Source: Gammaproteobacteria bacterium (lineage in GTDB: Bacteria > Pseudomonadota > Gammaproteobacteria > Eutrophobiales > Eutrophobiaceae). From it: a DNA stretch of 64,000 nucleotides. Of this stretch, positions 1 to 64,000 are shown piece by piece. The DNA lies in contig CBDCDS010000003.1 in the NCBI GenBank assembly GCA_965215365.1, forward strand, positions 1,600,001 through 1,664,000, read 5' to 3'. Position numbers and translations under genes: made by a program. The notes beneath the pieces are model-generated. The model saw nothing but the letters and a program-made list of their open reading frames with translations. It did no database searches and had not been told where the DNA came from. Every line of letters starts with the position of its first letter. Positions within the stretch are counted from its first letter, which is position 1.

Positions 1-280
1 TGAGCGCGGCCGTGTCAGCACACAGGTTCAGGCACGGCACCGGCCAGAACAGGCCATCGGTAGTGTGTATGTGTGCAGCGACACTGACGGCATCGGCGGC
101 GTTCATAAACCCGGGCAATGGTGAGAAGTAACCGGCGCCCAGCATCACCGCATTGGCGGCGGCGGCGGAGTTAATCAATAATTGCGGCAGGCCTCGCGCT
201 TCTTCAAGGAGCGCCTGACGTGTCACTTCATCGCTGGCGAACAGCGGTTGCAGTGCGTCGGCTGCGTGGGGTTTGATCAT
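1..280 (-). CDS. sat: Sulfate adenylyltransferase (ATP sulfurylase), N-terminal part; runs off window
   Basis: Hand translation from ATG at 280: MIKPHAADALQPLF...SAAAANAVMLGAGYFSPLPGFMN...GLFWPVPCLNL, recognisable as the N-terminus of Sat from sulfur-oxidizing gammaproteobacteria. Not in the ORF track. Confidence 0.9.
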   Translation of the reverse strand, partial: MIKPHAADALQPLFASDEVTRQALLEEARGLPQLLINSAAAANAVMLGAGYFSPLPGFMNAADAVSVAAHIHTTDGLFWPVPCLNLCADTAAL

Positions 281-287
281 AAGGAGA

Positions 288-686
288 TTACAGCTCGGAA
301 TTGCTGTGATACTTGTCCATTTTTCGATCCAGCGTGTTGATATCCCCTTGCATCACCTCGGCCTTCCCCTGCAATGCCTCGATATCCTGCTTCATAACCT
401 CGATATCCTGCTTCATGACCTCGATATCCTGCTTCATAACCTCGATATCCTGCTTCATGACCTCGATATCCTGCTTCATAACCTCGATATCCCTCTGCAT
501 TACTTCAATGCTGATGCGTACGTCAGTCAGGCCGTCCTTCAGGGTATCCATTGCTTTGATTAGATAAGCGAACTGCGTCAACATCACGACGATGATGACA
601 CCCAAAATCCATTCGTGGTATTTGATACTGGTTTTTAACCTTTCCATTTCCAGAGGTAACATTTCATGAGTAAGTTCAGTAGCCAT
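288..686 (-). CDS. Hypothetical membrane-anchored coiled-coil protein with DIEVMKQ heptad repeats
   Basis: AGGAGG RBS upstream; hydrophobic WILGVIIVVMLTQFAYLI segment followed by tandem heptads. Confidence 0.75.
   Translation of the reverse strand: MATELTHEMLPLEMERLKTSIKYHEWILGVIIVVMLTQFAYLIKAMDTLKDGLTDVRISIEVMQRDIEVMKQDIEVMKQDIEVMKQDIEVMKQDIEVMKQDIEALQGKAEVMQGDINTLDRKMDKYHSNSEL
377..502. repeat. 21-bp tandem repeat (5 near-perfect + 1 degenerate), alternating A/G giving a 42-bp higher-order unit
   Basis: cctcgatatcctgcttcat(a/g)a units start at 377, 398, 419, 440, 461, 482. Confidence 0.95.
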
Positions 687-770
687 AGTTACTTCCTCCT
701 ATTTTACTGCTGCTGATTAATGAGCGTGGAAAGTCCATTGTATCTATCCGGCCACCTCATGTCCAGCTCT

Positions 771-2173
771 AGTATTTTCCAATATGAAATGAGCCTGAAG
801 GGCGGGTGTGATTCCAACATGAAATGAGCCTGAACGAGCCGGTATTCCCGTTCATGATACGAGGATGAAAACGATCATGAATGCGAATGACTTAACGCGT
901 ATTGAGCAGGTGCGCGATTTTCTGGCCGGGACCCAGCGGGTGATGTTTGAGGTTGCCAGCGACAAGCAGAGTCGGTATGACTGGATACGGCGCACCCTGG
1001 TGACGTTTGATTACCTGGGCTGCAGCAAGGCGGACAAAGGGGCGCTCACGGCGTACCTGATGAAGGTGAGCGGGTATTCCCGGGCACAGGTCAAGCGGCT
1101 GATTGGGCGCTACCGGGAGACCGGTACGTTAGCGGTGCGCCAGTGTACGGCGCGGGGCTTTGTCCGACGCTACACGAAGGCCGATATCCGCCTGCTAGCG
1201 GCCATGGACGAGCGCCACAATACCCCGAATGGGTTGACCCTAAAGAAGCTCTGTGAGCGAGCCTATCAGGTGTTCGGTCAGGTCGAGTATGAACGCTTGG
1301 CCGGGATCTCGGTCTCGCACCTGTACAACTTACGGCGCTCGAAGACCTACCAACGTCAGCGCCACACGATAGACAAGACCCGCCCGGTGGTGCGTGAGAT
1401 CGGTGTACGGCGCAAACCGCAGCCGGACGGGCGCTGCGGTTATATCCGCATCGATACCGTGCATCAGGGCGATTTAGACGGTGAAAAAGGGGTCTATCAC
1501 ATCAATGCGGTCGATGAGGTGACCCAGTTTGAAGTGGTCGTCAGCGTCGAGCGCATCACCGAGGTCTACCTCATCCCGGCACTTGAATACCTGCTTGATG
1601 CGTTCCCCTTTGTCCTCCTGGGCTTCCATGCCGACAACGGCTCGGAGTACATCAATAAACAGGTGGCCCAACTGTTAGAGAAGCTGCGTATCGAACTGAC
1701 CAAGTCCCGCCCCCGGCACAGCAACGACAACGCCCTGGTGGAATGCAAAAACGGACACGTGGTGCGCAAGCTCTTAGGCCACGCCCACATCCCGCGCCGC
1801 TGGGCCGGCCCGTTGAACGACTTCCACCGCCAGCACCTCAACCCCTATGTCAACTACCACCGACCCTGCCTGTTTCCACAAACCATCACCGACAACAAAG
1901 GGAAACAACGCAAGCGTTACCCCTACAAGAACCTCATGACCCCCTATGAAAAACTTAAATCCTTGGATGATGCCCAGACCTGTTTGAAACCGGACTTAAG
2001 CTTTGAGATACTGGATAAGGTCGCTTACCGAGTCAGCGACAACGCGGCCGCGGACGCCCTACAACAGGCGCGCCGGGCCCTCTTTACCACCATCCATGAA
2101 CAGGAATACAAACGGGCTTGAGATCGGGGCAGACTCTCTCTACTTCAGGCTCATTCCAGTATTGGAAAATACT
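771..2173 (+). mobile_element. Insertion sequence (rve/DDE transposase, ISNCY/IS481-like) with ~30-bp imperfect IRs and 5-bp TSD
   Basis: Left agtattttccaatatgaaatgagcctgaag, right cttcaggctcattccagtattggaaaatact; gctct duplicated at 766-770 and 2174-2178; tgaaatgagcctgaa occurs twice at the left end. Confidence 0.9.
865..2121 (+). CDS. DDE transposase (integrase core domain)
   Basis: RIDTVHQG, HADNGSEY, NDNALVECKNG catalytic motifs; N-terminal HTH. Confidence 0.9.
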   Translation: MKTIMNANDLTRIEQVRDFLAGTQRVMFEVASDKQSRYDWIRRTLVTFDYLGCSKADKGALTAYLMKVSGYSRAQVKRLIGRYRETGTLAVRQCTARGFVRRYTKADIRLLAAMDERHNTPNGLTLKKLCERAYQVFGQVEYERLAGISVSHLYNLRRSKTYQRQRHTIDKTRPVVREIGVRRKPQPDGRCGYIRIDTVHQGDLDGEKGVYHINAVDEVTQFEVVVSVERITEVYLIPALEYLLDAFPFVLLGFHADNGSEYINKQVAQLLEKLRIELTKSRPRHSNDNALVECKNGHVVRKLLGHAHIPRRWAGPLNDFHRQHLNPYVNYHRPCLFPQTITDNKGKQRKRYPYKNLMTPYEKLKSLDDAQTCLKPDLSFEILDKVAYRVSDNAAADALQQARRALFTTIHEQEYKRA

Positions 2174-2200
2174 GCTCTTTATGCCGGAAAATTATGGATT

Positions 2201-2776
2201 TTAATATTCTGTTTTTGGCCCGGCCAGGAATTCGTTGCCGGCAGCGCCGCGCACGATCGCGCCGGTGTGCAGCCGTTGCTGGTTGTCATCCCGATCGGCA
2301 AAGAAAAACTTCAGTGAGTAGCGGATGGTGGTGAACGCCAGCTCTTCCCAGGGAATTTCGTCGCGGGTGAATAACGCCACCTCCAGGCTTTCATCCCCCG
2401 CGGCAAAATCCAGGTCCATGAGGTTGGCGTTGAACATGAGGTAAACCTGACCGACGTGGGGCAGACTGAACATGGCAAACAGGTTGGTGAGCTCCACGCG
2501 CGCGTTGGCTTCCTCCAGCGTCTCCCGCAACGCCGCCTGCTGGCAGGTCTCGCCGAGTTCCATGAAGCCTGCGGGCAGGGTCCAGCAACCGTAACGGGGT
2601 TCAATGGCCCGCTTGCACAGCAACACCTGATCTTCCCACACGGGGATGCAGCCGGCGACAATCTTGGGGTTCTGGTAGTGCACCATGCCGCAGGCAACGC
2701 ATACGTGGCGCGGACGGTTGTCACCCGGCGGCGTTTGCAACACCACTTGGGCGCCGCAACTGCTACAGTAATTCAT
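2201..2776 (-). CDS. NUDIX hydrolase with N-terminal zinc ribbon
   Basis: CSSC...CVAC zinc ligands; Nudix box GFMELGETCQQAALRETLEEA. Confidence 0.9.
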   Translation of the reverse strand: MNYCSSCGAQVVLQTPPGDNRPRHVCVACGMVHYQNPKIVAGCIPVWEDQVLLCKRAIEPRYGCWTLPAGFMELGETCQQAALRETLEEANARVELTNLFAMFSLPHVGQVYLMFNANLMDLDFAAGDESLEVALFTRDEIPWEELAFTTIRYSLKFFFADRDDNQQRLHTGAIVRGAAGNEFLAGPKTEY

Positions 2777-3129
2777 AAATGGTTGTTCTGGTCGAGTAAG
2801 AGCTGAAGCTCAGGCCACAGCAACTCCAACATCAACGGCTGCGCCGCAGCCGTGGGGTGGATGCCGTCGTCCTGCATCAGGGTCGGGTCCTCGGCGATAG
2901 CGGCGGGAAGTATCCGCCCCAAGGTTACATTATCCTGTACGCCCAGGGTTTTGTATATGCCGACAAACTTTTCGATGTAAGCGGTGCCGTAATTGGGCGG
3001 CAGCAACATTTCCACCAGCAGTATGCGGCTGCCTGCCGCCGCAAGTTTGTCGATGATTGCAGACAGGTTGGTGCTGATTTCATCTAGGGAGATGCCCCTT
3101 AGTCCGTCATTGCCACCGAGTTCAACAAT

Positions 3130-4261
3130 TGTCCGGGTTCAGAAACAAGTGAGACTCTTTAGATAAAGAAATCGGGTAGTCTGTGTGTGAATTAATCTCA
3201 ACTAATTGACACAGGAGGACTACCCGATGCAGATCAAAAGCCTGCGGGTGAAATCATATCGCAGTTGGCGCGTCGATGATACTACCGATGCTGACGCGCG
3301 CGGTCGTTTGAAGCAGTTGGAATTGGTTGCGACGTTACGCGAGGATGGGTGTGGTGAGGCGACGGCACTGGCAGCAGTAGGTTGGTCGAGGGCGACCTAC
3401 TACCGTTGGTTGAAGCGGTATCGTGAACATGGGCTGAAGGGTCTGGGGTGTGGCTCTCGTGCGCCGCGGCGGCGGCGTGTGCCGCAATGGACGCGCCAGC
3501 ACGAGCAGCAGGTCTTGCACCTTCGCCAACGTTATCCGTTATGGGGTAAGCGTAAGCTCTGGCGGGTGGGGGTGCGCGAGCAGGGCTGGACTTTGAGCGA
3601 GAGTACGGTCGGGCGCATCGTGGCGAAGCTGGTGCGGCTGGGTCGGGTCAAGCCGGTGGCGTTTTACTATGGCCGGGTGAAGCCTAAGCGCCGCCGGGCG
3701 TTTACCCATCATGCCAAGCGCTGGCGCTACGGGATGAAGGCTAAGGCGCCAGGGGAGTTGATGCAGATAGACCACATGAGTGTCGGCTTCACGGACGGCA
3801 TCACGGTGAAGGAGTTCAAGGCCGTCTGTCCGGTGAGCAAATGGAGTGCGCTGCGAGCCTACAGTCGGGCCACCAGTGGCAATGCCCGGCGCTTCTTAAA
3901 AGCGCTGCTCGGTGAGGCGCCGTTTCCCATCCGTTCTATCCAGGTCGATGGCGGCTCGGAGTTCCGAGATGAGTTCGAGCAGGCTTGCCAGGACTTAGGA
4001 ATCCCCCTGTACGTGCTGCCCCCGAAAAAACCCGAATACAACGGCTGTGTAGAACGCGCCAATGCCACCAGCCGCTATGAGTTCTATCCGTTCTACGAGG
4101 GCCCACTGACCGTGGCCGCCATCAACCGCAAACTGGCAGAGTATCAGCAATACTACAATACCTACCGCCCGCATGACGGTATTGGTTTATTAACCCCAAT
4201 GGAGTATTATCAACAACTCACACAGCCTGCCTCTGAGTCTCATATGTATTGAACCTGGACA
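3130..4261 (+). mobile_element. IS481-family element, copy 1 (1132 bp), 4-bp TSD caat
   Basis: TGT...ACA ends; IRs tgtccgggttcagaaacaagtgagactc / gagtctcatatgtattgaacctggaca; caat on both sides. Confidence 0.92.
3206..4252 (+). CDS. IS481-family transposase (probable start at ATG 3227)
   Basis: HTH plus rve core: QIDH, QVDGGSEF, NGCVERAN; AGGAGG RBS before ATG. Confidence 0.9.
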   Translation: MTQEDYPMQIKSLRVKSYRSWRVDDTTDADARGRLKQLELVATLREDGCGEATALAAVGWSRATYYRWLKRYREHGLKGLGCGSRAPRRRRVPQWTRQHEQQVLHLRQRYPLWGKRKLWRVGVREQGWTLSESTVGRIVAKLVRLGRVKPVAFYYGRVKPKRRRAFTHHAKRWRYGMKAKAPGELMQIDHMSVGFTDGITVKEFKAVCPVSKWSALRAYSRATSGNARRFLKALLGEAPFPIRSIQVDGGSEFRDEFEQACQDLGIPLYVLPPKKPEYNGCVERANATSRYEFYPFYEGPLTVAAINRKLAEYQQYYNTYRPHDGIGLLTPMEYYQQLTQPASESHMY

Positions 4262-4530
4262 CAATAGTGATATCCGGCTTTATCTCCTTTAGAATAGCGT
4301 CAAGACGAGTATTCGCGCCGTGGGTGGTATCACCACTGACGCTGGCGTTGATGATCTCATAATGGTAGCCGGCACGGTTCATGCGCGCACGCAGCAGGGA
4401 CACCCAGCCTGCTTGTGCGTCCATACCGTGTGCCGCGCTCAGGCTGTCGCCCAGCACCAGTATGGTTTTTTCGGCGGCCGGCGCGCACAACGACACTGAC
4501 AGCAGCGCTGTGACAATAACTGACCTCAAC

Positions 4531-5208
4531 ATGGAACAACCCTCAAATTTCATAATCCGCGCGCAGAACCTGGGTAAACGGGTACCAGCACCCGCAGGCG
4601 ACCTGACCATACTGGATGATATAGATCTGGCGGTCAACTATGGAGAGAGTATTGCCATTACTGGCGTATCCGGCTCCGGCAAGTCCACCTTGATCGGGAT
4701 CCTGGCGGGCCTGGACCTGCCGACCCGTGGCAGGGTATTTCTGGACGGCACGGAGCTGACCGCGCTGGATGAAGCCGGCAGGGCCGAGTTGCGCAACCAG
4801 CGCGTGGGCTTCATCTTCCAGTCGTTTCAGTTGCTGCCGGGTCTGAGTGCCCTGGAAAACGTGATGTTGCCGTTGGAACTGGCTGGCAATAATGCCGCGC
4901 GGGAACTGGCGCAGGCGCGCCTGGATGAGGTTGGGTTGGCGCATCGAACCGCACACTATCCCAGGCAGTTATCGGGCGGGGAACAGCAACGCGTCGCTAT
5001 TGCCAGAGCCTTTGCCGTCAATCCACTGGCACTGTTTGCCGACGAGGTGACCGGCAACCTGGACCAGCACAGTGCGCAACAAGTCGCCGACCTGCTGTTT
5101 CGCCTTAACTCGGACTATGGCACGACACTGCTGCTGGTCACCCACGATGCCACGCTGGCGCGCCGTTGCCACCGCACCTTGACACTGGCCGGCGGTCGTC
5201 TGGTTTGA
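4531..5208 (+). CDS. ybbA: ABC transporter ATP-binding protein
   Basis: GVSGSGKS, LSGGEQQRVAIARA, FADE; tesA-ybbAP context; start codons of ybbA and tesA share CATG at 4530-4533. Confidence 0.85.
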   Translation: MEQPSNFIIRAQNLGKRVPAPAGDLTILDDIDLAVNYGESIAITGVSGSGKSTLIGILAGLDLPTRGRVFLDGTELTALDEAGRAELRNQRVGFIFQSFQLLPGLSALENVMLPLELAGNNAARELAQARLDEVGLAHRTAHYPRQLSGGEQQRVAIARAFAVNPLALFADEVTGNLDQHSAQQVADLLFRLNSDYGTTLLLVTHDATLARRCHRTLTLAGGRLV

Positions 5209-7685
5209 TGCGCTTGCTGCGTCTGGCGCTAGTCCAATTCCGGCGCGACTGGCGCGCCGGCGAGTTGCGCCTGTTGGGTCTGGCGCTGATTATTGCGGTT
5301 GCCGGCCTGACCTCGGTGGATTTTTTCACCGACCGGGTGAGACAGTTGACGGAACTACAGGCCACCGAATTACTGGCGGCAGACCTAGTTATCGGCTCTG
5401 CCGAACCCTTCCAGCCGGAATTTCTCGCACAGGCCGAGGCCCTGGGGTTGAAGACTGCGCTGACAACCAGTTTTCGCAGCATAGCAGTGCATGGCGAGCG
5501 GCTGGAGCTTGCGGAAGTCAAGGCGGTGCAGGCCGACTATCCTCTGCGCGGACAGTTGCGGGTTGCCGATGAACTGTTTGCGCAGGAATACCAGACCACC
5601 ACCACCCCGGCGCCGGGCACGGTATGGCTGGACTCCAGGCTGTTCCAGGCGCTGGGGGTGGCGGTTGGTGCGCAGGTCAAGCTGGGCGCGGCGACCCTGG
5701 TTGCGGACCGGGTGCTGACGTATGAACCCGATCGCGGAGGCGATATGTTCAATATTGCGCCGCGGCTGCTGCTGAGCCTGACTGACCTGGAAGCCACCGC
5801 GCTGATCGCGCCCGGCAGTCGGGCCAGGTACCGGTTGCTGCTGGCTGGTGATAATGCCGCGCTGCGCGAGTTCCGGGCGCTGACAGAACGCCATGCGACT
5901 TATGATATTCAGGGTCTACGCGACGCCCGTCCGGAACTGCGCAGTGCGCTGGAGCGCGCAGAACAGTTCCTGGGACTGGCGGTGCTGGTCAGCATTGCGC
6001 TGGCCGGGCTTGCAATTGCCCTGGCGGCGCAACGCTACGCAATCAGGCATTATGATGCCTGCGCGCTCATGCGCTGTTTTGGCGCCACTCCCGGGTTGGT
6101 CGTCCGCATCCACGTCATTCAGTTGTTGCTTACAGCCCTGCTCTACGGCACCCTCGGCTGTGCGCTGGGCTACCTAGGGCAAACCGGTCTGGCGGCGCTG
6201 CTGCAGGAGCTGGTCAACAGGCCCCTGCCCGCGCCGGCGCTGACCCCGCTGCCCGGTGGTCTGGCCGCCGCCGTACTGACCACATTGGGCTTTGCTCTGC
6301 CGCAGATTTTACGGCTGCAGCAGGTCTCATCCATGCGGGTGCTGCGGCGCGATCTGGCGCCGTTGCCAGCGCCTAACCTGAGCGTCTATCTGGCGGCAAC
6401 AGCCTGCCTGTTACTGCTGGCCCTGTGGCTGTCAGGCCGTGAGCGACTGTTTTTATATGGCTGTGTGGCGCTGGCACTGACGGCATTATCGGCCTGGTTA
6501 ACGGCCTTACTGGCCATTCATTGTCTTGACAAGTGGCGCGGCTGGCTTGGTGCGGCCACGCGCTTCGGCTTGTCCAACATCGTGCGCCGGGGGCGGCTGA
6601 GCGCCGTGCAGATCCTCGCCATCAGTCTGGGCATGATGTTATTGACCCTGCTGGCGCTGCTGCGCACCGAGTTACTGGCAGACTGGCGCGCGCGGCTGCC
6701 GGCCGCGACGCCGAATTATTTCCTCATCAACATCCAGCCGCAAGAGGTGGATGCTGTCAGGCAATTCCTGCAGGCACGCACCGGGTTGGCGGCGCCGGCG
6801 CACCCGCTGGTGCGCGCGCGGCTGCTCAGCATAAACGGCAAGGCGGTCAATCCCGATGATTACCAGGACGAACGCGCACAACGCCTCCTGCGGCGCACGT
6901 TTAACTTATCCGTGGCGGAGACCTTGCAGCATGATAACCGTCTTGAACAAGGCGCATGGTGGGATAGTGCCAGTGCCGGCCTGTTCTCTTTTGAGCAGGA
7001 CTTCGCCGCAACCCTGGATATCAGTCTGGGGGACCGGCTGGAGTTCCGTATTGCCGGCGCGCGCGTGGCCGGCACGGTCGCCAATACCCGCCGGGTTGAC
7101 TGGGATACCTTCAACGTTAATTTTTTCGTGCTGGCAAGTCCTGCCACCCTGTCCGGCCACCCCACCACCTACATCACCAGTTTCCACCTGCCCCCGGCGC
7201 GCCGGCCGGTGCTCAACGAGCTCATCAAAAACTGGCCCAGCGTCACCGTGTTTGACGTGGATACAATTATCAGGCAGGTGCGTCTGGTTATGGAACAGGT
7301 GGTACGGGCGATAGAATTCATCTCCGGCTTCACCTTGCTGGCGGGTATTGTCGTGTTGCTGGCCGCGTTGCAAACGACCCATGCTGAGCGGCGGCGCGAA
7401 ACGGCCCTGTTAACCACACTGGGGGCGCGCCGGGGCCAAGTGTTGAGCGGGCTGTTGGCGGAATTTACCGTGCTTGGTCTGCTGGCCGGCCTGGTGGCGG
7501 CACTGAACGCCACGGTGGCGGAGTATCTGCTGGCTGCTTATGTGTTCAGGATGGATTTTTCTTTCAGCCCCCTGGTGTGGCTGGTCACGCCACTGTTGTG
7601 CACGGCTATCACTATCGGCGCCGGCCTGGCCGGCACGCGCAAGGCATTGTCCACTCCGCCCATGCTGACGTTAAGGCAATCCTGA
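5208..7685 (+). CDS. ybbP: ABC transporter permease (FtsX-like)
   Basis: RRDWRAGEL, LLAADL, YPLRG, PNYFLINIQ, RRVDWDTFNVNFF motifs; TGATG overlap with ybbA. Confidence 0.85.
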   Translation: MRLLRLALVQFRRDWRAGELRLLGLALIIAVAGLTSVDFFTDRVRQLTELQATELLAADLVIGSAEPFQPEFLAQAEALGLKTALTTSFRSIAVHGERLELAEVKAVQADYPLRGQLRVADELFAQEYQTTTTPAPGTVWLDSRLFQALGVAVGAQVKLGAATLVADRVLTYEPDRGGDMFNIAPRLLLSLTDLEATALIAPGSRARYRLLLAGDNAALREFRALTERHATYDIQGLRDARPELRSALERAEQFLGLAVLVSIALAGLAIALAAQRYAIRHYDACALMRCFGATPGLVVRIHVIQLLLTALLYGTLGCALGYLGQTGLAALLQELVNRPLPAPALTPLPGGLAAAVLTTLGFALPQILRLQQVSSMRVLRRDLAPLPAPNLSVYLAATACLLLLALWLSGRERLFLYGCVALALTALSAWLTALLAIHCLDKWRGWLGAATRFGLSNIVRRGRLSAVQILAISLGMMLLTLLALLRTELLADWRARLPAATPNYFLINIQPQEVDAVRQFLQARTGLAAPAHPLVRARLLSINGKAVNPDDYQDERAQRLLRRTFNLSVAETLQHDNRLEQGAWWDSASAGLFSFEQDFAATLDISLGDRLEFRIAGARVAGTVANTRRVDWDTFNVNFFVLASPATLSGHPTTYITSFHLPPARRPVLNELIKNWPSVTVFDVDTIIRQVRLVMEQVVRAIEFISGFTLLAGIVVLLAALQTTHAERRRETALLTTLGARRGQVLSGLLAEFTVLGLLAGLVAALNATVAEYLLAAYVFRMDFSFSPLVWLVTPLLCTAITIGAGLAGTRKALSTPPMLTLRQS

Positions 7686-7690
7686 GAGCT

Positions 7691-7734
7691 AAGGCAACAA
7701 GCAACTTGGTGAGATATGCGGGTTAGAGGCGGCC
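7691..7734. repeat. Right end of MITE family B fused to a family A terminus
   Basis: aaggcaacaagcaacttggtgagatatgcgggt matches 39209-39241; followed directly by tagaggcggcc. Confidence 0.8.
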
Positions 7735-7798
7735 TGTTATACTCATGCAGATAATGCCCTGAAACTTTTTCTGTATATCCTGATCATCCTGTACTTCC

Positions 7799-8803
7799 AT
7801 GTCAAATTCCACTAATTCTGGCGTGACCGGTATTCTGCTCACCAATCTCGGCACGCCGGATGCGCCGACGGCAGCGGCGTTGCGGAAATATCTGGCGCAG
7901 TTTCTGTCTGATCCACGGGTGATCGATACCCCTAAGTGGCTGTGGTGGCCGCTGTTGCACGGGCTCATCCTGCGGCTGCGGCCGCGCCGTTCTGCCAAGG
8001 CTTACCGGAAGGTATGGACCGATGCCGGTTCACCATTGCTGGCAATATCGCAACAGCAGTGCGAGGCGGTGCGGTCAGCGCTGCAGGCAGCCGGGCGCTA
8101 CCGGGTGGAGTTGGGCATGCGCTACGGCAATCCGTCTATTCGCGCGGCACTGGAGTCTCTGCGCGCCGACCAGGTGAACAAATTACTGGTATTGCCCTTG
8201 TACCCCCAATATTCGGCTGCGACTACCGCATCAACCTTTGATGCGGTTGCCGATGTATTCAAGAGTTGGCGCCAGCTCCCGGCCTTGAGCATGATCAACA
8301 GCTACCATGATAACCCCGGCTACATCGCCGCCCTGACGGCCAGCATTCGCGCCCACTGGGCGCAACATGGGCAGCCGCACAAGTTGCTGTTTTCCTTTCA
8401 TGGTTTGCCCAGGGATTACGTCCTGGCCGGTGACCCTTATGCCGACGAATGCCGCGCCAGCGCGCGCCTGGTGGCGGCGGCACTGGAGTTGGACGAAGCA
8501 CGCTGGGCGGTTGCCTTTCAATCCCGCTTCGGCCCGCGTGAGTGGTTGCAGCCCTACACCGACCAGCTGTTACAGCAATGGGGCGCGTCCGGCATTGCTC
8601 ACGTACAGGTCGTCTGCCCCGGTTTTGCCGCCGACTGCCTGGAGACGCTGGAAGAGATTGCTCTGCTGAACAGAGATTTTTTTCTGGACGCCGGCGGCAA
8701 GGAATTTTCCTATATCCCGGCCCTGAACGACCGCCCTGACCATATCGCCGCGCTGTGCGACATTATCAAGGTGAGTTGTAACTACTCGCCCCCCTCCCTC
8801 TAA
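7799..8803 (+). CDS. hemH: Ferrochelatase
   Basis: LLTNLGTP, PLYPQYS, FSFHGLP, FQSRFG, WLQPYT, DCLETLEEI. Confidence 0.95.
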   Translation: MSNSTNSGVTGILLTNLGTPDAPTAAALRKYLAQFLSDPRVIDTPKWLWWPLLHGLILRLRPRRSAKAYRKVWTDAGSPLLAISQQQCEAVRSALQAAGRYRVELGMRYGNPSIRAALESLRADQVNKLLVLPLYPQYSAATTASTFDAVADVFKSWRQLPALSMINSYHDNPGYIAALTASIRAHWAQHGQPHKLLFSFHGLPRDYVLAGDPYADECRASARLVAAALELDEARWAVAFQSRFGPREWLQPYTDQLLQQWGASGIAHVQVVCPGFAADCLETLEEIALLNRDFFLDAGGKEFSYIPALNDRPDHIAALCDIIKVSCNYSPPSL

Positions 8804-8953
8804 TTCTACTGAATTTTTTGTCAAGGCGTCCTTGAGACCATAGCGTCATGGCGTTATGTTGGTCGTCATGGCGCAACAACCGCGCCGAACGCGATATCCG
8901 TATGGCTAAAGTCAAACAGAAAGTCTCCGGCTGCTTCTGAATTAGAGGCGCCT
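8792..8953. repeat. Family A-type ends enclosing an IS66 tnpC fragment
   Basis: cctctaattc ... gaattagaggcgcct; 8875-8937 translates NNRAERDIRMAKVKQKVSGCF. Confidence 0.7.
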
Positions 8954-10045
8954 TCATACATTAAACCGGAACAGTATCACGTCGCCGTCCTGCACTATGT
9001 AGTCTTTGCCCTCCAGGCGCCATTTGCCGGCGGTTTTGGCGCCTTGTTCGCCTTGGCACTCGATGAAGTCGTGATAGGCGATGACCTCGGCGCGGATGAA
9101 GCCTTTTTCAAAATCGCTGTGGATGGCGGCGGCGGCGCGCGGGGCGGCGGCACCCTTCTTTATGGTCCAGGCGCGGACTTCGTTGGGGCCGGCGGTGAAA
9201 AACGTGAGTGTGTCCAGCAATTCATAACCGGCCCGGACTAGGCGGTGCAGGCCCGGTTCGGTCAGACCGAGGTCGCGCAGAAATTCGATTTTACTCTGCT
9301 CGTCCAGGTCGCCCAGTTCTGTCTCGATAGCGGCAGAGACGACCACCAACCCGGCGCCGTCGGTGGCCGCGCGACGGGTCAGCGGTGCCAGCCAGGGGTT
9401 GGAGGCGATGCCGGTTTCTTCCACATTGGCGACATACAGCGCCGGTTTTTCTGTCAGCAGGCCCAGTTCTGCGGCCAACTCCCGTGCGGGACTGCCCGCC
9501 GGCAGGGTTCGGGCCGCGGCGCCCGTATCGATATGCGTGGCCACGACAGCCAGCCGGTGCGCGCGTTGCAAGGCCTGCTTGTCACCGGTTTGCGCAACTT
9601 TCTCCACCTTCAGCGTTGCGCGTTGCAGGGTTTCCATGTCGGCCAGACTGAGCTCCGTATTGATGGTGTCCAGATCCGCCAGTGGGTCTATCTTGTCGGC
9701 GACATGGATGACGTTGTCATCCTCAAAACAACGCAGCACCTGGGCTATGGCGTGGGTGGTGCGGATGTGGCCCAGGAATTTGTTGCCGAGTCCCTCTCCC
9801 TGTGAGGCACCGGCTACCAGGCCGGCGATATCGACAAACTCCACATAAGTGGGCACGACCCGTTGTGGGCTGACTATGTCGGCGATGGCCCGCAGGCGCG
9901 GATCCGGCACCGGTGCCAGACCGGTGTTGGGTTCGATGGTGCAGAACGGATAATTCCCGGCACCGACCGCGGCCTGGGTCAAGGCATTGAACAAGGTCGA
10001 TTTGCCCACATTCGGCAAGCCGACGATGCCGCATTTGAAGCCCAT
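8954..10045 (-). CDS. ychF: Redox-regulated ATPase YchF
   Basis: MGFKCGIVGLPNVGKSTLF, NYPFCTIEPN, DIAGLV, C-terminal TGS domain FRFNV. Confidence 0.97.
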   Translation of the reverse strand: MGFKCGIVGLPNVGKSTLFNALTQAAVGAGNYPFCTIEPNTGLAPVPDPRLRAIADIVSPQRVVPTYVEFVDIAGLVAGASQGEGLGNKFLGHIRTTHAIAQVLRCFEDDNVIHVADKIDPLADLDTINTELSLADMETLQRATLKVEKVAQTGDKQALQRAHRLAVVATHIDTGAAARTLPAGSPARELAAELGLLTEKPALYVANVEETGIASNPWLAPLTRRAATDGAGLVVVSAAIETELGDLDEQSKIEFLRDLGLTEPGLHRLVRAGYELLDTLTFFTAGPNEVRAWTIKKGAAAPRAAAAIHSDFEKGFIRAEVIAYHDFIECQGEQGAKTAGKWRLEGKDYIVQDGDVILFRFNV

Positions 10046-10055
10046 TGTTGGTTTA

Positions 10056-10092
10056 CCCCTCCCCCGGTCTCCCTCCCTCGAGGGGAGGGGAG
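10056..10092. repeat. REP-like C-rich/G-rich hairpin between pth and ychF
   Basis: cccctcccccggtctccctccctcgaggggagggggag. Confidence 0.55.
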
Positions 10093-10150
10093 ACGTAAAT
10101 GTCAGCACCAGTTGCCATCACCCATTCAAGAGGAGGTAAGAGGCGGAAAT

Positions 10151-10744
10151 TCACTCTTTGGCTGTTGCCTGGCTGTGCAAACGGTGCATGGCTTGTTCCA
10201 GCTCGCCGGCGAACAGCAGAGGCATGACCTCCAGGCCACTTTGCAGGGCCTGTTCGATCCGCGTGGCATCGTCGCGCTCGGGCCGCCCCAGCACATGCGC
10301 CAGCACCCGGGATTTATCGCCCGGGTGGCTGACCCCTATTCTCAGCCTCAGATAGTCGCGCCCACCCAGCTTTTCGCTGATGTCGATGAGTCCCTTGTGG
10401 CCACCATGGCCGCCGCTTTTTTTCAGGCGTATCACGCCGGCGTCCAGGTCTATTTCATCGTGGATGACCAGTATCCGTGGCAGTTCAATACGGTAATAGT
10501 CGGCAACCGCGTGCAGCGCCCGTCCGCTGTGGTTCATAAAGGTGGTCGGTTTTAACAGCAGACAATCGAGTGCTGGCGTGTTGATGCGGGCCAGCTCACC
10601 GAAGAATTTTTTTTCGGGCGCAAACCGGACCTGGTGTGCCGCTGCCAGCCGGTCCAGGAACCAGAAACCGGCGTTATGGCGCGTAGCGGTATAATCCGCG
10701 CCGGGATTACCCAGCCCTGCAATGAGTTTCAATCTGGCCAGCAC
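10151..10744 (-). CDS. pth: Peptidyl-tRNA hydrolase
   Basis: GLGNPG..Y..TRHNAGF, KPTTFMN.SG, HDEID, GGHGGH. Confidence 0.97.
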   Translation of the reverse strand: MLARLKLIAGLGNPGADYTATRHNAGFWFLDRLAAAHQVRFAPEKKFFGELARINTPALDCLLLKPTTFMNHSGRALHAVADYYRIELPRILVIHDEIDLDAGVIRLKKSGGHGGHKGLIDISEKLGGRDYLRLRIGVSHPGDKSRVLAHVLGRPERDDATRIEQALQSGLEVMPLLFAGELEQAMHRLHSQATAKE

Positions 10745-10761
10745 TATACGGGGGGTGCCCG

Positions 10762-11424
10762 CTACTGTTCTTCTGCCTGTGTTTCCTCCGCGGCCTCCAG
10801 CTCCTCCTCTGTCTCCGCCTGCTCCATTTCCTCCTCTTCCATAGTCCCTTTGGGCAAGCTCACGGTCGCCACCGACGCCGACGCATCGCCGCCGGACAGC
10901 AGCGCATAAATTTCGACCCCTTCGGGCAGGACGACATCGCTCAGGTGTACCGACTCACCCACATGCACCTGCGCCATGTCTACATCGATATATTCCGGCA
11001 GGTTGGCCGGCAGGCAGCTTATTTCCAGTTCGGTCATAATGTGGCTGATCACGCCGCCGTCGGTCTTCACCCCCACGCACTGGTGTTCGTTCACAAAATG
11101 CAGTGGCACTCGCATGGTGATTTTCTGTTTCTCGTCAATGCGCAGGAAGTCGATGTGCAGCAGGTCAGGCTTGAAGGGATGTCTCTGTAAATCCTTGACC
11201 ACTACCTGTTCGCTCTGCGTATCCACATTAAGGGTCAGAATACTTGAGTAAAATACCTCCCGATCCAGGCGGTGCAATATATCGTCATGCACTAACGAAA
11301 TGGACTGCGGGTCCTTGCCGGCACCGTAAACAGTGCCGGGAATCCGGCCTGAGCGGCGCAGCCGGCGGCTGGCACTTTTCCCCAGGTTGTTGCGGGGCTC
11401 TGCATTTAATTCATTAACTTGCAT
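10762..11424 (-). CDS. rplY: 50S ribosomal protein L25 / general stress protein Ctc
   Basis: GKSASRRLR, DLQRHP, HIDFLR, CLPANLPE; acidic tail. Confidence 0.95.
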   Translation of the reverse strand: MQVNELNAEPRNNLGKSASRRLRRSGRIPGTVYGAGKDPQSISLVHDDILHRLDREVFYSSILTLNVDTQSEQVVVKDLQRHPFKPDLLHIDFLRIDEKQKITMRVPLHFVNEHQCVGVKTDGGVISHIMTELEISCLPANLPEYIDVDMAQVHVGESVHLSDVVLPEGVEIYALLSGGDASASVATVSLPKGTMEEEEMEQAETEEELEAAEETQAEEQ

Positions 11425-11434
11425 TTCACAGCTC

Positions 11435-12388
11435 TCAATCAATAAACATTGAACTCAGCGATTCCCCCTCGGAAATGCGCCGAATACTCTCCGCCAGCAT
11501 GGTGGCGACGCTGAGCCGGCGAATTCTAGCACAATCCGCGGCGGCTGCGCGCAACGGGATGGTATCCGTTACCACCAGCTCATCGAGTTGCGAGGCGTTG
11601 ATATTGCTTAGCGCCGGGCCTGACAGCACCGGGTGGGTGCAATAGGCAACGACCCGGGCGGCGCCGCAATCCTTCAGGGCATTGGAAGCATTGCATAGCG
11701 TGCCTGCCGTATCCACCATATCGTCGACGATGATGCAGGTCCGATCTTTTACGTCGCCAATGATATTCATAATCTCCGACTCGTTGGCCTTGGGCCGGCG
11801 CTTGTCGATAATGGCTAGGTCGGTATCGTCCAGCCGCTTGGCGATGGCGCGCGCGCGCACTACGCCGCCCACATCGGGTGATACCACCATCAGTTGTTCA
11901 TACCGGTGTTTCCAGATATCACCGAGCAGCACCGGGGACGCGTAGACGTTGTCCAACGGCATATCAAAAAATCCCTGGATCTGGTCGGCATGAAGATCTA
12001 CCGTCAAGACCCTGGAAATACCAGTGACTCCGATCATGTTCGCCACCACCTTGGCCGTGATAGGTACCCGAGCCGACCTTGGTCTGCGATCCTGGCGGGC
12101 ATAACCCATGTAGGGGAGCACCGCGGTGACGCGCCCTGCCGAGGCCCTGCGCAAGGCATCGGCAATGATCAACAATTCCATGAGGTTGTCATTGGCCGGC
12201 GCACACAAGGGTTGCAGGATAAACACGTCACGCCCGCGCACATGCTCTGCGAGCTCCACCATGATCTCGCCGTCACTGAAACGGCCCACGCTGATTTTAC
12301 CCAGCGGCATGTTCAGCTCACGCGCAATAGCTGCTGCCAGTTCCGGATTGGCGTTGCCGGAAAACAGCATCATATCAACTAGTGACAT
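11435..12388 (-). CDS. prs: Ribose-phosphate pyrophosphokinase
   Basis: [40 protein letters not shown]. Confidence 0.97.
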
Positions 12389-12431
12389 TTTGTCTCCGAA
12401 CCTGTCAGGCGAATGATTACGGGTGTTTTAA

Positions 12432-12538
12432 GGTAATCTCTAAATGCTCATGATCGGGTTACTGCACACCCCGAATGTATGTAAATTTTCAAAATTTACA
12501 TAGCAAAAACGCCATCCGTAGCATTTTTAGAGGCACCC
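12432..12538. repeat. Family A repeat derivative between tRNA-Gln and prs
   Basis: ggtaatctcta ... tagaggcaccc termini; aaaaacgccatccgtagcattttt hairpin shared with other copies. Confidence 0.75.
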
Positions 12539-12546
12539 TTTAGAAT

Positions 12547-12621
12547 TGGCTGGGGCGCCAGGATTCGAACCTGGGAGTGCAGGGATCAAAACCCTGTGCC
12601 TTACCACTTGGCCACGCCCCA
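12547..12621 (-). tRNA. tRNA-Gln(TTG)
   Basis: TGGGGCGTGGCCAAGTGGTAAGGCACAGGGTTTTGATCCCTGCACTCCCAGGTTCGAATCCTGGCGCCCCAGCCA; usual position upstream of prs. Confidence 0.97.
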
Positions 12622-12696
12622 ACAAGACCCGCGTACTCCAGCAAGTCCCCGCACAGCGCGACGTTTAACGGGACTCTGGCGGGAAACGGCGGTTCA

Positions 12697-12712
12697 GGCG
12701 CGCATTATAACA
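12697..12712 (-). promoter_or_regulatory. Putative extended -10 promoter with GC-rich discriminator for tRNA-Gln/prs
   Basis: Minus strand TG-T-TATAAT-GCGCGCC; no convincing -35. Confidence 0.5.
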
Positions 12713-12730
12713 CAGGCAGATGCGCGCAGC

Positions 12731-13789
12731 TCAGGAAGTTGTGTCGGTCGGATAGTGAGACCGCAGCGATTCATGGTAGGGGCTGCGCAAAATGCCCCGT
12801 TCGGTGATAATGCCCGTAATCAGCTCACCGGGCGTGACATCGAAGGCGGGGTTGCGCACTTTTACCGCCTCGGGCGCGGTGCGGTGGTTGCCCCAGCAGG
12901 TGATTTCTTGCGGCGCCCGTTCCTCGATGGGAATGTCTGCGCCACTGGCCGCATCCGGGTCGATGGTCGAATACGGTATGGCGACATAGAACGGGATGTG
13001 GAAATGGCGCGCCAGGATGGCGATCCCCAGAGTGCCGATCTTGTTGGCGGTGTCGCCGTTGGCGGCAACCCGATCAGCACCGGTGATGACCAGGTCGATA
13101 TTCCCCTGCGCCATCATAGTGGCCGCCATGTTGTCGCAGATCAAGGTGACGTCGATACCAGCCTGCAGCAGTTCCCAGGCCGTCAGGCGCGCGCCTTGCA
13201 GCAGCGGTCGGGTCTCGTCTGCATAAACCCGGAAGTCAATACCATCCCGGTGCGCCAGATACATGGGCGCAGTGGCGGTGCCCCACTCGGCTGTCGCCAG
13301 CCAGCCGGCATTGCAGTGGGTCAGGATGCCCATGCCGGGTTTAATCAGGGGCCTGCCGGCTTCGCCAATGCTGCGGCACAGGCGCCGGTCTTCCGCGTCG
13401 ATGCGCAGGGCCTCTGCCAGTAATTCCGTATGGATGTCCTGCGGGTCGGCGCCGCTCAGCGCTAGCCCGCGTTGCACCATCCGGCGCAAGGCCCAGCGCA
13501 GGTTGACCCCGGTCGGTCGGGCGGCTTCTAGGTAGTCCGCCTGCTGCCGCATTTCCTTGATAAAGCGGTGCCGGTCCAGGTGCACTTTGTCGCGCAACGC
13601 CAACACTAGGCCGTAGGCACCGGCGATGCCGATGGCCGGCGCCCCACGCACCTTGAGTTGTCGGATGGACTCCCGTACCTGGGTTGCGGAAGTCTGGCGC
13701 TGCACCACAATCTCCTGCGGCAACAGGGTCTGGTCGAGCAGGTACAACTCGCCATCCTGCCAGCGTACTGCCTGAACGGTGTCTGTCAT
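12731..13789 (-). CDS. mtnA: S-methyl-5-thioribose-1-phosphate isomerase
   Basis: LLDQTLLP, VRGAPAIG, ARPTGVNL, LTHCNAG, DETRPLLQGARLT, NKIGT, NPAFDVTP. Confidence 0.95.
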   Translation of the reverse strand: MTDTVQAVRWQDGELYLLDQTLLPQEIVVQRQTSATQVRESIRQLKVRGAPAIGIAGAYGLVLALRDKVHLDRHRFIKEMRQQADYLEAARPTGVNLRWALRRMVQRGLALSGADPQDIHTELLAEALRIDAEDRRLCRSIGEAGRPLIKPGMGILTHCNAGWLATAEWGTATAPMYLAHRDGIDFRVYADETRPLLQGARLTAWELLQAGIDVTLICDNMAATMMAQGNIDLVITGADRVAANGDTANKIGTLGIAILARHFHIPFYVAIPYSTIDPDAASGADIPIEERAPQEITCWGNHRTAPEAVKVRNPAFDVTPGELITGIITERGILRSPYHESLRSHYPTDTTS

Positions 13790-13864
13790 GTTACACTTCT
13801 GCGTTTTTGATGGATGTTTACTAGCGCGCATACAGCGCGTACAGAGTAGCACGCGTCACTCCCC

Positions 13865-15043
13865 ATGAGATCAAAGAAATCGAAAAAATTGGAACCATTG
13901 TCGGATGCTGAGCCGTTATTGCTGACCCCGGGGCCGTTAACCACGTCCGCGCGCGTCAAACAGGCCATGCTGCACGACTACGGCTCGCGTGACAGCCGTT
14001 TCATCGAACTCAACCGGCGTATCTGCACCGGGCTGCTGTCCCTGTGTGACGCTGGCCAGACCCATTTGTGCATCCCCCTGCAGGGCAGCGGCTCGTTCGC
14101 GGTGGAAGCGATGATCGCCAACCAGTTACCTGGGGAGGGAAAACTGCTGAACCTGGTGAACGGCGCCTACGGCCACCGTATCACGGAAATCTGCCGCTAC
14201 CTGGGACGGGAGGTCAGCGTGCTGGAGACGGCGGAACACCTGCCGGTTGACGTGGCCGCCCTGGAGCAGGCGCTGACGTCGGATGCCGGTATTACCCACG
14301 TGGCGGTCGTTTACTGTGAAACCACCTCGGGCATAATGAACCCGCTGGCGCAGGTTGCGCAGGTGGTTGCCGCGCATGGGCGCAAGCTGTTGATCGATGC
14401 CATGAGCGCTTTCGGCGCGCTACCTCTGAGCGGTGCCGATATTCCCTTTGCGGCGCTGGCCGCATCCGCCAACAAGTGCCTGGAAAGCGTACCGGGACTG
14501 GGGTTTGTCATCGCAGAACAAACCACCTTCGCAGCCACCGCAGGCAACGCCCACTCGTTGAGCCTGGACCTGTACCAGCAATGGCGCTATCTGAACGACA
14601 CCGGCCAATGGCGCTTTACGCCCCCCACCCACTGCTTGCTGGCGCTGCATGAAGCCCTGCATCAACTTGAAGAAGAAGGCGGCGTAGCAGCGCGCCGCCG
14701 CCGTTATCAGGACAACTGCCGGACGCTGGTACAAGGGATGCGGGCACTCGGTTTTGAAACCCTGTTGCCCGACCACCTGCAAGCGCCCATCATCGTGACA
14801 TTCCTGCCTCTACAGCATGAGGCATTCAGCTTTGAAGAGTTCTATCGCCGCCTCAGCGACAAGGGCTTCGTGATTTATCCGGGCAAACTAACGCAGCAAG
14901 AAAGTTTCAGGATCGGCTGCATCGGACAGGTAACCCCGAACCAGATAAGCGCGGCAGTATCGGCGGTAGCTCAGGTGTTGCAGGAGCTGTCGCCGGCGCT
15001 CTCCTGTTCGTTATTCCGGCGCAAGCCGGAATCAAGTCGATAA
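13865..15043 (+). CDS. phnW: 2-aminoethylphosphonate--pyruvate transaminase
   Basis: LLTPGPLTTS, QGSGSFAVEA, CETTSG, DAMSAFG, SANKCLE, QWRFTPPTH, FVIYPGKLT. Confidence 0.92.
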   Translation: MRSKKSKKLEPLSDAEPLLLTPGPLTTSARVKQAMLHDYGSRDSRFIELNRRICTGLLSLCDAGQTHLCIPLQGSGSFAVEAMIANQLPGEGKLLNLVNGAYGHRITEICRYLGREVSVLETAEHLPVDVAALEQALTSDAGITHVAVVYCETTSGIMNPLAQVAQVVAAHGRKLLIDAMSAFGALPLSGADIPFAALAASANKCLESVPGLGFVIAEQTTFAATAGNAHSLSLDLYQQWRYLNDTGQWRFTPPTHCLLALHEALHQLEEEGGVAARRRRYQDNCRTLVQGMRALGFETLLPDHLQAPIIVTFLPLQHEAFSFEEFYRRLSDKGFVIYPGKLTQQESFRIGCIGQVTPNQISAAVSAVAQVLQELSPALSCSLFRRKPESSR

Positions 15044-15098
15044 AATATGGTAACCTCTAAAGGTCACCTCTAACCCGCATATTTCATCAGGTACGGGT
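15009..15098. repeat. Cluster of small repeats: REP-like hairpin, two family A termini and a family B mini-element
   Basis: cgttattccggcgcaagccggaatca; ggtaacctcta; ggtcacctcta; acccgcatatttcatcaggtacgggt. Confidence 0.7.
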
Positions 15099-15104
15099 TG
15101 ATAT

Positions 15105-16412
15105 ATGAATATTGAAATAGTGATTAGTATAACAGTTGTTATGACGGCAGTTATCGCGGCGGTGGTGACCTGGATTTTTGCTGCAAGGAAAACCGCAACA
15201 CTGAATCAGGAAAATACCGAATTACAAGTTGAAAACAAGCAATTAAGCGGCGAAGTTGAAAATTTGAAGGGTATCCGGGCGGAGCGGGATAAGCACCACA
15301 AAGAGCAGCTGGAACAGTTCAGCGAACAAAAAGAAGCGCTGAAAAAGGAATTTGAAAATCTGGCTAACAGGATTTTTGAAGAAAAAGGAAAGATGTTTTC
15401 GGAAACAAGCAAGTCTTCTCTGGACGTGATGTTGAAACCTTTCAGGGAACAACTGCAAGGCTTTCAAAACAGAATCAACGAAATCCACACGGAGTCGGTT
15501 AAGGGAAATACCAACCTGGGGTCGGAAATCAAAAGGGTTCTTGACGTTGGGTTAAAGATGCAGGAAGAAGCGAATAACCTGACTGCCGCATTGAAAGGCA
15601 ATTCACAACAACGGGGGGCATGGGGCGAAGCCCAACTGGAGCGCACGTTGCAGCTGAGCGGTTTACAGGAGGGCCACCATTATGACGGCCAGGAAAGTTT
15701 CAAGGATCCTGAAGGAAAAACAAAACGAACCGATTACGTGGTGAAGCTGCCGGATGGAAAACACCTGGTCATTGACAGCAAGGTAAACCTGCCTGATTAC
15801 GACAGGGCGGTGGCGGCCCGGACTGATGAGGAAATAACGGTTGCCCTAGAAGCGCATGTCTCAGCGGTGAAAAGGCATATTGATAATCTGGCAGCCAAGG
15901 ACTACACAAACCTTATCGGCGTTAACAGCCCCAGCTTCATATTGATGTTCATGCCGATTGAACCTGCTTATATTGAGGCGTTAAAACACGACCGGGAACT
16001 TTTTAACTATGGTTTCCAGAAGGGAATTGTCCTGGTTTCCCATACCACGTTGATTCCGATATTGAGGACCGTTGCTAATCTGTGGATGCTGGAACAGAGC
16101 AACAAGCAGGCTCGTGAGCTCGGCGACAAGGCACTGGATATATATAATCAGGTATGCACGGTCGCAGGACATGTGTGCAAGTTGGGCGGCTCCTTAAAAA
16201 CAGTGGGGAATCATTACAACTCTGCGGTAACTTCCTTGGTAGGGCAGCAAGGCCTGTACGGAAAGGTTGAGCGCTTCAGCGAGTTCTCAAGCAAGATGAA
16301 AAAGGAAATGCCCAAACCGGAACCGGTGCACCTAGAAGGAGAAGATCAAAGATTGAAGCTAGAAGCCAAGCCATTGAGCGACGAGCCACCTGTCATCGGC
16401 TCAGGGGATTGA
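15105..16412 (+). CDS. rmuC: DNA recombination protein RmuC
   Basis: N-terminal TM plus coiled coil; GAWGEAQLE, DYVVKLPDGKHLVIDSK, MFMPIE; more AT-rich than flanks. Confidence 0.9.
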   Translation: MNIEIVISITVVMTAVIAAVVTWIFAARKTATLNQENTELQVENKQLSGEVENLKGIRAERDKHHKEQLEQFSEQKEALKKEFENLANRIFEEKGKMFSETSKSSLDVMLKPFREQLQGFQNRINEIHTESVKGNTNLGSEIKRVLDVGLKMQEEANNLTAALKGNSQQRGAWGEAQLERTLQLSGLQEGHHYDGQESFKDPEGKTKRTDYVVKLPDGKHLVIDSKVNLPDYDRAVAARTDEEITVALEAHVSAVKRHIDNLAAKDYTNLIGVNSPSFILMFMPIEPAYIEALKHDRELFNYGFQKGIVLVSHTTLIPILRTVANLWMLEQSNKQARELGDKALDIYNQVCTVAGHVCKLGGSLKTVGNHYNSAVTSLVGQQGLYGKVERFSEFSSKMKKEMPKPEPVHLEGEDQRLKLEAKPLSDEPPVIGSGD

Positions 16413-16433
16413 CCCACTCTTGCCAGGACAATA

Positions 16434-17702
16434 CTACAACCACCCCGCCGGTACTTGAATAATGTCGGGTGTAACCCATTTAACTTGTTCGCCCTGATTA
16501 ACCAGCAAGCCCATCGGCAAGTCGTTATCCTTCACAAAACCTGTCAGGGATTTCAGGCTGCTGCGTTTGACTGAGCTGCCGTATTTGATTTCAACGGGCA
16601 AAACGCCGAACGGGCCTTCAATAATCAAATCAATTTCCGCGCCGCCTCGAGTTCGGTAATAGTGTGCGGACCAGTTGCTTACCAGAGTTGCTTCAAGGCC
16701 TTTAATCAACTCATCACACACGTAAGCCTCGAAAGAAGCGCCGACGACCGGGTCTGTCATCAATTCATCCACGCTGTGTATCCCAAGCAGGTGATGCAGC
16801 AAGCCGGAATCCCTTATGTACCCTTTGGGCATTTTTGTGATGGACTTTGTGACGGAACCCTCAAAGCAGCTCAGTTTCCGCCAGATATACGTGCCATGAG
16901 CAATATCAAGATAGTCGCGGATGCTCGATTCACTTGCTTCAACCGCCCTTCCTATATGGCTTTTGTTGATAAGTGTGCCGGATAACTTGCACAACATGGT
17001 AAGAAATCGTCGGTATCTCTGACGATTGAGTTTTGGAAACAGCTTTGCAATATCCCGGTTGATATACGTATCCCGGTAATTATCCATCCAGACTGCATGG
17101 CGCTGTGGGTCGTCGGCAAGCGCTGGCTCCGGGTATCCTCCGTAGAACCAGCGTCGTTGTACTTGTTCTTTGCTGAGTGGCGGCGCGCCGGCAACGGGGA
17201 TGGCTTTGCTCAATCCGGTTTCAAAAAGTGAGTAAAACGGACTCAGCGGCAGCTCGTAATACTCATTACTCTTGAACGTACCCAGTTCAACGATGGCCAC
17301 ACGGCCGGCCAGCGTTTCCGATATTTCGGTGATCAAGGTGGGACTGCTTGAACCCGTGAGAATAAACCGCCCGTTTTTCTTTCTCTCGGCATCAATTACG
17401 CCACGCAGTGTCTTGAAGATATGAGGATATTCCTGAGCCTCGTCAAGAATCAGTGAGGCCGGGTGCTCAGTGAAAAAAAATGACGGATCATAGCTCAAAC
17501 GATCCATATCCTCAGGACGTTCAAGATCTACATAAGTCCAGTTTTTTCCGAGCGCTTTGGCAAGCGTGGTTTTCCCGGTCTGTCTTGCCCCCAGGATGGC
17601 CACCGCCGGGAACCACTCCAACAGTTTAAGGCATTTAGAGTAAACATTTCTGTTTTTGTCTGTCATTTTCGTGATCATCTCACGAAAATGACATATAAAC
17701 AA
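16434..17702 (-). CDS. AAA_14 ATPase with DUF4143 and C-terminal PD-(D/E)XK-like domain (start may be ATG at 17666)
   Basis: GARQTGKT, ILDEAQ, FILTGSS, LAGR, GGYPE, DSGLL, EIDLIIE...VEIK. Confidence 0.88.
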   Translation of the reverse strand: MFICHFREMITKMTDKNRNVYSKCLKLLEWFPAVAILGARQTGKTTLAKALGKNWTYVDLERPEDMDRLSYDPSFFFTEHPASLILDEAQEYPHIFKTLRGVIDAERKKNGRFILTGSSSPTLITEISETLAGRVAIVELGTFKSNEYYELPLSPFYSLFETGLSKAIPVAGAPPLSKEQVQRRWFYGGYPEPALADDPQRHAVWMDNYRDTYINRDIAKLFPKLNRQRYRRFLTMLCKLSGTLINKSHIGRAVEASESSIRDYLDIAHGTYIWRKLSCFEGSVTKSITKMPKGYIRDSGLLHHLLGIHSVDELMTDPVVGASFEAYVCDELIKGLEATLVSNWSAHYYRTRGGAEIDLIIEGPFGVLPVEIKYGSSVKRSSLKSLTGFVKDNDLPMGLLVNQGEQVKWVTPDIIQVPAGWL

Positions 17703-17806
17703 CAGGTGGTGCCGGATGATGGGTTCGAAACTGCCGGATAGGGTAGCACCTAAGCAGAGGCGGTAAAAACTTTATGACCTGTCAAGGATGGGGATTCTTG
17801 GAAGTT

Positions 17807-17896
17807 TCTTCCCGGCCAGGTGTCCGTATCAATATCGGCGCGCACGGAGCCGGTCAGCAGGTAACGACCGGGGCGACTGTCAGAATCTACCGCTGT
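17807..17896 (-). pseudogene. Fragment of a second AAA_14/DUF4143-type ATPase
   Basis: Translates TAVDSDSRPGRYLLTGSVRADIDTDTWPGR, homologous to VIDAERKKNGRFILTGSS in the neighbouring gene. Confidence 0.65.
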
Positions 17897-17910
17897 GTAA
17901 TAGGGACGCC

Positions 17911-19042
17911 TGTCCGGGTTCAGAAACAAGTGAGACTCTTTAGATAAAGAAATCGGGTAGTCTGTGTGTGAATTAATCTCAACTAATTGACACAGGAGGA
18001 CTACCCGATGCAGATCAAAAGCCTGCGGGTGAAATCATATCGCAGTTGGCGCGTCGATGATACTACCGATGCTGACGCGCGCGGTCGTTTGAAGCAGTTG
18101 GAATTGGTTGCGACGTTACGCGAGGATGGGTGTGGTGAGGCGACGGCACTGGCAGCAGTAGGTTGGTCGAGGGCGACCTACTACCGTTGGTTGAAGCGGT
18201 ATCGTGAACATGGGCTGAAGGGTCTGGGGTGTGGCTCTCGTGCGCCGCGGCGGCGGCGTGTGCCGCAATGGACGCGCCAGCACGAGCAGCAGGTCTTGCA
18301 CCTTCGCCAACGTTATCCGTTATGGGGTAAGCGTAAGCTCTGGCGGGTGGGGGTGCGCGAGCAGGGCTGGACTTTGAGCGAGAGTACGGTCGGGCGCATC
18401 GTGGCGAAGCTGGTGCGGCTGGGTCGGGTCAAGCCGGTGGCGTTTTACTATGGCCGGGTGAAGCCTAAGCGCCGCCGGGCGTTTACCCATCATGCCAAGC
18501 GCTGGCGCTACGGGATGAAGGCTAAGGCGCCAGGGGAGTTGATGCAGATAGACCACATGAGTGTCGGCTTCACGGACGGCATCACGGTGAAGGAGTTCAA
18601 GGCCGTCTGTCCGGTGAGCAAATGGAGTGCGCTGCGAGCCTACAGTCGGGCCACCAGTGGCAATGCCCGGCGCTTCTTAAAAGCGCTGCTCGGTGAGGCG
18701 CCGTTTCCCATCCGTTCTATCCAGGTCGATGGCGGCTCGGAGTTCCGAGATGAGTTCGAGCAGGCTTGCCAGGACTTAGGAATCCCCCTGTACGTGCTGC
18801 CCCCGAAAAAACCCGAATACAACGGCTGTGTAGAACGCGCCAATGCCACCAGCCGCTATGAGTTCTATCCGTTCTACGAGGGCCCACTGACCGTGGCCGC
18901 CATCAACCGCAAACTGGCAGAGTATCAGCAATACTACAATACCTACCGCCCGCATGACGGTATTGGTTTATTAACCCCAATGGAGTATTATCAACAACTC
19001 ACACAGCCTGCCTCTGAGTCTCATATGTATTGAACCTGGACA
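17911..19042 (+). mobile_element. IS481-family element, copy 2 (1132 bp), 4-bp TSD cgcc
   Basis: Same IRs and identical transposase to copy 1; cgcc at 17907-17910 and 19043-19046. Confidence 0.92.
17987..19033 (+). CDS. IS481-family transposase
   Basis: Identical translation to 3206..4252. Confidence 0.9.
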   Translation: MTQEDYPMQIKSLRVKSYRSWRVDDTTDADARGRLKQLELVATLREDGCGEATALAAVGWSRATYYRWLKRYREHGLKGLGCGSRAPRRRRVPQWTRQHEQQVLHLRQRYPLWGKRKLWRVGVREQGWTLSESTVGRIVAKLVRLGRVKPVAFYYGRVKPKRRRAFTHHAKRWRYGMKAKAPGELMQIDHMSVGFTDGITVKEFKAVCPVSKWSALRAYSRATSGNARRFLKALLGEAPFPIRSIQVDGGSEFRDEFEQACQDLGIPLYVLPPKKPEYNGCVERANATSRYEFYPFYEGPLTVAAINRKLAEYQQYYNTYRPHDGIGLLTPMEYYQQLTQPASESHMY

Positions 19043-19162
19043 CGCCATTTTATTACCCTTCAGGGTGTGTTACAGTGACCTGAGAACAATGCCCTCTGTG
19101 GCATTTTTAGCCATCAGTCCCGGATATGCCCCGAACATGTTCAGGAGTTAAGGAGACCCACC

Positions 19163-19756
19163 ATGACATTACGACGTAGTATCAATATCCTCCTGCTTGC
19201 CGCGACCTGCACGGTCTTTGGCAAGAGTGCCGTTGCAGCCGAATACGAGATTGATATTCCCGGTATGCATGCAGCCATTCAGTTCCGTATCCTGCATCTG
19301 GGCTATAGCGTACTGACCGGCCGCTTCAACGACTTTCGCGGTTCCTTCACCTGGGACCAGGATAACCCCGAGGCCTCGTCTATCAATGTGACGGTGCAAA
19401 CAGCCAGCATCGATTCAAACCATGCAGAACGGGACAAGCACCTGCGCGAGGAGGACTTTCTGAATGTGGCAAAATACCCGGAGGCGACATTCAAAAGCAC
19501 GCAATACAACGGCGATGCCAATGGCGGCACACTGGAAGGGATACTGACCCTGCATGGCGTCAGCAAGCCCATCGCTATCGACGTAACATTCATCGGCGAA
19601 GGGGATGACCCCTGGGGCGGTTACCGCGCCGGCTTTGAAGGCAGCGTCACCATCCGCCGCTCCGATTTCGGCATGATGTACAACCTGGGCCCCAAATCGG
19701 ATGAAATGCAGCTGGACTTGTATATTGAGGGTTGCCGGGATACCTGCCAGAAATAA
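19163..19756 (+). CDS. yceI: YceI family periplasmic lipid/polyisoprenoid-binding protein
   Basis: Signal peptide; HLGYS.LTGRF, SIDSNHAERDKHLR, DPWGGYRAGF. Confidence 0.92.
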   Translation: MTLRRSINILLLAATCTVFGKSAVAAEYEIDIPGMHAAIQFRILHLGYSVLTGRFNDFRGSFTWDQDNPEASSINVTVQTASIDSNHAERDKHLREEDFLNVAKYPEATFKSTQYNGDANGGTLEGILTLHGVSKPIAIDVTFIGEGDDPWGGYRAGFEGSVTIRRSDFGMMYNLGPKSDEMQLDLYIEGCRDTCQK

Positions 19757-19791
19757 TGGGGCGGCGAGGTTCAGTTAAAACGCACTGAATC

Positions 19792-20331
19792 ATGTTGATC
19801 ACCAATTCCCGGCTGCGTTTTGGCCTGTTCAGCAAGCTGCTGCACTGGACCCTGGCGCTGCTCATGCTCGGCCTGATCGGGTTGGGCTGGTACATGGTGG
19901 GCCTGACCTACTACGACAAGTGGTACAACGCTTCGCTGCATTACCACAAGTCACTGGGCCTCCTGGCACTGGCCCTGGCTGTGGTCAAGCTGGGTTGGCA
20001 GGTTTATACGCCGGTGCCGCGGCCATTGGCGACCTTGCAACCCTGGGAAAAAGCCGCAGCAAAGCTGATGCACTACCTGTTATGGGGCATGTTGTTGCTC
20101 ATCCCCATCACCGGCTATCTTATTTCCACCGCTGCGGGCAAACCCATCCAGCTGTTCAACTGGTTTGCCATCCCCGCCATCGTGGATGTGGGTGAGGCGC
20201 TGAGAGAACTTGCCATCGACATCCATTTCTATCTGGCCTACGCCACCTTGTTGCTGGTCATCGGCCATGCCGGCGCGGCGCTGAAACATCACTTCATCAA
20301 CCGGGATGAGACGCTGCAACGGATGTTGTAG
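19792..20331 (+). CDS. yceJ: Cytochrome b561
   Basis: LLHW, HKSLG, MHYLL, HAGAALKHHF heme ligands; next to yceI. Confidence 0.88.
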   Translation: MLITNSRLRFGLFSKLLHWTLALLMLGLIGLGWYMVGLTYYDKWYNASLHYHKSLGLLALALAVVKLGWQVYTPVPRPLATLQPWEKAAAKLMHYLLWGMLLLIPITGYLISTAAGKPIQLFNWFAIPAIVDVGEALRELAIDIHFYLAYATLLLVIGHAGAALKHHFINRDETLQRML

Positions 20332-20373
20332 GCGCCTCTGAAAATGCTCTCCGTAGCATTTTCAGAGGCTACC
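20330..20373. repeat. Minimal family A hairpin between convergent genes (probable terminator role)
   Basis: aggcgcctctgaaaatgctctccgtagcattttcagaggctacc. Confidence 0.7.
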
Positions 20374-20378
20374 ATAAT

Positions 20379-21749
20379 TCAACCCAGAGCCAGATAACAC
20401 ACCAAGGTTATCACCACCGCCAGGATCAGGTTCAGCACAAAGCCACCCCGTACCATCTCCCGGATGGTGACGTGGCCGGTGCCGAATACGATGGCGTTGG
20501 GGACGGTGGCGACCGGCAGCATGAAGGCGCAGGAAGCTGACATTGCGGCGGGTATCATCATCAGTTCCGGACTGACCCCCACGGCCAGTGCGGTGGCTGC
20601 GAGGATAGGCATGAGCAAGGTGGTGGTGGCGGTGTTCGAGGTAATTTCCGTCAGGAAGGTCACGCCCAGGCAGATGCACAACAGCAGTAGTGGCAAGGGG
20701 AAGCCTGCCAGCACCACCAGTTGTTGCGCGATCAATTCCGCCAGACCACTGGAAGCAAACGCCTTGGCGATAGTGATGCCACTGGCGAACAACAGCAGCA
20801 TGCCCCAGGGGATGTCCGCGGCCGTTTTCCAGTCGAGCAGGTTATCGCCCTTGCCGGACGGCAGGATAAACATGGCTGTCACCGCGGCCAGCGCCACGGT
20901 GGCATCGCCCACATGCGGTGTGCCCAGCAATCCCGACCAGCCGCCCAGCGGTTCGGCGCGCGTGATCCATAGTACGATAGTAATGCCGAACACGGCCAGC
21001 ACGCGCACTTCGTTCACCTGCCAAGGGGCGGCTGCGGGCAGGTCCAAGGTTTCCTTCCAGGTGACGTTGCGGGTCAACCACAGTGCCATCAACGGCAGGC
21101 CGCACAGGACTACCGGCAAGCCGATCTTCATCCAGTCCAGAAACGAGTATTCCAGGCCGGTGAACTCGGTATAGACGCCCGCAAAAATGATGTTGGGCGG
21201 TGTGCCTATCAGGGTTGCCACGCCGCCCAGCGAGGAGGCATGGGCGAGCCCCAGCACCACGGCAATTGCCAACGTCTTGTCCTCCACCTGTTTCAGCACT
21301 GCCAGTGCGATCGGTATGAGAATCAGGGTGGTGGCCGTATTGCTGATCCACATGGACAGCAAGGACGCAGTGAGCATGAAGGCAAACACAATACGTTTGC
21401 CGCTGCCGCCTACCGTCGTCAGTATTGCTAGGGCGAAGCGCCGGTGCACACCCGATTTTTCCAGCGCCTTCGCCAGCATGAACCCGCCCATCAGCAGCAG
21501 GATCACCGGGCTGCCCAGGCCCGCGGCCGCTTCTCTGTGGGTGAGCACACCGGCCAGCGGAAACGCAAAAAACGGGATTAGCGAGGCCGCCGGTATCGGT
21601 ATGGTTTCCGTTACCCACCAGATCGCAGTAAGCAGGGTAATGGCTGCTGTCACAGCAACGACATACTCAACGCCGGAATGGCGCAACAACAGGCATAACA
21701 AAACTGCCGCCAGCGGGGCGGCGTAGAGCATGATGGAATCGGTTTTCAT
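20379..21749 (-). CDS. SLC13/DASS family sodium:sulfate/dicarboxylate symporter
   Basis: LSMWISNTAT, IGTPPN, TEITSNTAT, FMLPVATVPNA. Confidence 0.92.
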   Translation of the reverse strand: MKTDSIMLYAAPLAAVLLCLLLRHSGVEYVVAVTAAITLLTAIWWVTETIPIPAASLIPFFAFPLAGVLTHREAAAGLGSPVILLLMGGFMLAKALEKSGVHRRFALAILTTVGGSGKRIVFAFMLTASLLSMWISNTATTLILIPIALAVLKQVEDKTLAIAVVLGLAHASSLGGVATLIGTPPNIIFAGVYTEFTGLEYSFLDWMKIGLPVVLCGLPLMALWLTRNVTWKETLDLPAAAPWQVNEVRVLAVFGITIVLWITRAEPLGGWSGLLGTPHVGDATVALAAVTAMFILPSGKGDNLLDWKTAADIPWGMLLLFASGITIAKAFASSGLAELIAQQLVVLAGFPLPLLLLCICLGVTFLTEITSNTATTTLLMPILAATALAVGVSPELMMIPAAMSASCAFMLPVATVPNAIVFGTGHVTIREMVRGGFVLNLILAVVITLVCYLALG

Positions 21750-21903
21750 TACCAGGACAAATATCCCCGGTTCATCGCTCAGCGCGTCCGCAGGGGGACG
21801 TAACAAATGACGAACAAGGTTTTTTCAACTTTTCCGCAAGCCTTCACCTGGAAGAAACAAAGATATACGCCAGTGCCGCTGACGCCAGCGGCTCGGCAAG
21901 ACA

Positions 21904-22247
21904 GGGAGTCAGCCGGTAAGCCGGGTTCTGTCGAGGACAATCATTCATCTGGGATGTATGTCGCCATACACCTCTTGCAGCCTACCCGGGGACAATGCGG
22001 GCCACATTATCGCCCCCTTATTTGGCCTTGCTCCGGGCGGGGTTTACCCTGCCATGCCTGTTACCAGTCACGCGGTGCGCTCTTACCGCACCATTTCACC
22101 CTTACCAGACAGATGTCCGGCGGTATATTTTCTGTTGCACTTGCCGTCGGCTCGCGCCGCCCAGGAATTACCTGGCGCCCTGCCCATACGGAGCCCGGAC
22201 TTTCCTCTGTCGCAACCGGTGCAACAGCGATTGTCTGGCTGACTCCC
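21904..22247 (-). ncRNA. rnpB: RNase P RNA (type A)
   Basis: GAGGAAAGTCCGGGCTCC, AGTGCAACAGAAAA, GGGTGAAATGGTGCGGTAAGAGCGCACCG, ACAGAACCCGGCTTA; P1 GGGAGTCAGCC pairs with 3' end. Confidence 0.97.
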
Positions 22248-22301
22248 GAGTATATAATAGTCCACAGACATAGATTGCGCCACAGACTTTTGCAACAGGC
22301 G

Positions 22302-23456
22302 ATGAATAAAACACCTTTATACGACTTGCACCGGCAGCATGGCGCCCGTTTCACGGACTTTGCCGGTTATACCATGCCGTTGCGATACCGGCGCGGGATC
22401 ATGGCGGAGCATCTGCATACTCGCGCCGCCGCCGGCCTGTTTGATGTCTCCCACATGGGGCAGTTGCGCCTGTCAGGGAATAACGTGGAGCAGGTGCTAG
22501 AGCGAGTGCTCACCGGCGATGTCAGCGCGCTCAAGCCCTACCGACAATGCTATACACTGCTGACCAACGAACAAGGCGGCATTATCGACGACCTGATGTT
22601 GACCCGCACCCCGGACGGCCTGTTGCTGGTGGTGAACGCCGCCCGCCGGGAAACCGACCTTGCCCGGCTCCGGCAGGCGCTGGGCTCCGGCTACGAGGTG
22701 GACCTGTTGCAAGACCGGGCCTTGCTGGCATTACAGGGGCCACAGGCGGCGGCAGTACTGGCTGACCTGTGCCCGGAGTGCGCAACCATGCCGTTTCTGA
22801 GCGCGCTGGAAACCCGCCTCCCCGAGGTGGCCGGAACAGCCCCCGTCGGCATCAGCCGTTGCGGCTACACCGGCGAGGACGGCTTCGAGATTTCCATCCC
22901 CAACCACCGCGCCGCACAACTCGCACAAACCCTGTTGCAGCGCGAGGAAGTGGCATTGATCGGGCTGGGCGCCCGGGATTCGCTGCGCCTAGAAGCGGGG
23001 CTGTGTCTGTACGGCCACGATATTGATGAGACCACATCGCCGGTGGCAGCAGGCCTGATCCGAGTGATTGCGAAAAAATACCGGGACGGCTCGCAGTCGG
23101 CGCGGTTTCCCGGCGCCGAGAAAATCCTCAAGGCCAGGCCCCGGAAAGTGCGCTGTGGCTTCCGGGTCGAAGGCAAGGCGCCGGTACGGGAGGGCGCGGT
23201 GATACTCAATGAGCAGCAGCAGGCAGTGGGCCGGATAACCAGCGGCGGCTTCGGGCCCAGCGTCGGCGCGCCGGTGGCCATGGGGTATGTGGCGCGAGAA
23301 TACGCGGCGCCGGGAACGGCGCTGCAAGTGGAGCTACGCGCGCGTACACATGTCATCCGCAGCGCGCCACTCCCTTTTATCAAACACCGGTATTATCGGC
23401 CGGGGACGGACACATCCCGACCTCACGGGGAACAGACAGAAAATGAGCAAACTTGA
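22302..23456 (+). CDS. gcvT: Glycine cleavage system aminomethyltransferase T
   Basis: [46 protein letters not shown]. Confidence 0.93.
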
Positions 23457-26325
23457 ACAACTGGAACTGCGCGGCGGTTTCACCCGCCGCCATATCGGCC
23501 CGGACCGGAGGCAGCTGCAGGACATGGCAAGCTACCTGGGCCTGGACGACCTGGAGCAGATTATCGACCGGGCCGTACCCGCGTCGATTCTGTCGAAGCA
23601 ACCGTTGGCGCTGAGCCACAGCATCAGCGAACGCGAGGTCGGCATTCGCCTGCGCCGGATGCGTCGGCGTAACCACGTATTCACATCCATGATCGGTATG
23701 GGCTATCATGACACCATCATGCCGGCGGTGATCAAGCGCAACGTGCTGGAAAACCCGGCCTGGTACACCGCGTATACGCCTTATCAGGCGGAAATCAGCC
23801 AGGGCCGCCTGGAGGCCTTGCTGAACTTCCAGCAGATGATTATCGACCTGACCGGCATGGACATCGCCAATGCCTCCATGCTGGATGAAGCCACCGCCGC
23901 CGCCGAGGCCATGAGCATGGCCCGGCGCGTGGGTCGCAGCAACAGCCTGCTGTTCTTTATTGACCGGGACTGCCATCCGCAGACTATCGCGGTGTTACAG
24001 ACCCGCGCCCGCGGCTTCGGTTACGAGGTCTGCGTAGGGGACCCGTTCACCGAGCTGGCCGGCAAGGACATCTTCGGCGCCCTGCTGCAATACCCCGGCA
24101 GCAGCGGCGAGGTGGCCGACCTGCGCGCGCCCATTGCACAGGCGCATGAGCAGGGCGCCATGGTCACCGTGGCCGCGGATCTCCTAGCGCTGGTGCTGTT
24201 GACGCCGCCCGCCGCCATGGACGCCGACATCGTAGTCGGCAACACCCAGCGTTTCGGGATGCCGATGGGCTACGGTGGGCCTCATGCGGCGTTTTTTGCT
24301 TCCAGGGAAAAGTTCGTGCGCGCCATGCCCGGACGCATCATCGGCGTGTCGGTTGATAACCTGGGCCAGCGCGCGCTGCGCATGGCGCTGCAAACCCGGG
24401 AGCAGCACATACGCCGGGAAAAAGCCACCAGCAATATCTGCACTTCCCAGGTATTGCCCGCAGTCATCGCCAGTTTCTACGCCATCTACTACGGACCCAA
24501 GGAATTGCGCGTGATCGCAGAACGAGTGCATCGTCTGGCTCGACTGCTTGCCGCCGGTCTGCGGCAACTCGGCTACCGGGTTGTCAACCGGCGCTACTTC
24601 GACACCATCAAGGTCCATGCTCCCATCCGTGCCCGACGCATTGCTGCCAAGGCCCGCGCCGCGCAGCTCAACCTGCGCGTGTACGATGCGGATTACCTCG
24701 GCATTGCCCTGGATGAGACTACGACCCGCACCGAACTGGCGGCGGTATGGAAGGTGTTCGCCAGCGGCGCGGAGCAACAACCGGATGTCGATGAGTTGGA
24801 CCGCGAGCTACCGGAATGTCTGCCCGGGGAACTGTTACGCAGCAGCGCCATATTGCGGCATCCCGTGTTTGAGATGTACCACAGCGAGACCGAGATGATG
24901 CGCTACATGCGCTGGCTGGCGCGGCGCGATATTGCCCTGGATCGCGCCATGATTCCGCTCGGTTCCTGCACCATGAAACTGAACGCAGCCACGGAACTGG
25001 AAGCGCTGTCCTACCGGGACTTTAACGCCATCCATCCGTTCGTGCCGCTGGACCAGGCTCAGGGCTACCTGCAGCTGTTCGAGGAACTGGAAGACATGTT
25101 GTGCGACCTCACTGGCTTTAGCGCGTTCTCACTGCAACCCAACGCCGGTTCTCAGGGTGAGTACACCGGTCTGCTGGTGATCCGTAAATACCAGCAACAG
25201 CAGGGCCAGGGCGAACGCAACGTTTGCCTGATCCCGGCCTCGGCGCACGGCACCAACCCGGCCAGTGCCATGATGGTCGGCCTGGAAGTGGTAGTGGTCG
25301 CCTGCGATGAGGCCGGCAATATCGACCTCGACGACTTGCGCACCAAGGCCGCGCGGCATGCCGCGCGGCTGTCCGCCCTGATGGTCACCTACCCGTCCAC
25401 GCACGGTGTCTATGAGACCGGTTTTATTGAGATCTGCGCACTGGTCCATGAGTGCGGCGGCCAGGTTTACCTCGACGGTGCCAACATGAACGCACTGACC
25501 GGCATCTCCCGCCCTGCGGAACTTGGCGCCGATGTCATGCACATCAACCTGCACAAGACCTTTGCCATCCCGCACGGCGGCGGTGGGCCGGGCATGGGGC
25601 CGATCGGCGTGCAACAGCATCTGGCCCCGTTTCTGCCGGATCACCCACTGGTGGAGGGCGTGAACCCGGCTGCCGGCGCGGCCGGCACGGTCGGCACGAT
25701 TGCGGCCGCGCCCTGGGGTTCGGCCAGTATCCTCACCATCTCCTGGGCCTATATTGCCATGATGGGCGCCGACGGCCTGCGTCGAGCAACGCTGGTGGCC
25801 ATCCTCAACGCCAACTATATTGCCGCGCGCCTGCGCCCGCATTACCCAATTCTGTACACCGGCAAGAACGGCATGGTTGCCCACGAGTGCATACTGGATC
25901 TGCGTCCCATCCGCCAGGGTTGTCATATCACCGTGGATGATATTGCCAAACGCCTGGTGGATTACGGCTTCCATGCCCCCACCATGTCCTTCCCGGTGCC
26001 CGATACCCTGATGATTGAACCCACGGAAAGCGAAAACAAGCGCGAGCTGGATCGCTTCTGCGATGCCATGATAGCCATCCGCGCGGAGATTGCCAGAGTC
26101 GAACGGGGCGAATGGGAACAGGACAACAACCCGCTTAAAAACGCGCCGCACACGCACCGGTTGCTGCTTGAACCGGAATGGACTATGCCCTACAGTAAAC
26201 AGCAGGCGTTCTATCCCATGGATACCCTCCGCGACGACAAATACTGGCCGCCGGTCAGCCGGGTGGACAACCTGCACGGCGACCGGAATTTATTCTGCAG
26301 TTGCCCGTTGCCGGAGGAGTATTAA
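23443..26325 (+). CDS. gcvP: Glycine dehydrogenase (decarboxylating)
   Basis: [47 protein letters not shown] (PLP Lys). Confidence 0.96.
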
Positions 26326-27188
26326 CCCGCATCTTCCTCCTTGCCCAAACTGACAGCCAGATCATATACTTCGTTCCTGCCGACGCCGCTGAGTTCGGTG
26401 GCAACGGACACGGCCTGTTTCAGGCGCAAAGATGCGAGCAGGACTTGCAACAAACGGGTGAGTTCAGCCTTGTCGGTGTGTTGTTGCTCTGCGCCGGCGA
26501 TGATCACCACAAACTCGCCCCGGCTCTGGTCCGGGTCCTGCTCCATCCAGTTGAGCAACCCGCCCAGCGTTCCCCGGCATACAGTTTCAAACTGCTTGGT
26601 CAGTTCCCGGGCAATGCAGGCCTCCCGCTGCGCGCCAAGGAGCGACGCAGCATCGGCCACGAAGGCCTTGATCCGGTGCGGGGCCTCATAAAAGACCAGG
26701 GTATGGGTCACGCCGGCCAGCTCTGACAGGCGCTTGCGCCGGGCTTGCTGCCGGGCTGGGGCAAAACCCTCGAACAGGAATTTATCGGGTGAGATACCGG
26801 CGCAGGACAACGCTGCAATCAGCGCACTCGGCCCCGGCGCCGGCGTGACCGGGATACCCCGTGCATGGGCTTGCCGCACCAGTTTGAAACCGGGGTCGCT
26901 GATTAACGGGGTGCCGGCATCGGTAATCATGGCCATGCTCTCGCCGTTGCCCAGACGTTCGACGATGCGCGGGGTCATGCGCGCCTCGTTGTGGTCATGG
27001 AAAGCCAGCATTTGGGTGCGGATATCGAACGCGCGTAACAGTCCGGCGCTGTGGCGCGTGTCTTCCGCCAGAATCAGGTCAACACCGGTCAGGATTCTCT
27101 GCGCGCGCGGGCTCAAATCCTCAAGATTGCCAATCGGTGTTGCTACGATGTACAAGACGCCGGGAGCGCCGGCGGTATGCTTTGCCAT
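26322..27188 (-). CDS. rsmI: 16S rRNA C1402 2'-O-methyltransferase
   Basis: [40 protein letters not shown]. Confidence 0.96.
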
Positions 27189-27230
27189 TTTGCGAAAGAT
27201 TTAATTTGCTGGAGACTATAGAATACGGCC

Positions 27231-28803
27231 ATGCCCGTGTTTCTTCAAATTCTACTCAGTGTCATGCTGTTACAGGGTTGTACACTTGACCTCAGGGAGT
27301 CCCCACAGCCGACCCCGGCTGAACCGACTGGCAGCCGGGCACAAGACGACCGGCGCCGGCAGGCGCAACAATATCTGGCGCGGGCGCTGGAGTATGAACG
27401 ACAGCAGGATTTCCTCAATGCCGCGCAGGCGCGCTTCAGCTACCACAAGTACCTCGATGACAGTGTCGCAAGCAAGGTCAATACGGCCAAAATATGGGAA
27501 AACCTGAACCGGGCCGACAAACAGGCGTTGCGCCGGCGCTACCAGACGGCGCCGGGCGCCTTGTCCGGCTGGGTTGAGCTTGCGTTTATCAGACGCACTC
27601 TGCTCACAGACCTGAAGACACTGGAACGGGCGCTGAGGGCCTGGCAACAGAACTACCCGGCGCATCCTGCCAACTTCACCATCGTCGGGCAACTGCGCGA
27701 GACCGCGCTACGCATCAACACGCGCCCGCAACAGATAGCCCTGCTGCTACCCTTGCGCGGGGTGCTACGGGAGGCGGCGGCCGCGGTCAGGGACGGTTTT
27801 ATGACGGCCTGGTATCATTCCGGCCACTACCAGCCGTTGCTCAGAGTCTATGAAGCCAACTCGCTGAATATCGATCAAGCCTATGCGCAAGCGCTGACGG
27901 AAGGCGCCGATTTTATTGTCGGGCCGTTGGAAAAACAGGCCTTGACCCGGCTCGCCGCAGCCAACCGCCTGACCGCGCCGACGCTGGCCCTGAACCGGAT
28001 TGAGGTCGTGCCGGAAGCGGCGCGGCGCACGCCGGACGCGTTACTGCCGACGCTGATGCAATTCAGCCTGTCACCGGAAGATGAGGCGCGTCAAGCCGCG
28101 GCGCGGGCCTACACGGACGGCTACGACCGGGCACTGGTTATCGTTCCTGATGACTCATGGGGGCAGCGCTTAGCCGGCGCGTTCCGTGACAGCTGGACTG
28201 CGGCCGGCGCGGTCATACTCGAAACCGTCAACTATGATCCTCGCAACAACGACTATGCCGGGCCAGTGAAACAGGCGCTGAACATTGATGCCAGCGAGGT
28301 TCGGATACAGACGCTCCGACGTGTGCTCGGCCGCAGCTTGGAGTCCCGCCCGCGCTGGCGTCAGGATGCCGATGTGGTCTTCATGGCCGCGTTTCCCGCG
28401 GACGCGCGCCAGATAGTGCCGCAATTACGCTTTTATCAGGCCGGACGACTCCCCGTCTATGCCACCTCGCATATTTTTACCGGCAACGTAAACCCACAAG
28501 CCGACGCCGACATGGAGGGGGTGATATTTCCTGATTTACCCTGGGTGTTAGCCGCCGATACGCAGACACAGGCGTTGCGCGCGCAGGTCAACGACAATTT
28601 TCAGGCGGCCGCATCCGCCTACCTGCGTCTGTACGCGTTGGGCACTGACGCGTTCAACCTGATTCCTCAGCTGGCGCGTTTGGCCTATGAGGATGAGGCC
28701 AGTTTCAGCGGCGCCACCGGCCGGCTCAGCATGTCGGCGGACGGGGTCATCACCAGGACACTGCCCTGGGGTAAAATCGTCAACGGCCGACCGGAGCTGT
28801 CAG

Positions 28804-28814
<11 letters not shown>
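27231..28814 (+). CDS. lpoA: Penicillin-binding protein activator LpoA-like lipoprotein
   Basis: Lipobox LLQGC; IALLLPLRG, IVGPLEK, FSLSPEDEA, RLYALGTDA; divergent from rsmI. Confidence 0.85.
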
Positions 28815-30387
<1,573 letters not shown>

Positions 30388-30410
30388 GGTGTGTGCCCAT
30401 CCCTCCCCAA

Positions 30411-31049
30411 TCAGATCTTCGGGCTCTGCCTCATGGCGCGTTCCGGGTCAGTCAGGCTGGCTCGGAAAGCCGTGCGTTTGAACAATGAGCGCATGTATTT
30501 CCGCAGGCCACGGGCGTCTGTGGGCAGTTTGATATTGAACGCGTCCAGACGCCACAGCAGGGGCGCTATACAGCAATCCACCAGGGTAAATTCTTCCGAC
30601 ATGAAATAGGGCATATTGGCGAACACCGGTTCGAGTTCCGTCAGTCTGGCACGCAGGTTTTTCCTAGCGCTAGCGGCGGCAATTTCATTGTCGCCGTCCA
30701 GCGCCAGGGCCGGTTCATACAGGTCGCGCGCAATGCGGTAGCGCAATTGTCGGTTCATGGCCTTGGACATGGGGTCAACCGGCATCAGCGGCGGATGCGG
30801 GAAACGTTCATCTAAGTATTCGAGTATGATTTGGGTGTCGTACAGGGCCAGCTCGCGATCCACTAGGGTAGGCGTGGTCGCATACGGATTGACTTCCGCC
30901 AGACGTTCCGGGACGGTGTCCTCATCGACATACCTGATGTCGGTTTCCACATCCTTCTCCGCCAGCGTCAGGCGGATGCAGTGGCTGTACAGATCGGCCC
31001 GGTCCGAATACAGCACGACTATCGGGCCGCCGTTGAGCAAGTTCGTCAT
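30411..31049 (-). CDS. sspA: Stringent starvation protein A
   Basis: VNPY, PTLVDREL, EYLDERFPHPPLMPVDP; follows petC. Confidence 0.93.
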   Translation of the reverse strand: MTNLLNGGPIVVLYSDRADLYSHCIRLTLAEKDVETDIRYVDEDTVPERLAEVNPYATTPTLVDRELALYDTQIILEYLDERFPHPPLMPVDPMSKAMNRQLRYRIARDLYEPALALDGDNEIAAASARKNLRARLTELEPVFANMPYFMSEEFTLVDCCIAPLLWRLDAFNIKLPTDARGLRKYMRSLFKRTAFRASLTDPERAMRQSPKI

Positions 31050-31867
31050 TTCACGTCTCGCCAGTACTCGCGCTTGAGCAGATAGACGAGCGCCAGCAAT
31101 ATCAGCAGGTAAACGATGACCCAGGCGCCGATGGTATTGCGCTTGAGCTTGATGGGCTCACCTAAGTAAACCATGAAGTTGACCAGATCGCGCACGGTTT
31201 CTGCATAGGGTTCGTCCTGGTAGGGCGCTGGTTTGTGCTGTGGTTCGGTGACTACTTCAAGGTAGTCGATGACCCGGGTGATCCTGCCATCGTCGTGAAC
31301 TTGCTCTTTGTAAACAGGTTCCTGCCAGCCCTGCAGCTCCCACAACACATGCGGCATGGCGGTGTCGGGGAAAGCCAGATTGTTGACACCGGTGGGGCGG
31401 GAGGTGTCCCGATAGAACGTCATCAGGTAGGTGTGTAACCAGTCGGCGCCGCGAGAACGGGCAGTCACCGACAGGTCGGGCGGGACGATGCCGAAGTATT
31501 GTTCCGCTTCCGTCCTGTTCAAGGCGACCGTCATGGTGTCGCCGGTCTTGTCGGTGCCGAACATGAAATTTTCCTTGAGCACACTCTCGCTGATGTTCAG
31601 GTCCTGACCCAGACGGTTATAGCGCATGAACGCCGCAGAATGACAACTCAGGCAGTAGTTGACAAAGGTACGGGCACCGCGTTGCAATGACTTGCGGTCA
31701 GACAGGTCAACCTCGGCGTGCATCAGGTCATCGCCGCCGCCGGCTGTCCAGCCAGGGCCGGCAACCAGCAGTAACAGCAGGACAAGGCCACCTCCAAAAA
31801 TTAGAGGTGGCCGTGCGCAGACCAGATTCCACCCGTGCCGGGAATCCACTGTACACCGGGCACTCAT
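31046..31867 (-). CDS. petC: Cytochrome c1
   Basis: CLSCH heme motif, PPDLS, MPHVLWELQG, C-terminal TM; N-terminus partly repeat-derived. Confidence 0.93.
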   Translation of the reverse strand: MSARCTVDSRHGWNLVCARPPLIFGGGLVLLLLLVAGPGWTAGGGDDLMHAEVDLSDRKSLQRGARTFVNYCLSCHSAAFMRYNRLGQDLNISESVLKENFMFGTDKTGDTMTVALNRTEAEQYFGIVPPDLSVTARSRGADWLHTYLMTFYRDTSRPTGVNNLAFPDTAMPHVLWELQGWQEPVYKEQVHDDGRITRVIDYLEVVTEPQHKPAPYQDEPYAETVRDLVNFMVYLGEPIKLKRNTIGAWVIVYLLILLALVYLLKREYWRDVK

Positions 31868-33084
31868 GTCAACCGCTCCGGCACCGGTTTGTCATTGTCA
31901 GTGGCCGTATAGAACGGCATCAGCAGGAAAAACAGGAAATATACTAGGGTGAAAAAGCGCGACATCCAGGTGTAGAGCGTGGTGGGAGCTTGCAGGCCCA
32001 GCCAGCCCAGCGTCAGAAAACTAACCGTGAACGCAGCCAGCGCAGTCTTGTACTTCCAGCCGCGGTAACGTATCGACCTGACCGGGCTGCGATCCAGCCA
32101 GGGTAGCAAGAAGAACAGCATGGTGGCGGCGCCCATGGCGACCACGCCGCCAAGCTGGCTCGGCACGGCCCGCAGGATGGCGTAGAACGGCGTGAAGTAC
32201 CACACCGGTGCGATGTGTTCCGGTGTCTTCAGCGGGTCGGCGGGAATGAAGTTGTTGGCTTCGAGAAAATAACCGCCCATCTCTGGCTGGAAAAACACCA
32301 CGGCGCAAAAGATGATGAGAAACACCACCACCCCGACAATATCCTTGACCGTGTAATAGGGGTGGAACTGGATACCATCCAGAGGCACGCCGTTGGCATC
32401 CTTGTAGTCCTTGATCTCGATCCCGTCGGGGTTGTTCGAGCCGACTTCATGCAGGGCGATCAGGTGCGCGCCCACCAGTCCGCACAGCACCAGCGGGAAG
32501 GCAATCACGTGCAGGGAGAAAAACCGGTTCAAGGTTACGTCCGACACCACGAAATCGCCCCGTATCCACAACGCCAGGTCATCGCCCACCAGCGGCAGCG
32601 CGCCGAATAGCGAGATGATCACCTGCGCGCCCCAATAAGACATCTGCCCCCAGGGCAGCAGATAGCCGAAGAACGCCTCGGCCATCAGGGTCAGGTAGAT
32701 GAGCATGCCGATGATCCACAGCAGTTCCCGCGGCCGCTTGTAGGAACCGTACAGCAAGGCCCGGTACATGTGCAGGTAGATGACGACAAAAAACGCCGAG
32801 GCGCCGGTGGAGTGCATATAACGTATCCACCAGCCCCACTCCACATCGCGCATGATGTATTCGACCGAAGCGAAGGCAAGTTCCGCAGACGGCTTGTAGT
32901 TCATGGTCAGCCAGATGCCGGTGACGATCTGCAGTACCAGCACCAGCAGGGCCAGCGAACCGAAGAAATACCAGAAGTTGAAATTTTTCGGGGCGTAGTA
33001 GCGCGCCAGATGGTCGTTCCAAAGCTGAGACAACGGGAAGCGCGCGTCCACCCAGTCACGCAATGCCGCCAGCCGTTTAATCAT
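31864..33084 (-). CDS. petB: Cytochrome b
   Basis: NFWYFFGSL, HSTGAS, LPWGQMSYWG, HPYYTVKD, PVWY. Confidence 0.97.
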   Translation of the reverse strand: MIKRLAALRDWVDARFPLSQLWNDHLARYYAPKNFNFWYFFGSLALLVLVLQIVTGIWLTMNYKPSAELAFASVEYIMRDVEWGWWIRYMHSTGASAFFVVIYLHMYRALLYGSYKRPRELLWIIGMLIYLTLMAEAFFGYLLPWGQMSYWGAQVIISLFGALPLVGDDLALWIRGDFVVSDVTLNRFFSLHVIAFPLVLCGLVGAHLIALHEVGSNNPDGIEIKDYKDANGVPLDGIQFHPYYTVKDIVGVVVFLIIFCAVVFFQPEMGGYFLEANNFIPADPLKTPEHIAPVWYFTPFYAILRAVPSQLGGVVAMGAATMLFFLLPWLDRSPVRSIRYRGWKYKTALAAFTVSFLTLGWLGLQAPTTLYTWMSRFFTLVYFLFFLLMPFYTATDNDKPVPERLT

Positions 33085-33099
33085 GACGGCTAACCATGA

Positions 33100-33699
33100 C
33101 TACGCCAGCCCCGAATCATCGCCGATCAACACCCGGCTGTCGCTCAGGTACTGGTGCGGCGGCACCACCAGGTTGGACGGCGCTGGCATCCCCTTATACA
33201 CCCTGCCGGCCAGGTCAAAGCGGCTGCCGTGACAGGGGCAGAAGAAACCGCCCTGCCAGTCCGCGCCCAGGTTGTGAGCTTCGCCTTCGCCTTTTTTGGC
33301 GTACACGGGGGAACAGCCCAGGTGGGTGCAGATACCGAGCACGATCAGGTATTCGGGGCGCTGTGAACGGTATTCGTTGCGGGCGTAAGACGGTTGTTGT
33401 TCGCTGTCTGACGACGGATCCTTCACCACTTCGTCGAGGCTGACCAGCTCATCCACGGCGGCATCATCGCGCCTCAGTATCCACACCGGTTTGCCGCGCC
33501 ATTTGACTATTTTGCGCTCACCGACCGCCAAATCGCCAATGTCCACCTCAACCGGCGCGCCAATCGCCTTGGCCCTGGCGCTGGGCGTTAAGGTGGATAC
33601 AAACGGCACAGTGGCAGCCACCGCGCCAGCACCCCCCACAACCGAAGCCGTGGTAGTAAGAAAACGCCGCCGCTCGCTGTTAACACCATCATTCCTCAT
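33100..33699 (-). CDS. petA: Ubiquinol-cytochrome c reductase Rieske Fe-S subunit
   Basis: Tat RRRFL; CTHLGC and CPCHGS. Confidence 0.97.
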   Translation of the reverse strand: MRNDGVNSERRRFLTTTASVVGGAGAVAATVPFVSTLTPSARAKAIGAPVEVDIGDLAVGERKIVKWRGKPVWILRRDDAAVDELVSLDEVVKDPSSDSEQQPSYARNEYRSQRPEYLIVLGICTHLGCSPVYAKKGEGEAHNLGADWQGGFFCPCHGSRFDLAGRVYKGMPAPSNLVVPPHQYLSDSRVLIGDDSGLA

Positions 33700-33772
33700 T
33701 GAGCAAGTCCCCGGAACCTCATGCGATAAAAAGGGATGAGTATATCAGGTCAGACAGGAATTGGAAACTTGA

Positions 33773-34906
33773 TGTCTAGGTTCAATACATATGAGACTCA
33801 GGGGGCAGGCTGTGTGAGTTGTTGATAATACTCCATTGGGGTTAATAAACCCATACCGTCATGCGGGCGGTAGGTATTGTAGTATTGCTGATACTCTGCC
33901 AGTTTGCGGTTGATGGCGGCCACGGTCAGTGGACCCTCGTAGAACGGATAGAACTCATAGCGGCTGGTGGCATTGGCGCGTTCTACACAGCCGTTGTATT
34001 CGGGTTTTTTCGGGGGCAGCACGTACAGGGGGATTCCTAAGTCCTGGCAAGCCTGCTCGAACTCATCTCGGAACTCCGAGCCGCCATCGACCTGGATAGA
34101 ACGGATGGGAAACGGCGCCTCACCGAGCAGCGCTTTTAAGAAGCGCCGGGCATTGCCACTGGTGGCCCGACTGTAGGCTCGCAGCGCACTCCATTTGCTC
34201 ACCGGACAGACGGCCTTGAACTCCTTCACCGTGATGCCGTCCGTGAAGCCCACACTCATGGGGTCTATCTGCATCAACTCCCCTGGCGCCTTAGCCTTCA
34301 TCCCGTAGCGCCAGCGCTTGGCATGATGGGTAAACGCCCGGCGGCGCTTAGGCTTCACCCGGCCATAGTAAAACGCCACCGGCTTGACCCGACCCAGCCG
34401 CACCCGCTTCGCCACGATGCGCCCGACCGTACTCTCGCTCAAAGTCCAGCCCTGCTCGCGCACCCCCACCCGCCAGAGCTTGCGCTTGCCCCATAACGGA
34501 TAACGTTGGCGAAGGTGCAAGACCTGCTGCTCGTGCTGGCGCGTCCATTGCGGCACACGCCGCCGCCGCGGCGCACGAGAGCCACACCCCAGACCCTTCA
34601 GCCCATGTTCACGATACCGCTTCAACCAACGGTAGTAGGTCGCCCTCGACCAACCTACTGCTGCCAGTGCCGTCGCCTCACCACACCCATCCTCGCGTAA
34701 CGTCGCAACTAATTCCAACTGCTTCAAACGACCGCGCGCGTCAGCATCGGTAGTATCATCGACGCGCCAACTGCGATATGATTTCACCCGCTTACCTTTT
34801 GATCTGCATCGGGTAGTCCTCCTGTGTAAGTTAATCGAAATCACTTTACACACAGACTACCCGATTTCTTTATCTAAAGAGTCTCACTTGTTTCTGAACC
34901 TGGACA
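33773..34906 (-). mobile_element. IS481-family element, copy 3 (diverged, 1134 bp), 5-bp TSD cttga
   Basis: tgtctaggttcaatacatatgagactc ... gagtctcacttgtttctgaacctggaca; cttga at 33768-33772 and 34907-34911. Confidence 0.9.
33798..34809 (-). pseudogene. IS481 transposase, frameshifted near the start
   Basis: From the RBS-linked ATG it reads ATG CAG ATC AAA AGG TAA; also QIDH>QIDP and a 3' frameshift (QPAP*). Confidence 0.7.
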
Positions 34907-34997
34907 CTTGACGCTGACTTGCTGACAGGTTATAAAACCAGACAGGTCAACTGTGCGGTAAAGTAAAGTGGCCTGTCAACCATTGTCAATAACTTAA

Positions 34998-35024
34998 AGG
35001 AACCTCTAATTTTTAGAGGCGCCT
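34998..35024. repeat. 27-bp minimal family A element with TTAA TSD
   Basis: ttaa|aggaacctcta-atttt-tagaggcgcct|ttaa. Confidence 0.8.
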
Positions 35025-35089
35025 TTAACTCGCATAATCGGACCGGATCATGTGCTGTGAGTGAGAGTGAGTGAGTTGCTTTAACGAGG

Positions 35090-36292
35090 TTGTCTGGCTA
35101 TGATACATCATCATACGGTTGCTCGGACAACAGGATCATGATCTCCAAAGACGCTATCAACCCGTTTCAACCGGGCGCCGGTATGATTCCGCCGGTATTC
35201 CCTGGTCGTGAGCATGAACAGGACCAATTCAGGCAATACGTCAAGCGTCTCAAACACGCGGTTTCGCCTTCTCGCGATATTGTTATTTGCGCACCGCGCG
35301 GGAACGGTAAAACCACCTTGCTCAACTGGTTGACCAAAAAAATCAGGGATGAAGAAAAAGACAACATCCAGGTCATCAAAACAACGCCGGACAAAATCAA
35401 AACACCAGCCAGCTTGTTGAACAGGATTGCCTTGCCCGGCTGGATTGAACGGCTTGAAGCCAAAACCGGCCTGTCTTTCAAAATCGATATTTCCGGCTTG
35501 CAGGTTCAAGCCAATACCCAAGCCGGACGAGGCCACGAGGCAACATCGGAATATCTTACAGAAGAACTGGTCCGGCGTTGCCGCAATAAACCCGCGCTCC
35601 TGATCATAGACGAAGCGCATAACCTGGAACCTGGTATCGGTCAGGAACTCCTCACCTCAAGCCAGGATACAAAACAGGAAGCGCCTTTTCAGCTGATACT
35701 GGCCGGCACGCCAGGACTGCGTAGTCACCTGAACACGATGAGCGCTACCTTCTGGGAGCGAAACGACATCATGCAACCGGGTTTATTGTCGTTTGAGGAT
35801 ACCTGTAAAGCCATCGCCGGGCCGCTTGCAGCGTACCAGGTCACTTTCGATGACAATATTCTGAAAACTATTGCCGATGACAGCCAAGGCTACCCGTATT
35901 TTACCCAACTGTGGGGGGAGAAATTGTTCAATACCCTGCAAAAAGCGCAATCTGACCACGTTGATAAGTCCATAGCGAATCACGCAGGGGACGAGATTGA
36001 ACATGAACGTCAATTCTTCTACCAAGGCCGCTATGACCGGTTAAAAACCAATAATTTAATCTCCGCTGCGGAGCGGATTGCGGAACACTTCGGACCTCTG
36101 TCCGTGCTGCACGAGGACAAGGTCGAAAAGATCCTCAGCGCAATTGAACTCAGCGCCGGCCAGACCGCTGAAACGGTCAAAAACGAACTGCTAAACGAGG
36201 GGTATATCTGGCGGGCTAACCCGACCGAGCAGCGCCAGTTTCACCCCGGGATACCATCACTGATGGCATTTATTAAAGGTACTGGAATATGA
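35090..36292 (+). CDS. Stand-alone P-loop AAA+ ATPase (AAA_16/AAA_22-like); start may be ATG 35138
   Basis: NPFQPGAG..PPVFPGRE, APRGNGKT Walker A, LIIDEAH Walker B, LILAGTP, SQGYPYFTQLWG. Confidence 0.8.
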   Translation: MSGYDTSSYGCSDNRIMISKDAINPFQPGAGMIPPVFPGREHEQDQFRQYVKRLKHAVSPSRDIVICAPRGNGKTTLLNWLTKKIRDEEKDNIQVIKTTPDKIKTPASLLNRIALPGWIERLEAKTGLSFKIDISGLQVQANTQAGRGHEATSEYLTEELVRRCRNKPALLIIDEAHNLEPGIGQELLTSSQDTKQEAPFQLILAGTPGLRSHLNTMSATFWERNDIMQPGLLSFEDTCKAIAGPLAAYQVTFDDNILKTIADDSQGYPYFTQLWGEKLFNTLQKAQSDHVDKSIANHAGDEIEHERQFFYQGRYDRLKTNNLISAAERIAEHFGPLSVLHEDKVEKILSAIELSAGQTAETVKNELLNEGYIWRANPTEQRQFHPGIPSLMAFIKGTGI

Positions 36293-36309
36293 TTGTCAGC
36301 GATTATTAT

Positions 36310-37098
36310 ATGGGAACCTCTAAAAACGCGCTCTGCTGTATTTTCGCAGCCGCCCTGCTGCTGGGCGGTTGCGCCTGGTTTGGCGACAAGGACGATGAGG
36401 CCAGTAACTGGACGGTGGAACGTCTTTACTCCGAGGCCAAAGGCGCATTGGATTCGGGTTATTACAGCAAGGCGGTGGAATATTACGAATTTCTGGAAAC
36501 CCGTTTTCCGTTCGGGGTTTATGGGCAGCAATCGCTGCTGGACTTGGCTTATGCCTACTACAAGACCGAAGAATTTGATTCGGCCATGTCCGCCTGTGAC
36601 CGTTTCATTCGTCTGTATCCCCAGAACATCCACATTGACTATGCCTATTACCTGAAAGGGGTGGTCAACTTCAACCGCGGCAAAGGCCTGACGGAACGGT
36701 TCCTCCCCATCGATTCCAGCCAGCGCGACCAGAGCTCGGCCATGACCTCGTTTCAGGCTTTCGCCGAGCTCCTGGAAAGATACCCGCAGAGCCGGTACGC
36801 CGAAGACACAAAAAAACGCATGGTGTTCCTGCGCAACCGTCTGGCCCGGCATGAAATGCACATTGCCGACTACTACATGAAACGCGGCGCCTATCTGGCA
36901 GCCATCAACCGCGCCAGGAGCGTGGTGGAATCCTACTCACGCACCCCCTCAGTCGCCGACGCCCTGGTACTCATGGCCAAGGCCTACAAGGTCATGGAAA
37001 TGTCCGATCTCTCCGCCGGCGCCCTGCGCGTGCTGGAACTGAACTACCCCAACCACCATGGTATCTACGAGGTCAGGGATATTGTGGTTGAGGATTAG
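36310..37098 (+). CDS. bamD: Outer membrane protein assembly factor BamD (alternative start 36289)
   Basis: Lipobox LGGC; RFPFGVYG, AYAYYK, DYAYYLKG, LRNRLARHE, YYMKRGAYLAAINR. Confidence 0.93.
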   Translation: MGTSKNALCCIFAAALLLGGCAWFGDKDDEASNWTVERLYSEAKGALDSGYYSKAVEYYEFLETRFPFGVYGQQSLLDLAYAYYKTEEFDSAMSACDRFIRLYPQNIHIDYAYYLKGVVNFNRGKGLTERFLPIDSSQRDQSSAMTSFQAFAELLERYPQSRYAEDTKKRMVFLRNRLARHEMHIADYYMKRGAYLAAINRARSVVESYSRTPSVADALVLMAKAYKVMEMSDLSAGALRVLELNYPNHHGIYEVRDIVVED

Positions 37099-37126
37099 CC
37101 CGTAGACCGCACAGACGGGGATTGAC

Positions 37127-37330
37127 ATGAAAACCATGGCGGCAAGCGAATTCAAAGCAAGGTGTTCGCGTGTAATCAAGCAAATGGAAATGGATCGCGA
37201 GCCGATGACCATCGTCAGCTTTACTTATGCCACTCCTTGATGAAGCAGAGCATGATCTTTTTGAACGAAGCCCTGACAAGGGAAGAACTGTTGATTTGTA
37301 ATGCACCTGTTGGACACTTCGGTCGTTATG
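37127..37330 (+). pseudogene. Decayed type II toxin-antitoxin remnants (Phd/YefM N-terminus, antitoxin-like C-terminus, VapC N-terminus)
   Basis: MKTMAASEFKARC...EPMTI (37127-37240); LLDEAEHDLFERSPDKGRTVDL* overlapping (TAATG) MHLLDTSVV at 37301. Confidence 0.6.
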
Positions 37331-37376
37331 ATAATGTGTCGACACCTCTGGTTTTTGCTGTCGTGGCAGCAGCGAA

Positions 37377-38999
37377 CTACCGCTCGCGGTAACGTGAAGT
37401 AATCGGGTAACGGCGGTCGCGGCCGAAGGCGCGTTCGGTAATTCTGACGCCGGGGGCGGCCTGGCGGCGTTTGTATTCGTTTTTGTCCACCAGTGCGGCT
37501 ATCCGGTGGACTGTATCCCGGTCGTAACCTGCGGCGATAATCTCGTCCGGGGTGCGGTCAAGTTCTATGTATTGTTCCAGTATCGGGTCCAGTATCTCGT
37601 AGTCGGGTAGTGAATCCGCGTCTTTCTGGTCGAAGCGCAGTTCTGCCGTGGGTGGGCGGTCGATAATGCGCGGCGGGATGACTTCCCCGTTGCGGTTGCG
37701 CCAGCGGGATAGTGCGTACACCAGTGTCTTGGGCACATCCTTGAGCGGCGCGAAGCCGCCGGCCATGTCGCCGTACAGGGTGGCGTAACCTACCGCCAGC
37801 TCGCTCTTGTTGCCGGTGGTCAATACCAGTTTTCCGGTCTTGTTGGAAACGGCCATGAGCAACAGACCGCGGCAGCGCGCCTGGATGTTCTCTTCGGTCG
37901 TATCTGCGGGCAGATTCTCAAACACGGGCGCCAGAATTTCCGCAAAAGCCGTGAACGGTTGCTCAATACTGACGATGTGGCAGGCAACGCCCAGCCGTCC
38001 GGCCAAGTCCTGTGCGTCTTCGATGCTCATGTCTGCGGTATAGCGTGACGGCATCAGCAGCACGGCCACGTTCGCCGCGCCCAGGGCATCCACGGCAATG
38101 GCCAGAGTCAGCGCCGAGTCGATGCCGCCGGACAGGCCGATCACCGCGCCCTTGAAGCCGTTTTTCGCTACATAATCCTTAACGCCCAGTGTCAACGCCC
38201 GGTACACGCTGTCATTGAAGTCCGGCCGCTGCGCTGGCGGCGCTGCAGCCGTCAACTTCAGCTGCCCGGCTTCCCGCTCCAGCTCCACCAGATACAACCC
38301 CTGCTCGAACTGTGGCGCCTTGAGTACTAATTCCCCGCGGGCATCGACTACCAGCGAACCACCGTCGAACACCAGCTCATCTTGGCCGCCGACCAGATTG
38401 ACGTAAATAATGGCAAGACCGCAGTCGCGGGCGCGGCGGCGCAGCAGCTCCTCGCGCACCGCAGCCTTGTCGGTGTGGTAAGGCGAGGCGTTGATATTGA
38501 TCAGCAGTTCCGCCCCGGCCTGCGCCGCCTCCCGGGCGTGGTGTTCGGTCCACAGGTCTTCGCATACGCTCAACGCGACTTTGCCGTGCGGGGTTGTCAG
38601 CAGGTTCAACGCCGTGCCCTCGGTAAAATAGCGTTTTTCGTCGAACACCCCGTAGTTGGGCAGGTTGCGCTTATGGTAGGTGGTGGTAATTGCCCGGTCC
38701 CGGAGCAGGCCGCAGGCGTTATACAGCCTGGCGCCAAGCGGTTGCGGATAGCCGAGGATGACGTCGATACCGCGCGCCGCGTCGGTCACGCGCTGCAAGG
38801 CTCGTTCCACCTGTACATGGAAATGCGGGCGCAATAACAGGTCTTCCGGCGGATAACCGGTCACGGCGAGTTCCGGGAAAATGACGGTATCGGCGCCGGC
38901 AACGTCCCTGGCCTCGGCGATATACTTCACGAGCAGCGCCGCATTATCTGCCATGGCGCCGACACAGGGGTCAACCTGGGCGATAGCGATCCGGTTCAT
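37377..38999 (-). CDS. nadE: Glutamine-dependent NAD+ synthetase
   Basis: Nitrilase domain FPEL..GYPPEDL, LPNYGVFDEKRYF, CEDLW; SGGIDS, ENIQAR, TGNKSE, EYKRRQA. Confidence 0.95.
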   Translation of the reverse strand: MNRIAIAQVDPCVGAMADNAALLVKYIAEARDVAGADTVIFPELAVTGYPPEDLLLRPHFHVQVERALQRVTDAARGIDVILGYPQPLGARLYNACGLLRDRAITTTYHKRNLPNYGVFDEKRYFTEGTALNLLTTPHGKVALSVCEDLWTEHHAREAAQAGAELLININASPYHTDKAAVREELLRRRARDCGLAIIYVNLVGGQDELVFDGGSLVVDARGELVLKAPQFEQGLYLVELEREAGQLKLTAAAPPAQRPDFNDSVYRALTLGVKDYVAKNGFKGAVIGLSGGIDSALTLAIAVDALGAANVAVLLMPSRYTADMSIEDAQDLAGRLGVACHIVSIEQPFTAFAEILAPVFENLPADTTEENIQARCRGLLLMAVSNKTGKLVLTTGNKSELAVGYATLYGDMAGGFAPLKDVPKTLVYALSRWRNRNGEVIPPRIIDRPPTAELRFDQKDADSLPDYEILDPILEQYIELDRTPDEIIAAGYDRDTVHRIAALVDKNEYKRRQAAPGVRITERAFGRDRRYPITSRYRER

Positions 39000-39197
39000 T
39001 AGCCCGCATATCTCACCGGGTGATGCGAAGATCGCGCCGGATTGGTTCTGCCTGCGGGTGCCTGCGACGATGAGCATAGTGGTTCTCTGGTTGAGGAAGC
39101 ACGTGCCCGCAGGCAGAACCAAGACCAACGAGGGCGCATCAAGCGCAGTGTGTCAGGTGGAAAGAGCAGCAGTATTACCATCACTTATTGAGAGCAA

Positions 39198-40117
<920 letters not shown>

Positions 40118-40118
<1 letters not shown>

Positions 40119-41287
40119 CAGTTCTCTCCCCGGCTCACTGCCACAACCTTGTCCGCCGCATCACTCAGGCCGTCTGCGGAAATAATCTTCAAGCCGCTGT
40201 CGTTGAGCAGGGCCTGGCCTTCTGCGACCCGCGTGCCTTCCAGCCGCACCACCACCGGCAGCGTCAGGCCGGTTTCCCGCACGGCATTGATGATGCCCTG
40301 GGCGATCAGGTCGCAGCGCACGATGCCACCGAAAATATTCACCAGGATCGCCTTGACCCGGGTGTCGGACATGATCAGTTTGAATGCTTCGGCCACGCGT
40401 TCTGTGGTGGCACCGCCGCCCACATCCAGAAAATTCGCCGGCTCCCCACCATGCAGCTTGATGATGTCCATAGTGGCCATGGCCAGACCGGCGCCGTTCA
40501 CCATGCAGGCGATATCGCCGTCCAGTGCCACGTAATTCAGGTCGAACACCTTGGCCTTGTTCTCCTTTTCATCTTCCTGGCTGGGGTCGCGCCAGCTTTC
40601 CAGTTCCTGTTGGCGGTACAAGGCATTGTCATCGACGGCCACCTTGGCGTCCAGGGCCTCCAGGTCGCCGGCGGCGGTGATGATCAGCGGGTTTATTTCA
40701 ATCAGGCTGAGGTCCTTGTCCACAAACAAGCAGTACAGGCCCGCCAGCATTGCCGCCAGTTGCTTGCTCTGGGCCGCGTTCAACCCCAGGGCTGTGCCCA
40801 GCGCCCGGCATTGATACCGCTGCAAGCCCATTACCGGGTCGATGGCAAACGTGCAGATTTTTTCCGGCTCGGTGGCCGCCACTTCTTCAATGTCCACGCC
40901 ACCGGCGGCTGAAGCCATCACCGCCACCCGGCGCTGGCTGCGGTCCACCAGTAGCCCCAGGTAAAGTTCAGCAGCGATGTCCGATGGTGGCGATACCAGC
41001 ACGCAGTACACCGGCTTGCCCTCGGCGCCGGACTGTTTCGTGACCAGCACGCTCCCCAGCAGGTTTTGTGTATAATCTTCCAATTCGGCCTTACCGCGCA
41101 CCAGCCGCACGCCACCGGCCTTGCCGCGCCCGCCGGCATGGATTTGGGCCTTGACCACCCAGCTGTCACCGCCCAGCTGCGCCGCAGCTGCCAGTGCCTC
41201 GTCAACGGAATGGGCAGGTTTGCCCGCAGGCACGGGAATGCCATACTCTGCAAACAGATTTTTTGCCTGATACTCATGCAGGTTCAT
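40118..41287 (-). CDS. sucC: Succinyl-CoA synthetase beta subunit
   Basis: [49 protein letters not shown]. Confidence 0.97.
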
Positions 41288-41348
41288 TTCCTGAATACTC
41301 CTGGTAGGGTATGATTGATACCATGTGTAAAGTTGGGGTTGTCAAGCG

Positions 41349-41579
41349 TTGCTACGCCTGTTGATTATTATCCTGTCGCTGGTATTGCTGGTCGCCTTGC
41401 TCAAGCGGTTGTGCTTCAAGAAACTGCCCGGGCCGGACGAAAAATATATCGCGAAAATGGTCCAATGCGATTACTGTCAGACTTACGTCCCGCATCACTC
41501 TGCGATCAAACACGCTGCGCGCTACTACTGTTGTGAGGAGCATAAGAGCGCGTCCGCATCCAAAGGCGAGTCAGTCTAG
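41349..41579 (+). CDS. PP0621-family small membrane zinc-binding protein
   Basis: TM segment then MVQCDYCQTYVP...YYCCEEH; divergent from sucC. Confidence 0.75.
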   Translation: MLRLLIIILSLVLLVALLKRLCFKKLPGPDEKYIAKMVQCDYCQTYVPHHSAIKHAARYYCCEEHKSASASKGESV

Positions 41580-42355
41580 CACTGCTTTCGTATAATCTCC
41601 AGCAAGCAGTCATGCAGCGTCGGGTTGCCGGCAACCACATTGCTCGAACTTTTCCAAGGTTCGCCGGTATCTAGGTCACTGAGGTAGCCGCCGGCTTCCC
41701 GGATGAGCAGGGCGCCGGCGGCAATGTCCCAGAGTTCCAGGCCGTATTCCCAGAAACCATCTAGGCGTCCGGCGGCGACATAAGCCAGGTCCAGTGCCGC
41801 CGCGCCGGGGCGTCTGATGCCGGCGGTCACCTGGGTCAATTCCTTGAAGATGCCAATGTAGTGGTCCATTTTATCTAGGCTCCGAAAGGGAAAGCCGGTG
41901 CCGATGAGCGCGCCGTCCAGGGTGTCTCTGCGAGTCACACGAATGCGGCGACCGTCTAGGTGCGCGCCGTCACCCCGGCTGGCGGTGAACAGCTCCTGGC
42001 GCAACGGGTCGTAAACAATGCCCTGATCGAGCACGCCTTTGTGTTCCAGTGCCAGCGACACCGCAAACTGCGGAAAGCCGTGCAGATAATTCGTGGTGCC
42101 GTCCAGCGGGTCGATGATCCAGCGATACTCGCTGTCCCCCTGCGCGCCGCTCTCTTCGGCTAAAATGGCGTGGCTGGGATAGGCCTTGTGCAGCACCTCG
42201 ATGATGATAGCCTCGGCGCGCCGGTCCACCTCACTGACAAAGTCATTGCGGCTCTTCGTGATAACCTCAATGCCGTGCATGCGTTCCATGCAACGGACGA
42301 TATAATCACCGGCGGCACGTACCGCGCGGATACCCATGTTCAACATCGGGTGCAT
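41576..42355 (-). CDS. suhB: Inositol-1-monophosphatase
   Basis: MHPMLN, WIIDPLDGTTNY, GIRRPGAAALDL, WDIAAG. Confidence 0.95.
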   Translation of the reverse strand: MHPMLNMGIRAVRAAGDYIVRCMERMHGIEVITKSRNDFVSEVDRRAEAIIIEVLHKAYPSHAILAEESGAQGDSEYRWIIDPLDGTTNYLHGFPQFAVSLALEHKGVLDQGIVYDPLRQELFTASRGDGAHLDGRRIRVTRRDTLDGALIGTGFPFRSLDKMDHYIGIFKELTQVTAGIRRPGAAALDLAYVAAGRLDGFWEYGLELWDIAAGALLIREAGGYLSDLDTGEPWKSSSNVVAGNPTLHDCLLEIIRKQC

Positions 42356-42409
42356 AGTTTGCTCCAGTAATTAGGAAGGGGCCATTGTAACGGGTTTACA
42401 ATAACGCTG

Positions 42410-43219
42410 ATGATAAAGATCGTTCTGGTAGATACCACCCACCCCGGCAATATCGGCGCCGCCGCCAGGGCCATGAAGACCATGGGCCTGGAGCGCCTGG
42501 CGCTGGTATCCCCGCAACGTTTTCCCAGTGCCGAGTGCACAGCCCGGGCCGCGGGCGCAGACGACCTTTTGGCCCGGGCCGAAGTGTTCTCCAGCCTAGA
42601 AGACGCAGTGGCAGACTGCGCGCTGGTATTCGGCGCCAGTGCCCGCACCCGCAGCATCGCTTGGCCGGAAGTGACGCCGGCCACCGCCGCCGCACAGATA
42701 CTTGACCACGTTGGCAACGGCGGCGGCGCAGCCATCCTGTTCGGGCGTGAGAGCTCCGGCTTGTCCAACGAGCAACTGCAAGTCTGTCATGCCATGATCC
42801 GCATACCGACTAACGCCGACTTTGCGTCGTTGAATATTGCCGCGGCGGTGCAGATCATCTGTTATGAAATCAACAAGCAACGTCTGGCCCGAACCGCTGC
42901 GGCCAAGCACGGCTTGGCAGGCGTTCCCGTCGCGGCCGGGCTACGATCCGCAGCGCCGGACACGGACGTTAATTCACCCATCGGTGATGATGATACCGCA
43001 CCTCCGGTAACGACCCAAGACATGGAGTACCTGTATCAACATCTCGAACAAACCCTGGCCCGGGTGGGTTACCTCAACCGTAAAAAACCCCGCCACCTGA
43101 TGCGTCGCCTGCGCCGCCTGTTCAACCGCGCCCGGCTGGACAGCAACGAATATAACATCCTGCGCGGAATCCTGACGGCAATCGGGAACCGCGCAGGTCA
43201 GGCCCAAAATGACGAATAG
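42410..43219 (+). CDS. trmJ: tRNA (C32/U32)-2'-O-methyltransferase
   Basis: HPGNIGAAARAMKTMG, FGRESSGL, SLNIAAAVQ, EYNILRGIL; divergent from suhB. Confidence 0.93.
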   Translation: MIKIVLVDTTHPGNIGAAARAMKTMGLERLALVSPQRFPSAECTARAAGADDLLARAEVFSSLEDAVADCALVFGASARTRSIAWPEVTPATAAAQILDHVGNGGGAAILFGRESSGLSNEQLQVCHAMIRIPTNADFASLNIAAAVQIICYEINKQRLARTAAAKHGLAGVPVAAGLRSAAPDTDVNSPIGDDDTAPPVTTQDMEYLYQHLEQTLARVGYLNRKKPRHLMRRLRRLFNRARLDSNEYNILRGILTAIGNRAGQAQNDE

Positions 43220-43227
43220 CTGCCGCC

Positions 43228-46200
43228 CTATGCGGCTTCCCGTCTGTGTCGGGCGGGTGGCAGGGACAGCAGGCGCCGCAGATCGTCAGCGATGATGACG
43301 TTGACCGGGATCATGATGAGCGTGATGAGGGTTGCGAACAGGATGCCGAAGGCCAGCGAGATACCCATGGGGATCAGGAACTGCGCCTGTACCGACTTCT
43401 CGAACAGCAACGGCAACAGGCCGAAGAAGGTAGTCAGTGAGGTCAGCAGCACCGCCCGGAAGCGCGCCACGCCGGCGTTCAGTACCGCGTCCAGCGTGGT
43501 CTTGCCCTGAGCCTTCTGCTGGTTGATAAAATCCACCAGCACCAGGCTGTCGTTTACGACCACGCCGGTCAGCGCCATCAGGCCCAGCAGGCTCGGAAAG
43601 GTCAGGTCGCGCCCCATGAGCCAGTGCCCCCACACCGCGCCGATGATGCCGAAGGGAATGACCGACATGACGATCAGGGGTTGAATATATGATTTTAACG
43701 GCAGCGCCAGCAACAGGTAAATCGCAAACAGCACGGCGAGCATCCCCCATTGCAGGCTCGCAAAGGAGCGGCGCTGTTCCCGGGCCTCGCCTTCTAGGGT
43801 GTAGGTGACACCGGGATAGTTCCGTAGCAGTGTTTGCAGGTAGGCATCAAGGTCGGCCTTCAATATCGTCATGTTAGTCTCTTCCTTATCGACATCGGCG
43901 GTGACATTCATGGTGCGGTAGCGATTGATGCGCTTGATGGCGGACGGACCCTTGCCCGGCGTCAGGGTGGCCACGTGAGCCAGGGGCACCCGCCGGCCCT
44001 CCGGGGTGGTGAGCAGATACTCATCCAGGGTGGACGTGACGCTGCGTTCCTCCCTGGGCAGGCGCACGATGACGCGGATATCATCGCGCCCGCGCTGAAT
44101 GCGTTGCGCCTCAAACCCGCGAAAGGCCTGGCTGACCTGGCTGGCAATGGCGGCCCGGGTCAGCCCCAGCACGTGGCCCTGCGGGGTCAGTTCGATCCGT
44201 ATTTCCTCTTTGCCGTCAGACAGGCTGTCGGCGATATCGAACACGGTGGGGTAGGTGGCCAGACGCTGTTTGACCTGCTCGCCGAGCGCTGCCAGTGCCT
44301 CCAGCGAGTGGCCGCTGAACTGGATGTTGAGCGGGTCGCCGGTGCGGATCAGCTCGGCGCGATAGGTCAGAGACTCGGCCCCTGGGATGACACCGACTGC
44401 GCGCCGCCATTCCCGTAGCAGAGCATTGGTGCTCACGTCAGTCCGGCGCTCGTCGGAAGGCACCGTCTCGATCATGACCTGACCGCGATGACCGTCGTTT
44501 CCGTCAGCGCCGCCGCCCGTCCCTATACCGGCTGCGCCGGTGGTGGAGAGGATATTGCGTATCAGTGGTTCCCCGCTGTCGCCGTTGGTGTATTTCCGCT
44601 GCAGCTCAAAGGCTACCCCGGTAATACGCTGCATGTGCCGGTCGGTGACCTCGAACGGGGTGCCGGCCGGCATAGTCAGGGTTACCACGGCCGTGTCCGC
44701 CTCAATACGGGGAAAAAAAACGAATTTGGCCCAGCCGCTCAGCACCAGCGCCAGCGTGATCAGCAAGACGCCCAGGAAAGCGGCGCTGACCGAGTAACGG
44801 TGCGCCAGGGCGAAACGTAACAGCGGCCGGTAATAGTTCAGTATGCAGCGTTCAAAGCCGTCGGCAAAGCGTTGCTGAAAGCCGCTAAAACCGGTTGGCG
44901 TGGCAGCGCTGTTGCGTACCCTGACGTTTTTCAGGTGCGCCGGCAATACTAATTTCGATTCGATCAGGGAAAACAGCAGGCATGGAATGACCACGGCCGG
45001 TATCGCGCCTAGGAAATCACCCATGCGCCCCTCCACAAAAGCCAGCGGGCTGAAGGCGGCGATGGTGGTGAGGATACCGAACGTGACCGGCACGGCTACC
45101 TGTCTGGTGCCCTGTATGGAAGCAACCAGCGGGTCCTCGCCACGGCGCAGGCGCGCATAGATGTTCTCGCCGGTAACGATGGCATCGTCCACCACAATGC
45201 CAAGTACGATGATGAACCCGAACAGGCTGATCATGTTGATGGTGACGCCACTGAGCGGCATGATGATCAACGCGCCCAGAAAGCTGGCTGGAATACCGAT
45301 GAAGACCCAAAGCGCCACCGCCGGTCTCAGGAACATTGCCAACAGCAGGATCACCAGCATGCCACCCTGTACGCCGTTCTGCAACAAGGTGCCAAGACGC
45401 GCTTTCAGGTACAGGGAGCGGTCGTTCCAGTAGCCCAGGGTAATGCCCGCCGGCAGGGTTGCCTGTCTCCCGGCAATATACTGCCTGACCTTGTCGGCAA
45501 TATCCATGACATCCTGATTGCCGATCCGGTAAACCTGGACCACGGCCGCAAACTCACCGTTAAAACCGGCTTTCAACAGCACTTCCTGAAAACCGTCGTT
45601 GACCGTAGCGACATCGGCCACGCGCAGGATGCTGCCGTCCGGGTTGGTTTTCACAACAATGTCTTCAAACTCTGCACGCCGGTAGGCCTGACCCTTGGCA
45701 CGGATAAGCACATCGCCGCCATCGGTGCGCACATTGCCGGCGGAAACATCCAGTGAACTGCGTTGTATCGCGTAGGCAATATCTGCCAGACTCAGTTGGA
45801 ATTCACGCAAACGATCCTGGGATGCCTCAATGCTGATTTCGTAGTTTCTCACCGCATCCAGCGAAACCTGGGTAATACCGTCGAGGCGCAACAGTTCATC
45901 ACGCACCTGTTCGGCAAAACTGCGGATTTCCTGTTCCTGATAGGCGCCGGCAACCACCACCGAAATGACCGAGCGGGTGCGTTGCGCAAGGCTGACTACC
46001 GGTTTCTCGGTATCGGCGGGGAAGGTATTGATGGCATCGACCCGGTTCTTTATATCGTTGAGCAACGCGCGCGGGTCATAGTCCGAATCCACCTCAATGC
46101 TGACAGAGGTGCGGCCTTCAACCGAACGACTGACAATCTCGTCAATGCCTTCCAGGTCTTGCACCGCTTCCTCAATACGGATAGCGACGCCCAGTTCCAG

Positions 46201-46371
46201 GTCTTCCGGGGTGGCGCCGCGCAACGGCACCGACACGGTGATGACATCCGGCTCGGTTTCCGGAAACATGTCCAGCAGCAGCGAGGTGTTGAGCGAATAA
46301 AGGCCGGCGACAATAATGCTTAACAGCAACAGGTTGGCGGCCACGTGATTTCTGGCAAACCAGTCGATCAT
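43228..46371 (-). CDS. RND efflux permease (AcrB/AcrD/AcrF family)
   Basis: NHVAANLL, GIVVDDAIVTGENI, GVVVNDSLVL, RFRAVLLTSLTT. Confidence 0.93.
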   Translation of the reverse strand: MIDWFARNHVAANLLLLSIIVAGLYSLNTSLLLDMFPETEPDVITVSVPLRGATPEDLELGVAIRIEEAVQDLEGIDEIVSRSVEGRTSVSIEVDSDYDPRALLNDIKNRVDAINTFPADTEKPVVSLAQRTRSVISVVVAGAYQEQEIRSFAEQVRDELLRLDGITQVSLDAVRNYEISIEASQDRLREFQLSLADIAYAIQRSSLDVSAGNVRTDGGDVLIRAKGQAYRRAEFEDIVVKTNPDGSILRVADVATVNDGFQEVLLKAGFNGEFAAVVQVYRIGNQDVMDIADKVRQYIAGRQATLPAGITLGYWNDRSLYLKARLGTLLQNGVQGGMLVILLLAMFLRPAVALWVFIGIPASFLGALIIMPLSGVTINMISLFGFIIVLGIVVDDAIVTGENIYARLRRGEDPLVASIQGTRQVAVPVTFGILTTIAAFSPLAFVEGRMGDFLGAIPAVVIPCLLFSLIESKLVLPAHLKNVRVRNSAATPTGFSGFQQRFADGFERCILNYYRPLLRFALAHRYSVSAAFLGVLLITLALVLSGWAKFVFFPRIEADTAVVTLTMPAGTPFEVTDRHMQRITGVAFELQRKYTNGDSGEPLIRNILSTTGAAGIGTGGGADGNDGHRGQVMIETVPSDERRTDVSTNALLREWRRAVGVIPGAESLTYRAELIRTGDPLNIQFSGHSLEALAALGEQVKQRLATYPTVFDIADSLSDGKEEIRIELTPQGHVLGLTRAAIASQVSQAFRGFEAQRIQRGRDDIRVIVRLPREERSVTSTLDEYLLTTPEGRRVPLAHVATLTPGKGPSAIKRINRYRTMNVTADVDKEETNMTILKADLDAYLQTLLRNYPGVTYTLEGEAREQRRSFASLQWGMLAVLFAIYLLLALPLKSYIQPLIVMSVIPFGIIGAVWGHWLMGRDLTFPSLLGLMALTGVVVNDSLVLVDFINQQKAQGKTTLDAVLNAGVARFRAVLLTSLTTFFGLLPLLFEKSVQAQFLIPMGISLAFGILFATLITLIMIPVNVIIADDLRRLLSLPPARHRREAA

Positions 46372-46381
46372 GTTTGCTCGT

Positions 46382-47590
46382 TCACGTGTTGGTATTGCGA
46401 CCTTGCGTATCAGGGGGCAGGGTACGCGCAGCTCGGGCCGGCTGCTTTGAAACCGTCACGCGTACTCCAGAGGTGACCTGACCCAACGGCGTCAACACCA
46501 GCAGTTCGCCCGGCTCAAGACCGCTTGCGATCAGCGCCTCGGTCTGGTTCTGCCAGGCGACCTTAATGTCGCGTCGCTGTAAGATCCCGTCTGCCACGGT
46601 GTAAACGTAACCGCCCTGGTAAATCGCGCCGGTTGGGATGAGCAGGGCCTCGGGCAACAGTGTACCCTCCACTTCGGCGGTGACGTACTGGCCTATCTTC
46701 AGCGGCGCCTGGGCGCGCGCATCAATGCCAAAGGGGTCATCTATCTGCGCCACCACATGCAGTTGCCGGGCGCGCTCGTCAATGGCACCCTCGGTACGCA
46801 CCACCCGGCCCGGCCAGCTTGAGCCGTCGCCTAGCTCGGAACGGACTGTCACGCGCGGGCCGGAGGGCGCCGCCCCGGTATCAAACCGGTAGTTCTCGGG
46901 CAGGTCGATAAAAGACAGGTCGCGATTGCGTAGCGGCAGGCGCACTTCCACGTAATCCACCGCGTAAATCTCTGCCAGTGATGAGCTTCTGCTCACCACC
47001 TGTCCCTGGTCCACCAGTTGGCGCAGCACCCGCCCTGCATAGGGCGCCACCACGCGGGTGCGTTCCAGTTCCAGACGCGCCTTGTCCAGCGCAGACTGCG
47101 CCGACGCCACCTGCGCCCGGGCTGCGGCCAGTTGCGGCTGACGCAGCACCAGGGCTGGCGCCGGTCCCCGGTTGCCCAGCCGCTGCCAGTCTTCCCGCGC
47201 CTGTGCGCCCCGGGCCTGTTCCTGGAGCAGCGCCTGCTGTGCGTCCAGCAGCGAGCTCTCGGCAATTTTGACATTGGCCAGATACTCGCGCCGGTCGATG
47301 TTGAGCAACACCTCGCCCTGCTCGAAAAAGCCGCCGGTTCTCAGACTGTCGTTGATGGAGGTAATCTCGCCGAAAACCTGCGCCACCAGCATACTGCGGG
47401 TACGCGGTTGTACGGTGCCGAAACTTTGCAGGGTTACGCGGTACGGCCGCCGTTCCAGCTCCAGTACAGCCACGCGTAGTTGCGGCCCCGCCGGCGCCTG
47501 GTCGCGCTCTGCTTGGGGCGGGTTGTGCAGGATCAGGTAAGCCAGACCGGCCAGCACGGCCAGAATAATGATGGGGGCCAGTTTTCTCAT
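46382..47590 (-). CDS. RND efflux periplasmic adaptor (membrane fusion protein)
   Basis: N-terminal anchor; lipoyl and hairpin motifs (LVLRQPQL, RTRVVAPYAG). Confidence 0.9.
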   Translation of the reverse strand: MRKLAPIIILAVLAGLAYLILHNPPQAERDQAPAGPQLRVAVLELERRPYRVTLQSFGTVQPRTRSMLVAQVFGEITSINDSLRTGGFFEQGEVLLNIDRREYLANVKIAESSLLDAQQALLQEQARGAQAREDWQRLGNRGPAPALVLRQPQLAAARAQVASAQSALDKARLELERTRVVAPYAGRVLRQLVDQGQVVSRSSSLAEIYAVDYVEVRLPLRNRDLSFIDLPENYRFDTGAAPSGPRVTVRSELGDGSSWPGRVVRTEGAIDERARQLHVVAQIDDPFGIDARAQAPLKIGQYVTAEVEGTLLPEALLIPTGAIYQGGYVYTVADGILQRRDIKVAWQNQTEALIASGLEPGELLVLTPLGQVTSGVRVTVSKQPARAARTLPPDTQGRNTNT

Positions 47591-47600
47591 TGTTGCCTTA

Positions 47601-47658
47601 ACCCGCAGACAGAACCAATCCGACGCGATCTTCGCATCACCTGGTGAGATATGCGGGT
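47601..47658. repeat. 58-bp deletion derivative of MITE family B
   Basis: Reverse complement matches 39002-39059; flanked by TA on both sides. Confidence 0.85.
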
Positions 47659-49004
47659 TAACCAAAGTCGCCACCGAGAGCCAGATACAGGGCAACGCGG
47701 TTCTGCAACAGCTGGTTGCGCAGTTCGATCACCCCCGATTGTATATCAAAAGCCCGGCGCTGCGCTTCCAGCGCCGTAGTATAAGGGACCAGGCCGCGCT
47801 GGTACTGTGCAAACGCCAGGGTCAGCGCCGCCACGGCATTTTTTTCTGCAGCCAGGGTCACCTGGTAGCGGGTTTGTAGCGCGCGCCCGCGGCTGAGAGC
47901 GTTTTCCACTTCGGAGAAGGCCTGGTACAGATTTTCCAGGTATTGATTCTCGGCTTGTGTCAGGCGCGCCCGGGCCTGTTGTTCCTGCGCTTTCAGGCGG
48001 CCGGCGTTGAACAACGGCTGAGTCAGGTTGCCGAGTATCGACCAGGCCAGCGGGGTGCCGTTCAGCAGGCTGTCCAGATCTTGCGAAACATCGCCGCCGG
48101 ACGTCGCCAGAACCAGACGCGGGAAGCGTTGCTTGTGTGCGATCGCCACCGCCGCGTCCTGTGCCAACAGGTTGGCCCAGGCCTGCTGCAAGTCCGGGCG
48201 GCGGCTGATGAGTTCCGACGGCAGGCCGGCGGGGACCGGCGTTGCAATAATCGGCAGCGTTGTGCCGGTTGTCATGTTCACCTCCGGGTTCCCGTCCGGG
48301 TAGGCGCCCAGCAGCAATTGCAGCGCCACCTGATGTTCCGATAATGTCTGCTCCTGGGCGGCGATACGGGCGCGCTCCTGGTCAGTATTGGCGCGGGCCA
48401 GATAAACGTCTAGGGCGCCGGTCAAGCCCTGATTGTAGGCGCTTTCGATAATATCCAGGTCTTCTTCCAGGTTCGTCAGGCGTTCGCGCAGCAAGGCCAG
48501 CAACTCCCCGGCGCCGATTATGTTGAACCAGCCCCGCGCCACCTTGCCGGCCACCTGGCACCGGGCCGCCTGATAACGCGCCTGCGCGGCCAGCAGGCTC
48601 AGACCGGCCTGCCGCTCTGCGTCGCGCAGCCTGCCCCAGGCATCAATTTCCCAAGACAGGTCGGCGCCGATCTCAAAGTTGCTGGCGGTGCGCGTGATGC
48701 CGAACTGGTTGCTGATGACACGCCGGCGCGAGGAATCAAACGTCAGGTTCAGTTGCGGCCAGCGCGCCGCGCCGCTGACGCCGACCGCCTGCCGCGCCGC
48801 GGCAACCTCCGCAGCCAGTTGCGCCAACTGGTAATTCTGCGCCATGGCAGTGGTCACCAGTTCGTCAAGCCGGGTGCTACCCAGTTCAACCAGCCAGCCG
48901 TCCTGAACCGCGCCATACTCAGCCACCCCGCGCCAGCTTTCCGGCAAGTCCCGCTCCCGCACTTCGGGCGAGACGGCAGAGCCCGCGCACCCGGCTAGGA
49001 ACAA
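47658..49004 (-). CDS. Outer membrane efflux lipoprotein (TolC/NodT family); true start uncertain
   Basis: Lipobox LAGC; SWEIDAWGRL, PSELISRRPD, QPLFNAGRL, LYLALGG. Confidence 0.88.
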   Translation of the reverse strand: MFLAGCAGSAVSPEVRERDLPESWRGVAEYGAVQDGWLVELGSTRLDELVTTAMAQNYQLAQLAAEVAAARQAVGVSGAARWPQLNLTFDSSRRRVISNQFGITRTASNFEIGADLSWEIDAWGRLRDAERQAGLSLLAAQARYQAARCQVAGKVARGWFNIIGAGELLALLRERLTNLEEDLDIIESAYNQGLTGALDVYLARANTDQERARIAAQEQTLSEHQVALQLLLGAYPDGNPEVNMTTGTTLPIIATPVPAGLPSELISRRPDLQQAWANLLAQDAAVAIAHKQRFPRLVLATSGGDVSQDLDSLLNGTPLAWSILGNLTQPLFNAGRLKAQEQQARARLTQAENQYLENLYQAFSEVENALSRGRALQTRYQVTLAAEKNAVAALTLAFAQYQRGLVPYTTALEAQRRAFDIQSGVIELRNQLLQNRVALYLALGGDFG

Positions 49005-49082
49005 GGCCGCAATGAGGGCGGATAATGGTGGAATGATAGCTGGGGTCAGAGTAAAAAAACCTTGAGGTAATGGGATTCGTTA

Positions 49083-49493
49083 CTACTCGTCGGGAATGTC
49101 GGCGCGCGGCAACTGTTGGTCGAGAACACTGGCGATATACTGGTTGTTGGCCTTCAGACTGGTCTCCACAATGACAAGGCGCTTATCAATCTTCACCACA
49201 CTTGTCTCTAGGTCTGTCATGCGTACATCCAACGCAGCAATTCGGTCGGACAGTCTTTTCTCCACTTCATTGATCCTGTCAGACAGCTTGTTCTCCACCT
49301 CATTGATCCTGTCAGACAGCTTGTTCTCCACCTCATTGATCCTGTCAGACAGCTTACTCTCCACCTCACTGATCCTGACCGATAGCCGGTTTTCCACCGC
49401 GACAATGCGGCCGGACAGGTTGGTATGGCTCCAAGTGCTGGAGCCTACAATGGCTATGATCAGCGTTATCAGGTGTATGGTCTGTTTGTCCAT
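49083..49493 (-). CDS. Hypothetical membrane-anchored coiled-coil protein with 11-aa repeats (LSDRINEVENK)
   Basis: GGGAG RBS; hydrophobic IHLITLIIAIVG then tandem hendecads. Confidence 0.75.
   Translation of the reverse strand: MDKQTIHLITLIIAIVGSSTWSHTNLSGRIVAVENRLSVRISEVESKLSDRINEVENKLSDRINEVENKLSDRINEVEKRLSDRIAALDVRMTDLETSVVKIDKRLVIVETSLKANNQYIASVLDQQLPRADIPDE
49260..49391. repeat. 33-bp tandem repeat, about 4 copies
   Basis: ctccacctcattgatcctgtcagacagcttgtt units at 49260, 49293, 49326, 49359. Confidence 0.93.
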
Positions 49494-49753
49494 TGGTACT
49501 ATCTCCCGGAAGCCGTGAGGGCCCCTTGTTTTGATCACTGAAACTGATTATAGCCTGTTGAGGGGTGGGGCTGCATGTTTTTTTTCGGAAAAATGTGAGT
49601 TTTCTCACAAAACTGCAAAGGTTTTGCTGTTCGGCTGGGCAAGGACAGGAAATTGACAGCGGCAGAGGAAAAACGATAGAATAGGCGAGGCTGGCAGGTT
49701 GTTGCATGGGTTAGCCCGTGACCTGACTTTTTCTACCTGGATTACTGGATCTG

Positions 49754-51418
49754 ATGAAGCGCACGCGCGGCGAGAAAGGCCGCATACAAGGCCGCACTAC
49801 ACCACGCAAGGCATTGGCCGAGGTGCGCGCACTGCTGGGGGAGGCGCCGCGCTCGCGCGAGCTGCTGGTGGAACACCTGCACAAGCTTCAGGACCATTAC
49901 GGACATTTGTCGCACCGCCATCTCCTGGCGTTGGCCATAGACATGGAATTGCCCATGGCCGAAGTCTATGAGACGGCCACCTTTTATCATCATTTCGACG
50001 TACTGAAAGCCAATGAGACTCCGCCGCCGGCACTGACCGTGCGTGTCTGTGAATCGCTGACCTGTGAGATGTTCGGCGCGTCCAACCTGATCAGTGCCTT
50101 GCAAGCAGAAACAGACCTGGCCCAAATCCGGATTCAGCCGGTTCCCTGCGTTGGCCGTTGCCAGGGCGCGCCGGTGGCCGTGGTGGGGACCAGCCCGGTA
50201 GAACAGGCCCAGCCGGAGACGGTTGTAACTGCCATAAAACGTGGGGAAGCCGTGTGTCCCGAACCGGATGCCACCCGTTATGCGGACTATCGTGCGCAAG
50301 GTGGCTACCAACTGTTGATCGATTGTCACAACGGCAACTACACGCCGGAGCAGGTTATTGACATACTGGAGCAAGCCGGCCTGCGCGGTTTGGGCGGCGC
50401 CGGTTTCCCGGCAGGACGGAAATGGCTTATCCTGCGCGGCCAGACGCAACCGCGGCTGCTCGCGGTGAATATTGATGAGGGTGAGCCGGGCACATTCAAA
50501 GATCGGTATTACCTGGAACGTGACCCGCACCGTTTCCTTGAAGGGGCGCTCATCGCAGCCTGGGCCATTGAGGCAGAAGCAATATACATTTACCTGCGCG
50601 ACGAATACGCCGGCTGCCGTGCGTTGTTGCAGACGGAACTGGCGGCTTTGCAACAAGACCCGCCGTGCCCGCTGCCGTCGCTCCACCTGCGCCGCGGCGC
50701 CGGCGCTTATATCTGTGGGGAAGAATCCGCCATGCTGGAATCCATAGAGGGTAAACGCGGTATGCCGCGCTTGCGCCCGCCTTATGTGGCGGAGGTGGGC
50801 CTGTTCAACCGCCCCACTCTGGAGCAGAACATGGAGACCTTGCACTGGGTAAGGGATCTGGTTGAGAAGGGCCCCGAGTGGTTTACCTCCCAGGGACGGC
50901 GCGGTCGCCAGGGGCTGCGTTCGTTCTCGGTCAGTGGCCGGGTGCAAAACCCCGGCGTGCACCTGGCGCCGGCCGGTATCAGTATCCGCGAGCTTATTGA
51001 TGAATACTGTGGCGGTATGCTGCCGGGGCACGAATTCTACGGCTACTTCCCCGGCGGCGCGTCCGGTGGGATATTGCCCGCCGCGTTGGATGACGTGCCG
51101 CTGGATTTTGACACCTTGCAGCCGCACGGCGCGTTTATCGGTTCGGCCGCAGTCATTGTGCTGTCCGATCAGGACAGCGCCCGCGCACTCGCATTGAACG
51201 CGATGCGCTTTTTTGAGCATGAATCCTGCGGCCAGTGTACACCCTGCCGGGTGGGGACGGCCAAGGCGGTGAAACTGATGGAGCAATCCGAATGGAACCA
51301 GCTGCTGCTGGAAGATCTGGCGCAAGCTATGGAGGACGCCTCCATCTGCGGACTGGGTCAGGCCGCGCCGAACCCGTTACGTTGCGCCATGAAGTATTTT
51401 CCGGGAGAGTTTTCTTAA
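49754..51418 (+). CDS. NAD-dependent formate dehydrogenase beta subunit (fused NuoE/NuoF-like)
   Basis: ATFYHHF, 2Fe-2S cysteines, GLRGLGGAGFP, DEGEPGTFKDR, GAGAYICGEES, ESCGQCTPCRVG. Confidence 0.88.
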   Translation: MKRTRGEKGRIQGRTTPRKALAEVRALLGEAPRSRELLVEHLHKLQDHYGHLSHRHLLALAIDMELPMAEVYETATFYHHFDVLKANETPPPALTVRVCESLTCEMFGASNLISALQAETDLAQIRIQPVPCVGRCQGAPVAVVGTSPVEQAQPETVVTAIKRGEAVCPEPDATRYADYRAQGGYQLLIDCHNGNYTPEQVIDILEQAGLRGLGGAGFPAGRKWLILRGQTQPRLLAVNIDEGEPGTFKDRYYLERDPHRFLEGALIAAWAIEAEAIYIYLRDEYAGCRALLQTELAALQQDPPCPLPSLHLRRGAGAYICGEESAMLESIEGKRGMPRLRPPYVAEVGLFNRPTLEQNMETLHWVRDLVEKGPEWFTSQGRRGRQGLRSFSVSGRVQNPGVHLAPAGISIRELIDEYCGGMLPGHEFYGYFPGGASGGILPAALDDVPLDFDTLQPHGAFIGSAAVIVLSDQDSARALALNAMRFFEHESCGQCTPCRVGTAKAVKLMEQSEWNQLLLEDLAQAMEDASICGLGQAAPNPLRCAMKYFPGEFS

Positions 51419-54141
51419 TGACCATCCATTTCTCCCTGAACGGCCGCGAGCTTGAGGCCGCGGCGCAAGAGACAATCCTTGAGGCGGCCCAGCGTCACGG
51501 CGTGGAAATCCCGCGCCTGTGCTACAAGGAAGGCTATCGCGCCGACGGCAACTGCCGCGCCTGCGTGGTGGAAATTGAGGGCGAGCGGGCGTTGGCGCCG
51601 TCCTGCTGCCGCAAACCGGCAGACGGCATGAAGGTCAGTAGCGACAATGCGCGCGCACTGCACTCGCAGAAAATGGTGCTGGAACTGTTGCTGGCCGACA
51701 TGCCGCAACAGGGCGCCTCCCCTTATCGCCTGGACTCGGAACTGGATTACTGGGCTGAAAAGTTGAACGTGTTTTCACCCCGTTTTGAGGCGCGGGAAGC
51801 GGTCGAACACGATCTGTCGCATCCTGCCATTGCCGTGAACCTCGATGCCTGCATCCAATGCACCCGGTGCGTGCGCGCCTGCCGGGAAGAGCAGGTGAAC
51901 GATGTCATCGGTTATGCCTGGCGCGGCAGTCACACCGAAATCGTGTTCGACATGGGCGACCTTATGGGCGAGAGCACCTGCGTGGCCTGCGGCGAGTGCG
52001 TGCAGGCCTGTCCCACCGGCGCCCTGATGCCGGCTCGCAACGTGGGGCTGGTGCAAGCGGATAAGCAGGTTGATTCTGTGTGCCCGTACTGCGGCGTCGG
52101 CTGTCTGCTCAAGTTCAATGTAAAAAATAACCATATCCAGTATATTGATGGCCGCGACGGCCCTTCAAATAATGGCCGCTTGTGTGTCAAAGGGCGTTAC
52201 GGTTTTGACTATATACACCATCCGGGCCGCCTGACCAGACCATTGATCCGCAAACCAGACACGCCCAAGACTACAGAGATTATCCCGGCGCAGGCGCTGC
52301 ACCGTTATTTTCGCGAAGCCACCTGGGAAGAGGCGTTGGAACTGGCAGCCTCCGGCCTGCGCGCCATCCGGGATACACAGGGCTCCCAGGCTCTGGCCGG
52401 GTTCGGCTGCGCCAAGGGCAGTAACGAGGAAGCCTACCTGTTCCAGAAACTGGTGCGCACCGGCTTCGGCACCAATAACGTGGACCATTGCACCCGCCTG
52501 TGTCACGCCTCCTCGGTGGCCGCGCTGCTGGAGACCATCGGCTCGGGCGCGGTGTCCAACCAGGTGGCGGACGGCACACAGGCAGAGGTTATCATCGTGA
52601 TCGGCGCCCGGCCCAACGATAACCATCCGGTAGCAGCCACGTTTATGAAAAACGCGGCGATGAGCGGCAGCAAACTGATCGTGATAGAGCCGTACAGTTC
52701 TGAGCTGTACCTGCATGCCCACGAGTTTCTGCAACTGCGCCCGGGTACGGATGTGCTGCTTTTGAATGGCATGATGCATACGATAATCAGTGAGGGGCTG
52801 TACGATCAGACCTTTATTGATGCTCACACCGATGGTTTTGAGGCGTTGCGGGAAACCGTGCAGGCATATAGCCCGGAGCAGGTATCGCCGCTATGTGGCA
52901 TCGCCGCGTCAACCATCCGGGAGACGGCGCGGCTGTACGCAACGGCGCAATCGGCCATCATTTTCTGGGGCATGGGCATTTCCCAGCATGTGCACGGGAC
53001 GGATAACGCCCGCTGCCTGATCTCGCTGGCGTTGATGACCGGGCAGATCGGCCGGCCCGGTACCGGCCTGCACCCGTTGCGCGGCCAGAACAATGTGCAA
53101 GGCGCCTCCGACATGGGGCTTATCCCCATGGTGTACCCGGACTACCAATCTGTGCAAGACCCCAACACCCGGCGCCGGTTCGAGGAATTCTGGGGCGCGG
53201 TGCTGGATCCCAAGCCTGGCAAGACCGTAGTCGAGATTATGCACAGCGTCCATGAGGGAGAAATAAACGGCATGTACATCATGGGCGAGAACCCGGCGAT
53301 GTCGGACCCCAACCTGCACCACGCCAGAGACGCGCTCACCCGGCTGCAGCAGCTCGTGGTGCAAGACATATTCTTCACGGAAACCTGTGGTTTTGCCGAT
53401 GTCATCCTGCCGGCGTCGGCGTTCCCGGAGAAGACCGGCACCTTCACCAATACTGATCGCCGGGTGCAACTGGGCCGTCAGGCAGTCACCCCGCCCGGCG
53501 CTGCGCGCCAGGACTTGTGGATTATCCAGGAACTGGCCCGGCGTCTCGGCCTGGACTGGGACTACCCGGACGCAGAGGCGGTATTCGAGGAAATCAGACA
53601 GGCTGTACCCAGCATGGCCGGCATGACCTGGCCTCGCCTGGAACAGGAGGACTCATTGACCTACCCCCTGCTTAAGGAAGACGACCCCGGTGAACCGGTG
53701 ATATTCAAGGGCGGCGTGTTCCCCACGGCCGACGGCAGGGGACGTTTTATTGCAGCCGATTATATCGAAGCGGCAGAATTGCCCGATGACGACTATCCCT
53801 TCACCTTCATGACCGGCCGCCAACTGGAACACTGGCATACCGGCACCATGACGCGCCACTCCCGGGTCTTGAACACCATCGAACCCTGGCCCTACATCCT
53901 GATCAACCCGCAGGATTTGCAAGCGCTCGGGATGGAGTCAGGCGACCTGCTCACCATCGAATCCCGCCGCGGCGCCCTGTCGGTAGCCACCCGCGTCGAC
54001 GAAGGCATGCAAGCAGGCGTACTGATGATGCCGTTCACCTACCACGAAGCCGCCGCCAACCTCCTCACCAACGACGCCCTGGACCCCTTCGGCAAGATCC
54101 CGGAATTCAAGTTCTGCGCGATACGGGTGAGCAAGCATTAG
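51418..54141 (+). CDS. fdhF: Formate dehydrogenase alpha subunit (Mo/W-bisPGD, Cys type)
   Basis: Fe-S motifs, CPYCGVGC, DHCTRLCHAS, PLRGQNNVQG, KIPEFK; TAATG overlap with beta subunit. Confidence 0.9.
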   Translation: MTIHFSLNGRELEAAAQETILEAAQRHGVEIPRLCYKEGYRADGNCRACVVEIEGERALAPSCCRKPADGMKVSSDNARALHSQKMVLELLLADMPQQGASPYRLDSELDYWAEKLNVFSPRFEAREAVEHDLSHPAIAVNLDACIQCTRCVRACREEQVNDVIGYAWRGSHTEIVFDMGDLMGESTCVACGECVQACPTGALMPARNVGLVQADKQVDSVCPYCGVGCLLKFNVKNNHIQYIDGRDGPSNNGRLCVKGRYGFDYIHHPGRLTRPLIRKPDTPKTTEIIPAQALHRYFREATWEEALELAASGLRAIRDTQGSQALAGFGCAKGSNEEAYLFQKLVRTGFGTNNVDHCTRLCHASSVAALLETIGSGAVSNQVADGTQAEVIIVIGARPNDNHPVAATFMKNAAMSGSKLIVIEPYSSELYLHAHEFLQLRPGTDVLLLNGMMHTIISEGLYDQTFIDAHTDGFEALRETVQAYSPEQVSPLCGIAASTIRETARLYATAQSAIIFWGMGISQHVHGTDNARCLISLALMTGQIGRPGTGLHPLRGQNNVQGASDMGLIPMVYPDYQSVQDPNTRRRFEEFWGAVLDPKPGKTVVEIMHSVHEGEINGMYIMGENPAMSDPNLHHARDALTRLQQLVVQDIFFTETCGFADVILPASAFPEKTGTFTNTDRRVQLGRQAVTPPGAARQDLWIIQELARRLGLDWDYPDAEAVFEEIRQAVPSMAGMTWPRLEQEDSLTYPLLKEDDPGEPVIFKGGVFPTADGRGRFIAADYIEAAELPDDDYPFTFMTGRQLEHWHTGTMTRHSRVLNTIEPWPYILINPQDLQALGMESGDLLTIESRRGALSVATRVDEGMQAGVLMMPFTYHEAAANLLTNDALDPFGKIPEFKFCAIRVSKH

Positions 54142-54165
54142 CCCAAGCGCAAATCTCAACCAGGA

Positions 54166-55377
54166 TCAGGAACTCTTAAAGCAGACTCTCTCTATCACCG
54201 TCGAGCCCACGCTATCTCCCCATACGTTCACGGTGGTTCTGAGCCGATCCAGGAACCAGTCCACAGCCAGCAACAAGCCGATGCCTTCCATGGGCAGGCC
54301 CACCGCGGTGAGCACGATGACCATGGTGACCAGGCCGGCCTCAGGGATGCCGGCGGCGCCGATGGCCGCCAGGGTGGCGGTGATGAAAATGACGACCTGG
54401 TCCATGGGCGCCATGTGTATGCCATAGGCCTGGGCAATAAACATCACGGCTACTGCCTCATACAGGGCGGTGCCGTCCATATTTACCGTGGAGCCCAGCG
54501 GTAGCACGAATTTGGCCGCGCGCTTGTCCACGCCGGCTTCCTGCGCACACTCCAGGGTCAGCGGCAGGGTGGCCGAGGAACTGGCGGTGCCGAACGCGGT
54601 AATCAAGGCTTTGGACATGGTGGCAATGAACTGTCGGCCACGCCGGCTGACGACAATGAGGATGGTCATCAGCACGAAAAAATGCAGGGTCAGACCGACG
54701 CCGACCGTCAACATGTATTTGCCCACACCCAGGATTTCCTGCCAGAACTGTTCACCGCCGCCGCTGCTTCCGAGCTTTGATGAGACCAGGGCAAAGATGC
54801 CGATGGGAGCAAAGTACATGATCCAGACGACGATTTTTATCATCACGTCGTTCATGGCCTCGAAAAAAGCCACCAGCGGCTTCCCGCGTTCCCCGAGCGT
54901 GGTCAGGGCGGCGGCAAACAGGATGGCAAACACGATCACTTCCAGCAGCTTGGTTTCGGCTGCCGAGGCCACGATATTGTCGCCAATCAGCGAGCGGATG
55001 ATGTCAATAAAGCCGGTGTCCTCCTTGCCGCTGACCCGGTCGGGAACCACCTGGCTCACCTCGCTGATGCCGGCGCCGGGCTGGATGATATTCACGATAA
55101 TCAGGCCCAGCAGCACGGCGATGGCAGTGGTGCAGAAATAATACAGCACGGTGAAGCCACCGAGCCGTTTCAAGCCGCCGGAAGCCCCGCCTAAGGAGGC
55201 AATGCCACTGATAACGGCGGCGACAATGAGCGGGATGATGACCATTTTCAGGGCGTCCAGGAACAACTCTCCCACCCAGGCAATGGCAAGCATTGATTGA
55301 CCGAAAAACCAGCCGCAGAAGATGCCGGAAATGGCTGCGACCAGCAGCGCCCATAACAAATGGTTACTATTGTGCAT
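54166..55377 (-). CDS. Dicarboxylate/amino acid:cation symporter (DAACS)
   Basis: TASSSATLP, GSTVNMDGTAL, IGAAGIP, DWFLDRLRTTVNVWGD. Confidence 0.92.
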   Translation of the reverse strand: MHNSNHLLWALLVAAISGIFCGWFFGQSMLAIAWVGELFLDALKMVIIPLIVAAVISGIASLGGASGGLKRLGGFTVLYYFCTTAIAVLLGLIIVNIIQPGAGISEVSQVVPDRVSGKEDTGFIDIIRSLIGDNIVASAAETKLLEVIVFAILFAAALTTLGERGKPLVAFFEAMNDVMIKIVVWIMYFAPIGIFALVSSKLGSSGGGEQFWQEILGVGKYMLTVGVGLTLHFFVLMTILIVVSRRGRQFIATMSKALITAFGTASSSATLPLTLECAQEAGVDKRAAKFVLPLGSTVNMDGTALYEAVAVMFIAQAYGIHMAPMDQVVIFITATLAAIGAAGIPEAGLVTMVIVLTAVGLPMEGIGLLLAVDWFLDRLRTTVNVWGDSVGSTVIERVCFKSS

Positions 55378-55385
55378 AGCGCAGT

Positions 55386-56171
55386 TTACTCCGTGCCTTC
55401 ACTGCCTGCGGCGTTATAACCACAATCAACATAGGTAATCTCGCCGGTGACGGCGGAGGCATAATCAGAACACAAGAACGCGCCCACATTACCGACTTCT
55501 TCAATGGTAACATTACGGCGCAGCGGGGATACTTTTTCCACGTGACTAAGAAACCCGCGCAGACCTTTGATGCCGGAGGCGGCTAGGGTGCGGATAGGTC
55601 CGGCCGAGATGGCATTCACGCGAATGCCCTCCGGCCCCAGGTCGGCGGCCATGTAACGTACATTGGCCTCCAGGCTGGCCTTGGCAATGCCCATCACATT
55701 GTAATTAGGCATGGCCCGCACCGAGCCGATATAGGTAAGGGTGAGCATGGCGCCATTGCCGCCCTGCATCAACGGCCGCGCCGCCTTGCCCAGCGCCGCG
55801 AAACTGTAGGCGCTGATGTCCTGCGCCTGCAAGAACCCGGCGCGGGTAATGCTGTTCAGGTAATCACCCTCCAGCAGCGCCCGGTCGGCGAATGCAACCG
55901 AATGCACCAGTATATCCAGGCGCTCCCAGCGCTCACCGAGGCGGGCAAACATGCCCTCAATAGCGCCCTCCACAGCCACATCACAAGGCAGGGCAATATC
56001 CGAGCCGGTCTGCCCGGCAAACTTCTCCACCCGCCCTTGCAGCTTGTCATTCTGGTAGGTAAACGCCAGCTCCGCCCCTTCCCGCTGCATCGCCTGCGCA
56101 ATCCCCCAGGCAATCGAACGATTGCTGGCAACCCCAACAATCAGCGCCCGCTTGCCGGTCAGCAAACCCAT
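55386..56171 (-). CDS. fabI: Enoyl-ACP reductase
   Basis: [38 protein letters not shown]. Confidence 0.96.
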
Positions 56172-56417
56172 GATTGAACCTTGTTCATCGTTACATTATG
56201 CCATGCGGGGCAGGAGTTGTACATTGGAGCCGACTATTATTTCTGACTATTATTTCCTGACATCAACTTCACGTTTTTGTAAAATGGTATAACCCGGTTG
56301 GCATCCGTAGCTTCGGCTTGCCCGATTGAATGATGCGGAATCACGAAAGTATTAGTGCCACAAAAGAGCAGGAAGGTACTTAAATAGGGAGCGGAGGGAA
56401 AAATGGCTGAAATGGCG

Positions 56418-56708
56418 TCATTGCCAGGTCAAAAAGTTGTAGTCGGTGTCGATAAACCAGGCGGCCTTTTTTCCCGACTGTATTCATCTGGTAAAGAGTT
56501 TGCTCCCCGGGGTGCGCACCGCGTTGACGGTCTGCCAGGCAATCAGCATCGCCATTACTGTTGTCTTACCGGCGCCGGTGGCCATTTTCAGCGCCAGTCG
56601 CAGCAGTTCCGGGTTGGCTTGTTCGTTCGCGTTCTCTATATGTGTCCAGAGGTGTTTGTGCCGTTTCTGTCGGCGCGCGACCTCGGTCAACCAGATCAGG
56701 GTTTCCAT
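56418..56708 (-). pseudogene. Type III restriction-modification remnants (Res fragment followed by Mod-like fragment)
   Basis: ETLIWLTEVA...RLALKMATGAGKTTVMAMLIAWQ (Res helicase Walker A); after the stop, AAWFIDTDYN typical of the partner Mod C-terminus. Confidence 0.7.
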
Positions 56709-57557
56709 TTACTTCTCAGCCAACGCATCGCGCAACCCGTCGCCGAGGAAGTTCAGTGAGAACAGGGTCAGCGCCAGCAGAGTGGCGGGGAACAGCAGGA
56801 GCCAGGGGTATTCTTCCATGGTTTCCACGCCGTAGGCGATGAGCAGGCCCCAGGAGCTCTGGGGGGGTTGAATGCCTAAGCCTAAGAAGCTGAGGAAGGA
56901 TTCCAGCAGGATCACATTGGGTACGGTCAGGGTGGCGTAAACGATCACGGGGCCGGCGATGTTGGGCAGTACGTGTTTGACGATAATGCGCCGGCGCGAC
57001 GCGCCCAGGCTCACCGCCGCTTCGATGTAATCCTGCTGTTTGATATGCAACACCTGGCCGCGCACGATACGCGCCATGGTCAGCCATTCCACTGCGCCGA
57101 TGGCGAGAAATAACAGGATGATATTGTTGCCGAATACTACCATCAGCAGAATGATGAAGATGGTGAAGGGCAGGGCATAGAGGATATCGACCGTGCGCAT
57201 CATCAGTGCGTCCGTGCGCCCGCCCAGGTAACCGGCGAGCGCACCCCAGGTCACGCCGATGAGCAACGCCACGGCGGTGGCGATGAAGCCGACCGCCAAC
57301 GACACGCGGCTGCCGTAGAGCATCCGGGTCAGCAGGTCGCGCCCGAACAGGTCGGTGCCCAGCCAGTGTGCAGCCGAGGGTGCGCTCGGCCCCAGCACCA
57401 GATTCTGGGCAGAGTAGGAGTACGGGCTGAGCCAGGGCGCCAGCAGCGCCAGTAGTGCCAGGGCCGTCAACATGCACAGGCCGAACATAGCCACCTTGTT
57501 GCGTTGCAGCCGCCGCCAGGCATTGCGGCGCGGCGATATGCTGTGTGGCTCAGCCAT
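56709..57557 (-). CDS. oppC: Oligopeptide ABC transporter permease
   Basis: HWLGTDLFGRD, EAA loop, ESFLSFLGLG, NFLGDGLRDA. Confidence 0.9.
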   Translation of the reverse strand: MAEPHSISPRRNAWRRLQRNKVAMFGLCMLTALALLALLAPWLSPYSYSAQNLVLGPSAPSAAHWLGTDLFGRDLLTRMLYGSRVSLAVGFIATAVALLIGVTWGALAGYLGGRTDALMMRTVDILYALPFTIFIILLMVVFGNNIILLFLAIGAVEWLTMARIVRGQVLHIKQQDYIEAAVSLGASRRRIIVKHVLPNIAGPVIVYATLTVPNVILLESFLSFLGLGIQPPQSSWGLLIAYGVETMEEYPWLLLFPATLLALTLFSLNFLGDGLRDALAEK

Positions 57558-57562
57558 ATACA

Positions 57563-57713
57563 GGGCACCTCTAAAAATTAGAGGTGCCCGTGCAGCATAA
57601 GGATATGCTGCTATTTTTAAGCACGTAAGTGCTTGAAAATGAAGGAAACGAAAAATCGCATTTTTTCGTTTCCGTCTCTAAAAATGTCATGGAGGGCATT
57701 TTTAGAGGTGACC
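57563..57713 (+). mobile_element. Family A structured repeat, full-length copy 1 (151 bp), TSD taca
   Basis: taca|gggcacctcta ... tagaggtgacc|taca; five hairpins. Confidence 0.88.
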
Positions 57714-58637
57714 TACAGTCTCGGCGCGCACCTTGGGGTCCAGCCAGGCCAGCAGCACATCGGCAACGATGTTGAACGCGATGATCAAACCGGCAAACAA
57801 CAAGGTGGTGCCCATGATCAAGGTATAATCCCGGTTGAACGCACCCTGCACAAAGTAGCGCCCTAGGCCGGGGATCTGGAAAATGGTCTCCACCACGAAC
57901 GAACCGCTTAATAACCCGGCCAGCGCCGGCCCCAGGAACGACACCACCGGCAACAACCCCACGCGCAGGGCATGGCGGGTAATGATCACGGCTTCCGGCA
58001 GGCCCTTGGCGCGGGCACTGCGAATGAAGTCCCGGGACAGAGTTTCCAGCATACCACCGCGGCTCAGGCGGGCGATATAAGCGGCATACACCGACCCCAA
58101 GGTAACAGACGGCAGGATCTTGTCGCCGGGGATCAGCTCCCAGCCGGCCACCGGCAACCACTCCAGCCAGATGCCAAACACCAGTGCCAGCAGCGGCCCC
58201 AGCACGAATGCGGGCAGGCAGATACCCACCGTGGCAAATGTCATCGGCAGGTAGTCCTGCCAGGTATTAGGCCGCAGGGCCGCGCACACGCCGCTGCCGA
58301 TGCCGATCAGCAGGGCGAACAGCAAGGCGTAACAGCCCAGTTCCAGCGTGACCGGAAAGCCGGCTGCGATAATCTCATTCACCGTCCGCCCCGGATACCG
58401 GAACGACGGCCCCAGGTCGCCGCGCAGGGCGTGACTGAGGTAGTCGTAAAACTGCACGTGAATGGGCTGGTCCAGGTTGTAACGCTCATTTAAGCGCTCG
58501 AGAATCTCTGCCGGCACCGCCTTCTCCGCGGCAAACGGCCCGCCGGGCGCGGCATGGATGAGCAGGAAGGTGATGAAGCTGACGGCAAACAAGACCGGTA
58601 CAGCCTGCAACAAACGCCTGAGAATGAATCCGATCAT
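57702..58637 (-). CDS. oppB: Oligopeptide ABC transporter permease
   Basis: APGGPF, GDLGPSF, ARAKGL, GSFVVETIF, NRDYTL; stop codon lies inside the repeat. Confidence 0.9.
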   Translation of the reverse strand: MIGFILRRLLQAVPVLFAVSFITFLLIHAAPGGPFAAEKAVPAEILERLNERYNLDQPIHVQFYDYLSHALRGDLGPSFRYPGRTVNEIIAAGFPVTLELGCYALLFALLIGIGSGVCAALRPNTWQDYLPMTFATVGICLPAFVLGPLLALVFGIWLEWLPVAGWELIPGDKILPSVTLGSVYAAYIARLSRGGMLETLSRDFIRSARAKGLPEAVIITRHALRVGLLPVVSFLGPALAGLLSGSFVVETIFQIPGLGRYFVQGAFNRDYTLIMGTTLLFAGLIIAFNIVADVLLAWLDPKVRAETVGHL

Positions 58638-58642
58638 ATAAC

Positions 58643-58900
58643 TTATCCGCAGATATTTATCCGCAGATGACGCAGATTAACGCAGATATTTTTTGGGTTA
58701 TTCCTGACATAAGGGCGCCTCTATTACACGAGGCACCCGTGCAGCACAGGGATGTGCTGCCATTTTTAATCACGTAAGTGATTGAAAATGAAGGAAATGA
58801 AAAATCACACTTTTTCATTTCCGTCTCTACAAATGCCACGGATGGCATTTGTAGAGGTTACCATAAAAAAATCTGCGTTAATCTGTGTCATCTGTGGATT
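58643..58900. repeat. CGCAGAT-rich inverted repeat pair enclosing family A copy 2
   Basis: atccgcagatgacgcagattaacgcagat ... atctgcgttaatctgtgtcatctgtggat. Confidence 0.85.
58713..58862 (+). mobile_element. Family A structured repeat, full-length copy 2 (150 bp), TSD ataa
   Basis: ataa|gggcgcctcta ... tagaggttacc|ataa; collinear with 57563-57713. Confidence 0.88.
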
Positions 58901-60500
58901 TAACCAATGAAATGTACTTGTAAGGATGAATATCCAGCAGGTTCGGGTGCCAGCCGCGCACATCCGGCGACACCAGGGCCTTGTTGACGTAGATGTAGAT
59001 GGGCATGATGGGCAGTTCTGCCATGAGGATGTTTTCGGCCTCCCGGAACAACGCGAAGCGATGTTCCTGCTCCGTTGTCTGTGCGGCCCGGGCGAGCAGT
59101 GCGTCGTAGCGCGGGTGGGACCAGCCGGTATCGTTGTTGCCGCTGTGTGAAGTGTACATGTCGAGGAAGGTGTTGGGGTCCAGGTAATCGCCGATCCAGC
59201 CGGCGCGCGCGATCTGGTAATCACGACTGTCGCGCTTATCCAGATAGACCTTCCAGTCCTGGTTGACCAGTTTGACGTCGATATTCAGGTTGGTCTTCCA
59301 CATCTGTTGCACCGCAATGGCGATGCGGCGGTGCCCTTCCGAGGTGTTGTACATCAGTTCCAGCGACGGGAAACCGGCACCATCCGGATAACCGGCCGCG
59401 GCCAGCAGCGTCTGTGCCTGTGGCACATCGTAGCGTAATACAGGTTCGGCTGTATAGCCGTTCACTTCCGGTGGGGTGTAACTGTAGGCCGGCAACTCGC
59501 CGGCCATGGTAATTTTATCTGCTATCTGTTGCCGGTCGAGGGCCAGACTCAACGCCTGCCTGACTTGCACCTGGTGCAGCGGCGCGGCAGTGGTGTTGAA
59601 CAGGTAGTAATAGGTGGAGAAAAAGGGATGCAGTTTCAGTACCTCCGGTCGCTCGCGGCGATAGCGTGCGATCTTGTCGGTGGGTATGGTGCCGGTGATG
59701 TGCAACTGCCCGGCGCGGAACATGCGCTCCTCGGTAGTGGCGTTCTGCACCGGATAGAATACGATCCCGTTCAGTCGCACTGTGTCGGCATCCCAGTAGT
59801 GTTCATTTTTTTCCACCACGATACGACGGTTCAGTGTCCATTCCTTGAGTGTGAACGGGCCGTTGCCGACGAAATTACCCGGACGCGTCCAGCGCGTGCC
59901 GCGCGCATCGGCGGACCCAAAGGCTTCGATGGTGGCCTGGTGCACCGGGTAATAGCTCATGTGTGTGAGCAGCTGCGGAAAAAACGGTGTGGGGTTGTCC
60001 AGTTTGACTTCCAAGGTCAGGTCGTCCAAAGCCTGCACGCCTACCTCGGAGAAATCCGTGAGCTCGCCGCGGTGGAAGGCTTCGGCATTACTGAGGTAGT
60101 ACAGCATGTAGGCATAATTATTGCCCAGCGCCGGCAGCAGCGCCCGGCGCCAGGCATAGACAAAGTCCGCGGCCGTGACCGGGTCACCATTGGACCAGCG
60201 CGCCTGTTCCCGCAGGTGGAAACGGTAAGTCCTGCCATCCTCGCTCACCTGCCAGTCGCGAGCCACGCCGGGCATGATGCGCAGGTGCTGCGGGTGCAGC
60301 GCCAGCAGCCCTTCCAGCAGGGCCAGACACAGCTTGTGCTCAATATGCCCGGTAACAATATGCGGGTCCAGTTCCTGCGGCTCGTCACCGTTGCCGATAT
60401 GCAGGATGCCCTGACGCGTGCCGCGCTCAACGTTGGTTTCGTAATCAAAGCTGCACGAGGCCAGCAGCAGGGCCGCTGCTGCAACTACGGAACGCAACAC
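58878..60500 (-). CDS. oppA: Oligopeptide ABC transporter substrate-binding lipoprotein
   Basis: Lipobox LASC; EPQELDP, WSNGDPVTAADF, NGPF, RAGWIGDY. Confidence 0.92.
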   Translation of the reverse strand: MLRSVVAAAALLLASCSFDYETNVERGTRQGILHIGNGDEPQELDPHIVTGHIEHKLCLALLEGLLALHPQHLRIMPGVARDWQVSEDGRTYRFHLREQARWSNGDPVTAADFVYAWRRALLPALGNNYAYMLYYLSNAEAFHRGELTDFSEVGVQALDDLTLEVKLDNPTPFFPQLLTHMSYYPVHQATIEAFGSADARGTRWTRPGNFVGNGPFTLKEWTLNRRIVVEKNEHYWDADTVRLNGIVFYPVQNATTEERMFRAGQLHITGTIPTDKIARYRRERPEVLKLHPFFSTYYYLFNTTAAPLHQVQVRQALSLALDRQQIADKITMAGELPAYSYTPPEVNGYTAEPVLRYDVPQAQTLLAAAGYPDGAGFPSLELMYNTSEGHRRIAIAVQQMWKTNLNIDVKLVNQDWKVYLDKRDSRDYQIARAGWIGDYLDPNTFLDMYTSHSGNNDTGWSHPRYDALLARAAQTTEQEHRFALFREAENILMAELPIMPIYIYVNKALVSPDVRGWHPNLLDIHPYKYISLVKSTDDTD

Positions 60501-60514
60501 GTCAGGGACGCGCT

Positions 60515-60628
60515 TCAGTTTTTTTTATTTTGCTTGTGCTGATGCCAAAGGATTCCAGCCGTTGCCAACATGAAAATGATCGACAATGCTGAAAAGAACA
60601 TCAGGGGTGTGACGATAATTGATGTCAT
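60515..60628 (-). CDS. 37-aa single-TM peptide
   Basis: MTSIIVTPLMFFSALSIIFMLATAGILWHQHKQNKKN; TAATG coupling to the upstream ORF; below ORF-track cutoff. Confidence 0.55.
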   Translation of the reverse strand: MTSIIVTPLMFFSALSIIFMLATAGILWHQHKQNKKN

Positions 60629-60804
60629 TATTTTTCCCTCAAAATCAGAAAGCCTGTTACTGCAGCAAACACAGAGGCGTTTATGCTTACCAGTAAAACA
60701 GTCAGCCCAGACAGATTTTGTATCTCCAAAAGTACGGTTAACACCACTCCGGCAAGTATCAGTTTGGATATATCCAACAAATAATCCGCAATTTTTTCCG
60801 TCAT
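60628..60804 (-). CDS. Small two-TM protein, DUF6722-like
   Basis: MTEKIADYLLDISKLILAGVVL...; GGAG RBS; AT-rich. Confidence 0.6.
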   Translation of the reverse strand: MTEKIADYLLDISKLILAGVVLTVLLEIQNLSGLTVLLVSINASVFAAVTGFLILREK

Positions 60805-60952
60805 TAAAATCTCCATTAACTCAAAGGTCCGAGTATTCCACGTATCCACTACAACTCGCATTGCGTAACGGTAGCAGGCCTGGCGCATTCAGTCAATATC
60901 GATAGTGTTAACACGCCCTAGTTTGCTGCCCGGTGCTGCGGCTTGTGTGCGG

Positions 60953-61578
60953 TTACTGGATGGTACCGTCGGTCTGCCCCCCCTCGTTGACCGTCGCGCA
61001 GCCCTTGCCGCCCATGAACAGGAAGTAGGCGCTGCCAGCGTGCGTCCATTGGGCGTTTTCAGGCGGCGTGAACACCGGCACCACCAGCTCGCCGGGGCCC
61101 TGGTTGATATTGGCGGGATTGCGGTTGGTCCAGATGTGGGCGCCAGCCTTGGGCCGCACCTCGATGAGGTTCTCACCGAGCGCGCCGCCGGAAAAATTGA
61201 TGGCTCTTATTCCACCATCCGGGTTTCTCCAGCGGTTTCCGCCTATAGCCTGAGTCCGCCACTCCCAGTCGCCGAAAGTGGAGTTGAAATCATTCTGTGA
61301 GCGAATGAGACCGATGTTGAGGTTGAAGCTTCGCCGCGTCACATTGGGGTTGTTGGACGAGAGGGTCAGCACCATGCGTCCGGGCGTGGCGTGGTCGCCG
61401 CAGCCGTCTACGACTTGAGAGACCGATGCAAGCGAGACGGTGCAGATGTTAGAGTTGCATGGGGGGGGCGTTTGCGCCTGCACGGTTCCTGCAAGCAGCC
61501 CGAAGCACGTCATTGCGGTCGCCGCGAGGGCCGTCAGTCTAGCGGGGGGGGGGGGGGTAAAAGGGTAAATAGTTTCAT
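60953..61578 (-). CDS. Hypothetical secreted protein; leader frameshifted at a C14 tract (putative phase-OFF)
   Basis: AGGAGAG RBS and ATG 61578; C14 gives stop at codon 15, C12 or C15 joins it to ORF 61513-60953 with signal ending VQA/Q. Confidence 0.7.
61544..61557. repeat. G14 homopolymer
   Basis: Direct count. Confidence 0.95.
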
Positions 61579-61662
61579 TATCTCTCTCCTGATGATTGGG
61601 TGGGGTACCTCAATGTCGAGTCCTACCACAATGGCCAGAGAAAGTCAACACTTTTCGATCTT

Positions 61663-63351
61663 CCCAAATCCCGCGATAGAGATTTGAAACAGGCACTTGG
61701 GGTGTATTTTGCTGGTTGGTAGTGCCTGTTTACCGGCAATCGGCTATAAGCTACCCGGATACCGGGGAGGTTGACCGTAGTCTGGTGTCGGATTGGGGTC
61801 ATATCTGGCGCCTGACCCGGTGCTGTCCGACAACACGGACAGGGGGACCCGTCCCCGGCTGGCCGGGGGGATGGCAAGTGCATGACTTGGCGCGGCTACG
61901 CCGCGTGGGGGAGTGGCGGCGGCCGCTCTGGCGGAGCTAACGCCGCCAGCAGGGTCTTAATCAGATCGGCCTGGTCGGTGCGAAACTTCACAAACACCCG
62001 GCGCGCATGGGACACTACCTTGGCGGCTAAGGCCACCACTCGCCAACGGAAGGTGGGCGCCCGGCAGGTGTGCCATTCGGGCGGCAGGGAGTGACGCAGC
62101 AGCACAAACAGGTTATAGGCGGTCACACACAGGTGGAAGTACAGGGCATTGGCATCAAACTGGCCGCACGGCAGGCGCTCGCCGGCGAAGTCACACTTTA
62201 ATTCCTTAATCCGGTTCTCCGAGTCCTCCCCGCGCCGGTTGTACCAGTGGACTATTTCGCTGTCAGTCAAGGTGTCTCGATTCGTTGCCAACGCCCGGTA
62301 GATATAGCGCCCATCGGTCATCGTGGTCGTATCATCCGGCCCGTTCTCATTCTCACCGAAGTCCAGGCACCGTTGCCCACGCTTGCGATAACGCTGCACC
62401 ACCAGCGTGAAGGGGGTCGGGTGCTTGTCCATCGCCCACACGCCCCGACACGTATCCTGCCCAGCCACCACCGCCCCCTCCCGCACGAGCGGCGCCCAAG
62501 CCGACTCCGGGCGCTCGGCTATCCACGCCTTCATGGACTGACTGCGCTTGGCCCGTATCGCGTATTCCAGCTTATGGGTCTGGCAATAGGCCAACACCGC
62601 CCCCTGATACCCCGCCGCATCGACCCGCAGGTGCGTCACACGCACCCCCGCCGGCAACCCCGCCACACAGGTCTTGATAAACCCCGCATTGTCCTCAGCC
62701 GGGGGGACATTCCCAGCCCGGAACGCACACCCTACCACCTGCCCGGTCTCGCTGATATGCCCCAGCATCGGCATATAGCCCCGCTCCCCCAGATACGTCC
62801 GCCGTGCCTCGCGCTTATCCGCCAGCGCCGGCGTGGCGTCAATGTCCAAGGTCACCTCGCTACAGCCCCGCAAGGTCAGTCCCACCAAACGCCGGTTTAT
62901 CGCTGCCAACGCCTCGATGCCTACCTCGTCTTCACCCAGGCGCCGCAACCAATCCCCCAGCATGTCGGCGCTCGGCAAGCGTCGCAACCCCAGCAGCTTA
63001 CGCAACGCCCGGTCCTCACGAATATGACGTACATCCTCTAAACAACGCGCCCCCTCGTGCAGCATCAGCATCCATAACGTCACCACCTCAGCAGGGGGGT
63101 AGCCCCGGTTGCTGCCAGGCCGGGGAAATGCCTGCTCAACCCAGGATGAAAACCCAATCCGCCGCATCAGTTCGGCCACACACAACAACCCGCCGCGACC
63201 GGTCAATAAATCATTGGTCTTTGCTATGGTATAAGGTAAGATGTGCATAAGCCTTGCCTGTTGCACCCATCGGGTGATAGTCATAAGGTTCACAAGACAT
63301 TATACAGACAAGGCTTTTTTCATTCTTGGACTTTCTAAGGCGGGATTAGGG
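61663..63351 (-). mobile_element. IS1380-family element with 6-bp TSD gatctt
   Basis: IRs cccaaatcccgcgataga / tctaaggcgggattaggg; gatctt at 61657-61662 and 63352-63357. Confidence 0.88.
61896..63293 (-). CDS. IS1380-family transposase (DDE_Tnp_1_4); likely start at 63248
   Basis: LTGRGGL, TLDIDAT, RVDAAGY, YNRRGEDSENRIKELK, FDANA. Confidence 0.9.
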   Translation of the reverse strand: MNLMTITRWVQQARLMHILPYTIAKTNDLLTGRGGLLCVAELMRRIGFSSWVEQAFPRPGSNRGYPPAEVVTLWMLMLHEGARCLEDVRHIREDRALRKLLGLRRLPSADMLGDWLRRLGEDEVGIEALAAINRRLVGLTLRGCSEVTLDIDATPALADKREARRTYLGERGYMPMLGHISETGQVVGCAFRAGNVPPAEDNAGFIKTCVAGLPAGVRVTHLRVDAAGYQGAVLAYCQTHKLEYAIRAKRSQSMKAWIAERPESAWAPLVREGAVVAGQDTCRGVWAMDKHPTPFTLVVQRYRKRGQRCLDFGENENGPDDTTTMTDGRYIYRALATNRDTLTDSEIVHWYNRRGEDSENRIKELKCDFAGERLPCGQFDANALYFHLCVTAYNLFVLLRHSLPPEWHTCRAPTFRWRVVALAAKVVSHARRVFVKFRTDQADLIKTLLAALAPPERPPPLPHAA

Positions 63352-64000
63352 GATCTTTCTCTCGATCTCTCTCTCGCATGCGCTGGCGGCGCCTGTGGTC
63401 GCCGGGCACCGGCACTGCGTCCAGTAGCGTGCGGGTGTAGTCGTGCTGCGGGCGTAAAATGACCTCTTCCGTGCTGCCGCGTTCCACTATTTTGCCCTGA
63501 TACATGACCAGGATCTGCTCTGACAGTTGCCGCACCACGCTCAGGTCGTGGGAGATGAACAGGTAGGCAATGCCGTAACGGGTTTGCAGGCGGCGCAGCA
63601 GGTCGATGATCTGTGCCTGGATGCTCACGTCCAAGGCGCTGACGGCCTCGTCGCAGACGATGAACTTAGGTTCCAGCGACAAGGCTCTGGCGATGTTGAG
63701 GCGTTGGCGCTCGCCGCCGGAGAACTCAAACGGATAGCGGTTGGCCATGTCCGCGCTCAGTTCAACTGCTTCTAGCAGTTGCACGGCCTGGTCCTGTTTG
63801 GGCAGGTCCAGCAGGCCGTGTTCCTGCAAACCTTCGGTGAGGAGGTCCTGCGCCGTCATGCGCGGGTTCAGCGCAGTGTAGGGGTCCTGGAAGATCATCT
63901 GCAGGTGGCGTCGCCAGGGTTTCAGGCGGCGTTTGCTCAGGCCGCCCAGCTCCGTGCCGGTAGGCGCGTCCGTGCCGGTAAAGACGATACTGCCGTCGTT
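63335..64000 (-). CDS. Peptide ABC transporter ATP-binding protein (OppF/DppF-like), 3' part; stop supplied by IS1380 end
   Basis: QMIFQDP, FSGGERQR, CDEAVSALDVS, ISHDL, HDYTRTLL. Confidence 0.88.
   Translation of the reverse strand, partial: NDGSIVFTGTDAPTGTELGGLSKRRLKPWRRHLQMIFQDPYTALNPRMTAQDLLTEGLQEHGLLDLPKQDQAVQLLEAVELSADMANRYPFEFSGGERQRLNIARALSLEPKFIVCDEAVSALDVSIQAQIIDLLRRLQTRYGIAYLFISHDLSVVRQLSEQILVMYQGKIVERGSTEEVILRPQHDYTRTLLDAVPVPGDHRRRQRMRERDREKDPLIPP

Follow-up and report, generated by a model that had tools for sequence, protein, structure and literature searches.

A multi-copy MITE with a five-hairpin fold kept across a family of uncultured Gammaproteobacteria and with putative CsrA-binding loops

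The window, the whole 64,000-nt stretch of DNA analysed here, carries two full copies of an element that is almost certainly a MITE and whose + strand folds into a string of five local hairpins (H1 to H5). This five-hairpin fold is very probably under selection, and it is kept across a family of uncultured Gammaproteobacteria, with its central module in at least 22 genera. The two best-conserved loops are, judged by sequence, textbook CsrA sites, and the selected activity most likely lies at the RNA level. The whole account, a MITE with a selected five-hairpin module that acts as RNA through putative Csr/Rsm sites, is given a probability of about 0.5.

An earlier note on this DNA had placed two full copies at 57563-57713 and 58713-58862, each with its own 4-bp target-site duplication (taca and ataa) and inverted termini; the coordinates agree with the sequence, in which the duplications and termini are all present (Table 1). 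The copies are 86% identical over 133 nt, and the arms of the terminal inverted repeat are 17 nt long with 94% complementarity. A compensatory change between the copies had been listed for each of the five stems and all five were seen, together with an additional C.A mismatch in H1 of copy 2 (GGGCGCC vs GGCACCC) that had been overlooked. The copies lie in an Opp-like operon whose open reading frames, with SBP_bac_5, BPD_transp_1 and OppC_N/BPD_transp_1 domains, are all on the - strand, so the + strand of both copies is indeed antisense to the operon. The final three codons and the stop of the OppB-like gene (GGT CAC CTC TAA) fall within the end of copy 1.

Table 1. Positions of the two MITE copies, their parts, the neighbouring genes and two short derivatives in the window.
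Feature	Position	Strand	Basis
MITE copy 1, five hairpins, 151 nt	57563-57713	+	sequence, fold, nhmmer E=1.7e-49
Hairpins of copy 1	H1 57563-57589; H2 57592-57611; H3 57612-57641; H4 57644-57673; H5 57675-57708	+	
Left target-site duplication of copy 1 (taca)	57559-57562	no strand	sequence
Right target-site duplication of copy 1 (taca)	57714-57717	no strand	sequence
GGA in H2 loop of copy 1 (GCAUAAGGAUAU; 9/12 positions of the CsrA SELEX consensus)	57601-57603	+	
GGA in H5 loop of copy 1 (CAUGGAGGG)	57691-57693	+	
MITE copy 2, 150 nt	58713-58862	+	sequence; absent in related-strain contigs
Left target-site duplication of copy 2 (ataa)	58709-58712	no strand	sequence; single ATAA at the empty site of relatives
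Right target-site duplication of copy 2 (ataa)	58863-58866	no strand	sequence, empty site
H2 of copy 2, GCACAGGGAUGU, 11/12 of RUACARGGAUGU; GGA at 58750-58752	58741-58760	+	
GGA in H5 loop of copy 2 (CACGGAUGG)	58840-58842	+	
OppC-like permease gene; ATG 6 nt from the left end of copy 1	56709-57557	-	
OppB-like permease gene, between both copies	57702-58637	-	
OppA-like solute-binding protein gene; in the operon, upstream of copy 2	58878-60500	-	
Short derivative, solo H5-type hairpin with both ends	20331-20369	-	E=3e-4
Short derivative, solo H1-type hairpin, 27 nt; same form as at the relatives' site of copy 1	31786-31816	+	

The copies belong to a repeat family far beyond chance expectation, with 31 full-length or near-full-length copies in the element's own genome, three of which have a different 3' end, and 114 nhmmer matches at E<=0.001. 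Perfect 4-bp duplications flank 16 of the 28 own-genome copies and 47 of the 54 from the sister genome, compared to 0-1 in shifted controls; their consensus in the own genus is W-T-A-A/W (WTAW), and TTAA, CTAA, CTAG, TTGA and ATAA were found in other genera. The element ends GGNNNCCTCTAAAAAT are conserved in the alignment of 107 distinct copies described below (A1). An exact empty site exists for copy 2, as related-strain contigs (runs X7 and X9) join position 58712 to 58870 with a single ATAA, and at the site of copy 1 the relatives (runs X5, X7 and X9) carry only a solo hairpin of 27 nt. Copies are also nested, being inserted in the AAAAAT loops or the ends of other copies, and long variants of ~230 nt bear extra hairpins with GGA loops. 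Nine shorter relatives had been proposed in the window: by eye, eight of them contain part of a hairpin or of the terminal motif and the one at 8792 is doubtful; by score, two (20331-20369 and 31786-31816) reach E<0.001 and the other seven fall short. Combined, the inverted ends, the duplications with their controls and the empty site support the proposal of a non-autonomous mobile element, whose mobility, copy number and spread are matters of direct observation. A single-strand Y1 (IS200/IS605) or PATE mechanism, suggested by the presence of hairpins on the same strand, is excluded by the true variable 4-bp duplications and the empty site. A coding reading that would start at an ATG of H2 or of the linker was also rejected, as frames and starts are not conserved across genera.

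The search for a partner transposase gave negative results. No autonomous IS with the same termini was found in the own genome or at 12 DDE_Tnp_1 (PF01609) loci from five genomes, these being 12 among 101 matches listed; the end motif was absent from all 12, and the six inspected for inverted repeats had ends that differ from those of the MITE. In the own genome just three pairs of end motifs lay 200-12000 bp apart and had matching 4-mers, about what we expected by chance, and ten candidate pairs showed by eye no transposase-like ORF. The IS present in the window (ORF 61896-63293) has ends (CCCAAATCCCGCGATAGA/TCTAAGGCGGGATTAGGG) unrelated to those of the MITE. The IS5 group uses a 4-bp YTAR target. 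With IS5-family MITEs the element shares a 4-bp duplication and ends starting with GG, but its target in the own genus is WTAW and not strict YTAR. The suggested IS5-like transposase thus keeps the 4-bp AT-rich target as its one basis, and an IS with the same ends was not found in these searches.

That the internal fold is maintained, as had been proposed from two copies, was borne out in larger alignments. In A1 (MAFFT, 107 distinct copies), 96.8% of cells are paired and 23 of the 59 pairs have changed on both sides, in 288 cells; none of 500 shuffles was as high, and the numbers in slid controls were 7-10 pairs and 13-23 cells. Across genera, the central module was aligned from 29 distinct copies (A4); 25 of its 33 pairs show changes on both sides and 98.6% of cells are paired, with no shuffle as high and slid controls far lower. 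A model of this module (R1) was found in 59/126 genomes of the same bacterial family and in 22 of 34 genera. The covariation of H1 is internal, with its own 3' arm.

The strand signals (fold stability, the excess of G.U over A.C, and the GGA loops) favour the + strand. The RNA fold of the + strand is more stable than that of the - strand in 106/107 copies. G.U cells outnumber A.C cells by 293 to 57, and by 106 to 57 when two columns of fixed wobble pairs are left out; these are U.G in 85/107 copies, the U-G pair of H3 already described as conserved, and in 102/107 copies. The excess is not uniform: H1 (14 vs 19) and H2 (20 vs 15) show none, and the preference for the + strand claimed from the two copies is confined to H3-H5. 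The GNRA tetraloop reported in H3 is GTAA in 88/107 distinct copies; in 13 it is GTCA, which is not GNRA. G.T wobbles are tolerated in single-stranded DNA and in DNA hairpins, and strand asymmetry alone is therefore no proof of RNA.

The hairpins could instead act in DNA, in a single-stranded or cruciform form that the transposase or a DNA-binding factor of the host recognises during transposition, without any RNA function. Several properties fit such a role: the inverted ends are themselves part of H1 and H5, H1 and H2 lack a strand preference, DNA hairpins accept G.T pairs, and the compensatory changes mark whole subfamilies, i.e. they arose in source copies that later transposed. The orientation of the copies, biased against gene direction, could likewise follow from replication-coupled insertion. 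Among copies whose flanking genes share one direction, the + strand is antisense in 36 cases and sense in 17 (14:6 plus 22:11; binomial p=0.013), a tally in which the 14:6 part was counted by hand and the underlying gene calls are crude. However, no significant link to replication emerged from the local GC skew at 58 sister-genome copies (p=0.09); skew along the own chromosome is weak and irregular, and replication bias and gene-direction bias are not separated by either result. Also against a DNA-level role, the two GGAUG loops are direct and not inverted on one strand, unlike the symmetry of sites at two transposon ends, and the variable duplications with the empty site leave no place for a single-strand Y1 mechanism. 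Furthermore, the same hairpin is carried by elements whose ends are of three or more kinds (L126, L218/L220 and canonical copies of the TwoAYGGAY motif), which speaks for a host factor rather than for a transposase specific to the element. We consider a role confined to DNA to be unlikely.

The sequence of the loops suggests which host factor may be involved in a role as RNA. CsrA selects, by SELEX, the consensus RUACARGGAUGU (PMC4347634). H2 agrees with 9-12 of these 12 positions in 29/29 diverse copies and with all 12 in six of them, a motif that was noticed after the fact, and the best match elsewhere reaches 6-9 positions. The H5 loop carries GGA in 24/30 copies and TCC in 1/30, while H1 carries GGA in 0/30. 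Within A1, GGA is found in H2 of 105/107 copies and in H5 of 106/107. The loops of H2 and H5 read CA(N)GGAUG or ACGGAK, a looser ANGGAN form. H4 has a third GGA at its foot, which is base-paired in the fold and not conserved in other genera. The csrA gene was found in the own genome (C3:11843-11998) and in 107/126 genomes of the family, and being nearly universal there its presence does not discriminate. A simple scan detected no sigma-70-like promoter in either window copy, and scans for GGA-dense windows, as expected of a canonical Csr sRNA, were uninformative. Given the antisense bias of 36:17, read-through mRNAs would mostly carry the UCC strand. That the element works as RNA through Csr/Rsm is, on these grounds, plausible but somewhat short of an even bet.

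An RNA-level role without CsrA would make the hairpins co-transcribed terminators, insulators or mRNA-stability elements, as proposed for REP, ERIC, BOX and SPRITE, with GGA loops that are incidental or Shine-Dalgarno-like. Repeats of this kind are reported to be co-transcribed and to influence mRNA stability (review PMC3184786), and the MITE copies lie in intergenic gaps, frequently tight against genes. In both window copies, either strand has terminator-like sites: on the + strand H2 runs into CAUUUUU, and on the - strand the reverse of H4 runs into UUCAUUUUC. They number five in all, compared to 1.6 +/- 1.4 in shuffles, and the antisense bias could reflect a deleterious + strand terminator. 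However, the U-tract after H2 is not conserved in other genera (e.g. CAAAUUC), H4 is A/U-rich and makes a weak terminator stem, and this role leaves unexplained why there are five separate hairpins and why the CA(N)GGAUG loops hardly vary while their stems do. This reading appears quite improbable.

A passive MITE, in which template switching or gene conversion between quasi-palindrome arms together with subfamily inheritance mimics covariation without selection, is very hard to reconcile with the data: such template switching is well established as a source of mutations, H1 forms a near-perfect palindrome with A.C and G.U intermediates, and many both-side changes are common to whole subfamilies, so that independent events are far fewer than the counted cells, but template switching would turn the two fixed U.G pairs into Watson-Crick pairs, the architecture and loop motifs persist over 22 genera while the stems are rewritten, and the most conserved positions are the loops, which it cannot protect.

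The element had been put forward as a candidate undescribed structured RNA or MITE. It is not wholly undescribed, since its GGA hairpins are those of the TwoAYGGAY RNA motif (Rfam RF01731, clan CL00106; Weinberg et al. 2010, PMC2864571), the closest known motif; the Rfam model itself, though, does not match the copies. No Rfam match above threshold was obtained on the window copies or at 19 diverse loci, and RF01731 itself gave no match at E<=10 in 57000-59400 and none at E<=5 in 19 diverse copies. Its best match in the own genome scores 34.2 bits (cut-off 43) and covers the 3' portion of a mosaic locus in which H5 and the end are shared. Canonical TwoAYGGAY copies above the Rfam cut-off were found in 14/126 genomes of the family, and those in sister genera have the basal stem. 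Both families have two hairpins with AYGGAY-type loops, H2 and H5 in the looser ANGGAN form here; the hairpins of the model, ggaCAuGGAUGucc and GCCaUGGAuGGC, resemble H2 and H5 with their CA(N)GGAUG loops. A recent preprint describes TwoAYGGAY as multi-copy, varying in number between genomes and having extended forms with extra or GGA hairpins, and proposes, without demonstrating them, Csr/Rsm binding and a mobile-element-like spread (bioRxiv 10.64898/2026.09.22.753630). The MITE family is likewise multi-copy and its ~230-nt variants bear additional GGA hairpins. In contrast to TwoAYGGAY, whose GGA hairpins are adjacent, those of the MITE are separated by H3 and H4, and a common basal stem is missing, each end folding on itself into H1 or H5. 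The inverted ends, 4-bp duplications and empty site have no counterpart in the parts of the TwoAYGGAY reports available.

Other known systems resemble the element less closely in one or another property. Correia elements have a TA duplication. With the Correia elements (CREE/NEMIS, in Neisseria), ERIC and RUP, the MITE shares a non-coding length of ~100-160 bp, terminal inverted repeats, target duplications, many intergenic copies and shorter, internally deleted forms, and these repeats are co-transcribed with their neighbours (PMC3184786). The duplication of ERIC is TA (PMC3184786), compared to the 4-bp WTAW of the MITE, which also differs from all three in being a string of local hairpins and not one long foldback, with stems that covary strongly across genera and with GGA loops. 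The CsrB/CsrC and RsmX/Y/Z/V RNAs have several GGA motifs in hairpin loops on one strand, as has the MITE, where H2 would be a near-perfect SELEX-type site. These sponges are, however, single-copy with their own promoter and terminator, whereas the MITE is mobile, multi-copy and without a promoter found, and its 151-nt form has just two loop GGAs. CsrB (RF00018) was absent from the own genome (best E=0.14), and RsmV gave one weak match over a copy in L233 (23.9 bits vs a cut-off of 100).

The preferred account, an RNA acting through Csr/Rsm-type sites, can be put together as follows. A transposase supplied in trans would insert the MITE, ~151 nt long with GG..CCTCT inverted ends, at AT-rich 4-bp sites (WTAW) and duplicate them. 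The interior would be a strand-specific module of five hairpins kept folded by selection. Upon transcription of the + strand, H2 and H5 would present CA(N)GGAUG loops as putative high-affinity sites of the Csr/Rsm (TwoAYGGAY) type, and the element would be a mobile CsrA-binding module serving as a decoy or as a site in cis. Mobility, copy number, spread, covariation, strand asymmetry and the loop motif were all observed, while we infer the production of an RNA, its recognition by CsrA and selection for that binding. A further-reaching version, which we regard as doubtful, is that a DDE-type transposon bears a multivalent CsrA/Rsm-binding RNA module, with TwoAYGGAY-like hairpins spread by cut-or-copy-and-paste with 4-bp duplications and kept folded because CsrA binding matters to the elements or to the host.

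A MITE is usually regarded as passive DNA that may drift freely in its interior; here the interior is held in a strand-specific fold across at least 22 genera. Should the RNA role fail, the family would still offer a clean case for why a transposon needs internal hairpins. The family also shows clear transposon hallmarks, namely an empty site, 4-bp duplications and inverted ends, that do not appear in the parts of the TwoAYGGAY reports available, and the proposed link between mobility and Csr/Rsm regulation can be tested directly. If the further-reaching version is true, jumping elements would make the pool of CsrA sites, as decoys or cis targets, grow, shrink and move between genes, and CsrA might for example be titrated off a CsrA-repressed transposase mRNA.

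The window carries two full copies of a five-hairpin MITE of about 151 nt (hairpins H1 to H5), each flanked by its own 4-bp target duplication as the earlier note had read them (see the table). The copies are 86% identical over 133 nt, and the inverted ends of the element are 17 nt long and 94% complementary. All five stems show the compensatory differences claimed for them; a C.A mismatch in H1 of copy 2, which had gone unmentioned, comes in addition. As the three Opp-like genes lie on the - strand, both copies are antisense to the operon when read on the + strand, which bears the GGA loops. The end of copy 1 takes in the final three codons and the stop of the OppB-like gene, so that the stop codon is contributed by the element, and the space between this gene and the OppC-like one is almost entirely copy 1 (window 57555-57575 and 57702-57713). 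Facing outward at the other end of copy 1, TAGAGGTGCCC on the - strand puts GAGG about 8 nt upstream of the OppC-like ATG, a position that makes it a candidate ribosome-binding site for this gene. Copy 2 is nested in another repeat, an inverted repeat with 40-nt arms that are 88% complementary (beginning ATCCGCAGATGACGCAGATTAACGCAGAT; window 58659-58698 and 58860-58899) and made of AATCTGNGTT-like units.

Element copies, neighboring genes and insertion sequence in the window
Feature	Position	Strand
Element copy 1	57563-57713	
Copy 1 target duplication, taca	57559-57562 and 57714-57717	
Element copy 2	58713-58862	
Copy 2 target duplication, ataa	58709-58712 and 58863-58866	
OppC-like permease gene	56709-57557	-
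OppB-like permease gene	57702-58637	-
Family-5 solute-binding protein gene, Opp-like	58878-60500	-
IS, ~1.69 kb	61663-63351	
IS ORF, 465-aa DDE_Tnp_1	61896-63293	-
IS inverted ends, 18 nt	61663-61680 and 63334-63351	

The claim that the element is mobile was borne out by its target duplications and by an exact empty site. The genome (2.73 Mb, 58% GC) contains 31 full-length or nearly full-length copies, three of which differ at the 3' end, and nhmmer returned 114 matches at E ≤ 0.001, many of them partial. In one other MAG chromosome, that of a sister genome, a 23-nt core word was found at 58 loci, and 55 copies are full length. Of 28 copies in the own genome, 16 are flanked by a perfect 4-bp duplication (at least three positions match in 24 of 28), as are 47 of 54 in the sister genome, compared to 0-1 in shifted controls; the consensus of the duplications is W-T-A-A/W. 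Several copies are inserted within the AAAAAT loop or the end of another copy. On contigs of related strains (runs X7 and X9), position 58712 is joined to 58870 with a single ATAA, which is the exact empty site of copy 2. The surroundings of this site are arranged differently in X7 and X9, with 58657-58699 duplicated around a 17-nt spacer and one extra 13-nt unit. At the copy 1 site, 57577 is connected with 57702 in runs X5, X7 and X9, the two sides overlapping by 9 nt, which leaves just a solo hairpin of 27 nt; this is consistent with a deletion between TTAGAGGTG in H1 and its direct repeat in the right end. Most of the nine "shorter relatives" listed in the earlier note are accounted for by such solo hairpins: at eight of the nine a terminal-motif piece or a hairpin fragment is recognizable by eye, but only two match at E < 0.001.

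About ten copies are longer variants of ~230 nt with extra hairpins between H4 and H5 that carry CCGGAG and CAAGGAUG loops; examples on the own chromosome are G000:C3:1850048-1850278, 5080-5309, 1753173-1753399, 318402-318628 and 1505938-1506169, and their predicted folds have 2-4 loops containing GGA. Two tandem arrays adjoin element fragments (G000:C3:2120217-2122224 and 1858632-1859675), one with a 72-nt period and 100% identical units, the other with a 243-nt period and units ~98% identical. A contig bearing the label of an uncultured Bacteroidales MAG (L059/L189, CAZVKJ010000016.1) also has the core word, at one place; mis-binning, transfer or chance could account for it.

The internal fold is maintained, as had been proposed. 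In a MAFFT alignment of 107 distinct full copies from the genus and its nearest relatives, the five-hairpin structure is paired in 96.8% of cells, and 23 of 59 pairs changed on both sides (288 cells). Not one of 500 column shuffles came up to these values, and slid controls, with the partners offset by 1-3 columns, had 7-10 such pairs and 13-23 such cells. These changes are largely inherited within subfamilies, so that independent events are fewer than cells. Comparison of distant relatives is a stronger test. With R1, a covariance model built on H2-H3-H4, this central module was detected in at least 59 of the 126 genomes of the bacterial family, spread over at least 22 of its 34 genera, taking the best 35 candidates per genome. 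Among 29 distinct copies from these genera, 25 of 33 pairs changed on both sides (slid controls, 5-11 pairs) with 98.6% of cells paired, in an alignment fitted to R1 and to that extent biased towards structure; the stems are plainly rewritten between genera in the raw sequences.

Of the 107 copies, 106 have the more stable predicted RNA fold on the + strand (mean -79.9 compared to -72.7 kcal/mol), and the alignment contains 293 G.U cells as against 57 A.C cells; with the two fixed-wobble columns set aside, the numbers are 106 and 57. The excess is located in H3, H4 and H5; none is seen in the alignment's cell counts for H1 (14 vs 19) or H2 (20 vs 15). Template switching as the origin of the pairing would have made Watson-Crick pairs of the two fixed U.G pairs, and their persistence in 85 and 102 of 107 copies speaks against it.

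The invariant positions of the element are loop positions. H2 reads (A/G)(U/C)ACA(N)GGAUGU, and the CsrA SELEX consensus is RUACARGGAUGU with GGA placed in a hairpin loop (PMC4347634). H2 matches this consensus at 9-12 of 12 positions in all 29 diverse copies (12 in six, 11 in eight, 10 in nine and 9 in six); the best match elsewhere is 6-9 on the reverse strand of the module and 6-8 in the remaining + strand. The H5 loop has GGA in 24 of 30 diverse copies, usually as CCAGGAUGG (TCC, 1 of 30); three of the six without it have an insertion or truncation, and the H1 loop has GGA in none of the 30. Of the 107 copies, 105 keep GGA in H2 and 106 keep it in H5. The base of H4 has a third GGA, which does not vary within the genus, is paired in the predicted fold and is not conserved in other genera. 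The genome has one csrA gene and 107 of 126 family genomes are positive, which is compatible with a role of CsrA and does not discriminate.

Rfam returned no match for the window copies at E ≤ 10 or for 19 diverse copies at E ≤ 5. The best score of TwoAYGGAY (RF01731) in the own genome, 34.2 bits, is under the 43-bit cut-off and falls on a mosaic locus whose H5 and right end are common to the element family. The hairpins ggaCAuGGAUGucc and GCCaUGGAuGGC in the RF01731 consensus plainly belong to the H2/H5 type. In 14 of the 126 genomes of this bacterial family there are canonical TwoAYGGAY copies that pass the cut-off; they bear the same ACAGGGAUGU loop but have long basal stems and ends unrelated to those of the element. 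In another genus, an element copy is overlapped by a weak match to RsmV (RF04320; L233:1348-1539, 23.9 bits against a cut-off of 100, E=0.0074). Extended multi-copy TwoAYGGAY RNAs are described in Pseudomonas in a 2026 preprint that gives both Csr/Rsm sponging and mobile-element-like expansion as proposed, calls the connection between them unresolved, and in its section 8 and discussion reports no inverted ends or target duplications (10.64898/2026.09.22.753630). In the literature searched, MITE and CsrA/GGA motif terms co-occurred only in the Rfam 12 paper.

The 4-bp target of the element, WTAW in this genus and TTAA, CTAA or CTAG in others, may be of the same kind as that of the IS5 group. 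An autonomous IS sharing the element's ends was not found: the end motif is absent from 12 DDE_Tnp_1 loci in five genomes (inverted repeats were looked at in six of these, and the ends differ from those of the element), no long end pair with matching duplications in the own genome was convincing, and the ends of the window IS are unrelated. Three further places in the own genome have similar PF01609 matches, with open frames of 570 aa.

Where both flanking genes run in the same direction, the + strand is antisense in 14 cases and sense in 6 in the own genome (hand tally of 28 full copies; 1 convergent and 7 divergent) and antisense in 22 and sense in 11 in the sister genome (12 convergent, 12 divergent, 1 at a locus edge). 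Pooled, 36 of 53 are antisense (binomial p=0.013, with genes called by a crude ORF and codon-usage caller). This bias could mean that harmful sense insertions are purged, the harm coming for example from the CsrA sites or from the terminator-like H2 and the U-tract behind it; oriented insertion would explain the bias just as well. Together with a scan that found no sigma-70-like promoter in either window copy, it speaks against an RNA role in cis. Binding of + strand transcripts by CsrA would, from loop sequences and predicted folds, be the most likely mechanism, at a probability of about 0.45; the orientation data weaken it.

The hairpin shared with TwoAYGGAY is found on elements with three or more kinds of ends (those of L126, of L218/L220 and of canonical TwoAYGGAY copies being among them), which favours a host factor and speaks against an element-specific transposase. 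The element is both mobile and fold-maintained, as the earlier note proposed, and is best filed as a MITE with a TwoAYGGAY-like hairpin module of the Csr/Rsm type.
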